A stretch of 63,896 nt of DNA, taken from the NCBI GenBank assembly GCA_024137785.1, contig JAHRHZ010000111.1, positions 16,441,341 through 16,505,236 of the forward strand, given 5' to 3'. Below the pieces are notes generated by a model, which ran no database searches, had not been told where the DNA came from, and saw only the letters and a list, made by a program, of their open reading frames with translations. The position numbers were made by a program, and so were the translations under genes. This stretch comes from Ginglymostoma cirratum. Lineage: Eukaryota. Of the stretch, positions 1 through 63,896 are shown piece after piece (within the stretch, counting starts at the first letter, position 1; every line of letters starts with the position of its first letter).

Positions 1-94
1 ACCCTGTCATCAACATAAGTGCCACCATTTCATAAGTGCTTTCAGTTCTATAAGACAAGAAGAAATATGAGCAGCAATTCTGTTCAGCTAGTGG

Positions 95-520
95 AATGTT
101 GGCTGCAGTATAAGATTAGGGAAGTCTTATTGCCATTATACAAGGTGCTGGTGAGTCCACATCTGGAATACTATGAGCAGTTTTGGCCTCCTCATTTAAG
201 GAAAGATGTCATTTTATTGGAGGCAGTACAGAGACTGTTCACTAGATTGATCCCTGATATGGAGGGATTGTCTGATTAGCAAAGACTAAATAAAGTTGGA
301 ACTTTACTCAATGGAGGTTAGAAGAATGAGCGATGAACTGATTGAAACATCTATAGGTTTCTTAAGGGTTTTGACAGGGCAAATATTGAGAAGATGTTTC
401 CCCTTATGCAAGAGTCTAGGACCAGTGGGCAGAAATTGGATAGACCAGCCATGATCCTATTGAATGCTGGAGAAGTTTGAGGGGCCAAATGGCCTATTTG
501 TGTTCCTATTTCTCATGGTC
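95..520 (+). mobile_element. CR1 LINE 3' fragment (degraded ORF2 C-terminus and 3' UTR)
   Basis: Translation LYKVLVSPHLEYYEQFWPPHLRKDVILLEAVQRLFTRLIP matches the CR1 ORF2 motif LY..LVRPHLEY..QFW.P...KD...LE.VQRRFT. Ends in a gggccaaatggcct-type tail. Confidence 0.85.
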
Positions 521-584
521 TTTGTAGTCTTATTCAATAGGATCAGGGATAATGTGACATTCCTCACATCCACTTTCCTACATT

Positions 585-740
585 TTCCCTGTAACCCTTG
601 ATTAGCTTCCTGATTATCTATTCAACTATCGCAGCCTTAAATATACACAAGGGCACTGGGCCATAGTTTTCTGTGGCAAGGAGTTTCAAAGATGCTCAAC
701 ACTCTGAGAGAGGAAATTCCTCCTTATCTCAGTCTTAAAG
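585..740 (-). mobile_element. CR1 LINE 3' fragment, antisense
   Basis: tgtggcaaggagtttcaaag...ctctgagagaggaaattcctccttatctcagtctta is the reverse complement of the CR1 '...FF.QRV...WN.LP' region. Confidence 0.65.
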
Positions 741-746
741 TGGTGC

Positions 747-845
747 CTGAAAGGTCACTGGATTCAAAGCATTAACTCTGTTTCTCGTTCCGCAGATGCT
801 GTCATACCTGCTAAGTTTCTCCAAAACTTTGTTTTGGTTTCAAAA
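747..845 (+). mobile_element. Single-arm PLE terminal repeat (family 2), degraded hammerhead
   Basis: ctgaaaggtcactggattcaaagcattaactctg...cagatgctg..cctgct..gtttctcca is homologous to the arms at 14913-15120 and 49365-49584. Confidence 0.7.
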
Positions 846-899
846 CTTAAAAGTTTATCGCTGCAACACTAAGCCAGGCATGGTCTACCATAGTAAGAG

Positions 900-2085
900 C
901 TCCAGCCCCCAGGCCTGTCTATCCCATGCCTACAGAAGCCTCTGAGGGGAAGCAACCTGGGCCCACAGAGGATGCACCTTCAAGGTATTCCATACTCCAC
1001 CAGTGCACGGACATCCACATCAGTGTGCAATGTATTTACAGTAGATTTGGGGTCACATTCTGTTGATGATAGCACTAACATGAGTCCGTCAGCACAGGAG
1101 GAAGAAACAGCCAATGCCTCAGAGGTTTGCTGGAGAGTAATCCCAGCCAAGCCCTGTACAGTTGTTGGGTCTCTGGGCATTAACAAACTGACCAGAGATG
1201 GAGAAGCAAGAAGGGGAATGTCTGGTAAAGGTGGCATGTGATGATCGGATCAAAGGGTAGAGGAGTCTGCCCAAGTTCTACCTGATGTGAAGGCTCCAGC
1301 ATGTGATCACACACTGTCTCCATAGACTGGATGGTGACCACCATGGCTTGGCAGGTCCAGCAGAACAATCAGTATCTACTGGCTATATCCTCAGAACCTC
1401 ACTCAATTAAAATGAGTTATAGATGTATTCATTCAATGGTTTGCTGAGAGTAAGCTGGAATACTTTGACCTTCATTTCCTCAAGGGGTGGGGGAAATGCT
1501 ATTGTGCATTGACAAGGGTGACAACTGACAGGCAGGCACACAGGAATTGTCCTGTCAGGAATTGTCCTCTTAGGAACCCCCAGAGGTGCCCTTCCTTACC
1601 CTGACCTCTCTGCCAAGTATCCAAATGCCTCTATCAGCACAGACCAAAGAAGTTGCACTTGCTCCTGCAAGGGAGACCACCACAGTACTGTCACCAAAGT
1701 CATCTGAGGCAAAACGTTAACGTGTGACCTGAAAATAGAAATTTTGTCACCCGACCCAAATTAAATTCCTTGCCGCCTGACATCACTCCACCAAGGCACC
1801 AGGGAATGGCATGTGGCAGAGGTGAAAGTAACTGCTAGGGTGCCTGAATGTCCTGTTGCTTTTCAGAGGTCAATGTCATGGCTGTACAGCCTGCCCTCTT
1901 CCTGCAGCGATGGCTGACAACAGAGATGTTTACAGCAAACCAAGTAAGGCCCAAGGTAAGTCAAATGACTTTCACAACATTGTCATTGTTCTGAAAACCA
2001 AGAAGACCATGTTCTCAATACAAGAGGTTGCCAATAGCTACAGCCATTCTGTTTCACTCCAGAAGTGAGATGACAGTTGGCATCA
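900..2085 (+). mobile_element. Probable PIF/Harbinger DNA transposon relic
   Basis: At about 1890-1925, ctgcagcgatggctgacaaca reads LQRWLTT, resembling the Harbinger nuclease motif YPL..WLMTP. Upstream sequence resembles the accessory-ORF region as I recall it. Highly decayed. Confidence 0.4.
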
Positions 2086-3170
2086 AGGCATCATTTGGTG
2101 GAGTGTGGCATCAAGAAGGTCCCAGTAAAATTTGAATCCATGGCAATCAGGGAAACCTCTCTGCTGCTTAGAGTCATGCCTGGCACATAGAAAGATAGTT
2201 GTCATTGTTGGAGGTCAGTCATCTCAGCTCCAGGACATCTCTGCATGGGTTCCTCAGGATAGTGTCCTAGGCTCAACCATCCTCAGCTGCTTCATCAGTG
2301 ACCTGTCTTCTATCATGAGGTCAAAAATGGGGATGTTTACCAGTGATTGCACAATGTTCAGCATCATTTGTGACTTCTCAGATAGCGATGCAGTCCATGT
2401 CCAAATACAACAAAACCTAGACAATATTCAGACTTGGGCTGACAAGTGGCAAGTAACATTAATGCCACACAAATGCCAGCCAATGACCATCTCCAATAAG
2501 AGACAATAGAACCATTACTCCTCGACTTTCAAGGACATTAAAATTGCTAAATTGCTTGCTATCAACATGGTGAGGATTGCAAGGTGGCTCAGTAATTAGC
2601 ACTTCTGCTTCACAGTGCCAGGGACCCAGGTTTGATTCCACCCTTGGACGACTGCCTATGTGGAGTTTACACATTCTCCCACGTCTGCATGGGTTTCCTC
2701 CGGGTGATCCGGTTTCCTCCCACGGTCCAAAGATGTGCAAGCTTAGGTGGATTGGCCATGATAAATTGCCCTTAGTGTCCAGGGATGTCTGGGTTATGTG
2801 GGTTAGACATGGGCAATGCAGGGGTAGGGGAATAGGTCTGGGTGGGATGCTCTACGGAGGGGCGGTGTGAACTTGTTGGGCTGAATGGCCTGTTCTCATG
2901 CTGTAGAGATTCTATGAAATCTATGAATACCATTGATCAGAAACTGAACTGGACTAGGCATATAAATACAGTTCTACAAATGCAGGTCTGAGCCTAGAAG
3001 TTCTGCCGTGTGTAGCTCTGTTCCTGACTCCACAAAGCCTATCCAACATTGACAGGGATGAAGTCAGGAATGAGATACAGAATTGAGTACAGCTTTAAAA
3101 CCATTGAGGCCAAAGCCATCCAGTTGATTGGTAACGCATCCACAAGCATCCACTCCCTCCATATACCCTG
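2085..3170 (+). mobile_element. CR1/L2-group LINE ('family B') RT fragment, split by an HE1 SINE
   Basis: ORF 2132-2509 reads VPQDSVLGSTI..FISDL..MFTSDCT..QQNLDNIQTWADKWQVT..PHKCQ (RT motifs GVPQGSVLGP and FADD). It resumes after 2927 (IDQKLNWTRHINTV). Confidence 0.85.
2578..2927 (+). mobile_element. HE1-type V-SINE (tRNA head, V domain, CR1/HER1 tail)
   Basis: Has an A box (tggctcagtaattag), a B box (ggtttgattcc), the V core gtggagtttacacattctcccc...gggtttcctccggg...ccggtttcctccca, and the tail gggctgaatggcctgt...ttctatga. Confidence 0.9.
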
Positions 3171-3399
3171 AATTAGTAAGTAGAAGCCAGTGTCTGTTGA
3201 CAACTGTTATGACTTGGAACTGCATGTGTGTGAGGTCGGAAATGCTACATCATCACATAGACATCATACGCAAAAGAACGGCTCATGTGCAGAAAAAGGG
3301 TGCACTATTAAAACAGAGTTCAGCAGGGGTAAATGAGGGTGGGTGGGACTGAGGATTGGTGGAAGGGGTGTAGGAGGACTGGTGTGGTGGGGTAGGGGA

Positions 3400-3850
3400 A
3401 TGGTGAAGGCACAACTTGGGTACTCCGTACAGTTTTGCTCTCCATACTGAAGGAAGAGGGAGAGTAGCAAATGTTCTCAAGACTTTTAATAGGCTGAGGG
3501 GCTAATCTTATGACCACCAATTCAGTGGATGAGGTATACATTTCCAGGCTGGTAAATCTAGGACATGAGGTCACAGAAGGGGTTTAGGACTGCAATGAGG
3601 TGTAACTTCTACAGGATTGTGCATCTCTGAAATTCTTTACCCAGGAGAGTTTGGGATATACCATAGTTGAACCTATGCAATACAAAAATTGCTAACACTT
3701 TGGATACTAAGGGAATTAAAGGATTTGGGGATAAGGCGGGAAGGCAGAGTTGAGGTCAAAGAATCAACTGTGATCCTGTTGAATGATAGAGGAAACACAA
3801 AACAATGTATGGACTAATCCAGCTCCATTTTCTTTATGTCTTTATGAATA
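3400..3850 (+). mobile_element. Degraded CR1 LINE 3' end
   Basis: Contains a remnant of 'QLEY.VQFW.P', ctgaggggctaatctta (LRGDL), and a 3' UTR ending ttctttatgtctttatg. Confidence 0.65.
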
Positions 3851-4479
3851 AGGCTTACCGAATAGAATTGTGAGATATAATGTTGCAGGTGTGAAAAAAA
3901 GCATATTCTTGCAGTTTTCCTTTGGAAAAAGTGACCAGAGCGAGAAAAGAAGGCTTTGCGTTGCAGTTAGTATGCTGTATTTACATTGATGGAGGACACT
4001 AATTGATATAATTATTGGATGCTATAATTTAAGGACTGTTCAGTTAAAGAAAAGATACATTGAATTAAATGGCCAAGAAATACTTAGCCTGTTTTTTTTT
4101 CTCAGAAATCAGAAAGATGCCCTCATTTGATTCACTGCTAATATTTAATTTTTTTGCAGAAGTAAATTTAGATTTTGTACCATGCTGTTAGATTGCAGTT
4201 TGTACAATCATAGGGAGAACTGTGCACAAAGTATTCAGTGTAACATCAGTCAAGACAATGGGCAAATTGAGGATAGATCTCCTCCAGCAGCCAACTCTTG
4301 GCATTTTTGCAGGATTGTAATTAAAGCCGATCAAGGAATTACAGTTAAACCTATTTAGTTGTAACTCAGCATATAACTCATGGCTCCACTGAAATATTTT
4401 CCATCATTTCATGCCTTTATACTCTCAATGTATTTCCAATATAGCTAAAGCTGCAATAAGTTTGTATTAAGTTTTCATT

Positions 4480-5035
4480 CACATCTTCCTATCCATGTTC
4501 ACAGAAATTGAAAGCACAAATAGCCAGTTCAAGGTTACAATTTTTTTTTAAAGATGCTCAGCCTGCATGTAGAGGGTGGAATTTTTTTAATGTCTAATGG
4601 CAATTTCAGTTCAATAGCTAGCCAGTTCCACGCTGAAAGATCAGTCAGTTACCGGCACAGCATTCTGCTCCTTTGATCTCAGTGTTTTAGTTACTGTTCC
4701 CCACGATAAATAATAAATCTTCAGAATTATTTTGAGAATTACATGGCTGTTTATTTGGCTGGAATTTCTAATTAATTCTATGAAATGGAACCCACTGAGA
4801 GTATGTTGGCTGCAATATTCCAGTGATTCAATTGGTGACTGAAAATATCCATCGTTCAAGTCAAATATTTTCACAAAAGAATTTTGGAATTAATTCTTGT
4901 GTTTGAATCAGATGTTTCAGGAGCAGTGTAATGAAAAGTAGAAAAAGCCCATAAATTGGAAAAGGAAAAGACTATCATGTTGAAGATCAGTTTGCTCATT
5001 TGTTATCAGGAGCCTGTACAGAGAACTTCAATCAG
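4480..5035 (+). mobile_element. Ancient repeat, probably a Poseidon-type PLE RT relic; reverse-complement paralogue of 13705-14300
   Basis: Aligns by eye to the reverse complement of 13.7-14.3 kb (e.g. atggctgtttatttggctggaat, ggaattaattc.tgtgttt). Frameshifted reading gives FCSFDLSVLVTVPHDK and M..P..S.LA.IF, resembling PLE RT motifs. Confidence 0.55.
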
Positions 5036-5339
5036 TGAAGACTGATTGACCAGACATTGAGATGGAAATGTGAATTGTGCAGCTTGTTCTAACTAGAAGG
5101 AAGGATTACAGCCTTCCATCCCATTTCATGATGGCTTGTACCATAGTGGTCAACCCTGTGTTAGGCATCATCCGGTGTAGGTCCGGAGTCCCATTCTGGA
5201 ACACAATCTCTGCCACATTTGCTGCATTCTTGGTAGGCTGAGAAGGTGCAAAGCTGGCCAATGACTTTCCTTTTTCACTGAGCCCTTTTGTCAGCCACGT
5301 AAGCTTTTCCTTTCTGGTCACCTCTACCAATCAGTCAGC

Positions 5340-6768
5340 TTCCAGATAAGTAGTTGGAGGGGATTCTGAAAGACAGGATTTATGTGCATTTGTAAAGGCA
5401 ACAATTGATTAGGGGTAGTCAACATGGCTCTGTGCATGGGAAATTGTGTCTCACTAACTTGATTGAGTTTTGTGAAGCAATGACAAACAAGATTGATGAA
5501 GGCAAAACATTAGGTGTTGTCTATATGGACTTTAACAAAGCATTCAACAAGGTTGCGTGTGGTAGACTGGTTAACAAGGTTAGATCACATGGAATCCAGG
5601 AGGAATTAGCCAATTGCATACAAAATTGGCATGAAGATGGGAGACAGAGGATTTTGGTAGACTAGTTAGCAAGGTTAGATCACATGGACTCCAGGGGGAA
5701 CTAGCCAAATAGATACAAAATTGGCTTTAAGGTAGGACGCAAAGGGTTGTAGTAGACAGTTGCTTTTTGGACTGGAGACCTGTGACTAGTGATGTGCTGC
5801 AAGGATTGGTGTTGGGTCCACTGCATTTCGTCAATTTATAGAAATGATTTGGATGTGAATATGGGAGGTACGGTTGATAAGTTTGCAGATAACACCAAAA
5901 TTGGTGGTGCAGCGGACAGTGAAGAAGGTTGTCATAGAGGACAATGGGATCTTGATCAGATGGGCCATAAGCCGACGATTGGCAGATGCCGTTTAATTTA
6001 GAAGTGTTGTATTTTGTTAAGGCACGATTTATACAGTTAATCAGGGCATTGGCGAGTGTTGCCGAACTAAGAGATATATGGGTGCAGGCACATAGTTCCT
6101 TGAAAGTGGAGTTGCAGGTAGACAGGATGGTGGAGAAGGTGTTTGGTATGCTTGCCTTCATTTGTTAGTGCATTGAGTATAGGAGTTGGGATGTCACGTT
6201 GCTGCTGTACAAAACATTGGTGAGGCCACTTTCAGAATATTATATTGAATTCTGGTCCCCCTGCTCAGGAAAGATGTTATTAAACTTGAAAGGGTTCAGA
6301 AAAGATTTAAAAATATGTTGTTGGGATCAGAGGGTTTGAATTTAGGCAAAACAGGCTGGGGCTTTTTTCCCTGGAGCGTCGGAGGCTGAGGGGTGACCTT
6401 ATAGAGGATTATAAAATCATGAGGGGCATGGATAGTGTGAATAGTCAAGGTCTTTTTCTCAGTGTAGGGGAGTCCAACACTAGAGGGCATAGGTTTAAAG
6501 TGAGAGGGGAAAGATTTAAAAGAGACTACTTATTCATGCAGTGGGTGTTGCTTGTATGGAACAAACTACTGGAGGAAGTGATGGAGATTGATCCAATTCC
6601 AACATTTAAAAGGCATCTGGATGGGTAGATGAATAGGAAGGGTTTAGAGAGGTATGGGTGCCAATGCTGGCAAATGGGACTAAAACAGTTTAGGATACCT
6701 GGTCAGCGCAGATGAGTTGGGCTGAAGGGCCTGTTTCCGTGCTGTATAACTCTATGACTCTATGACTC
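5340..6768 (+). mobile_element. 5'-truncated CR1/HER1 LINE with an internal tandem duplication
   Basis: Translation includes SQHG..GKLCLTNLIEF, VYMDFNKAFNKV, KFADNTKIGG and LRGDLIE. The tail is ctctatgactctatgactc. Confidence 0.95.
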
Positions 6769-8021
6769 GGTGCCACAGTTATCAGGGACTGTCTCCCAGT
6801 TGTCAGTTGTCAGTGTCACTGTCTGCAATCTTCATGCCTTGCTTGTATTTCTGTCGATGGGATCATGATCCAGTGGCCTTTTTGTAGAAACCTGTCATCC
6901 ATCCAATGAATGTGGCCAATCCATCTGCGTTGTTGGCTTAGCAATGAATAAATGCTGATTTGAATTACCATTCTCCAGGACCTCGGAGTTGGCAACAGAA
7001 ATACTGAGGATAAATCTGTGACAGCAAAGGTGGGAAGTGTTCTGAGATTTTAACCTGTGCAGCACATGTTGTCCAGGTCTCTCCACTGAGAAGTGGTGCT
7101 GAAAACAAAAGCTTGGTAGACTCGCAGTTTGCTGTTCACGGTCATGTTCCATATTGTCTTTTGCTTCAGGTTGCATTGAACAGTGGCAGCTGTGATTTCA
7201 CATCAACTGGCAACTTACTTTTAATTGTGGAAGCTAAATATGTGAAGTTATTAAAAACCCACAGCATCACATCATCAATTCTAATAGATAACACTTTGGC
7301 AAGATCCTGGACCAGCTTTGGTCCTGATTCTGATGGTCAAATCAAAGTCTTTATTATATGAGACAGTCTATTCAATTGTTGCCCCAGACGTTTCATTGTA
7401 TGGAATGCTAGTGCAGCATCATCAGTGTTGAGCAACTTTCTGATAGGCTCCCTACCAACGTGGATCTCAGGGGAGCAACCTGAACAGCTTTCCTTCAACA
7501 TTAGTATATTGTAGATACCTACTGTAGATGCTGTGAAGGCGTATGACATCACTAAAGCATGCTGATGCCCGAACAGAACATATTTGACACCATTGTGGGT
7601 CAAAGAGGTCTGCTCTTAGACAGTTAAAGCTGACTCAAAACAAACCTGTACTTAGACTTTGAATAGTCAGGAAATGGGATATACCATTTTATCTGCAATC
7701 TTAAGTCTGGATTTTGATACTGTCTGTTTCAAATTTCCCACTCAAGATGGTTATAGTCATGACATCATGAAGCACTTGCAGGATTGTGTTGACATTTCTT
7801 GGATATCCAAATCTATGGAACATAACCTACAGAACTGTGTGGTTTATGCTTCATTCAGTGAAAGTGTTAATGTACAAAATTGCATCGATGCATGAGATCA
7901 CATATTTTGCTTAGCCTTGATGAACTTGCAGAACGGTTGGCAGCTCAGGATGAATAGATTAAGATATGGGTCACCAGATGCAGCTGTAAATGTAAAAATG
8001 GTGATACAACAGGGAGAAGTC

Positions 8022-8454
8022 TGTTGACAATGACAAGTAAAAGGTTAGATAGATCAGAGCGTTATTATTTCTGATAAATTATTATTAATGATAAAAGAGG
8101 ACCTAAAGAGGGAAATGGAAAGTCGAGACAGTCAGAGCAAAATAGGGGATAGGATTTTCTTGATGTGAGAGGATCAGTATGTGGAGCAACAAGGGTGGTT
8201 TATTTTTATATAGAGATGAACGTGTGGAAACAAAAGAATGAATAAAGGCTTAGGATCTGTGATGTATTGAGGGTCATGATGAAATGTCACAAGAATGGTT
8301 TAAATGTATATGATAATCTTTAGAATGTTTGAAATGATCTTGAAGTGATCTGAGGGCACTCTCCCCTGTGTGTTTGCTTGCACCAGTCAATAAATTGCTG
8401 CTTGATTTACGTCACGGTTAACTTGTATCAAGTGTCTTTGGATATTCCACAACA
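8022..8454 (+). mobile_element. Solo LTR (433 bp)
   Basis: Termini are TGTTG...CAACA, with AATAAA at about 8388 and gtc repeated at both flanks. It sits inside the RTE relic. Confidence 0.7.
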
Positions 8455-9068
8455 GTCAGCGTAGACAAATGATTTTGTTTCTGCCATTTTTCTTTGATCT
8501 GCCTGATGATAAGGACTACGTCAGAGCTCTCTCTGACAGGCCTAAAGTTAGACTGTCTCTGTGGCAGGGTTTCCTCAGCAATACAAATCAGGAGACTTTG
8601 GTGGTGTGCTTAGAACTGGGTGTAGCTAGGAACAGATAAACTGTGCAACCTAGCAGTCAATCAGTTCCTAGGGTGAGAGAATGGGGTTGTGGGTGTGTGA
8701 GGGAGTGTCAGTCATGAGTCGTGAGCAGTGTGGCTCTGGGGCTGCTGTGCCATATCTTTTCTCATGAGGGGCATTGCCGGTTTGCCAATGCTTGTCCAGG
8801 CCACAGTGGTCTCCTGAAGATGGTGCAGCCGCCAGGGATGCAGGTCTTTCAGCAGATATACACTGAGTGGTGAGTTGTTCTGCCTGGTAGACAGGTCTAA
8901 AAATGGACTTGAGGGATGCTACAGGAGCAGGCTGTATAATTAATGATACGCTGGTAAGATTCTGCAAGAAATCTCAATGGGCCTCATAGTGAGAGTCCCA
9001 CCAAAAATCTTGATGCAACCCATGTTTAGCCATATATATGTAAGATTCAACCCAGAGACAACACGTTT

Positions 9069-9376
9069 CATAGAATCCTTACAGTGTGGAAGCAGGCAAC
9101 AGCAACACTCTGAAAGAGCATCCCACTCAGACCCACACCCCTACCCAATCCCTGCATTTCCAATGGCTAATCCACCAAGCCTTCACATCTCTGGACACTT
9201 TAGTATTGTCAATTCACCTAACCCACACATCTTTGAACAGTCAGAGGAAACCAGAGCACCCAAAGGAAACCCACACAGACAAGGGGAGAATGTGCAAATT
9301 CCACACAGAAAGTCACCTGAGGGTGGAATCGATCCCAGACAATTTGAAGTAGCAGTGCTAACCACTGAGCCACCCT
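9069..9376 (-). mobile_element. HE1-type V-SINE
   Basis: The reverse complement reads gggtggctcagtggttagcactgct...tgtgtggaatttgcacattctcccc...ctgtaaggattctatg. Confidence 0.9.
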
Positions 9377-9496
9377 AGCACTACATATGTGTCTGGCAAT
9401 AATCCACATGAGTTAGAGTCATCTGTAATGAGAGATGGTACGGTGCAGAAAGAAACTAGACAAGCAATTGTGATAACTGAATAAGGACTAGATCTG

Positions 9497-9711
9497 AGAT
9501 AGTAGGAACTGCAGATGCTGGAGAATCTGAGATAACAAGGTGTAGAGCTGGATGAACACAGCAAGCCAAGCAGCATCAGAGGAGCAGGAAGGCTAATGTT
9601 TCGGGCCTAGACCCTTCTTCAGAAGAAGGGTTTAAGCCCGAAACGTCAGCTTTCCTGCTCCTCTGATGCTGCTTGGCCTGCTGTGTTCATCCAGCCCTAC
9701 ACCTTGTTATC
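9497..9711 (-). mobile_element. Palindromic mini-PLE (family 1) with a perfect 14-bp TSD
   Basis: Inverted arms are centred on cccttcttc-a-gaagaaggg. The TSD is aaggactagatctg at 9483-9496 and 9712-9725. A 34-nt unpaired tail lies at 9497-9530. Confidence 0.95.
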
Positions 9712-10160
9712 AAGGACTAGATCTGGTCATGTTGTATGTTCAGCCCGGGGTTATCTCAACGTGTAGAGATAATATGCATTCTTGTGCATGTATATCAGAA
9801 AAGTGTTCTGAATTTTAAAGGAAAAAGAGGTGAAATTGTAATTTTTATATATTCCAGAAAGGCATTGTAGCTTTAACATGACATTAACCTTTAACACAAC
9901 ATTTGATATTCCAGTTTAAAGATGTTCACCTCACTTTCAGCAGTGTAGTTTGATAGACATATAATGTAATAATAACATTAGTAAACATCAAGCCAATAAT
10001 TTGCGTCAGTCTGGCATCTTATTACTAGGTAGTTACTGTTGTCAATATACTTCAGTAAATACATCTCGCCAAGAGCCCAGTTTTTGTTGTGTATGCTACA
10101 TGGGCAACATATAGGGAGGCACTCAGATTATACAATACTGACAGTGTTGTTTGACACAAT

Positions 10161-10638
10161 TAGAACATAGAACATAGAACATTACAGCGCAGTACAGCCC
10201 CTTCGGCCCTCGATGTTGTGTCGACCTGTGAAACCAATCTGAAGCCCATCTAACCTACACTATTCCATTATCATCCATATGTTTTTCCAACGACCATTTA
10301 AATGCCCTTAAAGTTGGCGAGTCTACAACTGCTGCAGGCAAGGCATTCCATGCCCTTACTACTCTCTGAGTAAAGAATCTACCTTTGACATCTGTCCTTT
10401 ATCTATCACCCCTCAATTTAAAGCTATGTCCCCTCGTGCTAGCCGTCACCATCGAAGGAAAAAGGCTCTCACTGTCCACCCTATCCAATCCTCTGATCAT
10501 CTCGTATGTCTCTATTAAGTCACCTCTTAACCTTCTTCTCTCTAAAGAAAACAACCTTAAGTCCCTCAGCCTTTCCTCATAAGACCTTCCCTCCATACCA
10601 GGCTACATCCTGGTAAATCTCCTCTGCACTCTTTCCAA
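10161..10638 (-). mobile_element. Young CR1/HER1 LINE 3' fragment
   Basis: ORF 10399-10596 (MEGRSYEERLRDLRLFSLERRRLRGDLIETY) is intact, and the tail is (agaacat)x3. Confidence 0.95.
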
Positions 10639-12055
10639 ATTAACCAGATCAGAAATTTTTCTTGCTTTTATTCCAATGCGTTGCTTATTGCAACTTTCCC
10701 ATTGATGGAGTCCACCCATGGATTCTACCACAGCACGCTGGAGATGATATGGAGTGTTTGAGCTTGCGCTGTGGATTTACTGTTGAAGGATTGTTGAAAA
10801 TTTTCTTTCCAGTGTTTATGGATGCCTTGTCCTCCTTAACTAGGAAGTCTCTGACTGTCATTGTTGCCCAGTTAGTCAGTACAGCATGACACTCTCCACC
10901 TCAGGGTCATTGGTTCAGGGCTCATATTGGATGCCATTCCTTTGATAGTGCTCCAATGAAGTGCATATGGCATTTCGCTACATTTAGCTGCCATATACGT
11001 GCAAGGTGTAGATGCATAATTCTGTAGGATTGGCTAAAAACTGATGCTGCTGATTTAGAGGTGATTCTTTAGAAGTTTTCTTTTTAGTCATGTATCATAG
11101 AATTTATTGCTTGGCAGGAGGCCCATGTTCCTGTTGTGTAATCTACATTTCAACAGGATCTGTATTAATTCTGTTTGCACTCCCCTTTCTGTGCATACTT
11201 TAATATTTTACTTTTTTACATTCTTATCTAATTCCATTTTGAATGATTTCATGGCTTCTTGTAGTAAATCATTTGAAGTTCTACTAACCTTTTTTGCAGT
11301 AACATGTCTTCTTACAATTTGATTTGTCCTTGTGATTCTGGACCCACTGTTCCATTGTCAAATTGGAACAACCAGGCAGTAATTATTCCTCCAATTCCCA
11401 TTCCGAAAGGAAGATCTTTTAGAGTTCCCATGTTTCACCCAGTTCTAGTAAATTTTTAAAACTCCTCTGTAATTTTATTTGTCATTTTTTCCCAGTTCCA
11501 TGTTGACTGATGTTATTCAGTTGCCTTTAAAATATTCATCAATTAGTAAATAATTCTGAAGACCACAGGAAGGTGCGAAAGGATATTAAAGAAATTGCAG
11601 AATGATTAAGTATGCTGTCGATGGAATTTGCTGTCATGTAATGTGAGGCCATAAACTTTAGTTAAAATTGAGAATTAGCTTTGAATTTGGCGCAGCTGAG
11701 TAATATGGAAAATCACAGGGACTTGAGGATGTGAGTTAATAAGACATCAGCAGTCCCTCAACTGCAACACAAAGGAAATGCTGCGAAATGCAAGAATTGG
11801 CATAGAATTTTTGAGCACTGATTGAATATGATGGATATACAGCTGCTAAACGACAAGTGAGATTATAATGATTGTAGATAGTTGCTCAGATCACAGGCCT
11901 AATGCATGGACAAATGAAACAATTGTATTTCTACACTCAATACAACATCATTTTGTTATTGCATGTACAAAGGTTTCAACAGAGATAGTAGCAGCTTTTT
12001 ATGCATACAGCACAAGGAACATTGAAGCAATTATTGTATTATGCTCACTCAAATA

Positions 12056-12280
12056 GGGGCTGGTAAGCTCAGTTAACTGTATGGCTGTTTTGTGATGTAG
12101 AGTGATGCCAACAGTGTGGGTTTAATCTTGCACTGGATCAGATTACCATAAAGACTCTCCTTCTTAATGTCTCACCGTGCCTGAAATGTAGTGACTCCCA
12201 GGTTAAACCGCCACCAGTCATCTTCTGTAATGAGGGGGCAGCCCAGTGGTCCTCTGGGACTATGCCTGTCTTTACCATTC
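12056..12280 (+). mobile_element. tRNA-headed SINE of a third family (degraded)
   Basis: Head gggctggtaagctcagtt...gggtttaatc and body ending ggttaaaccgccaccagtcatc...ggtcctctgggactatg...tttacc. Recognised as a dispersed SINE-like pattern only. Confidence 0.5.
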
Positions 12281-12339
12281 ATCTTTTCAAACACAGGTCA
12301 GCCTAACATTGACAGTGGGAACTCTTAGAAACAGGGGTC

Positions 12340-12670
12340 CAGGATAAAATTAATTATCATTTATTTAAGAACATGAGCTAATGAGTGACGGCCAATAAGG
12401 ATTTTTTAAAGGTCATTCTTGCTAAATGGGCCAGATTTAGTTTTTTGATTCGGTAACAGAGAGATTTGATGAAGATTGTGAAGTTTAATATATTTTACAT
12501 GGACTCTCAAAAAGTTTTTGCTAAAGTATCATGTATAGATTATTAGCAGTATTGAAGCCCGTGGGATTAAAGGGGCAGCAGTAGCAGAGATATGGAGTTG
12601 GCTAAGAGACAGAGATCAGAGAATAATATGATTAATTGTTCTTTGGAGATGGGGAAGATGTGCTGTGGTC
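12340..12670 (+). mobile_element. Old CR1 RT relic
   Basis: Remnants of 'FF..VT...DE', 'YMD.QK.F.KV' and 'HGIKG', homologous to 5410-5630. Confidence 0.65.
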
Positions 12671-13704
12671 CTTTTGATGTATGTAAATGCCCTGGACATT
12701 ATTCATTATGTGGCAGGATTTCTTGGCTTCACACTGCGGACATCCTCCATTGTATTGTGTGGAACTACCACAGTGATAAATGCAACAGATTCAGAATAGA
12801 TCTTTCAGCCTGAATTACTGCGCTATTTAAAGTTTCAGGGATTTTTTTGGAACAGAAACTTTTAGTTTTGACATGTGCAAACTCCAACGTCTATTTGTTC
12901 TCTGGTTATACTTAGACTAAGGATTGTTTCTACAGACCACCATTTTGTGATGCTGGAACAAAAGAATTCTGCAACTCCGTCAGGTCTGAAATGCTTTTTA
13001 TGTCATTCTTTGAAGTATTCCTCAGTGTTGATTGTTGCTGTCAGGTTTCTTGGGATTTACTGTCCTCAACAATCAGCACTTTCTGTTTTTCTTGAAGTCT
13101 TCTGGGTTGCCAACGTGCTTGCCTTTTTGGGATGGGTGCTGCTAAATTAAATCTTCAAACACCTCACTGATCAATGTATTGTGTTTGGTGCCATCTTCTG
13201 AATGTGTGTGTTCTTTATGGCCTTACATAGTCAAGTGTGTGTAAACGTAGTCCCCTTCTGTGCTAACAAGTAGAGTCTTACATAGTAAACAAAGTGCAGT
13301 TTATTTCATTGCTGCTATTTTATACAGATTGTCAGAAAGAATTCTCTACATTACTGTAAATATTTTTGTAAGAACAATGCCTTAAATCTGTCTCCCACAA
13401 GATTCTACCTCACTCCCACAGATCCTTATAACATCGTCACAGTGCGTGGTGCTTATTACACTCAGTCAAGTATGTATCCTTCAGGTCCTTCCAGACACAT
13501 AAGTTCTACCTTCATCTTCATTCATGGTCTTTGTTATGAGTTCAGTCATCGACCACTGTACAGTGTCTGTACTATATCACTTATCAAACTGCTGCAAGAT
13601 TGCAGTTCCCAGTCACACATGGCTATGGCAAGCCAATAAGCACTCTGGGACAATTTTACACTTCTTTTGCAAGCGTTTCTTCATCAATCAACCTTTGTTG
13701 TAAG

Positions 13705-14300
13705 AACTGATTGCATTTCTCTGTTACAGGCTGGACGAACCAATCTTCAATGTGAGACTCTTTCCCTTGTTCAGTTTATGGCCTTTATTCCTTTCCTTTG
13801 CACTGCTCCTCCTGGAATACTTGATATAAACACAGGAATTAATTCCAATACGTTCTCGTGAAAACATTTGATTTGAAAGATGGATGCTGGCACTCGATAA
13901 TTGAATTCTCCATCAGCGGAAAATTGTAGCCAATAGTCTCTCAGGGGTTCCATTTCACAGAATTCATTAGATATTCCAGCCAAATAAACAGCCATGGAAT
14001 TCACAAATTCATCCTGTGGATTTATTATTTATCATGGTGAACAGTAGCTGAAGCGCTCAGGTCAAAAGAGCAGATGCTGTGCAGCTAAAAGACTGATCTG
14101 TAAATGCTGAGTCGGCCAGGTATTAAAATGGAATTGCTACTATCATCTATATATATATGTATATATATAAATATATATATGTATGATATATTGTATTATA
14201 TATATAAACCAACCTACTGCTTCCAGCCTGAGCACTTTTAAAAAAGTGTTCATGGTAACCTTAAGCTAGTCAAGTATGCTTTCAGCTTCTTTGAATACGA
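13705..14300 (-). mobile_element. Second copy of the ancient repeat at 4480-5035, with an (AT)n tract inside
   Basis: Collinear reverse-complement similarity to 4480-5035. Confidence 0.6.
14148..14205. repeat. (AT)n microsatellite, imperfect
   Basis: Direct reading of the sequence. Confidence 0.9.
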
Positions 14301-14439
14301 AAAGTGTTAATTCTGAGAAATTTTAGTAAACTCGGCTTATAATTATTTCTGTTTTGCCTGCATGAACATCTCCATAAACACATGAGGCATAGCCGTGATA
14401 TACATTGCAAGAAAGTTATGATTAAGTAGATTTGACTGT

Positions 14440-15260
14440 AACCAAAACAGAAATTGCTGGAGAAACTCAGCAGGTCTGGCAGCTTCTGTGATGGGAAAGC
14501 AGGGTTAAAGTTTCAGGTCCAGTGACCCTTCTTCAGAACTATTAGTAGCTAGGAAAATGTGGCATACGTATTGAAGAGAGAGTGTGGAGGTGGGGGTGGA
14601 GTGAAGGGGTAAGCAGTTAGGTGGAAGCAGAGCACAGAAAGAGAGAAAGACAGTTAGAGAGACAAAGGGATGGATGATGGTAAACTAGGCAGTAAGAAAA
14701 GTTGATAATGGGACAAAAAGTCGGTGAAAATGAGTTGGCTTGTAATTACAGGGCCTGGGGGTAGGTAAAGGACATAGAAGAGTGCGTTCAGGTTCTAAAA
14801 TTATTGAACTCGATATTGAGTCCTGAAGGTTGCAGGGTCCCCAAGCAGAAGGTGAGATGTTCTTCTAGCTTGCGCTGAGCCTCTCTCGAGCGTTGCAGCA
14901 GAACATGTTGGTAACAAAAACAGAAGTTGTTAGTAAAGCTGAGCAGGTCTGGTAGCATCTGTGAAGAAAAAAATCAGAGTTAATGTTTCTGAGGAAGGGT
15001 CAGTGGGCCCAAAACGTTAACTCTGATTTTTCCTTCACAGATGCTGCCAGACCTGCCGAGCTTTTCCAGCAACTTCTGTTTTTGTTCCTGATTTACAGCA
15101 TCCGCAGTTCTTTAGTTTTTTTTTCATAGACATACTGGTGGTGTGTTGAAGTGGCAGCCAAGTGGAAGTTCAGGATCATTTTTACAGACAAAATGTAAGT
15201 GTTCTGTAAAGCAGAAGCCCAGTCTGTGTTTATCTCCCCAGTGTAGAGGAAACCACATTA
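14440..15260 (-). mobile_element. PLE 3' fragment (family 2): GIY-YIG C-terminus, 3' UTR and terminal repeat
   Basis: The reverse complement of 14800-14880 reads AQRKLEEHLTFCLGTLQPSGLNIEFNN. A hammerhead-bearing repeat lies at 14440-14545. The fragment hosts a nested palindrome. Confidence 0.85.
14913..15125 (+). mobile_element. Palindromic mini-PLE (family 2) nested inside another PLE
   Basis: Arms are aacaaaaacagaagttg...gttaatgttt and aaacgttaac...caacttctgtttttgtt, followed by the tail cctgatttacagcatccgcagttc. Confidence 0.9.
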
Positions 15261-15859
15261 TCAATATTTAAGAGTTAACAACAATTTCTAAAATTTCTGA
15301 CATTAAGGATTGAATCAAAGGGAGAGAGAGGAATTGCTTATCTTGAAAGCACAAGTGGTGTGATCTCAGCTGATGGGAATACTGGACAGATCCAGTCCCT
15401 GAATGAATCCTGGTTTAATAGATTGTGTGTTTAATTTTTGCAGTTGATTAACTTGTGGTAGGTCATTGAACCATATTCACGGGCGGCTGCAGATGTTTTT
15501 TAACAATAGAACATAACCCTCTACAAAACAGAAGAAAAGAAAGCTACGTACATATATAAGATGGTTAGTAAATCCTTAACAGAAATAGCAGTATGAAGTA
15601 TCAACCAATTTCCAAATGCTATCCTTTTCCAGATATTCAATCCCAGAGAAATTTCATTCCTATCTCTACTCTTTAATTTCTTACCTAATGACTGTTCCCA
15701 GTTCTGTTGACTTGGACTGCTGAGACAGTTTTACGGCACCTTTCTGCATCTCATGGCATAGATCTTTCTCAATTTTGATGGTTTAAACTTTTTCAGTTCT
15801 GTTAACTTGGAGAATTCTATACAACCTCTCCTGACTTGGAAACTTCATAAACCTTTTTA

Positions 15860-16030
15860 AAAGTCAATCACAGGATATGGGCTTTGCTGGCAGGGCCTAG
15901 TTGCTCTTGGGAAGGTGGTGGTGATCTGCCTTCTTGAACCTCTGTGGTCTGTTTGGTGTAGATGAATAAAATTATTAGGGAGAGAGTTCCAGGATTTTGA
16001 AGGGCAGACTTTGGAACACAGGAGTTGAGT
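15860..16030 (-). mobile_element. Family-B LINE 3' end
   Basis: Homologous to 33013-33190 (aaggtggtggtga.ctgccttcttgaac...agggagagagttccaggattttga). Confidence 0.7.
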
Positions 16031-16189
16031 TACTCTGTGCAAGATTACTAGTCTGTATCTTGTATCACTGTATTTATATGGCTTATCAGTTGTGTTTCTA
16101 GTCAATGGTAATCTCATCAGCTGGAGTAACTGGTTCCCCTGAACTGAAAAATTGATGTTCTTGTAAGGATGAAACTGTTCGTCCTTCTC

Positions 16190-16330
16190 AACTGATTGTT
16201 CTGAACAGAAATTTAAGCCTAATCTAATAGTAAATTATAAATTCACCAGTATAAGCATTCCATCCATTAATAACACAGATATTGCGTCAGACACTTGACT
16301 CACTAGGCTAAAATCACATGCCATCTTGGA
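16190..16330 (+). mobile_element. Possible ancient PLE GIY-YIG relic
   Basis: Frameshifted remnants read ..NYKFT.. and RHL.TRLKSH (cf. VVYKF.C...YIG.T.R.L..R..EH). Confidence 0.35.
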
Positions 16331-16539
16331 AATGATGTAAATAGGTCTCTGTTCCCAATGATCCCTCTTTTTAAACAAAATTCATGCAGCTGATCAAAAC
16401 CAAAAATCTTCTATTTTCAAATTTAAGTTCCAAATTACAATAATATATTGTACATATTTTAGCACACAAATGTGATGAAAAGTTCAATATATTATGAATT
16501 GGGAAATGAGATCTAAAGTAGAGATAAATGTTTTTCTTT

Positions 16540-17289
16540 TGTTTTCAGTCCTATGGAGGTGATTTCATTTTTTAAAGATTGGGAATCAAAGTCAGATCAA
16601 AGCAGCTTTAGTAAGAAATCACATGATTTAAGCTAAATGCCTGGAGAGGCTCCATGTTAAGGTAATTTGTGAAATGTTTACTAAGTTTAACATTTTATGA
16701 CCCACAGAAAAAGAGGTCAGAAGCAGGTTGCAGTTCAGAAGGAAATATTCATTCCAGCAGAAGTGCAGTTTTGTTTCTGACAGCCGAGGCCATCAGAAGT
16801 GGGAAGAAGATTTATTTGTTTCAGCAACCCTTATGCTTTTTTTCTTGCATTTCATGGAGAAGAGCCAATGAATTAGCATGTGTCTACTTATCTAAGGAGG
16901 AAACAGTAATGGAGAGAATCATTTATGGTGAATGTGGATAAATGAAATGCTTGCAAATTTGCTGTAGAGTCAGAAATTTTAAAGTGAAGATAGGCCTGAT
17001 ATGTCACTGGGGTTGACTGCCTATAAAGGACATTGCTGGGAAAGAAGGGTTGAGTCTTTTTACTTGCGATAAGATCTTCCCTATTAGCTTTGCTTTGGCA
17101 ATACTTTGTTTTCTGTTTGTTTTCTGAATTTATGCCCTTTTGTGGAAAGTATATTGACAACCTCGAGTGAACATGTTCAGTGACTGCCATATTAACAAAA
17201 CTGAAGAAGTAAAATCTTATGGCCTATCAAGCCAGGTTTCACTCTGGAATCTGACTTGTCTACTACAACCATCAGCTGGGATCATGACA
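16540..17289 (+). mobile_element. Probable solo LTR (5' boundary uncertain)
   Basis: The 3' end tatggcctatcaagccagg...cagctgggatcatgaCA recurs at about 24835-24907 and, inverted, at about 39158-39230. Confidence 0.5.
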
Positions 17290-17323
17290 CAAGCAACTTT
17301 CCAAGGAAAGGAAAGATAAACTC

Positions 17324-18740
17324 GCCCAGTGCCGACGCCGATGTAACTCCGCCCACAGCCGACGCCGACAACGCTCCGCCCACTGCCTCCACAGCCAGCA
17401 GCTCCAGAGGAGTCAGCGACACTGAGCCCTGCCGAGTCTTCACCCTCCCCCAAGACCTCCCCCTTACTGAGGACGAATGGTCAGTCCTCAGTAAAGGGCT
17501 CACCTTTGTCCCCTTCCACACACATATCAACGAATACCGCTCACACTTGGATATTGAGCAGTTTTTCCGCCGCCTCCGCCTCCACGCTTACTTCTCCAAC
17601 CGCGAATCTAACCCTCCCTCTACTGACCCCTTCTCCCGCCTCCAACACAAGCCCTCCTCCTGGACACCACCCCAAGGCCTCCTACCCTCCCTCGACCTCT
17701 TCATCTCCAACTGCCGTCGAGACATCAACCGCCTCAACCTCTCTACCCCTCTCAAACACTCCAATCTCTCCACCGCAGAACATGCAGCCCTCCGCTCCCT
17801 CCGCTCCAATCCCAACCTCACCATAAAACCCACGAACAAAGGAGGGGCAGTCGTAGTATGGCGCACTGACCTCTACATTGCTGAGGCCAGGCGCCAACTC
17901 TCTGACACCTCCTCCTACCGCCCCCTGGATCATGACCCCACCCCCGAGCACCAAACCATCATCTCCCAAACCATCCACAACCTCATCACCTCAGGTGACC
18001 TCCCACCCACCACCTCCAACCTCATCGTTCCCCAACCCCGCACCGCCCGCTTCTTTCTCCTTCCCAAAATCCACAAACCTGAATGCCCTGGTCGACCCAT
18101 TGTCTCCACCTGCTCCTGCCCCACCGAACTCATCTCCACCTACCTAGACTCCATTTTCACCCCCTTGGTCCAGGAACTCCCTACCTACGTCCGTGACACC
18201 ACCCACGCCCTCCACCTCCTCCAGAACTTCCAATTCCCNNNNNNNNNNNNNNNNNNNNNNNNNNNNNNNNNNNNNNNNNNNNNNNNNNNNNNNNNNNNNN
18301 NNNNNNNNNNNNNNNNNNNNNNNNNNNNNNNNNNNNNNNNNNNNNNNNNNNNNNNNNNNNNNNNNNNNNNNNNNNNNNNNNNNNNNNNNNNNNNNNNNNN
18401 NNNNNNNNNNNNNNNNNNNNNNNNNNNNNNNNNNNNNNNNNNNNNNNNNNNNNNNNNNNNNNNNNNNNNNNNNNNNNNNNNNNNNNNNNNNNNNNNNNNN
18501 NNNNNNNNNNNNNNNNNNNNNNNNNNNNNNNNNNNNNNNNNNNNNNNNNNNNNNNNNNNNNNNNNNNNNNNNNNNNNNNNNNNNNNNNNNNNNNNNNNNN
18601 NNNNNNNNNNNNNNNNNNNNNNNNNNNNNNNNNNNNNNTCAAGTTTTCCTGCTCCTATGATGCTGCTTGACCTGCTGTGTTCATCCAGCCCCATGCTTGT
18701 TATCTCAGATTCTCCAGCATCTGCAGTACCTTTTGTCTCT
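17324..18740 (+). mobile_element. 5'-truncated Neptune-type PLE (family 1) spanning an assembly gap
   Basis: The frame is open through LSKGLTFVP, IKPTNKGGAVVVW, LLPKIHKP..PGRPIVS and YVRDTTH. The terminal repeat follows the gap. gataaactc is duplicated at 17315-17323 and 18741-18749. Confidence 0.95.
18239..18638. other. Assembly gap (400 N)
   Basis: Run of N. Confidence 1.
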
Positions 18741-19665
18741 GATAAACTCAGGTTGATAGATTTAATGGATGGCATAGGATAGAAATAATGTTTGATTTAC
18801 TTGACAGCAATGGAACTGGTTTCATTAGAATAAAAAAAATGTAGTATTGAATTATTTTAAAAATGATACCAATAGATACGCTTGAGATTTGGTTATAAAC
18901 AGTGATGCTTCTTGTTTCTGAAACCTCAATCAAAAATGCATTAACCATTGCATAGAGATAACATGGTTCTTTCAGTTATCCTTCTGATGCTCTCGTGAAG
19001 AATGATAGTGTGAATCAGCCATGAGTTAATGTCCATTATATTCAGAGGGTGACTCTTGGTTGACAACCGCATTCACTCTCCCATTCAGTAATGGGAGCTA
19101 GCATCACTGTCTTTTTCAAGTCTCATTAACAAGATCAGTAAACATGGCTTTGATCCCCATTGTGGTCAAACTTAAGTAGCGCTGAAACTCAAAGCTAATT
19201 TTCAGAAATATATTCGTTTAACTATATTTATTGCTTCAGAAAACAAGGCAGTATGTAAAGATTTTTGGAAGATTTAGATGTGTACAAAATGTGGAAAATA
19301 AGATTTATACTAAAATTTCCATCTATAGATATAAGACATATGAAAAAGGACTTGAAATTATAAAAGGGGAAAGAACTCCAAAAAGTGACTCCCAAGAAAA
19401 TAAAATATTAGCATTTCAGCCATTTGATCAGAGCTAAAAATCTAAAGATTGCTTCAAGAGAGCAATGGGGAGACCACAGAAAGCGAGTTTGTCCTAGATT
19501 TGGTTGGATCTTGGAGGTCTCAGACAACCGACAATGGATGTCAGAGGAATATGCGCAGCAGACAAGCATGGCATAGCACTGATCTAATGGCAGGAATAGC
19601 TACAAGCAGCAGCTGCAGTATGGCTTGGGAAGAGCCACAGGGAAGCCATTAGTTCAAGTGACTCC

Positions 19666-20282
19666 TGTGAAATGCTGTGGCTTTAAGCGGCGATTTTGTC
19701 CTGGTTTTTTGAAGCGAGGTTTTAAGATGGAATAAACAGCTCTTGAGGTCTTGGGTTTTTTTAAAGTTGGAACAATAGAAGCAGCCTGAATGAGTAGGGT
19801 CGATCTCTCACAGAACCAGGATTTTTAGTTTGTTTCAGAAACAGTTGTTCCTGGGGTCTCAGCAGGGCTGCCAGGCAGTGAATCTCTCCCAGCTGCAACA
19901 CTCTGTCTGTGATTTCGCTGGATGGTTTTCCTCCTGGGCTGCTAGAGTTGCATGTGAGACAATCTGTTTTCTGAATTTGCCTATTGCCAAGGGCATGCTT
20001 ATGGGATGTAACCGTATTGGAACAGTTACTGTTTAGTAGTCAAAAAATCTATTATTCGGTTACGTTTTCCAATAGAGTTAAGTTATTCCAAGTTCCTCTA
20101 AGTTTTGTTATATTTTAACTATTATATCTGAATAAATTGTGCTTTGATTGACTTTGAGTAGTTTGACCAGTGCCATCGCATCTGGAACATAGCACATCAC
20201 ATTTACCTTTGAAACAAGAAAAGGTTAGAGTCTAGGCTACCTTCTTATTATATTTTAAGGGGATCTGGTCTGGTCCATAACA
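19666..20282 (+). mobile_element. Solo LTR (617 bp)
   Basis: Termini are TGTGA...TAACA, with AATAAA at about 20131. The flanks ctcc/ctac fit a 4-bp TSD with one mismatch. Confidence 0.7.
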
Positions 20283-20299
20283 CTACAACTTCACTAAGC

Positions 20300-20800
20300 A
20301 CTGGAGTTATTGAAAGAAGAGTAAAAGGGAGCTGTAATTGTGTTATTTATGAGAACCTGTGAAATTTATGGATTGGAGTTTGCAATCTCAAGGAAGTAAC
20401 ATCAGGGTAATGTTGCATGAACACAAGGTAATGTGCTTCAGAGTAATTGTTTTAGAGTTTCCAACAGACACTAGTGGCTTCTCTGAGAGCAGTAAGGGAA
20501 TCATTTCTTTCAGTAATTGGCTACAGAAATGGACTGTAAAGGAAATTCTTGTCTTTATGCATAACCGAGGGGAATTTGAGGGGAAGCAAAATTATTTATG
20601 AGAGGTTAAAATAAGATTAAGCAACTAGCATAGCGAATTGAAATTGCAATGGGAAATATTTAAATGAACATTGAAGATAAAATACCTCACCAAAAGTGAA
20701 GTGCTACTTGTTTAGAGGAAGGTGAAGCAGGTCATAACTGCTACAAATTCAACAAGCATAAATAATTTAAAAGGTAATTTAAAAGAGCAAGTAAAGGACC
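20300..20800 (+). mobile_element. Old CR1 3' relic
   Basis: Remnants of the ORF2 C-terminus (ttctctgagagcagtaagg, ctgaggggaa...) in CR1 order. Confidence 0.45.
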
Positions 20801-21104
20801 CTAAAATCTTTACATCTGTGCTAGAAACATTCGGAGTAACATTTTTGAGTTATAATTGTAGAACCAAAAATTCAACAGTGCTTTTTCTATTTTTCAAGTG
20901 CTAATTGCGTACAAGCTTCCAGTATGACAGGAATGTACATCTGAACATATGCCAATCTACGAATTAAGAAAAAGAGTTGGCTACTCACTCCCTCAAGCCT
21001 GCTCTTCAGTAAGATAATGGCATCTTATTGTCCTCATTCAAAGCCATCCTAAATAAACTTTACCCTCCTTGTTTAACAATAATCTATTTACCTTTTCCCT
21101 CCTT

Positions 21105-21225
21105 GGGTCTAGACCCGAAACGTCAGCTTTCCTGCTCCTCTGATGCTGCTTGGCCTGCTGTGTTCATCCAACTCTACACACCTTGTTGTCTCAGATTCTC
21201 CAGCATTGACAGTTCCTACAATCTC
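21105..21225 (+). mobile_element. Single-arm PLE terminal repeat (family 1) with a 24-bp flanking duplication
   Basis: Sequence runs gggtctagacccgaaacgtcagc...ttcctacaatctc. tttaacaataatctatttaccttt occurs at 21072-21095 and 21226-21249. Confidence 0.9.
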
Positions 21226-21651
21226 TTTAACAATAATCTATTTACCTTTACCTGAAAAAGATTTAAACTTTGCTTCCACCACTTCCTCCTCCTTACTTTT
21301 ATACTTGACTCCCCTCACAATAAACAATAACATTCTATTAGTTTTCTCTAATTACTAGATCTATATGCAGATTATTTTTTTATGAGTCCTCCACCGGGAC
21401 ACCAAGACCCTTCTGTATCTCAGAGTATTGCGTGCCTCTCACCATTTATTTTTACTTCATTTGCCACATTCATGTAAACCATATCCTTTTGTAGTTTTCC
21501 TAATGTCATCTTCACAATTTATACTCCACCTACTTTTGTGTCATCAGCAAGTTTAATAACCATAACTTTGGTCTTATTGAAAGGGCACCACCCTCTTTGC
21601 AGTATCCTGCATCCCTGAACGAGGCAGTTTCTTTTCATACATTTTATTTAT

Positions 21652-21951
21652 ATCCCTATGGTGTGGGAACAGGCCCTTTGGCTAACAAGTCCACATCAAC
21701 CCTCACAGCATCCCACCCAGACCCCATTCTCCTAATCTACACATCCCTGAACATTACAGGCAATTTGGCATGGCCAATCCATCTAGCCTGCACATCTTTG
21801 GACTGTGGGAAGGAACCAGAGCACCTGGAGGAAGCCCACACAGACACAGGGAGAATGTACAAACTCCACACAGACAGTCACCCAAGTCTGGAATTGAACC
21901 CAGGTCCCTGGTGCTGTGAGGCAGCAGTGCTAACCACTGAGCCACCCTGCC
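21652..21951 (-). mobile_element. HE1-type V-SINE, near full length
   Basis: The reverse complement begins ggcagggtggctcagtggttagcactgctgcctcacagcaccagggacctgggttcaattcc and includes the V domain. Confidence 0.92.
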
Positions 21952-23039
21952 TTCTTCTTTACAGTATCCTGAATGTTTGGGCATTAGTTGCCCTTTCTCA
22001 GTTGCAGATTCCATGGATTTCCTCCACATCAACAATCTGTGCCAACGGGTATTTTTATTCTCAATCTGCCTGTAAGTCAATGCTAAACTATGTAACCTTT
22101 TTACTTCCCCTGTTTGATTAGTTTGAACATTCTCAATCACATTCAGTAATTGTATTATCTGTGAAATCAATATGCTCCTTTCTCAGTTCCACGGTTTAAG
22201 AATTGCTTCTTGCTTAGTGTGAAATCTGTCACTGAGGATTCTTCCTGGGAAGATGAGGAAATAAAATACTTTGTTTGAATCTGTCTCTTCAGAGTAACTT
22301 CAGCATTAATATCAGACTTGAATCTGTAATTGCTATTTGTCCACTTCGCCTCTGAGGTGCACTCTAATTTGCATCAGTTATAGATTAGTCAGTTAGCTCG
22401 AGGTGGGATGTACTGCTCATTGGGTATCTCACTGCTTGTCTTTCCTTAAAACCTTTACTGCTCCTTACAATCCCTTCAGTGTTCGTAGCAGTAGAAAACA
22501 TTTTTGCCAATCCAATATAATCTTGCTGATGGTATGAAACAAATTTCCCATGTTATTGTACCTAAGCTCAGTGGATTCTGTCTTCAGTTTAGTTCCGCCA
22601 TGGCTCTTGGGAGTCCTATGAAATCTTCGACCAGCTTTCCTTTGTCCATCTGTTCCACAGATGGCTGTCCTTTGACTGACTTGGTCCTTGGTTAGTTGTT
22701 CCATCACTAGTTGCTCCTGAACCACTTGTGTTACTTGCCTGATCCTTACCATTCCTCATCATGTTGTGGGAACTAACTGAGCTATTGGTTACTATCTGGT
22801 AAATTTGATACCACCATACTCCTTTTAGGTAGGGATCTTCAGAGTCTGCTTTGACCAGTGTGGAAGAGGAAAACCACGATGTTGTCTATTGAGAAGAGGC
22901 TGCTGTCTTAAACAAGATATAGGTTTTTGCGTGATAGCAACTGTATACAAGTTATGCTGGTACCATAGGCATTGTTATGAAAGACATTGTTACAAAGACT
23001 ATCAGGGAGATCTAGATGGTCGATCTATCTTTTGAGATT

Positions 23040-25800
23040 TAGATACATTTATTCCCCCCCTCTCAAGTTCATATAACATTGTCTTAATGGGAGTGCTAAA
23101 TGCTTTCCTCAGTATTAACCACTTCAGAGCCTAACCCCACGCAACACCGTCCTTCAATCCATTTTTCCAATTTTAATAATTATAAATTCATGTATATGGC
23201 CACATTTACCACTACCTGATCTTCCCCCAAGCCTTTGACTTCACAAATTTAGCTGGTCCTGCTTGTATCACTGCTCTTGTTTAACAGGGAGACCAGCGCT
23301 TTATTATTTGTGTCCATGAGCACTTGCAGGCCAACGTTTTGTCAGAAAATCTCTTGTAAGCTCATGTGACTAAAAGTGCTTCCTTCTCAGTGACTGCATT
23401 TTGTGTCTGACAATGCCAATGATTCATAATAGGCCAGTTTCGAACAGCCAGTAGCTGCTTGGATGATGAGAGAAGGATGGATTGTAGTGGGCCAAGGTAT
23501 TTGTGAACATTAACATGTCCTTAAACTCTTGGGTATCATCCTCCTGATGAGGTTGCAACACCATCCATGTGTATTCTTGTAGAGTCTCCTCAATGGTTCA
23601 GGTATAGTTGCCAAATGAAACAAGAATTTCACCATCTGGTTTGCTATCTATGAAAATCTTTGCAGATCATGAACAATTTTGGAACAGGAAAATCCTTAAC
23701 AGCCTTTGCATTGGGCAGTATTCCAATGTGTCCTCAGAAGCAAATAGATTTCTTGGAAAATTTATGTCACCCTTTGGTCTATAGGCTTTTAAAACTGCAA
23801 GGCTGTCTTGGTCATGCTCTTTGACTGTCTTGCCATGTATCAACATGCCATCCATGTGGCATACCAGATCTTCGAAATCTTGCAGAATATCGGATATAGT
23901 CTGCTGAAAAATCTCTGGGACTGAGTCAATCGCAAATAGTAATCTGTTGAAGGAAAATCTCCCAAATAGTGTTATGAGTGGTAGTAAGCAACCTTAACTG
24001 CTCATTTAATAGCGCCTGCCGGAATGCACTGTTGTCATCAGGTTTTGTGAAAACTTTACTTTCTAACAATTTGGCTAAATTCTCATCTATTGTAGACATG
24101 TGGGGATCTTCTCTTTCCATCACCTTTGTTGAGCTGTGTGATTCCAACATAAATTGGGATGGACTAATTGAGTTTGAGTTTGGTAAACATGTCAATTTGT
24201 TTTATTATGAAGATTTAGAATATCTTAGTGTGGAAATACATTTTGGTAATACAAACAAGGACAGAACTTATACAATTAATGGTGGGGCCCTGGGCAGTGT
24301 TGTAGAACAGAGAGGTTTAGGGGTTCAGGTATATAATTATTTGAAATTTGCATCACAGGTAGACAGGGTGGTAAAGTCAGCCGTTAGCACACTTGTCTTC
24401 ATTGCTCAGACCTTTGAGTATAGGAGTTGGGATGCCATATTTGAGGTTGTACAGGATGTTGGTGAGGCCTGTTCTGGAGGATTGCGTGCGACTCTGGTCA
24501 CGCTGTTGCTGAAAGGATATTATTAAACTGGAGGAGGGTTGGAAAAGATTTGCTGGGATGTTACTGGGAATGGGGGTTTTGAAATATAAAAATAGGCTGG
24601 AAAGACTAGGAGATTTTTCATTAGAGGGTTGGAGGTTGAGGTATTGCTGGGATGAAAAAGATGAATATTTCCTTCTGGTGTTTGTATTTAGGTCATTCCA
24701 ATTGTCTTTGCATTGTGTAACATTGAACACATTCTTCTTTTTAATCTTAAAATAACCTTTTGTTTTCTTCCGTTAAAATTACGTTGTCAACTTCTTGTGA
24801 ATATGAATCTCCATAGTAAATAAAATATGAAACATATGACCTATCAATCCAGGTCTCATTCTGGGATCTTTCTAGCCCATTATTAGCATTAGCTGGGATC
24901 ATAACAGTTACATCACCATGAGCAAAATGACCTATATTCTAGTCATTTCCTCAAGTTGTTTCTGAATTTCTTTCATTAAGTTAATCTTCCTAGATGCATA
25001 GAGATTTTCTGACTTGCCATCTTTCTTTAAGGTGATGCAGGTTTCAATATTGACCTTCCAAAGGCTGTTCAAATGAACTCTTTTCTTTTGCTATTGACTA
25101 TCTTTGACTTGTTGAAGAAAGCTGAGGCCAAAACATACATTCCTGTTTAAGTGTTTTATAGTCTCAGTGTTGTCCAATTTAGAGTGCAATCCTTGGCTCC
25201 AGTCCTCAGTGATATGGTTCAAGGATGACTAACTGTAACCACTGTCACATTGAGCATGATAAGCCACAAATAACCTCTGGAGACCTGGATAAAGGAGCTG
25301 AGTTTGGAGTTTGTTCAATTATTTAAGATTCTGTTCATAATCAGGCAAACAACCCCTGATTAGTGCACAACACATATAGACATTGATATGTTTACAGTCT
25401 TTGACCTTTTCAGTTGCTGAATAAATATTTCATTATCCATCTGATTGTATATCTTTAGTAGGATCACACTTTCAAGTATCTACACATTGCATGTTGTTCT
25501 CACCATGAGGGAATAAACAGTGGTCTGTGAGACAATGCGCTAATATTGATTAGCGCTAATTTTTTTTTACCTCTTAAGACTTCAGTCAGCATAACATATC
25601 TGAGTGTGGTGCAGTAAAGTTTCTCATGATAGACAGCAATTAGACAGGAATCCTGAGGAATTTCCCTTTGACACTTCCATCATTGTTATCACTTCAATGT
25701 TTCACAGTGCTAAGTGTTTTAGACTACTAAGTTGCCCTGGACTATTTGAGCACTCTCTAGCATAGTGTTGAACCTGCGAGTAGCAACGTGATAGGCAGTT
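23040..25800 (-). mobile_element. Gypsy LTR-retrotransposon internal relic (gag-pol), interrupted by CR1 and an LTR fragment
   Basis: STIDENLAKLLESKVFTKPDDNSAFRQ (cf. PTVDE.LA.L.GA.VFSKLDANSGFWQ) and LVCHMDGMLIHGKTVKEHD (decayed xxDD). A purine tract gagaggggggg lies on the minus strand at about 23054-23064. Confidence 0.7.
24230..24640 (+). mobile_element. CR1 LINE fragment
   Basis: HFGNTNKDRTYTINGGALGSVVEQRGLGVQV...QVDRVVK is typical CR1 ORF2 sequence. Confidence 0.9.
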
Positions 25801-25832
25801 TTTCTTGGCAAATCAATAAGCTATGAAGAATA

Positions 25833-26040
25833 TAAAAACAGAAAACGCTGGAGAAACTCAGCATGTCTGGCAGCATCTGTGGAGAGAAAACAGAGTTAAT
25901 GTTTCAGATCTAGTGACCCATCTTCAGAACCCTGAAATGTTAACTCTGCTTTCTCTCTGCAGAAGCTGCCAGACCTGCTAAATTTCTCCAGCAATTTCTG
26001 TTTTTGTTGCAGATTTCCAACACCCACAGTTCTTTTTTAA
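25833..26040 (+). mobile_element. Palindromic mini-PLE (family 2, older)
   Basis: Inverted arms are aaaaacagaaaacgctggagaaact... and ...tttctccagcaatttctgttttt, plus a tail. The imperfect TSD is agctatgaagaata / agctatgagggaata. Confidence 0.85.
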
Positions 26041-27057
26041 TAGAGCTATGAGGGAATATGGACAATATGAACTACCCAACATACACCTCACAGTCTTGAA
26101 TGGCAGTGTGCTCCCTTGAACAGCTCATACTAGAATGAACCTCTCTCTGCACAGATTTATGGATTCATCTCACAAGGTGCATGTAAGTATGAAATAATGT
26201 GTGAAAACCAGGGCCTAGTATGTTTTTAGCCTAAGTATTGTTTACTTGAAAGTGTAACGCCTTGGCTACAGACTTCAACATAATTGTTTAATGATAACTG
26301 ACTAAAACGACCTTTCTGAACTTTCAATGGAATTACCATTGCTGAATCCTTCATTATTAACATCTACTTCCTTGGCAATTCCTGCAGTTACCAATGGTGG
26401 GAATTCCATGTGGTCCCAATGTGTAACTACGTTCTACGTTGTTGCAACGATGATCTTCTTATGGGAAAATCTGGGTCTGAGGTCCAGGAGCTAACTTTTA
26501 CACAAGATTGGCTATTGCTTGCATTTATATCTGGTATATTCAGTTGGTGAATGATTCCTTCATCCCATTCCCCATGTGCATTGTTTAATTCACACAGAAG
26601 TTAGAACACTTAATAGTTACTTGTAAAGTTGAATTGTCAAGTTCTGATTAAGTTTATTATTTACACTTTTGGAAACAAACCATTGAAACATGCTATGCCT
26701 CTCATTTACTAAAAAAGGAAGAGATGTAATGTATTGAATCTATATTTGTTCCAAGTATATCTACTATACCCCCGTAACAGCAGAGGGAGATGAGAAGGAA
26801 AATGAAGGAATTCGTGTTGAAGACGATGTGCAGTGAATGCATCTTACTGAATCTTTGTTTTTTTGTCCCCAAGAACTTCACACCTATCTCATATTGTTCC
26901 ATACTCCTCAAATCCCATGACCAGATAATCCATATTAGTGACGGTCAGGTGACTAGCGAACTTCTGCTGCTGTTATGTTTCACAATACCATTTACAACCA
27001 CTTAAGAGAGCTTTCACTTTACGTACCAAATAGAAATATGAAGCTGACTGCCTCCCA

Positions 27058-27123
27058 CAGTATTGATTCTTTTGGTGCCCAGTTCCCTCAGTATCGATTC
27101 TCTTGGTGCCTAACTCCCTCAGT
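27058..27123. repeat. 31-bp tandem duplication
   Basis: The units are cagtattgattcttttggtgcccagttccct and cagtatcgattctcttggtgcctaactccct. Confidence 0.8.
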
Positions 27124-30100
27124 GCCCATTGCCTCCACCAGTGCAGCATTTCTGCAGTGCCTGACTCCTTCAGTTTCCAGTTCATCATTTTTCACTACCT
27201 CCATGCCTACCACCTCCATGAGTTCCTCAGTACTGCGTTGAAGTGTCAACGTCAATCATATAGTCAAGTTGATTTATGCGCTAAAGTCTCCAGAGTCTAG
27301 CATGAAACTATAATCCTCAAGAATAAGTACTTGCTCATAAACATATCTGCCATTGGCCTTTTGTGGCTTGCACTAGTTTGGCAGAAATACAGAAAAGTTT
27401 TTTGTCAGTGCACCTTGGTTTTCTCCTGAAGTAATTTTAAACACTGTTACTTATTTTATCTGAGATTGAATATTTCAACAATTCAAAGAATGCAAACTTT
27501 TTTATTGCTTCTCCAATACGCACACTCATAATGATAAATCATTACTTTTGTTTTTAATATGACACTGAAAATCTAATTATTCTTACCAGTTTATGTACAT
27601 TATATTTAATTAACGGGACCAAGCTATTATTCACCTGCCTATGGTGCAATAAAGCCGGATGCTTCTGGTTTTAATTTATTGTACAATAATTTAGTCGCAA
27701 CTCTCAAACACAGGGGCTAAGAGGAGATATAAGTAAAATAAATAAGCTCTACTACTCAAATACCAAATAAAAGATTTAAGAACGTTTATTCATGTAATTC
27801 AAAAACTGCCAATCTGCAAACACCACGAAAAGTAATTATAACTTTTGTGACATGCTTGAGAATCCGGGAAATGCCATAATGATACCCAGACTACTGGTAG
27901 AATTCTTGTGACTTTTATACCTTTCTTCAAATATTTCTAGTGCACCTGAAAATCTGTAAAGATTAAAGCGCTATAAAGCAGAAAGTAAATGGACCAATGC
28001 ATATCCAAAAGGCGTGAGGAGAGAATTGATGCTGTTTTAAAGACCGAGCTATTAAAAGGGGTGACCAGAAATTTTCAACCTCTTGCTAACTATGATTCTG
28101 TTCTCACCTGAAAATATTGCTGGAAATAATACTTGTAATCATAACTTTTAAAAAAAGTCTGCTTTATTACATTGTTAAAATACTTTTAACATTTGGATTT
28201 ATTTATCATACAGAGGATTCTTGGGTATGTAACCACCTTCTAACCTGCAGACATGCCTGATCCACCTAGGCCACCTCTGTTTAATTAGTCCTGGCACGTT
28301 TGGCAACCCTACCTTTCAGTGGACTGCTGCATTTGAGATTAACATCTTGCCATGACATACCTGTAATGCACCAGAGATAGTGCACATGGAACTTATTTCT
28401 TAAGTAAATAAATAAATTATCATTTCTCACATTACATGGAAAATGACTTTTGGCACTCTTAGAATCAATTTGGTAGTAAGATGGAGACTGAAATATGGAG
28501 TAAAATGGATCAGCTGCCTATTTTATGAGTGCACAGCTGCCTGCAAGTGGCTGTTAAAATTAACTTCCAAAGCAACTCCCAGTTGGAAACCCCAGTACTT
28601 CTTTCATGCCAACTGCCCAGGGATTATGATTTTCTCTTTGACATCCTGTCCAATTCACAAGTGGCTCCTTGGCCCACTCTTTAGGATTAAATATGGGGCA
28701 GTACAGACACACCTACTGTGAGATATGCAGAAAATTTCAAAAGCACAGATACATGTCAGTGGTGATCACAGCAGACTAACCTCAAGCAGAACTATCACGA
28801 GTGCCAGACTAACATGAAGGTCAACCAGATCCAAATTAAACAAAATACCTCTTGACTTAATTTAAATTCATATTTATGCCAATTAAGTATTATAATTGAC
28901 TTTTAGAGAGATAGATGTAGAACAAAAATGAACTAGCTTCTGGTAGGCAGCGAGTTAATAATAAAATTAATTCTCACTCCTAATATACTCATCCATTTAA
29001 TTCCATGAACAGATTAACTACTATGTGTTTGAGAGGGATTTTTGTTATATAGTTTTTCAAGCCTCAAAGATAACAATGTAATCGTAATTTACTATTTTCA
29101 AATAAATATCAATTTAATCCTTTAATTTGGATGCAATGTTTTGTCTCATTAAAATATATTAAAGAGAGCATGCTTTATTAAAAATATTTCCCAAAAACAC
29201 TTGGTCAGGTTATACACCAAGCAAAACTAAAGACAATTTATTTTAATTTGCAGAAACAGGAGAGAATTAAAACATTTTGCTTTATATTGTTTCCATTTTC
29301 CATTTTTCGTAACATAGCCAACTGGGTATAGACATAATACCTCTTAGAAGTGTGAGCAATCTAACTGGCTTTTTAATTGTCCAAACATTATTGAATGATC
29401 CTGTGAATATCCTTGTTGATCATCTTTCATTTTCTGAAATTAACTTCTCATTTTGTGTTGACTAAAGAATGAGACATATTTCTGCAACAGAATGGCATAC
29501 AACAGCTGGAAAGGTGGGAGGGTTTTATCAAATTGAAGTAGGAACCTTTCAAGTGCAAACATTATTTTGATAAGAGGAAATAGGTGTGGGTGTGTTATGG
29601 TGAGAGCGACAGTATATGCTGATGAGTTAAGAGTCTAATTTTAAGTTGAATTCAATGGTACAGCAACAAGCAAGCTTGTACCTCACAATACAGCTTAGTA
29701 ATGCTATTGCAAAGGGCAAAGAGGGCTGTTTGACAGCTACTTATATATAAGTTAATGTATGGCATACATTTAGAAGATTAATCTTGTGAAGGCCAAATTT
29801 AAAGAAAAATAAATGCCTAAAGGTACAACAGCTGAGGCAAAACATGTATGGGCAAGGAACGTTGTTGAATACCTTAGCTGGAAGAAATAATTGTTTGATT
29901 CAAGTGAGATTGACCTACAGTTCACATACCAACACCCTTCTGCCACTTTAAACAAATGTTTGAGTATGGAAATTAATGTTGTTCCTAAAAGTGATAAATC
30001 TAATAAAAATTTGAATTTTCTGTTCTGACGAAAGATTCTGATTTCTCTCCTCAATCAAACGGAGAGACCTGAGGGATAGTGTAGTTGGTGAGTTCTGGGA

Positions 30101-30279
30101 TATTCACCTTTTCATCCCGGGCAGTGCCCCAGCATTAGGGGTAACTTGTTAAATGCTGGTTTGGCAGGGCATGAGAGGCTAACGCACAGTCTGCCGATTC
30201 TGTCAAATTTACTGCACATGCAACTTAAAGGCTCAGGTAAAGGAGTTCTTTGAAGCTGTGTGTGTGATCTCTCTGATGT

Positions 30280-30720
30280 CTTAACTTCACCTCTGCAAGC
30301 TCCTAATGGTGTCTTTTGATGTGTTAGGTGTGTTCCTGAATAAGGATCCAGTTTAGATAGTCATAGGCTTGGGATGTCATCAGTCAACAGGCTTGTTTGA
30401 TCTTTTCAGGGATGTTTTGAGGATTTCCCTAAAGTCCTTCTGTTGCTCTGCTGGGAGTCTCCTGTTGCAACAAGGTTCCACGTAGATGGTTTGCATTTCA
30501 TGATCTTGGTGTCAAACGTGCAATGTTATGTTCCGCCCAGAGGGGGCTGGTTTTCAGTGAGTTAAATGTCAGCTGCCCCTGGGAACTGTACATACATGAA
30601 TGACTGACTGCTCCCACAAGATTGAGAAATGCCAGGTTTGAGGACAGCACTTGGGGTTCCCAATGACTTCGGATAATGCAACAGGCACTCACCATCATAG
30701 CAACAATTAGAGCTTAAGTT
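30280..30720 (-). mobile_element. Old RTE LINE 3' relic
   Basis: The minus strand reads LWAEHNIARLTPR.., resembling the RTE motif RWAGH..RM...R.PK, followed by a GGQ.K.F.D-like remnant. Confidence 0.5.
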
Positions 30721-31056
30721 TCATTGTCAAGAGGAAGTTCGTGGAAACAAAAGTGGCAGATAAAAAACAAAGTTTAGTTTTATTGACTAGAAAATACAGG
30801 CGTTCCTTAACATTTGCTGAAGGTGACTGCAAAAAGTGAAGGACAGCGAGGTTATGAAGCTCTCTTGGATAATGAGGGTGATCCTAGAGTAATGAACTGT
30901 TTTGGTTGAGGAGAGTGAAGTCTGTTTGTACTCGATGTTGTCCGGATGATGACTGAATAAATCAGTTGTAGACCTGTTATGTACCACTCTATACATTCTA
31001 AGGCCAGCAGTAGTAAGGTTGAAGTTCATGCCAGGAAGAATGTCTGAGGTGGGAAA

Positions 31057-31254
31057 ATGATGGGGAGGTGCTGGTGTTGGACTGGGGTGGACAAAGTCAG
31101 AAGTCACACAACACCAGGTTATAGTCCAACAGGTTTATTTGAAATCACAAGCTTTCACAGTGCTCCTCCTTCATCAGGGAGGAGTGCTCCAAATGATTGT
31201 GATTTCAAATAAACCTGTTGGATTATAACTTGGTGTCATGTGGCTTCTGATTTT
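31057..31254 (-). mobile_element. Palindromic mini-PLE (family 3)
   Basis: Arms are tcagaagtcacacaacaccaggttatagtccaacaggtttatttgaaatcacaa and its reverse complement. The minus strand at the axis reads CTGATGAaggag...GAAAGCTT. The tail is on the left. Confidence 0.88.
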
Positions 31255-31706
31255 AGGATGGAAAAAGGTATTGATTTTTACTAGCAGGTCATCAAGGGTG
31301 AAGTTGAAAGTGGATTCAGCTGCAGAATTATTGAGCTGAAGTAGTCAATTTAAAAGTGCAATCTTACGTGTCTCTAGGACCTTGGCTATCACACAGACAG
31401 GGATGTTAGCTCAAGCGGTATTGAAGACCTGACTCTACAAGTCCTGAATCCAGCCTCTGCCATTTTCACAAGTGTCAGGAATGGGGGCAGGGTTTAATTT
31501 TCAACACGGTTCACAGAGAAAACTACTTGTGTTAATGTCAGATCTGATTTTCACTAATAGGATTCCCAAAACAGAATGGCCGCACTTTATAGCTGAAAGG
31601 AGAAGTTTTAAAGCTACTGGAGTTCTTTGGAGTGGTAAGATAACCTTCTGGAGGGATGAAGTGCTCTTCTGAAATGCGTTGATGACTCTTTTGGGAAAGG
31701 TCATGG

Positions 31707-32065
31707 GATGTGGTGGTGCAAGGGTATTATCACTGGATCGTAATTTATAGATCCAGGTTAATGCTTTGGGGACATGGTTCTGAATCCCAACATGGTAGAT
31801 GATGGATCAATAAAAATCTGGAATTAAAAGTTGACCTAATGGTGATCATGTAATCATTGTCAACTGTTGTAAAAATTCACTTGGTTCACTAATGCCTAGT
31901 AGTGAAAGAAATCTGTCATTGATACCTCATCTGGCCTACATGTGACTCCAGGCAGACAGCAAAGTGGCCTCAGCAAGCCAGTCAGTTCAAATGACATTTA
32001 AGGATGGGCAACAAATGCTGACCAAGAAGGCAATGTCCACATTCAAATAACAAACAAAATAAAAA
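31707..32065 (+). mobile_element. tRNA-derived SINE with a family-B LINE tail (older copy)
   Basis: Homologous to 47816-48165 (ggttcactaatg...tctggcctacatgtgactccag...ggatgggcaa.aaatgctg). Confidence 0.8.
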
Positions 32066-33012
32066 AAAGGTGCCCTTTGGGAATATTCAAGAAAAGCATA
32101 AATGTGTGTATCAAGCTCATTGGAACTGTCAAGTGGTCAAAGCATTTTGATTTCTTACCCATTAAATATTTGAACAAAGCTGTCTGCAGTTGTAAAACAT
32201 GTTAATTCATGCTATCTGTTCACATAAGTTTGAAGGTGGCAATTACATAATTAACATTATAAAATTGATTTAATAATCTTCCAATATTGCAGTGAGATGT
32301 CAATTCACAGTTCGATTGACAGCAGCGTGTTGTTAGAAACTCGGAAGTGGGACAATGAATCAAATGTTTGCTTTTATAAGGGATTAAAGAATGTTAAACA
32401 TGGTGATTGGATTTTATCAAAGATGGTTTTGTTTTTAAGCAGTGAATAAATCAATAAAACATTATTTGAGAAGAACATTTTTTAATTTCATCATGGCACC
32501 TGAGGTTTGCATGTGATGGATGGTTGATGAGTCGACTAGTTAGATGTCAGAGAAACAATCCATTTGCATACAGGCTATAAAGGACTTTGAGACATGGATA
32601 GAGGAGCATAGATTGACATGGATTGGTATGGATGGGCCATGGGGAATGTGTGGGTACGTGAAGGTGAATCAGTAGAATGAGATAGAGGGACTTTTTTTCA
32701 TTTTATTCATTTATTTCCTTTTTTCCTCCCAATTTTTGAAGCATCAAGGTTGACAATCCAACTGTTCATGGGGTCACCTGCCATGTCTCCTTTTAAAGCT
32801 ATCAATCCAGAATGAAAATTGGAACTTCTGAAGCAAGCTTTCCTGTTCATATATGCAGAGTCACTGGCGTTGTCCAGGTTCTGTGTTTCCAAGCAAAGAG
32901 GAAAGTTCAGGTCTCGGTGTGTATGGGAAGTAGGCCCAAATCCCATAAGATTTACTCACTAACTCCATTCCTAGGATACTGCCCCAGCAGTGAGCCAGAG
33001 GAATTTTTTTTT

Positions 33013-33960
33013 AAATTCATTTGTGGGATGTGGGCATTGATGGCTGGCCAGCACTTCTTGCCTATCCCTAGTTGCCTTTGAGAAGGTAATGGTGAGCTGT
33101 CTTCTTGAACTGCTGGAGTCCACCAGCTGTAAGTTGACCCACAAGGCTGTTAGGGAGGGAATTTCAGATTTTGACACAGCAACAGGGAAGGAATGGCGAT
33201 ATATTTCCAAGTCAGGATTGTGAGTGGCTTGGCAGGGAAGTTGGAGGTGGTCGTGTTCCCATATGTCTGCAGCCCTTGTCCTTCTAGATAGAAGTGATCA
33301 TGGGTTTGGAAGGTGATGTCTAAGAATCTTTGGTGAATTTCTGCAGTGCATCTTGTAGATAGTACACACTGCTGCTACTGAGCATCGGTGGTGGAGGGAG
33401 TGGATGCTTGTGGATGTAATGCCAATCAAGCGGGCTGCTTTGTCCTGGATGTTGTCAAGTTTCTTGAGTGTTATTGGGACTGAACTCATCCGGGCAAGTG
33501 GGGAATATTCCATCACACTCCTGAGTTGTGCCTTGTAGATGGTGGGCAGGCTTTAAGGAGTCAGGAGGTGAGTTACTTGCCACAGTATTCCTAGCTTCTG
33601 ACCTGCTCTTGTAGCCACTGAGTTTATGTGGTGAGTCCAGTTGAGTTCCTGGTCAATGATAACCCCCAGGATGTTGATAATGAGGAACTCAGTGATGGCA
33701 ACACCATTGAATGTCAAAGGGCTGTGGTTCGATTGTCTCCTATTGGTGATGGTCATAGCCTGGCATTTGTGTGGCACGAATGTCACTTGCCACTTGTCAT
33801 CCCAAGCCTGAATGTTATTTAGATCTTGTTGCATTTGAACATGGACTGCTTCAGCATCTGAGAAATCATGAATGGTGCTGAGCATTGTGCAATCATTGGC
33901 GAAGATCCCCATTTCTGACCTTATGATGGAGGGAAAATCATTGATGAAGCAGCTGTAATG
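33013..33960 (-). mobile_element. Family-B LINE 3' part including the 3' UTR
   Basis: ORFs 33553-33912 (IFANDCT..IQAWDDKWQVTFVPHKCQ..ILGVIIDQELNW) and 33298-33516 (MEYSPLA..KLDNIQDKAARLI). Confidence 0.92.
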
Positions 33961-33982
33961 AGGTCAGGAGCTAAATCAGAGA

Positions 33983-34200
33983 CAAAAAAATGCAGAAGCT
34001 GAGATCCAAGGTAGACAATCAGGAGGTTGGAAGAACACAGCAAGACAGGCAAAATCTGGAGGAAAAGAGCAGTCAAAGTTTTGGGCATTACCCTTGTTCA
34101 GAAGTCCTGAGGAAAGATAATACCTGAAATATCAACTACTTCTTTCCTCCATGTGCTGTCAGGCTTGCTGTGTTCTTTCAAACTCCAGTTTGTTTACCCT
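33983..34200 (-). mobile_element. Old palindromic mini-PLE (fourth, diverged family)
   Basis: Inverted arms ggtagacaa..gaagaacacagcaagacagg and ggcttgctgtgttctttc..ttgtttacc flank cccttgttcag..ctgaggaaag, a decayed hammerhead core. Confidence 0.7.
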
Positions 34201-34479
34201 GTTTCCTTCTATTCCTTGTGGCAATAACTTATTGGAATTATAATTAACCATGTGTGTTCTGTCGATAATGACAAAAAATGTGAATATTTGTCCGTCAGTT
34301 AACATCAATAAAATATTCCCCAATCAGTTTCACCTTACCATGTGAGTCGAAATGACTGCTACATTTCCCACATTACAATGTTGATGAAATTTAAAAGTAT
34401 TTGATTGGCTGTTGTGAGTATCAGGATATCTGAGATTGTGAAATACAATTGGAACTTTTCTTTTCTTTCAAAATCCCAA

Positions 34480-34756
34480 CAATGGTAACACTATTACCTC
34501 ACAGCAGCATGGAGCTGTGTTCAATCTGTGTCTATCTGTGTGGAGTTTGCACATGCTCCCTGTGTCTGTGAGGGTTTCCTCTGGGTGCTCTGGTTTCCTC
34601 CCGCAATTGAAAGATGTGCAGGTTAGATGGATTGGTCACGCTAAATTGCCCGTAGTGTCTAGAGTCTGGGGTGGATCTGGGTGGGATGCTCTTCGGAGGG
34701 TCGGTGTGGACTCGATGGATTGACTGGCCTGCTTCCATGCTGTAGGGATTGTATGT
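34480..34756 (+). mobile_element. HE1-type V-SINE
   Basis: V domain tgtgtggagtttgcacatgctccctgtgtctg... and tail ggcctgcttccatgctgtagggattgtatg. Confidence 0.88.
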
Positions 34757-36359
34757 GCTTCTTCCATGAATATTCAGACATAGCCCTGGGTTGCTAGATT
34801 GGTGAGAGCTGCTGCATCTAAGCTGAAAATAATTGAAAGTTAGACTGTGAACAACATCCTCCAGGGTTTCATTAATCTCATTGTTAACAAGAGATCTGAT
34901 TTCTCGCATAGCAGTAGAGTAGAGTTTTCCTTCAGGATAGCAGTGTTTGTGGGCACTGCAGCCAACAATGCCTAGAGGAACTGTATGGCATTGGATCGAT
35001 CATGTAGCAGCGCAAGAAGTACCATCTGCAGCAAGGTGAGGACCCAACTGCTACAATACAAGGCCTGCATCAGTCCTCAAACTTTCTCTCGGGATGCAGA
35101 AACCAGCCAGCTTGTATATTCCAACTAGTTAGGCAAAATCCAGCAGAAGCTGAAGATTTATTTAAATAAATTGCTGTCCCTTGGTGGGAGGCATTGTGCT
35201 AATGAGTTTTACAGTGCATATATGTGAAAGCATTATGAAAGAAAGGAGAGGTGGTCGCAGTATAAATTCAGGATATTTCCATTTAAGAGCAGGAAAACAT
35301 GCTCCTCTGCATGTTAGTGTCTATTGATTAGAAATAAGGAACAATTTATGGCTCCAATGATGGACTAATATGAAGGATGTACAGGATTAACATTGCAAGG
35401 AAACTATAGATTAGTACAAACATTATAAAGTAATATTGATAATGGAGACTTTAATTGTCCAGATATAAACTGGCGTGGTAAAAATGTAAAGGGAAAATAG
35501 GATAAAGGCTGCTAAAACATATTCAGGACAATTTCCTGTGTCAGTAGGTTTCCAGCATCATGATGAAAGAGAAATTGTTGAATCAAATTCCAGGAAATGA
35601 GGTTGGGCAAGTGGTTCAAGCCATCAGCAAAGGAATACTTAGGGAACAGGGATCATGGTATCAGAAAGTTCAGATTAGCTATTTAAAAGAACTAAGAGAA
35701 ATTCAGAGTAAAAATCATTCATTAGGAGAGGTGGGGTGAGAATGGATATTGCTCAGGTAATCTGAGATCAAAGATTGTCAGGCAAAACTCCAAACGACCA
35801 ATTGGGTGCCTTTAAAGATAGGATAGTTAGGTATAGGTGAAGTTCTTATGTTGGGGAAATGTAGAATGAACAAAGCTAGAGTAGCCTGGATGACAAAAGC
35901 AGGAGGAGGATGAAGCAGACAAGGTGTCCTTATTGCAGATGTCAGTTTAATAATATTCCTGAGAACCTGGCTGAGTATAGAAAGCTTAAATAGAAAGTGA
36001 AAAAGAAATGAGAAATGAAGAAAGTATGAAGAGAGATTGTCAACTAATAGAAGAACTAACCTGAAGGTATTTAGAGACACAGATGTGGCAAAAGGATGGT
36101 TAAAGGAAGATTTGAGACCAATTAGCAATTAAAGAGGGTTTTTTTACATAGACACAGCAGGCAAAATGAAAATTTTGCATTTGTCTTCACTAAGACACCA
36201 ATATTGTGTTGTAAGCTGGCAGCTGAAACACTAAATGAGCTAAAAATTGATAAAGAGGAAACATCAGTAAGGTTGAATATTGTTAACGTTGCTAAGTTGC
36301 TAGGGCTGGATGTGATGCATCTATTGATATTAGCAGAATAATAGCGAAAATTGCAGAAG

Positions 36360-37052
36360 GTCAAAAATCACATGGCACCAGGTTATGCAGTCCAACAGGA
36401 TTATTTGAACACCCAAGCTTTCAGAGCCTTGCTCCTTCCTCAGATATAATAAGAGAGGAAGTGCCATGATACCGAATTTATAAGTAAAAGATCAAAGGAT
36501 TATACAACTGATGCGAGTGTATTTAATAACCCTAAATTGGCTGCTGACTCTCTCCTGTTAAATCCTCAATCAGTTAAAAAGGAGATGCAGATTTCGAATG
36601 AATAATATGCAACCCTCTGAATAGCTTTCAAATTGATATCCCGAGATAACTAAAGGTTTTAACAATAAATCCAGGAGGTGACATCTCAGGTCAGACAATG
36701 CCTTTTAGTGTGAGGCCTTGTTTAGAAACCGTTTGTGTTTTAATGTGGAGTCAGGTTGGTTTTATTTCCATAGCAGGAATTTAGAAAATGCCCCAATGAC
36801 TGAATGTGTCCACAAATTGTGTGCTTTTTGAACAAAATAGTGTATCTGCAAATACAAATCTACAAATGCAAATNNNNNNNNNNNNNNNNNNNNNNNNNNN
36901 NNNNNNNNNNNNNNNNNNNNNNNNNNNNNNNNNNNNNNNNNNNNNNNNNNNNNNNNNNNNNNNNNNNNNNNNNNNNNNNNNNNNNNNNNNNNNNNNNNNN
37001 NNNNNNNNNNNNNNNNNNNCAAACCAGTCCAACACCGGCACCTCCACATCAT
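36360..37052 (+). mobile_element. Family-3 PLE insertion with inverted ends, spanning a gap
   Basis: The left arm is homologous to 31092-31178. The right tail ccagtccaacaccggcacctccacatcat is the reverse complement of 31057-31085. The TSD is gaaaattgcagaag (36346-36359) / gaagattgcagaag (37053-37066). Confidence 0.85.
36874..37019. other. Assembly gap (146 N)
   Basis: Run of N. Confidence 1.
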
Positions 37053-37486
37053 GAAGATTGCAGAAGCTTTGTCTCATTCTTCTATTCCTCCTTCGGAAGT
37101 GGAGAATTGTAAAGGTAATGACTGCGTTCAAAATGGAGGATATTGATAAACACAGTAATCAGTCAGCTTAACCCTGGAGATGGAAATCAATAATTCAGAA
37201 CAAAATTAACAAGTGTGGTTTGATTGAAGAAAACCAGCATAAATTTGTTAAAGGCAAATTATATTGAACAAATACTTTAGTTTTTTGATGAGTTAACACA
37301 GAGCATTGAGGAACATAACGTGGCTGGTGTGGTAAACAGGGAATTCTTCAAGGCATTTGAAGTGTTCCATAACACCCTTGACAGCAAAGCTGAAGACCAT
37401 ATCAAAGGGGCAATGACAACATGGATATAAAGCTGGTTTCCTGTCAAGGAAGAGGGTGGTTGCAAACAGTGGTTTATGGAACAGTC

Positions 37487-37590
37487 CTGAAGAAGAGTCA
37501 CTGGATGCAAAACGTTAACTCTGATTTCTCTCCACAGATGCTGCCAGAGCTGCTGACATTTTCCAGCAATTTCTGTTTTTGTTTCTGAAT
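37487..37590 (+). mobile_element. Single-arm PLE terminal repeat (family 2)
   Basis: Starts exactly at CTGAAGAagagtcactggatgcaaaacgttaactctg. Confidence 0.85.
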
Positions 37591-39157
37591 TAAGTAGACT
37601 TTGGTGTGCAATTTCAAAATTTGCAGGTGACACAAAACCTGGAAGTCTTGTAACTGTGACAAGGATAGTGACTGACTTCAAGAGGATGTAGCTGACTGAT
37701 AGACTGTGGGGACACTGGCAGATGAAATTGAATGCAGATAGGAGTGAAGTATTGCAATTTGGTCGGACAAATAGGAAAGACAATCCAAAACAAAGGTTAC
37801 AATTCTAAAGGGGCAGTTCAGGAATAGAGAGCAGTGCATATATGTGCACAAACTATTGAAGGTGACAGAGCAGTGTGAAAGTGGCTATTGACTCATGGGG
37901 ATAAATGCATTGACTTCAAATGTGTGGAAGTTATGGTGAAACTTTATATTGAGTAGAGTTAGGTTTATTGTCACATGTATTCACATGAGTGTAGTGAAAA
38001 GGTTATAATGTCACCACTTTATAATTCATAAGCAAATGATGGCATGGAAACAGGTGAATAAAAAGAAAGAAAGCCTCAAAAAACCTGCAAAACAAAGTTA
38101 GGCATGTTTTTATTATACCAAATTATGGATGGCAAAAAGAATTGCACTAATTTCGATAATATTACCATAGTTTGCAAAATCGATATGATATTACTTCACA
38201 TTTTAAGCAAAAGGTTTTTATGCCGAAGTTGGAAGATCAGATGGTTCATGAAATGGGTGGAGATCTAACTTCTGAGTCCTTTCGTTTCTTCATGTTAAAG
38301 TAATCGTAACAAGAAGATCAGCATTCCAATCTTAGTCAATCATAGCAATCTGAATTTCCTAAGGCAAAGACTTACATTATAATTTATTTGCATTCTGGCA
38401 GTAATGTCACAGAACAGCGTTTGATGTGAAAGTCTAATTAATCTAACATATCCATTTCGCAAATATATTCATTGGCAATAACATATATGTGTAATGAGAT
38501 ATGCAGAGTCGATATTCTTTGATTACAACAAACTTAGTTACATGCATTAAAATAATTGAGTTTTGAAAGGAATTCTCAACCCACTGACCAACACTTTTTT
38601 TTGGCTTTGGATAAATTGTGAGTGGTTATCCACATCACGTTAGTTCAACTAGAGTCAAGTGTATCAAGACCTGGGCTGTTTATGATTAATAAATTCAATC
38701 AGCCTTGCTATGACTTAGGAATTACAGTCTGTTTTAAATTAATAGGAATCATTTTTGTTGATGGCAGGGTGCTGAAACCTAAATGAAAATATCCTATCCA
38801 ATCCATGTGGAAGAATTGTCCTCATTACTTGGTATTAGCATTTTTGCCCCAGCACAGATAGCACCTTCACAGTATTAACTGGACTTTTAAATAGGCTCCA
38901 TTCAGCTGAGAGAACCAGATGGTGCAATGGTTGTGATTATAGTCCGATCAATCCTCTTTCTAAGTCCCTATAGGTCTCATTGTGCCAGTCAATGAGTTGG
39001 AGGTAGGGCAGGATTTACATTTTTTGAGCTGGCCTAAAAATCATTTTTTCTCTTGCATTTGTGAACACTTGCAAACTTATTCCCAGCCAATTACATGATA
39101 AATTCAGTGTGATGAGAAATAGTTTTGCTTTCACACCGATGCTAAACTTGTGGACTT

Positions 39158-40292
39158 TGTTCTGATCCTAGCTGATGTTGTTACTGGACAAGTGAAATCC
39201 CAGACTGAAACCTCGCTTCATGGATCATATTTCGTTTCGTTTTGGATTTAACAAAGTGGTCTCTGACTGAAACATAAATGCTGCAGGTTTTGTTTTAAAC
39301 AGTAGAACGGATGTTCATTAACAAAGAAATGAAGCTAAGATGGGATAAACCAAACTATTCACTTATAATGCTAGTCAAAGATTTTTAGGCACGCAGTAAA
39401 AATATAATCCCATTAAACCCCAACACTCCTTTACAGAAAAACACCTTTTGTACACTACTTAAAATACACCTTGCATAATACCCCAAAACGCCACTTATAC
39501 AGTAAGTGTGGATGCTGCAAATCTGAAACAAAAATCACTGGAGAAAGTCAGCAGATCTGGCAGCATCTGTGGAGAGAAAACAGAATTAATGTTTTGAATC
39601 CAGTAACTCTTTTCGAAACCACTTGTACAGAATCACCATCGTCCCTGTCTCACTAACACCTAAATAGGTTTCATTCCCTTGAGATTTTAACCTATAGCCT
39701 GGAATTGAAGATAGTTTCTTCCTAGAGCTATCAGACACCTGAGCTTAAACTTGCTCCGTTTAAAGTAGCCTCTTCAAGATTTTATTCCAACACTTCCAGT
39801 GTGAGACCAAGATGAACTCTATACTCAACAGTAATCCAGTTTCACTATCTCAAAGAACAAAGAACAATACAGCACAGGAAGAGGCCCCTCAGCCCTCCAA
39901 GTCTGCATTGACCCTTCTCAAAAGCACTTGTCTAGATAACCATCTTTATCCAATAACTTCATAGGTCTTAAAGGAAATCTAAAAAAAAATTCCCTAAGCC
40001 ATGGTTGTTAAAAAAGACTCAGAAAACTCTAACAAAACTGTGAGACCCCATTATTTATCCTGCTGGGCCACAAAACAGCATGACATAAACAAAACAAAAA
40101 ATTCTAAAGCTATACCTCAAAAACCATTTTAAAGGAAATCACCATGGCTATGGGAATACTCACATGTTAATTATTAACTTTTAGACACATAAAAAACTTA
40201 CATTACTAATTGAAAAAACAAAAACAAGCCTACAATAAATTATATTAAAAATATATATAAATCATACAGTGTACACTACCATTACAATAACA
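39158..40292 (-). mobile_element. Probable LTR, same family as the one ending at 17289 (far boundary uncertain)
   Basis: Begins TGttctgatcctagctgatgttgttactggacaagt, the reverse complement of the 17250-17289 end. A candidate taaCA end lies at 40292. Confidence 0.45.
39503..39618 (-). mobile_element. Single-arm PLE terminal repeat (family 2) with a TSD
   Basis: Flanked by ccacttatacag (39491-39502) and ccacttgtacag (39619-39630). Confidence 0.8.
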
Positions 40293-41274
40293 CACTGGAC
40301 TAGAAAAATTAAATTCTTGCTGTGAAGGCAAAAAGTCCAATTTTTGATCCAAGTTTTGAAATGCTCGAAGGTAATTGCACTGGCAAGGAGCCATATTGCC
40401 CACATTTACATCTCATTATTATCTATTTTTAGCTCATTTATGTGCAACTTGATATTCTTCCATGTGGTGGAGCGAAATTAGACAATAAGAATTCCCGATA
40501 TGGAAATATGGAAAAAATATATCCCAACTCGACCTTGTTGCTTGCCTCCATTTTAGCCAGTAGTTCCCAAAATCCCACCTCATCCACTGAGGTTGGTAGC
40601 TGACAGATACCAGGCTCACCACATTAACATGGCACAATTCCTGCTGACTTAGAGTACAGTTCTCCACTTCAATACTGTACTTTGGAGCTAACTTACACCT
40701 TTCGTTGTAATGCTTCTGTCAGGCACTCTGCACACAGGGACAGGATCCCATCTCATGGACTGCAGTAGGATACCTCTCAGGGCTCTTACCTTGTTCTCGT
40801 AGTGTTTACTTACGCTGTATCCTGTTTGGATGCTCACAGCATTTTGTGCATTGTCATTTCATTCAGAGCCTACAGACCCCGATTACTTCTGTCTTGCCCT
40901 GCTTCTTCTTAGTGCAGACAGAAAGCCGGGCAGCTAGCCATGTTTGTCAGTAGTAATCAGTCAAGTGGGTGGACATGTTGCTTTATGGCACTGTACTATG
41001 TCAATTTCATATCGGCAGCATGTGCCAGCAGCTTTTGTGGCAAACACATTGCATGTATATGAACCAAATAGCCATGTCTGAAAGTCTAAGGGGAGTAGTC
41101 CTTTGTCAAGTGAAGGGGACTGGCACAAAGATTCAGGGACATCATCTGATATCAGTCCAGAGACCAGGACACAGTCAGTCAGCAATTAGAGCAGTCAGGG
41201 TCAGGGTCCCATATCGATACAGTCTGGGCCACAGTCAGACCAGCAGGTCCAGCATAGTCAGGCAGGAGATTAGG

Positions 41275-41561
41275 GTTTGCACAGTGATTAACACTGCTGT
41301 CTCACAGTGCTGGGTACCTGGGTACCTGGGTTCGATTCCAGCATTGGGTGACTGTCTGTATGAACTTTGCACATTCTCCCTGTGTCTGCATGGGTTACTA
41401 CCGGTTGCTCTGACTTCCTTTCACAGTCCAGAAGATGTGCAGATTAGCCATGATAAATGCAGGGTTATGGGGATAGGGTAGGGGTGTGGGTGGAATGCAC
41501 TTAAGATCGTTGGTGCAGACTTGATGGGCCTGAAAGGCCTCTTCCTGAAGGATTCTATGAT
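41275..41561 (+). mobile_element. HE1-type V-SINE
   Basis: B box gggttcgattcc, V domain, and tail gggcctgaaaggcct...ggattctatga. Confidence 0.85.
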
Positions 41562-42198
41562 GAGAAGTAAGGCAATTGGGAGCTGCGCATGGATGGGCCA
41601 GGGGTTTGGTCACCCATGGTTTGAGGCTGTCATTCCAAGCTATTCATGGGGGAATGGCCACCGTTAATCTTTATGCCACACTGGGCTTTAGCGGAAGAGT
41701 AATGCAGCCTTTCAAAATATGTGGCACTAAGGATGGGTAGCCTATGGAGCTTGATTCTTGTGGCTGCAATTACTATGAGAGTTGAAATAGACAGGTGATG
41801 GTGCAAAATGTTTATACGCTTACTAATATGAACTTTCTTTCCAATTAGGTGTCTACTGTACCACTTATATGGCTGCAGAGGCTGTTTTTTTAACTTGCTT
41901 TCCTCCCACAATCTGTACTGTGTATAGGCTATTCCTGGCTGGCAGCGTTTGAACTAGCATAGCTGGGGGTGATTACATATGGCAGTGGTGACAGGGACCC
42001 TGCCAGTGACAAGTACCACCTCTACTGGTGAATGCAAGATGGCACCAAGGTGGTGTTGTAGAGGGTTGGTACCAATATAATGCACAGAACAATGGAGAAC
42101 TGCACGAGATAACTCACTAGAGCTCATGGAGAGAAAACTGACTTTTCAATCGGCATCTTACTCTTGCAGTTTGACAGATGAATTAAAATGGCAAAGCT

Positions 42199-42658
42199 AG
42201 CATGCAACAAAGAGCCGCGAAGCTGAAGATCTGAAACAAAAACAGAAATTGCTGGAGAAAGTCCGTAGGTCTGGCAGCATTTGTAGAGGGAAAGCAGGGT
42301 TAACGAGTCCAGTGATCCTTCTTCAGAACTTATCCAATACAGGCAAAAGGCTATATTTATGCTGACGACAGGCCCTGTCATGACATGGGCTGCTTTCAGC
42401 AGAGCCAACCCATTTTCATCAGCTTTTCTCCTTCCCTGGCTTATTATTAACCATCCCTTTGTCTGCTAAATTTGCTTTCTGTCTCTGAACTCCATCTCCA
42501 TCTGTATGTTCATTCCTCCCCTGCGTCTCTCCCTCACCCCCGTCATCAGTAAAAATGTGCTAATTACTATCAGTTCGGAGGAAGGGTCACTGGACTTGAA
42601 TTGTTAACTTTGTTTTCTCTGCATAGACACTGATTTTCTCCAGTAATTCTGCTTTTGT
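42199..42658 (-). mobile_element. PLE family-2 insertion with inverted terminal repeats and a short 3'-UTR-derived interior
   Basis: Arms lie at about 42230-42330 and 42570-42660. The TSD is ttaaaatggcaaagct (42183-42198) / ttaaaatgacaaagct (42659-42674). Confidence 0.82.
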
Positions 42659-43699
42659 TTAAAATGACAAAGCTCCTTACATGGCCCCAGGCATGATTTA
42701 ACCAGGTTTATACGTCAATCTGTGGGGAATTTTACAGGGAAGGAGGAAAGCTGGTGTTCCCTTGCCCCCACCCCTGGTGAGCTGGTGCTTTGCAGTCCTT
42801 TTTTTATACAACCTGTTGTCCTTCTGCAATCGAATGCTGCAAGGAGGGGTATCTGCTTCTCAGGGGGAGGAAGACCTGACAGCCGATCTGACTGGCTAGA
42901 AAAAATGGTGATATTGTTCCAAGTCTGGATGGTGTGTGTCTTGGAGGGGAAATTGCAGCTGGTGTTGCCATGCATCTTGCTACTTTTGTCCTTCGAATTG
43001 GTGGAGGTCATGGGTTTGGATGGTATTGGTGAGTTTCTAATGGTGGCATTACCCTTTACCCTTTGCCTTCAAATGCACCATTGGGGGAAATAGAGAAACA
43101 TAGACTTCACTCCTTAGTTGGTGATAATGGCAACACAAGTAGCACTACCTCTTTACCAGAGGTGGAATGGCCGTTCCCTGTTGTAGAGCTGTTCAATTTG
43201 CATCAAACCAAGCAATCAACGTGGTGACCTAATTGGACAATGGTGGTAAATTGTGAGGCAAAGTGCAGGACTTTGCATGACATTGCATAACAATGTATGA
43301 GAAACTTGTATCTGCCAGACAGTAACAATATAATTCTAGATAACAAGGTGTGGAGCTGGATGTAAGTACAGTAAACTTACTGGTGCCCACCACCCAAAAC
43401 GGGCTTCCCCCACCTCCCAAATCCCCAGCCGTACCCACGACCTCCCCCACAATGTACCCGCCACCATTGGCCATGAGGCCACTGTCAGAGAACCCACAGA
43501 TGATGTCACATCCGCCACCACCGGATACGCCACTTCCGGGACAGCAAACGCCATCGCTGCTAAAGCCACCGCCTCCATCTCCAAGACCAATACCACAGAC
43601 TCTACCGTCACCGCTGGTGCCACCGCCTACCCCGCTCTGCCCACCGCCGACGCCACTCCACCCATCACGGACGCGGGCGCAACTCCGCCCACTGGCGAT

Positions 43700-45950
43700 G
43701 CAACCCCGCCCATTGCCGACGCCGACGCAATTCCGCCCACAGCCGACGCTGACAACGCTCCGCCCACTGCCTCCACAGCCAGCAGCTCCAGAGGAGACAG
43801 CAACACTGAGCCCTGCCGAGACTTCACCATCCCCCCAGACCTCCCCCTTACTGAGGACGAACGGTCAGTCCTCAGTAAAGGGCTCACCTTTGTCCCCCTC
43901 CACCCACATATCAACAAATACCGCTCACGCTTGGACATTGAGCAGTTTTTCTGCCTCCTCCGCCTCCACGCTTATGTCTTCAACTGTGAACCTAACCCTC
44001 CCTCTTCTGACCCCTCCTCCCGCCTCCAATACAAGCCCTCCTCCTGGACACCACCCCAAGGCCTCCTACCCTCCCTTGACCTCTTCATCTCCAACTGCCG
44101 TCGAGACATCAATCGTCTCAACTTCTCTACCCCTCTCACCCACTCCAACCTCTCCTCCGCAGAACGTGCAGCCCTCCGCTCCAATCCCAACCTCACCATA
44201 AAACCCGCGAACAAGGGAGGCGCAGTTGTAGTATGGCGCACTGACCTCTACATCGCTGAGGCCAGGCGCCAACTCTCCAACACCTCCTCCTACCGCCCCC
44301 TTGATCATGACCCCACTCCCAAGCACCAAACCATCATCTCCCAAATCATCCACAAACTCATCACCTCAGGTGACCTCCCCCCCACCGCCTCCAACCTCAT
44401 CGTTCCCCAACCCCACTCTGCCCGCTTCTATCTCCTTCCCAAAATCTACCAACCTGAATGCCCTGGTCAACCCATTGTCTCCGTCTGCTCCTGCCCCACC
44501 GAACTCATCTCCACCTATCTCGACTCCATTTTCACCCCCTTGGTCCAGGAACTCCCTACCTACGTCCGTGATACCACCCACACCCTCCACCTCCTCCAGA
44601 ACTTCCAATTCCCCGGTCCCCAACACCTCATTTTTACTATGGACGTCCAGTCCCTATACACCTGTATTCCCCATGCAGATGGCCTAAAGGCCCTCCGCTT
44701 CTTCCTGTCCCACAGACCTGACCAATCCCCCTCCACTGACACCCTCATCCGCTTAGCCGAACTCGTCCTCATCCTCAACAACTTCTCTTTCAATTCCTCC
44801 CACTTCCTATAGACAAAGGGGACAGCCATGGGTACCTGCATGGGCCCAAGCTATGCCTGCCTCTTTGTAGGTTATGTGGAACAATCCCTCTTCCGTACCT
44901 ACACTGGCCCTAAACCCCACCTCTTCGTCCATTACATTGATGACTGTATTGGCGCCGCCTCGTGCTCCCACAAGGCGCTCGAACAGTTCATCCACTTCAC
45001 CAACACCTTCCACCCCAACCTAAAGTTCACCTGGACCATCTCCAACACATCTCTCTCCTCCCTGGACCTCTCTGTCTCCATCTCGCGTAATCACCTAGAA
45101 ACCGATATCCATTTCAAGCCCACCGACTCCCACAGCTACCTGGAGTACACCTCCTCCCTCCTTCAAAAATGCCATCTCCTATTCCCAATTCCTTCGCCTC
45201 TGCCGCATCTGCTCCCATTCTTCAAGGACCGCAACCTCCCCGCTGCAGTGGTCGAGAACACCCTCGACCGTGTCTCCCACATTTCCCGCAGCTCAACCCT
45301 CACACCCCGTCCCCGCAATAGCAACCAAAAAAGAATCCCCCTTGTCCTCACGTACCACCCCACCAACCTCTGCATCCAACGCATCATCCTCCGACACTTC
45401 TGCCACCTGCAATCCGACCCCACCACCAAAGACATTTTTCCCTCCCCACCCTTGTCTGCTTTCCGGAGGGACCACTCTCTCCGCGACTCCCTTGTCCGCT
45501 CCATACTCCCCTCCAGCCCCACCACACCTGGCACTTTTCCCTGCAACTGCAGGAAGTGCTACACCTGCCCCCACACCTCCCCCTCACCCCCATCCCAGGC
45601 CCCAAGAAGACTTTCCACATCAAGCAGATGTTCACCTTCACATCTGCCAATGTGGTATACTGCATCCGCTGTACCTGTTGTGGCCTCCTCTACATCGGGG
45701 AAACCAAACGGAGGCTTGGGGATCGCTTTGCAGAACACCTACGCTCAGTTCGCAACAAACAACTGCACCTCCCAGTCACAAACCATTTCAACTCCCCCTC
45801 CCATTCCTCAGACGACATGTCCATCCTGGGCCTTCTGCAGTGCCACAATGATGCCACCTGAAAGCTGCAGGAACAGCAACTCATATTCAGCCTGGGAACC
45901 CTGCAGCCCAATGGTATCAATGTGGATTTCACAAGCTTCAAAATCTCCCC
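43700..45950 (+). pseudogene. Disrupted PLE RT/GIY-YIG endonuclease polyprotein
   Basis: ORFs 43931-44812 and 44828 onward share a frame and are separated by one TAG (44810-44812). Indels lie near 45160, 45215 and 45580, and there is a TGA at 45859-45861 inside the endonuclease domain. Confidence 0.9.
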
Positions 45951-46267
45951 TCCCCATTCCGCATCCCAAAACCAACCCAGCTCGTCCCCACCTCCCTAAC
46001 CTGTTCTTCCTCTCACCTATCCCCTCCTCCCACCTCAAGCCCCACCCCCATCTCCTACCTACTAACCTCATCCCACCCCCTCGACCTGTCCGTCCTCCCT
46101 GGACTGACCTATCTCCTCCCTACCTCCCCACCTACACTCACCTTTATTGGCTCCATCCCCACCTCTTTGACTTGTCTGTCTCCTCTCCACCTATCCTCTC
46201 CTCTATCCATCTTCTATCCGCCTCCCCCTCTCTCCCTATTTACTTCAGAACCCTCTTCCCCTTCCCC

Positions 46268-46305
46268 ATTTCTGTTGAAGGGTCTCGGCCCGAAACGTTA
46301 ACCTT
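46268..46305 (+). ncRNA. Minimal type-I hammerhead ribozyme motif (core variant CTGTTGA)
   Basis: Reads ctgttga-a-gggt-ctcg-gccc-gaaa-cg-t-t. One core substitution relative to CUGANGA probably inactivates it. Confidence 0.65.
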
Positions 46306-47815
46306 TCCTGCTCCTATGATGCTGCTTGGCCTGCTGTGTTCATCCAGCTCCACACCTTGTTATCTCGGATCCTCCAGCATCTGCAGTACCTATTATCTCT
46401 GAAGCAATGTAATTCTACCCCTCATTTCATTAAGAGTTGATTAACTCTCAGGTACTGTGAGATGTTTGACTAATAAAGACAAATTGTTCAATCAACCTTT
46501 AACATTTTCATTAATGTACCCCAATTAATAGACTTCAGTTGTATTCCACTAATTTTTGTATGTGATCATTACTGTTTTTGTCCTTTGTTTAGATTGAATG
46601 CCTCTCACTATGTCAATACTCTCATACCTCTTTGTAGCAACCCTACGGAGTTACCATCTGCATTGCTTGTTCACGTTATCTCTGTAGATTTCAACAGATA
46701 CTTACAAGTACCTGACGACCTAAAAACCACAAAGCTCTGTCAATTGGGAATTCAGCTTCTTCTGAAAGTACTGATTAGGCAATCCTTACTGATGTCCAAA
46801 TTTTTATTTAAATCTCCCAAAGCGCAGAGATTTTACGTAAGATCAATGCAACAGCTCTTCCTACATGCACAGTGGGAGATCTTTCAAGCACAGTGTCATC
46901 AAAGTTAAGATTTTCTGCCTGGAGATTAATTGGAAAATGTATTTGGAGAGGAAAGTTGCAATTTTCATTTTCGGAGGTTCCATCTGTTGCAATTGAAATA
47001 TTCAGTAGGCATCGAAAATTGATATTCTGATCATTTTTTGTAATGCTTGAAATTTAAATTAGATATCTTTTGGTTGAATGACAGTAAGCAGACTTGAAGC
47101 ATTTCCCTCCTTCCTTTAAAACTTTGAAACGTTAATTCTTTCTTGGGTTTTCTTTTAAGAAGGGGAGATGGGTTAAACTAATTCATACTTATATTATTTT
47201 CTTAACGAAATACAACATTTCATAATTTCAAATATAGAAGTCCAAAGAAAAGACTTGAAATTTTGAATGCCATACATTTGAGCAGAATTTTTGTTCAAGA
47301 AGGCATGGTTTTCATTGGCTAAATTAGTGAATGCTAAAACAAAACCTTATCAGACATTAAGTCCATTCCCTTCATATTAAGTTTAAGCTTGAGCTTCATC
47401 AATGAAAGAATGCTGACAGTATTTTAAGTTATAATAAATGAGTGCGGGAAGTTTTACCACATACAAATATTTAAAGATAACACTATTGTTAGATTCAATC
47501 TGAATATTAATACAAATATAAATACTTGCTTTGAAATGGAATAGGATTAACCTTTGATAACAGCTTGAAATAAGAAATGATCTGAATTTAACTTATTTGA
47601 ACGTGCACCTAAAGGATGTCAGGGTCTGAGATTTATCCTGTTTTGAAGTGTTTCGGATATTGGTAGATATGTCCCCTTAACTGAATGATTGTTACGCACT
47701 CTTCTGATTTTAAAGAGGTTTGTAAGATCAAATCGTCACATTAACATTCTTCTTTGACAGTGCCTTCCAAACCCACAATCTCTCATACCCAGATTAAGAA
47801 CAAGGACTCCTCCTT

Positions 47816-48165
47816 GGGGGAGGCGATGGCCTAGTGGTATTATGGCTGGACTGTTAATCCAGAGAACAGACAACATTCTGGGGACCCAGGTTTGAATCCC
47901 ACCACTGCAGATGGTGGAATTTGAGTTCAATAAGCATCTGGAATCAAGAGTCTAACAATGACCGTGAATCCATTGCCGATTGTTGGGAGAAACTCATCTG
48001 GTTTGCTAATGTCCTTTAGGGAAGGAAACTGCCATCCTTACCTGTTCTGGCCTACATGTCACTTCAGAGCCACAGCAATGAGGTTGACTCTTAACTGCCC
48101 TCTTGGCAATTAGGGATGGGCAATAAATGCTGCTTGGCTAGCAACACCTTCATCCTGGGTGAGGA
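47816..48165 (+). mobile_element. tRNA-derived SINE with a family-B LINE tail (central domain recalled as SlmI/MetaSINE-like)
   Basis: A box tggcctagtgg, B box ggtttgaatccc, core taatgtcctttagggaaggaaa.tgccatccttacctg.tctggcctacatgt, and tail ggcaattagggatgggcaataaatgctg matching the 3' end of the LINE at 33013-33080. Confidence 0.88.
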
Positions 48166-48649
48166 AAAAGAAATAACGGAAAAAAATGCATTGACACATC
48201 ACAGCATGAACATTTCTCTCCAAATTACATATTGACCTGAGTTGGAAATACCATGGATCATGGCATGCAAGTCCACTTGGCATATAATTCTATCCTGTTT
48301 TTGGCACCAAAATGCATGTATAGGCCTTTCCTTGGCAGATGAACTGACTCCTCATTTTTCAACAATTAAATGCATACCTAGGGCTTTACTTGAGTTGGCA
48401 GTCAGCCTCATTTTTCAGCTCGGTAATAAATGTTTTGGTCATACTTACCTTAGACCCAGCCCATGGGTTCAAGCAGGTTGTATTGCCAAGAATTTATAAG
48501 AGTATAAGATAAGCCCAGAAAAAGCAGATCACCATGGCTGAACAGGTATGAATCCTGCATTTGTGACATTTGCCTGCTTGTCGTATAACAGTGTTGTAAT
48601 GAGGGAATTGGCTATTAGTGAATACCTGGTTTAAGAATGGAGGGGAAGA

Positions 48650-49635
48650 TAGCTTTGGGAGCCATGACACCAGGCTGCAGCCTCTGGCCCAAGCTTGAAC
48701 AGCACATATCAGAATGGGTTCTTAAAGCTTTGCCAGAATGATTACATTGTCATCAGAAATGCAGTGTGTATGTATGCACTTAAGTCAGCCAAATAAATTC
48801 TCGAGTGAACCAACCATTTCAGTGCAATAGCTGTGTAGTTGCTGCATGTGACAGAAATATCTCGTGTTATGTCAGAGGATGAAGATTGCTCAGAGATTAC
48901 AGGACACCTCAATGGCAAAATGATTAGTTTTCAGCACTTCATCATCAGATAGCAGCAAAAACTCAAGTGCCCATATAATCCCATCATGAGACCAGGCGGA
49001 ACCTTTGGCCTAATCTTGAACAGCACATATTGGAATGCATCCTTGAAGATTTACCAGAATAGTTACATGAAAGGCCCAGAGTGAGATCTTTAATACGATC
49101 ATGTAGCCAAAGTAATTTAGGTTAATTTTGACGAACTCTATAGTTCAGATGCCGATGACATTGAATTTGATGCTTTTTAAACTGTATGATTGTAGTTGAA
49201 ACTAACCTGGTAGAATTAGTACATTCAATATAATGTGGCATGCTAATTTAGTTTGAAAGGCAGGTTTCATTTTCACTTTTCAAAATGGCGAAAATCTTCA
49301 CCAGTGGTAAATGTTTTATACATGGCGCATAAGTTGACACTAATTCTGGGAAGGATTTTATGAACAAAAACAAAGTTGCTGGAAAAGCCAGATCTGGCAG
49401 CATCTGTGAAGGACAAAACAGAGTTAACGTTTCAGGTCTGGTGACCCTTCTGAGAAGGGTCACCAGACCCAAAACATTAACTCTGTTTTTTCCTTCACAG
49501 ATGCTGCCAGACCTGCTGAGCTTTTCTAGCAACTTTGTTTCGGTTCCTGATTTACAGCATCCACAGTTCTTTCGGTTTTTACTTAGGATTTTATGAAGCT
49601 CCACATGTTGCCTTATATGTCTTCTCAATAATTAA
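48650..49635 (+). mobile_element. Internally deleted pogo/Tigger-like DNA transposon
   Basis: Frameshifted CENP-B-type HTH WPKLEQHISEWVL..QNDYIVIRNA..MKIAQRL..KMISFQHFII, an acidic C-terminus FDELYSSDADDIEFDAF*, and inverted subterminal motifs cataagttgac / gttgccttatatg. Confidence 0.7.
49365..49584 (+). mobile_element. Palindromic mini-PLE (family 2) with a perfect 13-bp TSD
   Basis: The axis is ggtctggtgacccttct-g-agaagggtcaccagacc. The TSD is aggattttatgaa at 49352-49364 and 49585-49597. Confidence 0.95.
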
Positions 49636-49689
49636 TTGAAAGAAATTTTTGCACGTTCACTTTTACTGTTGATTTGCACATAATCTACG

Positions 49690-49815
49690 CACTGAGCTGT
49701 TGCCTACATTAGAATGGTGACTACATGTTTAAAAAGTACCTATTTAGCTCTAAAGCACTATCAGACTTCCTAAGGACATGAAAGGCACTATCTAAACTGC
49801 AAGTATTTCTTTCTA
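49690..49815 (+). mobile_element. 3' end of an ancient DeuSINE/L2-tailed SINE (SacSINE1-like)
   Basis: cctacattagaatggtgactacat..aaaagtac..ctaaagcact..tgaaaggcactat.taaa.tgcaagt.tttctttc. Weaker copies lie at about 34350-34450 (+), 50190-50240 (-) and 62680-62760 (-). Confidence 0.6.
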
Positions 49816-51959
49816 ATGTCTGATAGAATGTTTGTTCTTACTATTTTTAAATAATAAGACTGGAATAGTTTTCCCATTCTTCGCCAGGCTGTGAAACTGA
49901 GTTCCATTCAATGGTAGAAATCAAAATCTTTTAAAGAAACTTTATCCAACTATCTCATTATAACTGTATCTTTTGTCAGTGTATTAGGAGAGATTTTGAC
50001 AGCAGCTTTGAATAAAGGCCAACTTTGCACGCTTCACATTCTTAATTAAAGCAAGCATGCCCACAAGCCGAAAATAATATTGAATACCAGTTATTATTTA
50101 ATTAATGTGTTGTATGCTAAGAAAGACAAAGCAGTGTTGCTTTTACGCCACGGTTAAGGAAATGGATACAATATACACCTGTATAATACTTTTTTGCAAT
50201 CCTTTTATTGAAGTGTTGTCACTGTTGTACTATACAGAAATCATAGAATAGGTACAATACAGAAAAAGGCTATTCTGTCCATCATGTTTGTGCTAACTCT
50301 ATGTAAGGACAACATGGTTTGTTCCACTGCTCAGTTTGGCAGAACACCATCTAGCAAACAGCATTGTGATATTGACCTGTATTTTCCAATAAAGGGGCTG
50401 GTGAATGACTTGACTTAAGCCACTGATGTAACTCGGGACTGTGAAGAAAGCTTGGTGGATGCACAAGCTTATACAGGAAGCTTAAACTTATGATTGTTGG
50501 CTGTATGTTTCCCAAACTACTACACGATTCCCTACGAAAATGGGGCGAGGTGTTCATATCCACAGACTTATATGTATCTTGATTTTTGTAGCAATGTACT
50601 TGGAGAGTTTCCCCATCCAAGATAAACCAGTTGGAATGTCGAAGAACTTGAGCATCCTCAGCAAACCTGTTGTAGTTCAGCACCACCCCCCAAACTGTCG
50701 ATACAGCTCACTATCCCTACGCTGAAGTTAATCAATCCACACGGATAATATTCACTACCTTCTGAGAATGATCGCCTCCTTCCTGACAGTGCCAACACCT
50801 CTCCACAATGCTCACCCCCATCCCCTCAACATTGCTTGCTACCCACTCAACCGTGCTTGCTCCTTGTCCTTCAACCCCCATTGATAATGCTCACCCCCAC
50901 CCCAAGGTAATGGTCATCCATCCCTCAGGACAATGATTTTCCCCACCTCTCAATAAGATACACACCACGTCTGCATCCCCTCTTCCAGCTTTTCTTTTGT
51001 TATACCTGTTTCTTGCCTGGCAGATGGTAGGAGGGTCAGCAATCTTGGGGAGTTGTGGATACGGGGACGAGAAATGCTCAGGGTGAGAGGGGGTACTGTC
51101 AGCAGGGAGGTTGGTGAGCCTTTGAGAGGGTCGTCATGAATTTTTCCAGTCTGTATGATGCAGGTGTACCCACAGTGCTGTTTTAAAGGAAGTTCCAGGA
51201 TTCTGACCAGGTGATGGTGAAGGAATAACTACATACTTCCAAGCCAGGATGATGTGTGGCTTGGAGGGGAGCTTGTCGTGAGAGTGTGCTAATCATCTGC
51301 TGCATTTCTAGGTGGCAGAGACAGCAGGTTTAGAAAATACTATTGCTGAAGCTTTGTGAGTTGCTACAGTACATTTGCAGATGATATGTCCTGCTGCCAT
51401 AGTGCTTTGGTAGGGAAGGTGTGAACATGTAAGGTGGTGTTGATCAACAGCCTGCTTTCTCCTGGATGATGTCGAGCTGCTTAAGTGTTGCTGGAGCTAC
51501 AGACATCAAGGCAAATGGAAAGTGTCCCATCACATTCCTGACTCGTGCTTTGTTATTGGTGGACAGGCACTGGGAGACAGCAGATGAAAATTCTTGGTCT
51601 GTGACCTGCTTTTTGTAATCATAGATTTTATATGATTGGTTCACTTCAGTTTCTGATCAATGGTAACCACTGGGATGCTGATAGTGGTAGATTCAATTAT
51701 ATTAATAACATTGAAAATCAAGGGAAGAAAATTAGATTCTGTCTTGTTGGAGTTGGTCATTGTTTTGTGTGGCATGAAGATTATTTGTCACTCATCAGCT
51801 CATGTCTGAACATTGTCCATTTTTTTTCTGCAGGTGGACACTGATTTCTTCAGGATAAGGACTTGCAAATGGAACTGAATACCATGCATTCAGCAACAAA
51901 CATTCCAACTTCTGACCTTATGATAGAGGGAAAGTCATTGATGAAGCAGTTGAAGATTA

Positions 51960-52507
51960 GTTTGACTTGGTTAGACCACTCTTGGAATATTGTGTTCAGC
52001 TCTGGTTGCCTCATTATAGGAAGGATGTGGAAGCTTTAGAGCGGGTACAGAGGAACTTTACCAGGATGCTGCCTGGACTGGAGGTCAGGTGTTATGAGGA
52101 AAGGTTGGGGGAGCTAGAGCTTGTTTCATTGGAGTGAAGAAGGATGAGAGGTGATTTGATAGAGGTGTACAAGATGAGGAGAGGCATAGATAGAGTTAAT
52201 AGCCAGAGACTTTTTCCCACTGTGGAAATGACTATTACGAGGGGGCATAATTTTAAGGTGATTGGAGGAATGTATAGGGAGATGTCAGAGGTAGGTTCTT
52301 TACACAGAGATTTGTGGGTGCATGGAATGCGCTGCCAGTAGTGGAGTCAGATACATTAGGGACATTTAAGCGACTCTTGGATAGGCACATGGATGATAGT
52401 AAAATGTAGGGTATGCAGGGTAGTTTGATTTTAGTAGGACAATTGATCAGCACAACTTTGTGGGCCGAAGGACCTGTACTGTGTTGTATTGTTCTATGTT
52501 CTATGAT
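51960..52507 (+). mobile_element. CR1/HER1 LINE 3' fragment
   Basis: [39 protein letters not shown], and the tail tgttctatgttctatg. Confidence 0.95.
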
Positions 52508-52594
52508 TTAAGATGGTTGAGCCAAGGACACTACCCTGAGGAACTCCTGCAGAGATGTCCTGGTGCTGAGATGACTGACCTCAAACAACCACAA

Positions 52595-52767
52595 TTCCTC
52601 CCACAGTCCAAAGATGTCCAGGCTAGGTGGATTGGCCATGGTAAATTGCCCGTAGTGTTCAGGGGTGTGTGGGTTATAGGGGGATGGGTCTGGGTGGGAT
52701 AGTCCAAGGGTCGGTGTGGACTTGTTGGGCCGAAGGGCCTGTTTCCACACTGTAGGGACTCTATGAT
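52595..52767 (+). mobile_element. 5'-truncated HE1 SINE
   Basis: ttcctcccacagtccaaagatgt...gggccgaagggcctgtttccacactgtagggactctatg. Confidence 0.9.
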
Positions 52768-52967
52768 GATGAACTGCTTTTCCAGGTATGAATCCAATCA
52801 GCAAGGATATTTTTCTTGCTGATTCCATTGATTTCTTTATTGCAAGGACTTCTTAACTCCACACATATCAGAAGCTACTTTAATATCAAATGTCACTTTC
52901 AACTCACCTCTAGAGTTCAGCTGTCTCGTCCGTGTTTGGATGATGCCAGGATAAATTCAGAAGCTGA

Positions 52968-53197
52968 GATAACAAGATGTAGAGCTGGTTGAACACAGCA
53001 GGCCAAGCAGCATCAGAGGAGCAGGAAGGCTGACGTTTCGGGCATGGACCCTTCTTCAGAAGAAGGGTCTGAAGAAAGGTCTAGGCCCGAAACATCAGCC
53101 ATCCTGCTCCTCTCATGTTGCTTGGCCTGCTGTGTTCATCCAGCTCTACACCTTGTCGTCTCAGATTCTCCAGCATCTGCAGTTCCTACTATCTCTG
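52968..53197 (+). mobile_element. Palindromic mini-PLE (family 1) with a hammerhead core on each strand
   Basis: Arms are as at 9497-9711 but with the tail on the right. The TSD is aattcagaagctga (52954-52967) / aatttggaagctga (53198-53211). Confidence 0.93.
53029..53061 (-). ncRNA. Minimal type-I hammerhead ribozyme motif, intact core
   Basis: The minus strand reads tt-CTGAAGA-a-GGG-tccatg-CCC-GAAA-cg-T-C-agc. This gives CUGANGA, stem II, GAAA, palindromic ACGU in place of stem III, and a GUC cleavage triplet. Confidence 0.8.
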
Positions 53198-56100
53198 AAT
53201 TTGGAAGCTGACTGATATTGAAAGAACGCTAACGGAGTATCAGTAAATAGCTTATTGTTGAATGTATGACACATGATAACACTTCACTAATGACTGAGAG
53301 TAAATTGCTGAGTTATAATTGGCCAATTTGGATTGGTCTTGGTTTTTTTGGACAGGACATACATAGACATTTTCTACATTTCTGGGTAGATGTTAATGTT
53401 GTAGCTGTACTGGAATAGCAAGGCAATGCCACTGCCACTACAGCACCTCCTGGATGCCCAGCTTTGAGTTGGTTGATCTGTTTGAAGTCTGCCCCATTTA
53501 ATATGGTTATAATGCCACACAATTCAGTGGAGGCTATCCTCAAGGAGAAAACAATAACATCACCTGCACATCTGGGCACTCTTACCAAAACTGCCAGTGA
53601 TATGTAGTTTAGGGTGGGTGACATCAAGTAGGCTTTTCCCTTTTGGTTCCCTTGCCACCTACGACAGACCCAGTCTAACAGTTCTATCTTTTAGGAGTCA
53701 GCCAGATCTGTCAATAATGGTGCTGCAGCAGAGCCACTCTTAATGGTGGACATTGACATTCCCACCTGGAGTTTATTCTGTGTCCTTGACACCCTCAGTG
53801 CTTCTTCCAGCATGTGTAAAACCTATAAAGTTGCAAGTTTGTGTAACGTGTGCTTGAATTCATTCTTTTAAAATGGTCAAATTAGACCATTGAATAAAAT
53901 TGTGTATTTAGGAAAACACAAAATTGCATATCAGCGACTGGAAAACCACTGTTGAAATTGGCAGTTTTCTTAAATGGTAACAATTTTAATATCATTGCCT
54001 ATTGATTAACACACATTCTTGATATTATTAGAATCGATCTTTTCAGCAAAGATTATATTGGATTCTCAAGTGCTACAAATCTATTAAAAACAAGGGGAAT
54101 CAAGCTTAAAACTAAGTAACTGAAAGAAATCATCATACATTTTTAATTTTGACTTTCAAATAGACGAATTTAAACTGAACAGCAACTATGAAAAGACCTC
54201 ATAATTAGCACCATGGTATACGCTGAGTGCGGAAATAAATTATTCACAATCTCAGGATCGGTCCTAGCAGATAGTAATCTGCATATTCCACTCTAGTCAG
54301 GCTGATATGGAGATTGAAGCTTATCCATGTTGTCAGTGTACCTGCTAGAGGAACCTTCTCCTAATTAGACACCTCTGCACTCAACATCCTGGTTAGGAGA
54401 ACACATCTGATCTTCACATTACTTGCCCCTTGGATTCACAGCATTACCACACTAATAGACCCACTGGAAAATATGGGCACTGCCGAGACAGATAGACGCC
54501 CACAGGGACTCCTGAACATAGAAGCACCCTTAGCTGCTTACTTGAATTAATTATTTAAAGACTCCTACAACTGGGAGGATCAGTGGCCTTAGGGAAAATC
54601 CTCTGTAAGCTTATGCAGAGGATATGCTTTGATCCCCTTGGTATCTGCATGATTGAGGCATGGAAATTCTAGCTCTGTCGTCTCCTTGGTCTGCTAATGT
54701 CAAGCTACCTTGATTGAGTTAGCTGTCTCATCTGGAGTTGGTGGGGGTGGGGGTCGATGGTGGGTGGGGATGGGAGGCACTCTGTGTAGGGAAAACACTG
54801 GGAACAGCACCAAATGATCCCTATTTAGGACCATCATTGCCTTAAATGGTGCCTGCCTTATTGGAGTGGGCAGCTGGAATGGTTATGAGCCCACCTGGCG
54901 TGGGGGATGGGGGGTGGGAATTTCATCAGAGAGTCATCCTTACATGACTTGCCCCAATTTCTTGTTCACCTTGCCTCCAATACTGGGCTGCATTTTATTA
55001 GGCCAAGGCAGAGGGGATTAGAAAGCTTTTCTTTTTCTTTTTCTTCTTGGGTTTGTTATTTTTCTGGCTCAATGGACATCTAAATCATTTGAAAAAACTT
55101 TCATTGGAGATTCCATTACTGAAGCTGAAAGTTTTTGCAATGATTGTAACTATGTGTTATCTGTCAATAAACTGTGGCTTCAAAAATATTTCTTACATTG
55201 AACTTCACATGGTTGTTAGTGGCTCTTGCATGTCTAGTCTATCCCTGGTTACTCAGATGGTACAATTGTTTCTTCTAAAGATGTACCACATCAACAATAA
55301 CTTGGCATAGAAATTGGTTCACATGAAAGAGGGAATACCGTCTGCAATGGGTAGGGTCAAGACACTTGATGTTAGACTGTCGACCTCCTTTACATAAGGC
55401 CAGTGAACTCCTGATAGCTCTTTTATATCTGTCGACAGGTTGTCAGTGTGTCAGATTTGAATTTTAGGTGAATACATTGTTTGCAGAAGGCTTTGAGAAG
55501 GTGCCAAGGGTTGGTATGGGAGGTCAGTTTGGTGGAGAGGTAGTTTCAGAGGGTGAAACCAGACGATCAGGAGGCATTAAATCTCCACTCCCATTCCAAG
55601 GAAAATATTTAACTTTCTTTGTGGTCACAAGTGGTCTGATTAGAACTTGCTAGTCTGCCTGCGCATGAACCTGATTTCCCCTGAACACGTCAACTGAGCA
55701 GTGATGGCTTACAGGGCTGACCACTTTCAGGAAAGAGACCAGGCTCTTTGCGTATGCAAAGAAGGGCTTAACTTGGCCATCAGTTGACAGTTTTGAACAT
55801 CTCTTTATCTGCGTTTTGAAAAAATGTTGAGGGGCACACTTCCAGTGCAAAGTATGCTTGGTCAAACTGCACACCATATTGCATGCTGAGATGGCCATTC
55901 CCTTCTGCAAACTGGATGTGGCATCAGCCTGTCTGTTGACACATGAGTGTATGCATGGCATCTTTCACGCAGGAAAGAATGCCAATGCACGTCACCAAGG
56001 CAATCATTCTGGAAACTACTGATGCCAAGACAAAGAAGCAGACATTAAGAAGAGTAATTAAAAGCTTGGGGAAAGGAGCTGGTATTAAGAATAGCTTTAA

Positions 56101-56967
56101 AGGAGACTGGCAAGGGTGAGAGCTAAAGGAGTCTGATGGAGATATTTATTTGCTGACAAAGTGAAGGAGATGGAGAATGACGTGTCTCTCCCTGAAGGGC
56201 AGGATTACAACATGTTTGAAATGATTATCAGCAAAAGGCTTTGACCACATAATGGTCAATTACTGCCAATGCCAGCCTGATACTAAATGCTATCTTTCAG
56301 CAGCTGTCAGGTCATTTCAACAGATGAACTATTCAGCAAGCCACATACATATGTTAGATTCATTCGATTTTCTTTTCTGCACATTTAGGCATAGCAAATA
56401 GTTGTCAGAGAAAGGGATGAAAATCTACATTGATAATTGTAAACTTAATGATTTTCTTGTAATTGTTTCCTCATCACACATTTTATTTTTAGATCTAAAT
56501 CATTGGCTAATGGAGAAATCAAAATAATCAAATCGCTCAAAGTGTATTTTTGAAATTATGTTTCATGGTTGTTGTTCTGGTATTTGTTTATTCTGTATAG
56601 GTAGCTTCCCTACCTGTTCTATTCATTGTTACTTAAGATCACAACATCATTAAAGTTTACAAAGCCAGCCCCCTCTGTCCTGGCTGAGATTGGGTGTCTC
56701 AAAATAGTTCAGGATCATACATGTGCTCTAATATTTCATTGGTTTATGAATAAAAAGGAAGGAGAAAGAAGAAAATCACTTTCTGATGTAACTGAACAAT
56801 ATAAACAACATTTGTATGTTTAAACTGAGGTCAGGTTAATTCAGTGGCAGTATCCGGTTTGTAATTTTGGTCTTGTTCTCACATTAGCAAGATGGACCAT
56901 TCGCTCATGTGCTATTTATTCATTTCTTAAAAATCATTTCATTGATTATTAGCTATGACTATATATA

Positions 56968-57521
56968 AATCAGGAAATTTGGCATGTACATAGGGACCCT
57001 CACCAATTTCTACAGATGCACCATTGAAAGCATACTGTCCGGGTACATGCTGGCCTGGTATGGCAACTGCTCTGCACAGGACTGTTAGAAACTACAGAAT
57101 GTTGGGCGCACAGCCCAGACCATTGTGGAAGTCAACCTTTCATCCATTTGCACAGCTCGTTGCCATGGAAAAGCTGCCAACATCATCAAAGACCCATTGC
57201 ACTCTGGTAATGATCTCCTACAGCCTGTTCTGTCAGGCAGAAGACATGGAAGCCTGAACACAAGCACCAGCAGGTTCAGGAGCAGCTTCTTCCTGGCTGT
57301 TATTAGAATGATGAATGGTCTCTTTAGCCTAAAATAACGCCGATCTTGCTAATGTCAATCTCATCTAGCACAATCTATGTGCAATGTAACCTGTATGCCT
57401 CCATCTAAGTTTTTTTTACACCTTTGATCGGTACATCCTTGCTTACTACGATCTGCCTCTACTGCTCGTAAACAAAGCTTTTCACTGTACTTCGGTACAC
57501 ATGACAATAAATCAATCAATC
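56968..57521 (+). mobile_element. Rex1/Babar LINE 3' fragment
   Basis: RKFGM...LTNFYRCTIESILSG...WYGNCSAQD, KAANIIKDPLHSG..LSGRRHGSL..TSRFRSSFF.AVIRMMN, and the tail aataaatcaatcaatc. Confidence 0.92.
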
Positions 57522-57787
57522 GAACACAATACTTTAATTTTTCTCAAATTCAGCAGCTCTAGAGTACTGTACATATAAGTAATTATGAAAAGGGACCTGG
57601 TGCTAGCCATCGATGGTAGTTTTCATGTATTTATCAAGGCGAGATATCGCAGTGTGATGAAATGAAACATGCTTCCTCCCTACCCCATGTCTACTAAACA
57701 ACAGCAGAAATTTCTTCATCATGCATAGACTGCTCAGTCAGATCCCTCGAGACCTTGACCAGTTTCCAGTGAGAAATATAATGAGAT

Positions 57788-58012
57788 TAGGTGGGTTGGC
57801 CATGCTACGTTTCCTGTAACGTCTGAGGGATGTGCAGGCAAAGTGGATTTAGCATAGGAAATTCAGGGTTACAGGGACAGAGTAGGTGGGTCTGGGTGGG
57901 ATTTTCATTGGAGAGTCGGTGTGGACTTGTATGAGTATCTCGCAGTAAGGACAAGTAAGGACTTGTCGGTGTATGAGCCGAATAGCCTGCTTCCACAATA
58001 TAGGGATTCCAT
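57788..58012 (+). mobile_element. 5'-truncated HE1 SINE with a small internal insertion
   Basis: taggtgggttggccatgcta...ggtgggtctgggtggga...gccgaatagcctgcttccaca. Confidence 0.8.
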
Positions 58013-58071
58013 GCTTCTGTGATTTCAGGAAAATACCATGTTGTAGCATCGCATACATTGGAAAGTATTGC

Positions 58072-58097
58072 GTGTGTGTATATGTGTGTATGTGTGG

Positions 58098-58134
<37 letters not shown>
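58072..58134. repeat. (GT)n microsatellite
   Basis: Direct reading of the sequence. Confidence 0.95.
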
Positions 58135-58137
<3 letters not shown>

Positions 58138-59091
58138 ACACAAACTTTCTTCACTGAGTATTTTTAACAGCTGGCAGAGATGGATAGCTCTTTCTGTTCA
58201 TCAGTGATTCCCAGGCCTGGAGCTCCAAATTGTATGAGTTGTTTATCTAATAATAAGACCCATGTGACCTTACTTTGCCCCCGTTTGATAAGTTCTTCTG
58301 CAATTTCTTAAGGTTCAGTTTGGCAGCCAAACAGCAGCAGCAGAGCAGCTCCCAGCCATCTTTAAAACAGACAAGATCTAATTTTCTAGGCTATTTTAAA
58401 ACGACATGAATAGGCAATTTACTTCATTTAGATTTAATTCCCTTAATTACTTATGGTTACAAGATAAATTGTTAGACTCATTCATGTATTCATGGAATTA
58501 ATCTTTCACTTATAATCAGAAAGTGAATTCTGAGGTTCCCTCACGGGCGGGTTCAGAAAATCTGTTCTCATATACCCACATTTATCAACCATATCATCTG
58601 AAAATGTATTATCAGTTTTCATCATTCATTAGAATTCCAACAACACACTAGAAAATGTGGAATCTACTCCATTTGCAAAAAAGAAATACAATTTCCAAGC
58701 TGCTTTTTGCATGCTAATATTTTGATCAGTCACCTTCATTTATGTGCCTCCTTACTCATGTATTTCATGACATTTATCTTTGATCTAAGCTTGTTTTATT
58801 CATGAAATTCTTTCTTGGTATCAAAGCTTTTCCATCTTTCTGAAATTTACCTTTGAAGTTACCGTGATCACTTAAAAAGGGTAATTTCCAACATGTTTCC
58901 AAATTCATTTTGATTGGGACAAGCTCATATTTTTTGGCATTTGACCAACTGAGACAGCACCTGTAGTAATTATGTGTGTAGTGATGGAATACCGTTTAAA
59001 GATTTCCATTGTTAAAAGTAGCTGTCTCTGTTGGCAAGGTCGTGTTCACTGGTGAATGACTTCAGATGTGTTAAGCCGGCAGAAAATTCTA

Positions 59092-60980
59092 CCTACAAAA
59101 ATAGAAGTTGCTGGAAAAGCTCAGCAGGTCTGGCAGCATCTGTGGAGAGAAATCTTAGTTAACGTTTCAGGTTGAGTGACCCTCAGAACTGATGATATCT
59201 AGGAAAATATTGTCTATAAGCAAAAGATAGGATGGTGGGAAGGAGCAGGAGTAAATGACAGGTGGTGATGCAGCCCAAAGAGTGACATGAACAGTTGGAC
59301 AGATAAGGGAGTGGAGAACGATCTGGCTATGAGGGTGAATAGCTAATAATGGAGACTGTTAGTGGCTAACAACGAGTTGTGTGTAACAGCAGACTATGTG
59401 ACAACAAGGCCTGGTGTGTGGAAGTTGGGGTAAGGACATGGGAGATGGCGCTCAAGCCCTGAAGTTATTGAACTCGATATTGAGTCCAGAAGGTAGCAGT
59501 GTTCCCAAGAAGAAAATGAGGTGTTGTCCTTTCAGCTTGTGTTGAGCTTCGCTGGAACACTGTAGCAAGCCTGAGATAGAGGTGTTGGCCAGGGAACAGG
59601 GTGGTGTGTTTTAAAGTGGCAGGCAACAGGTAGCTCAGGGTCTGCAGAATGTAGATGTTCCGTGAAGCGGTCACCCAATCTGCACTTTGTTTCACAACGT
59701 AGAGGAGACCATGCTGTGAGCAGCGAATGCAGTGGGCTAGATTGTGGGAAGTGCAGGTAAAGTGCTGCTTCACCTGGAAGGTATGTTTGGGCCCTTGGAT
59801 ACTGAGGAGGGAGAAGGTGTTACACCTTCGCCGATGGCAGGGGAAGGTGCCGTGGGGCAGTGGGGGAGGTGTTGGGAGTGACCGAAGAGTGGACCAGGGT
59901 GTTCTGAAGGCTGACAAGGGAGGGGGAGGGAAATGTGTCTAACGATGGCATCTCGCTGGAGGTGATGGAAATGGCATCTGATGATCTTCTGGATGTGGAT
60001 GCTGGTGGGATGGTAGGTAAGGACAAGGGGAACCCTATCACTGTTGCAGGAGGGAAGTGAGGGAGTGGGGGCTGAAATGCGGGTGATGAAATGCAGCCTA
60101 CAACAGTGCTGGGGAATCCTCAGTTGAGGAAGAAGGTGGACATTTCAGAGGCTCCCTTGTTGAAGTTGTCACCATCAAAACATATGCAATAGAGACAGAA
60201 GAATTGGGAGAATGGAATGAAGTCTTTACAGGAAGCAGGGTGTGAGGATCTATAGTCCAGGTAACCATGGGAGTCAGTGAGTTTATTGGTGACCAGTCAA
60301 TCCCCAGAAATGGAAACAAAGATGTCAAGGAAGGGAAAGGAGGAATCAGAGATGCACCAGATGAAGGTGAGAGAGGGATGGAAATTGGAAGCGAAATCGA
60401 TAAGATTTTCCAATTCTGAATGAGAGGTGGAGGCAGCAGCAAGGATATCACTGATATGTCAGAGAAAGAGTTATGGGTGGGGACCTGAATAGGACTGGAA
60501 CAAGGAATGTTCCATTTACACCACAAAGAGACAGGCATAACTGGGGCCCATGTGCATACCCATGACCATGCCTCTGACTCGAAGGAAATGAGAGGAATTA
60601 AAAGTAAAGTTGTTGAGAGTGGGAATGAGCTCGGACAGGTAGAGGAGGCTGGTAGTGGAGGGGTTGGTTCAGGCCTTTGTTCCAGAAAGAAGTGGAGAGT
60701 CCTGAGGCCATCCTGGTGGGGGATGGATGTGTAAAGGGATTCCATGTCCATGGTAAAGAGGTGGCAGCTAGATGCTGCAAACTGGAAATTCTGAAACTGG
60801 CATAAAGTCAGAGGAATCGCAGATGTAAGTGGGCAGGGACTGGACCGGCTCAGAAAAGACCGAGTCAAGGTAGGAAGAGATGAGTTCAGTGGGGCAGGAG
60901 CAGATAGAAACAATGGGTCTGCCTGGGTAGTCGTGTTTGTGGATTTTGGGAAGGAAGTAGAAGCAAGCTGTGCTTTCCAC
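59092..60980 (-). mobile_element. 5'-truncated, degraded Neptune-type PLE (family 2)
   Basis: The minus strand reads FYFLPKIHK..PGRPIVSICSCPTELISSYLDS, LFTMDMESLYTSIPHQDGL, GTFPCHRRRCN and HCIRCSQHGLLYV. The terminal repeat lies at 59092-59195. Confidence 0.93.
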
Positions 60981-63689
60981 ATGGTGTTACTAACTGCTTT
61001 TGCAACTGCCCTGGTATTTTAGTTGGTGGGTGTATTGTCCACTGAGACAACACAGTGTCAGGGAGGTTGTGGGTTTGTATCACAACTTTTGGTGAGATAA
61101 TAGATCCGAGCTAGAACACCAATGGAGATTCAACAGTTGACTGGATTACTCAAGGCCTGCCCAGTCTCCTACTCTTGAATGCAAACGAGAAGGCAGATAT
61201 TGCTTTTGGAAGGGCTAAGGGTAAACTATGCACATTTCCACTGTCAAATGCCTGACTGTCACTCATTGATTGGGCTCAAACAGAGCAACATGCCTTTTGG
61301 TGCAACGGGACCGTTCCTACCTCTGGGCTAGAAGCTCTGGGTTCTGGCTTGACTTAAGGATTCGATGGCCACAGAAGCAGGCTCATAACGCGGTCAGACA
61401 GGTGAACTATCAACTTGTAAATTCTTCCAGTTTGCCTGTGGAAAGACCAGATGAGTTTCCTAGTCAGCCCAAAACTGTGTGTTAGCTGAGGGATTATAAC
61501 AAGCAACAAGAATGGCCATTTGATTGAAGAATCAGTGGGCAGCCATTCTGCTGAACCCATACCCCAGTGTGAATCATCATTTTCAGGGGAACAGCACTGA
61601 GAGCAGATGGAGGTGGGGAATTTAAAAAAAAAACATGTGATTCACATTCGTGATTACATTCAATAGGCTTTTGTCCTCAGTTCAGCCATGTTCTGAGAAA
61701 TCAAATAATATTTCCCTGTGTGATCTTCCTACCTTCCAATCACTAAAGGCCATCGCACTTATTTTCGGAACAACTCTGCTATCATTTTAGACACTCCTGG
61801 CATCTTTTTTTGTGTCGATCCATATTAATAACACTAGTTTTCTCAGTGGCCTTCTGATAAGTATTCATGAACTAAACTTTCACAGGTAGACGGTATTGCA
61901 GCTGAATTTATTAGTTTATTCCCTTCTATTCTTTGGATTTACAAATAGAGCTGCTCATATTTATGAAGCTATTCTGAGATCCACACTCATTCTGATGTTA
62001 ATTGAGTTAATTTTCAGATTCTTTTGCATTCAGATATTTACAAACCTGGTCTAGGTGACATATCCAACTTATTGAAATTCATATAATATGGTGTCATATA
62101 CATCAACAAGTTAATATTAATGATATCCTTTCGCAAACGCCTTTTGTATTAATATTCATAAGCTTCTTACACCTATTCACTTGCGAGAGACTTGACATAT
62201 AATGACCAGCATTGGGACAACTTTAAAAGGGCTTTTGACAGCTGGTCTTCTAATATAGATTCAATCCTGAATTATGCACTTATTATTCAAAATGAAACTG
62301 GATGGTCATTATGGGTAATTTATGCAGGTCATGTGTAAATTAGTCGTCACTGCTTAATCATTGTATATAGATGAATTATGCGGTTGATTGAACAGAGGCA
62401 GAAATGAAGTACTTCCAGACTGTGCCCAAACATTTTTAATGGCTATTGATTTTCTACTTTTGTCATAAGATAGAGGTTAAAACAAGAATTCATAATTATA
62501 ATCATCCAGTGATATTATTCAATATTGATTGCAATGCTTTAAACACTGATCATCACAAAACATTTTCGGATAAAGGATACAAAAACTCTGCACCATCGTA
62601 CTAGAGCAAGGACTGCATTACATGCTGAAAAACTGACAATAAGGAAGACTTATTATACAGAAAAAACATGTATAAAATGCCTTTAATGATCTAAGTCCTA
62701 CAATATTTTACAGCTAATGAATTATTTTTGAAATGTAATCACTGTTGACATCTCAGAAATTGGAAAATTATGATGAATGTTTTGGGGTAACCCAAGGCGT
62801 TTAAACTTATTAAGTGTATGGTATGGCATTGGTCACATGTTCAGATTTAATATGTATGTGGTAGCAAACCCAGCCCTCGTGAGTCTCACCTTAGCACTGA
62901 CAGAGTACTCACCTCACCGGAGCTTGTTTCAAAGCAGATATCTCTCATGTTAATGATAACGTTCCAATAATAAATTGCTTAACAGGGAATGACTCATTCC
63001 ATGGATTAGTTTATTTAAAAAGTAAAACACGTTGCAAGGTATGAAGCAGAAATTACAGCAAGCAACTGGTTTCTGTGCATACAGTTTGCAGCCACACAGC
63101 AGACCAATCAGCTGACAGAGTTACAACATTGCATACATACAGTCCATGGAGCTCTTACAGGCAAACTGTCTTAAAGGCAATTTACACATATAGCTCACTC
63201 CTTTCCAAAAAAAAGTTTAGCTGCTTACAGCTAAGTGTGCCTATGAATCTCTATTATACATAGGTAATTTGTCAATTTGTCCAGGTTTTGTGACAGTGAC
63301 TTTTCTTGAAATTGTTTTTATTCCAATAATTGGAATTGCTTTTTAAAAATTGTTTATCTTGATGTGCGACAACCAACCTTGTTACAGATTTGCTACGGAC
63401 CGATCTCATTCTACAAACTGTTTTGAATGGTTCAAAATTTCTTGGCATTTACTATTTTGTTCCTTAAAAGCTTACAGCTCATTCTGAAGTTCCTAACTTT
63501 AGACACTGGATTTATCTAACTCTAGTGAAGTTTCAGCTTTCTGTTGGTAAACGATATATTTTTTCTCATTCATATTCCCTACTATCAACTATGAGTTGGA
63601 TTATAAATGTTGAAAATATAGTTCAGTTCAGAAGCTAAAATTCCTGCAACAAATAACTCACTTCCTAAGTTCCTAAAGCCTGCCCACTG

Positions 63690-63787
63690 TCTGCAAGGCA
63701 CAAGTCAGCAATGTGACAAAATACTCCCCACTTGCCTAAGGGACCATTGCTTCAACAACACTCAGGAAACTTGACACCATCGAGGAT
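63690..63787 (+). mobile_element. Family-B LINE fragment
   Basis: caaggcacaagtcag..atgtga..aatactccccacttgcct..caacactcaggaaacttgacaccatc is the reverse complement of 33450-33535. Confidence 0.8.
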
Positions 63788-63788
63788 G

Positions 63789-63896
63789 AGATAGGAGGAA
63801 CTGTGGATGCTGGAGAATCTGAGACAACAAGGTGTAGAGCTGGATGAACACAGCAGGCCAAGCAGCATCAGAGGAGCAGGAAAGCTGACGTTTCGG
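63789..63896 (-). mobile_element. PLE family-1 terminal repeat and tail, cut by the window edge
   Basis: Near-identical to 9497-9605. Confidence 0.9.

Follow-up and report, generated by a model that had tools for sequence, protein, structure and literature searches.

The window analysed here, a stretch of 63,896 nucleotides from Ginglymostoma cirratum, contains at 49352-49597 two ends of a Penelope-like element (PLE) joined head to head at the start of a hammerhead ribozyme core, and this raises the question of why copies of such ends break off and turn back at this particular point. The first-pass annotation had suggested that the ribozyme fold, or the 5' edge of the repeat, stops reverse transcription or makes it switch template there, which would give the hammerhead a structural role beyond cleavage. 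We keep the edge and propose another cause for it: it is probable that reverse transcriptase runs off at a predicted transcription start located there and that the two arms come from twin target priming. The insertion has the following parts; here and below, relative positions count from C3, the C of CUGA, as zero.

49352-49364, plus strand: left copy of the 13-bp target-site duplication
49362-49450, minus strand: inverted arm, a family A PLE end reaching the proximal 3' site (about +92 to +98), without tail
49448-49456, unstranded: head-to-head junction with short shared microhomology and a damaged CUGANGA box
49450-49584, plus strand: direct arm, a hammerhead remnant reaching the distal 3' site (about +131)
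49546-49584, plus strand: tail of the direct arm, about 38 nt
49585-49597, plus strand: right copy of the target-site duplication

The limits 49352-49597 coincide exactly with the outer ends of the 13-bp duplication, as for one single insertion. Around its centre (49452), both arms begin at +5 by alignment, while by eye the right arm begins at about -2 with one base of the box lost; the hammerhead core pattern is not intact at 49450. Other palindromes and long copies of the same elements occur in the window:

9493-9711, unstranded: family B palindrome, centre 9621, arms -2 to +129 and -2 to +91, 14-bp duplication
14913-15121, unstranded: family A palindrome, arms +21 to +96 and -2 to +130
25834-26029, unstranded: family A palindrome, the tailless arm (-3) being the more complete
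31064-31250, unstranded: family C palindrome, centre 31178, arms -1 to +114 and +8 to +81
34007-34201, unstranded: old diverged palindrome, 72% complementary, centre about 34104, box at 34107, arms 34007-34101 and 34107-34201
43332-46402, plus strand: long family B PLE, truncated at the 5' end, where it carries a 31-nt inverted arm
46237-46244, plus strand: putative TATA-like box of this long copy, 31 nt before the predicted start
46266-46272, plus strand: putative initiator-like motif, predicted start A 46268, C3 at 46272
52959-53200, unstranded: family B palindrome, arms -2 to +100 and -1 to +131
59095-61050, minus strand: long decayed family A PLE

The palindrome centres were confirmed at or near the CTGANGA box, where the first-pass annotation had placed them, as were the two sites where one arm begins at the box and the other is shortened (14987, -2/+21; 25930, -3/+28 by alignment). 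Its single-arm starts fared unevenly, since the copy at 37482 begins at -5 and those at 749 (+5), 21105 (+8) and 39611 (+6) fit more loosely. Box-spanning copies with 5' ends at 14673, 36535 and 42560 were missing from it, together with the long copies around 46142 and 59315.

The long window copies connect the PLE ends of families A and B to coding sequence, and families C and D were added from the rest of the genome, which spans 4.36 Gb and is rich in PLE ends. The copy at 43332-46402 contains a broken reverse transcriptase (RT), a Cys-rich linker, a GIY-YIG endonuclease, a 3' UTR, the hammerhead and the tail; its predicted start A (46268) is the first base of hammerhead helix I. The copy at 59095-61050 has a TATA-like stretch at about 59213-59221, a predicted start A at 59190 and C3 at 59186. 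Such an order of RT then GIY-YIG upstream of the repeat is that of the endonuclease-bearing PLEs, to which these elements belong, as judged from the following matches. In family B the GIY-YIG domain is found with an E value of 3e-4, just below the Pfam cut-off, and the RT piece, for which neither a Pfam match nor a solved-structure match was found, is 26% identical to the RT of family D (E 1e-12). Family D matches RVT_1 (E 3e-7) and, weakly, GIY-YIG (E 0.02); in family A the RT and endonuclease motifs were recognised by eye only, and no ORF was found in family C. Because their RT fragments are only 26% identical, D and B represent distant lineages. The linker between RT and endonuclease was seen by eye in B and A and not in the D pieces, and A and B may be of the Neptune clade and D of Penelope/Poseidon. 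Other PLE traits are present, namely a tail of 30-40 nt, an inverted 5'-truncated copy and target duplication; a full-length partial-tandem copy (pseudo-LTR followed by an ORF start) was not found in the genomic sample described below, of which 39% of the bases are N.

The repeat contains the minimal type I hammerhead pattern (CUGANGA, helix II, GAAA, NUH, helix I and a palindromic helix III), with the core pattern intact in 40 of 87 A copies, 69 of 113 B, 22 of 43 C and 119 of 154 D. An Rfam scan of the window gave no hammerhead and only sub-threshold miRNA-hairpin matches. In the leaders of families D and C (for instance L181:1555-1619, minus strand, and L249:1494-1540), the RNA as predicted opens with bases that can pair with the CUGAUGA core or fold into a rival hairpin, and this predicted pairing could hold the 5' hammerhead off. 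Two other identities were considered for the units. They are not non-LTR retrozymes, as those studied are single or head-to-head and not in head-to-tail tandem, nor are they MITE-like palindromes amplified as units, as 103 pairs have 103 distinct centres. The units are independent, dead insertions of PLE ends.

To place the edge, we used an unbiased sample of 156 ten-kb stretches taken at round coordinates in the Ginglymostoma cirratum genome, in which 601,951 of 1,560,000 bases are N, leaving 958 kb readable. Copies were located by their downstream part only and their 5' ends called through local alignment to the long copies, and rates are given as 5' ends per nucleotide at risk. Duplicates were removed before the final counts (window or query duplicates L001, L167, L197 and L227, the duplicated locus L208 and one of the two L005 copies), together with alignments scoring below 50 or ending before +45. 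With counting windows set after the data were seen, and palindrome arms counted separately although not independent, 38 of 100 family A copies have their 5' end at -7 to 0, that is 38 per 272 nt at risk against 6 per 860 at -110 to -20 (20-fold, p 6e-19). Family B behaves similarly, with 40 of 129 copies (17 of the 129 censored by N) ending at -7 to 0, or 40/562 against 12/3252 upstream (19-fold, p 6e-24). A fixed 5' edge therefore exists, as had been proposed, and the breakpoint distribution along families A and B is not flat in this sample. The profile of 5' ends has a sharp upstream edge and a tail on the downstream side; the upstream edges fall at -4 to -6 in A, -4 to -7 in B, -7 to -9 in C and -17/-18 in D, so that the A/B edge (-4 to -7) is outside the CUGA box itself. 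Exact genome-wide counts for one B subfamily with a purine before the start gave 6225 at -4, about 2740 at -5 (1918 with G, together with the roughly 25% of 3304 that have A), 1128 at -6 and 325 at -8, a 19-fold fall from -4 to -8, all slightly inflated since some junctions occur twice about 440 bp apart; the mode among the tested positions is the initiator-like A at -4. The predicted self-cleavage site, which had been put about 25-30 nt downstream, was located at about +28 to +30, and no peak was found at +25 to +35 in A (9/915) or B (8/1260), in agreement with the earlier argument that the 3' cleavage product was not what these inserts were copied from.

The flanks of 77 single edge copies have no common upstream sequence: they gave 4 pairwise matches, of which 3 are remnants of inverted arms beside N and 1 is the tail of a neighbouring element. 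Target duplications were found in 21 of 76 single edge copies, against 1.6 in shuffles. The clustering of PLE 5' ends at a fixed edge is real.

The origin of the arms was studied on 103 head-to-head pairs from the window, the random stretches and targeted loci, after removal of 4 duplicates. The 3' ends could be classified in 78 of them (25 of 103 stayed unclassified), and 76 of these 78 combine one proximal and one distal end, where independence predicts half (p 1e-20). The proximal site lies at about +92 in A and B, +85 in C and +76 in D, and the distal one at about +130 in A and B, +115 in C and +113 in D; these two fixed genomic ends match the two RT start sites known in vitro. Target duplications of 8-16 bp flank 44 of 76 pairs, against 1.6 in shuffles. 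Only 25 of 63 A/B pairs have both arms within -7 to +7, the commoner form having one arm at the edge and the other shorter. Among the 103 junctions, all with distinct centres, 35 show overlap or microhomology, 4 are blunt and 64 contain filler. Two target-primed cDNAs, one per strand and per start site, joined end to end, are the likely origin of the pairs.

Some features of the junctions and of their surroundings deserve mention on their own. The filler is often a short copy of nearby element sequence (L015:7140-7200, L110:2060-2110, and the 6-nt filler at window 53061-53068 within 52959-53200), a templated pattern of the kind linked to polymerase-theta end joining. In young copies of family B, junctions are frequently doubled at a spacing of about 430-445 bp (for example G000:C4:3471164 and 3471606), and at L132:1387-2093 a single 15-bp target duplication encloses two identical head-to-head junctions, with an interior that reads N; this doubling could reflect multimeric insertion or an assembly effect. 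At 43332-43362 of the window, the inverted arm ends at the proximal site and the joined 3-kb copy ends at the distal site, and the two-site pattern of the palindromes is thus also found in a long insertion. A second long family B copy (window 17205-18744, partly N) shows an apparent large internal deletion, and a single B arm at window 21072-21252 has a 27-bp target duplication and, at its 5' end, a few bases resembling a miniature inverted arm. Lastly, A and B ends are inserted beside or into each other (L058:8309-8750, L050:6208-6430, L074:7632-7900), suggesting that PLE ends are favoured as targets.

In the mechanism that we propose, a TATA/initiator promoter of the pseudo-LTR would start the RNA at or just before the hammerhead. 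Reverse transcription would then begin internally at two sites about 35-40 nt apart, as shown in vitro for an anole PLE (PMC11167929, in its available part), and it is this internal initiation that makes a start near the 5' end of the transcript possible. Each nicked strand of a staggered cut would prime one of the sites, and each cDNA would reach the 5' end of the uncleaved RNA or stop short of it. The 3' ends of the cDNAs, to judge from the junctions, would be joined through microhomology or filler with the loss of a few bases. Since the product lacks the TATA box, a palindrome would not be transcribed alone and each would arise anew; and the hammerhead would mark the edge only because it is located at the transcript start, a structural stop role, as first proposed, not being needed by the run-off.

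The edge could also be the 5' end of the RNA with the second arm made by fold-back or self-priming, either of one cDNA or on an antisense template as proposed in the available part of PMC3846280. We consider this unlikely. Microhomology at 35 of the 103 junctions would suit such a process, and so would the 23 of 76 pairs in which the tailed, distal arm is the more 5'-complete together with the 18 tied pairs; but in the remaining 35 the tailless, proximal arm is the more complete, an outcome that copying of the tailed arm cannot yield; this disfavours fold-back of a single cDNA and makes it improbable as the general route. The palindrome at 25834-26029, whose more complete arm is tailless, is one that fold-back of a tailed arm does not explain. 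Filler at 64 of the 103 junctions also argues against fold-back, as does the frequency of the proximal 3' end in single copies (49 in A, 46 in B), which points to an independent start site. Whether one RNA or two served as template cannot be read from the identity between arms (0.85-0.91), as this is above the mean identity to other copies and not above that to the best other copy.

As for what sets the edge, the long copies were scored with the TATA and initiator consensus motifs. The best TATA match lies at -35 in family A (5.5 of 14 weighted), at -35 or -31 in family B (a tie, 15.4 against 15.8 of 39, with two mismatches), at -37 in C (4 of 9) and at -48 in D (73 of 96). Adding 30-31 nt leads to -4/-5 in A, -4/-5 in B, -7 in C and -18 in D, so the edge is found 30-31 nt after a TATA-like box in all four families, and each predicted start has a pyrimidine-purine step, that of D being C-G and not a full initiator match. 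This is the arrangement of a Pol II core promoter, and on sequence grounds the boxes are candidates for that function. Read from the sequences, helix I begins at -4 in A, B and C and at -5 in D. Families A and B alone cannot separate a transcription start from a ribozyme stop because their predicted start base is the first base of helix I, and it is accordingly D (15 ends) that chiefly tells the two apart, with weak help from C (3 nt). The D set comprises 155 copies, the majority retrieved for their resemblance to downstream query sequence and not at random, with 20/40, 20/40 and 0/40 matches examined from three query lists; it peaks at -19 to -15 (15/662 against 39/9547 upstream, 5.5-fold, p 1e-6), with 7/1168 at -7 to 0 (1.5-fold, p 0.34). 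Most likely, then, the edge is the 5' end of the RNA, where reverse transcriptase runs off.

It is quite unlikely that RT is halted or let go at the 5' edge of the core by the hammerhead fold, or by an RNA dimer that its palindromic helix III holds together. That the edge is the first base of helix I in A and B agrees with such a stop, and so does a minor D cluster of 5 ends at -6/-7, near the helix I edge of this family. The main D peak, however, lies at -18, well before the box and with no excess at -7 to 0, and the C edge (-7 to -9) falls outside helix I (-4) by 3 nt, and on these points we depart from the view that RT stops or switches at the ribozyme fold. When a structure arrests RT, it normally does so 3' of the fold, and no peak exists at +25 to +35. 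Moreover, core mutants left the insertion product unchanged in vitro (PMC11167929, available part).

We consider very unlikely that a fixed RNA 5' end is made by processing at the base of a 5' folded domain, the TATA-like boxes being incidental. In A, C and D a predicted helix or hairpin does start no more than 1 nt from the edge (in D a small predicted hairpin starts at -18), and a pile of molecule starts was not seen in either of the two RNA read sets searched. The poly-A run seems to lack strand information, and most of its signal comes from copies lying within other transcripts; the second run gave 17 and 0 reads only. In the poly-A reads, strand-switch joints have a side at -7 to +1 in 10 of 14 among the joints listed (with 166 further joints), which speaks for the edge, and the family D reads confirmed only the two 3' ends. 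Against processing stand the constant 30-31 nt from a conserved AT-rich box in four families, the pyrimidine-purine step at each edge and an excess of G before the -4 start. An untemplated G at this place is expected if the cap is copied, or if a base is added terminally when RT runs off. Among the first 100 matches listed, 62 have an additional G ahead of the -4 start (null 0.41, p 2e-5), as have 59 of 87 of these once palindrome centres are left out; before -5 there are 1918 G against about 830 A, and before -6 no excess (47 among 100 matches listed). The -8 control is also G-rich (54 among 100 matches listed; -4 against -8, p 0.32) and is not a clean null, and the G excess is only suggestive as a cap signature. 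A splice acceptor at the helix I edge was considered too and rejected, as 18 of 38 family A edge copies keep the AG that splicing removes, B and C have no AG there and no exon is shared upstream. That the pattern is an artefact, of alignment drop-out at the conserved core where subfamilies differ in their upstream sequence or of a few palindromic masters amplified as units, is hardly credible: family A is old and diverged and breakpoints come from local alignment, but the unrelated upstream flanks and the target duplications of single edge copies, the 103 distinct junctions and the 19-fold fall of the exact counts speak against it.

Run-off at a start site followed by twin priming can be compared with known systems. 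The available parts of PMC3846280 (Arkhipova et al. 2013) and PMC8557442 (Craig et al. 2021) describe the same insertion anatomy, with inverted ends or pseudo-LTRs arranged head to head, a one-sided tail of 30-40 nt, duplicated target sites, and a putative TATA box and initiator; there, palindromes are attributed to self-priming and the tail to endonuclease resolution, and those parts do not describe 5' ends accumulating at the initiator. The Ginglymostoma arms differ from those units in being stubs of about 90-135 nt whose ends track TATA+30. With the Poseidon PLE of the green anole, studied in vitro (Frangieh et al. 2024, PMC11167929, available part), they share two internal RT sites bounding the tail; in that system both target strands are cut and extended, uncleaved RNA is the main substrate and the length of the product is fixed by the template's 5' end. 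Head-to-head products and genomic 5' ends do not figure in the available part of that paper, and the pairing of one site per arm comes from the genomic copies analysed here. The hammerheads resemble those of metazoan PLEs, according to the part available of Cervera and de la Pena 2014 (PMC4209133), in their minimal type I core, short helix I and palindromic helix III and in occurring as dispersed single motifs with some pairs on opposite strands. The helix I edge of D. virilis is the end of an intron in that account, whereas in the present copies transcription is predicted to begin there and a splicing origin does not fit. As Penelope of D. virilis relies on an internal promoter without TATA (PMC2377424, available part), the TATA layout is not universal among PLEs. 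The accessible portion of bioRxiv 10.64898/2026.07.22.740005 does not mention promoters or start sites.

Outside the PLEs, L1 twin priming joins two target-primed cDNAs by microhomology into non-overlapping inverted parts, unlike the PLE arms, which are both copies of one stretch. Retroviral minus-strand strong-stop DNA, a short cDNA that stops where the RNA's 5' end lies, is transferred, whereas the short PLE cDNA is integrated. In the openly accessible literature searched, we met with no account of PLE 5' ends gathering at a start site, nor one of a two-site priming origin of PLE arms. The elements are of a known kind, and the mechanistic reading appears new.

For the origin of inverted, one-tailed PLE insertions, the available part of PMC3846280 suggests self-priming on an antisense template. 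The pairing statistics link the two RT start sites known in vitro to the two arms and provide a simple, testable model. The result would also put the hammerhead right where the RNA begins, so that its cleavage would take off a capped leader of about 30-50 nt; since the inserts keep the leader, uncleaved RNA is the template. More tentatively, and with some doubt on our part, integration may be intrinsically two-armed, with a dimeric RT-endonuclease using one start site per strand and a strong-stop cDNA as the commonest product in this genome, recording the capped start to the nucleotide; the two RNAs would then possibly be paired through the palindromic helix III, by analogy with a retroviral dimerisation signal. 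If two-armed integration is true, the inverted pseudo-LTR and the one-sided tail would follow from one mechanism, and genomes could be read as start-site maps of extinct elements.
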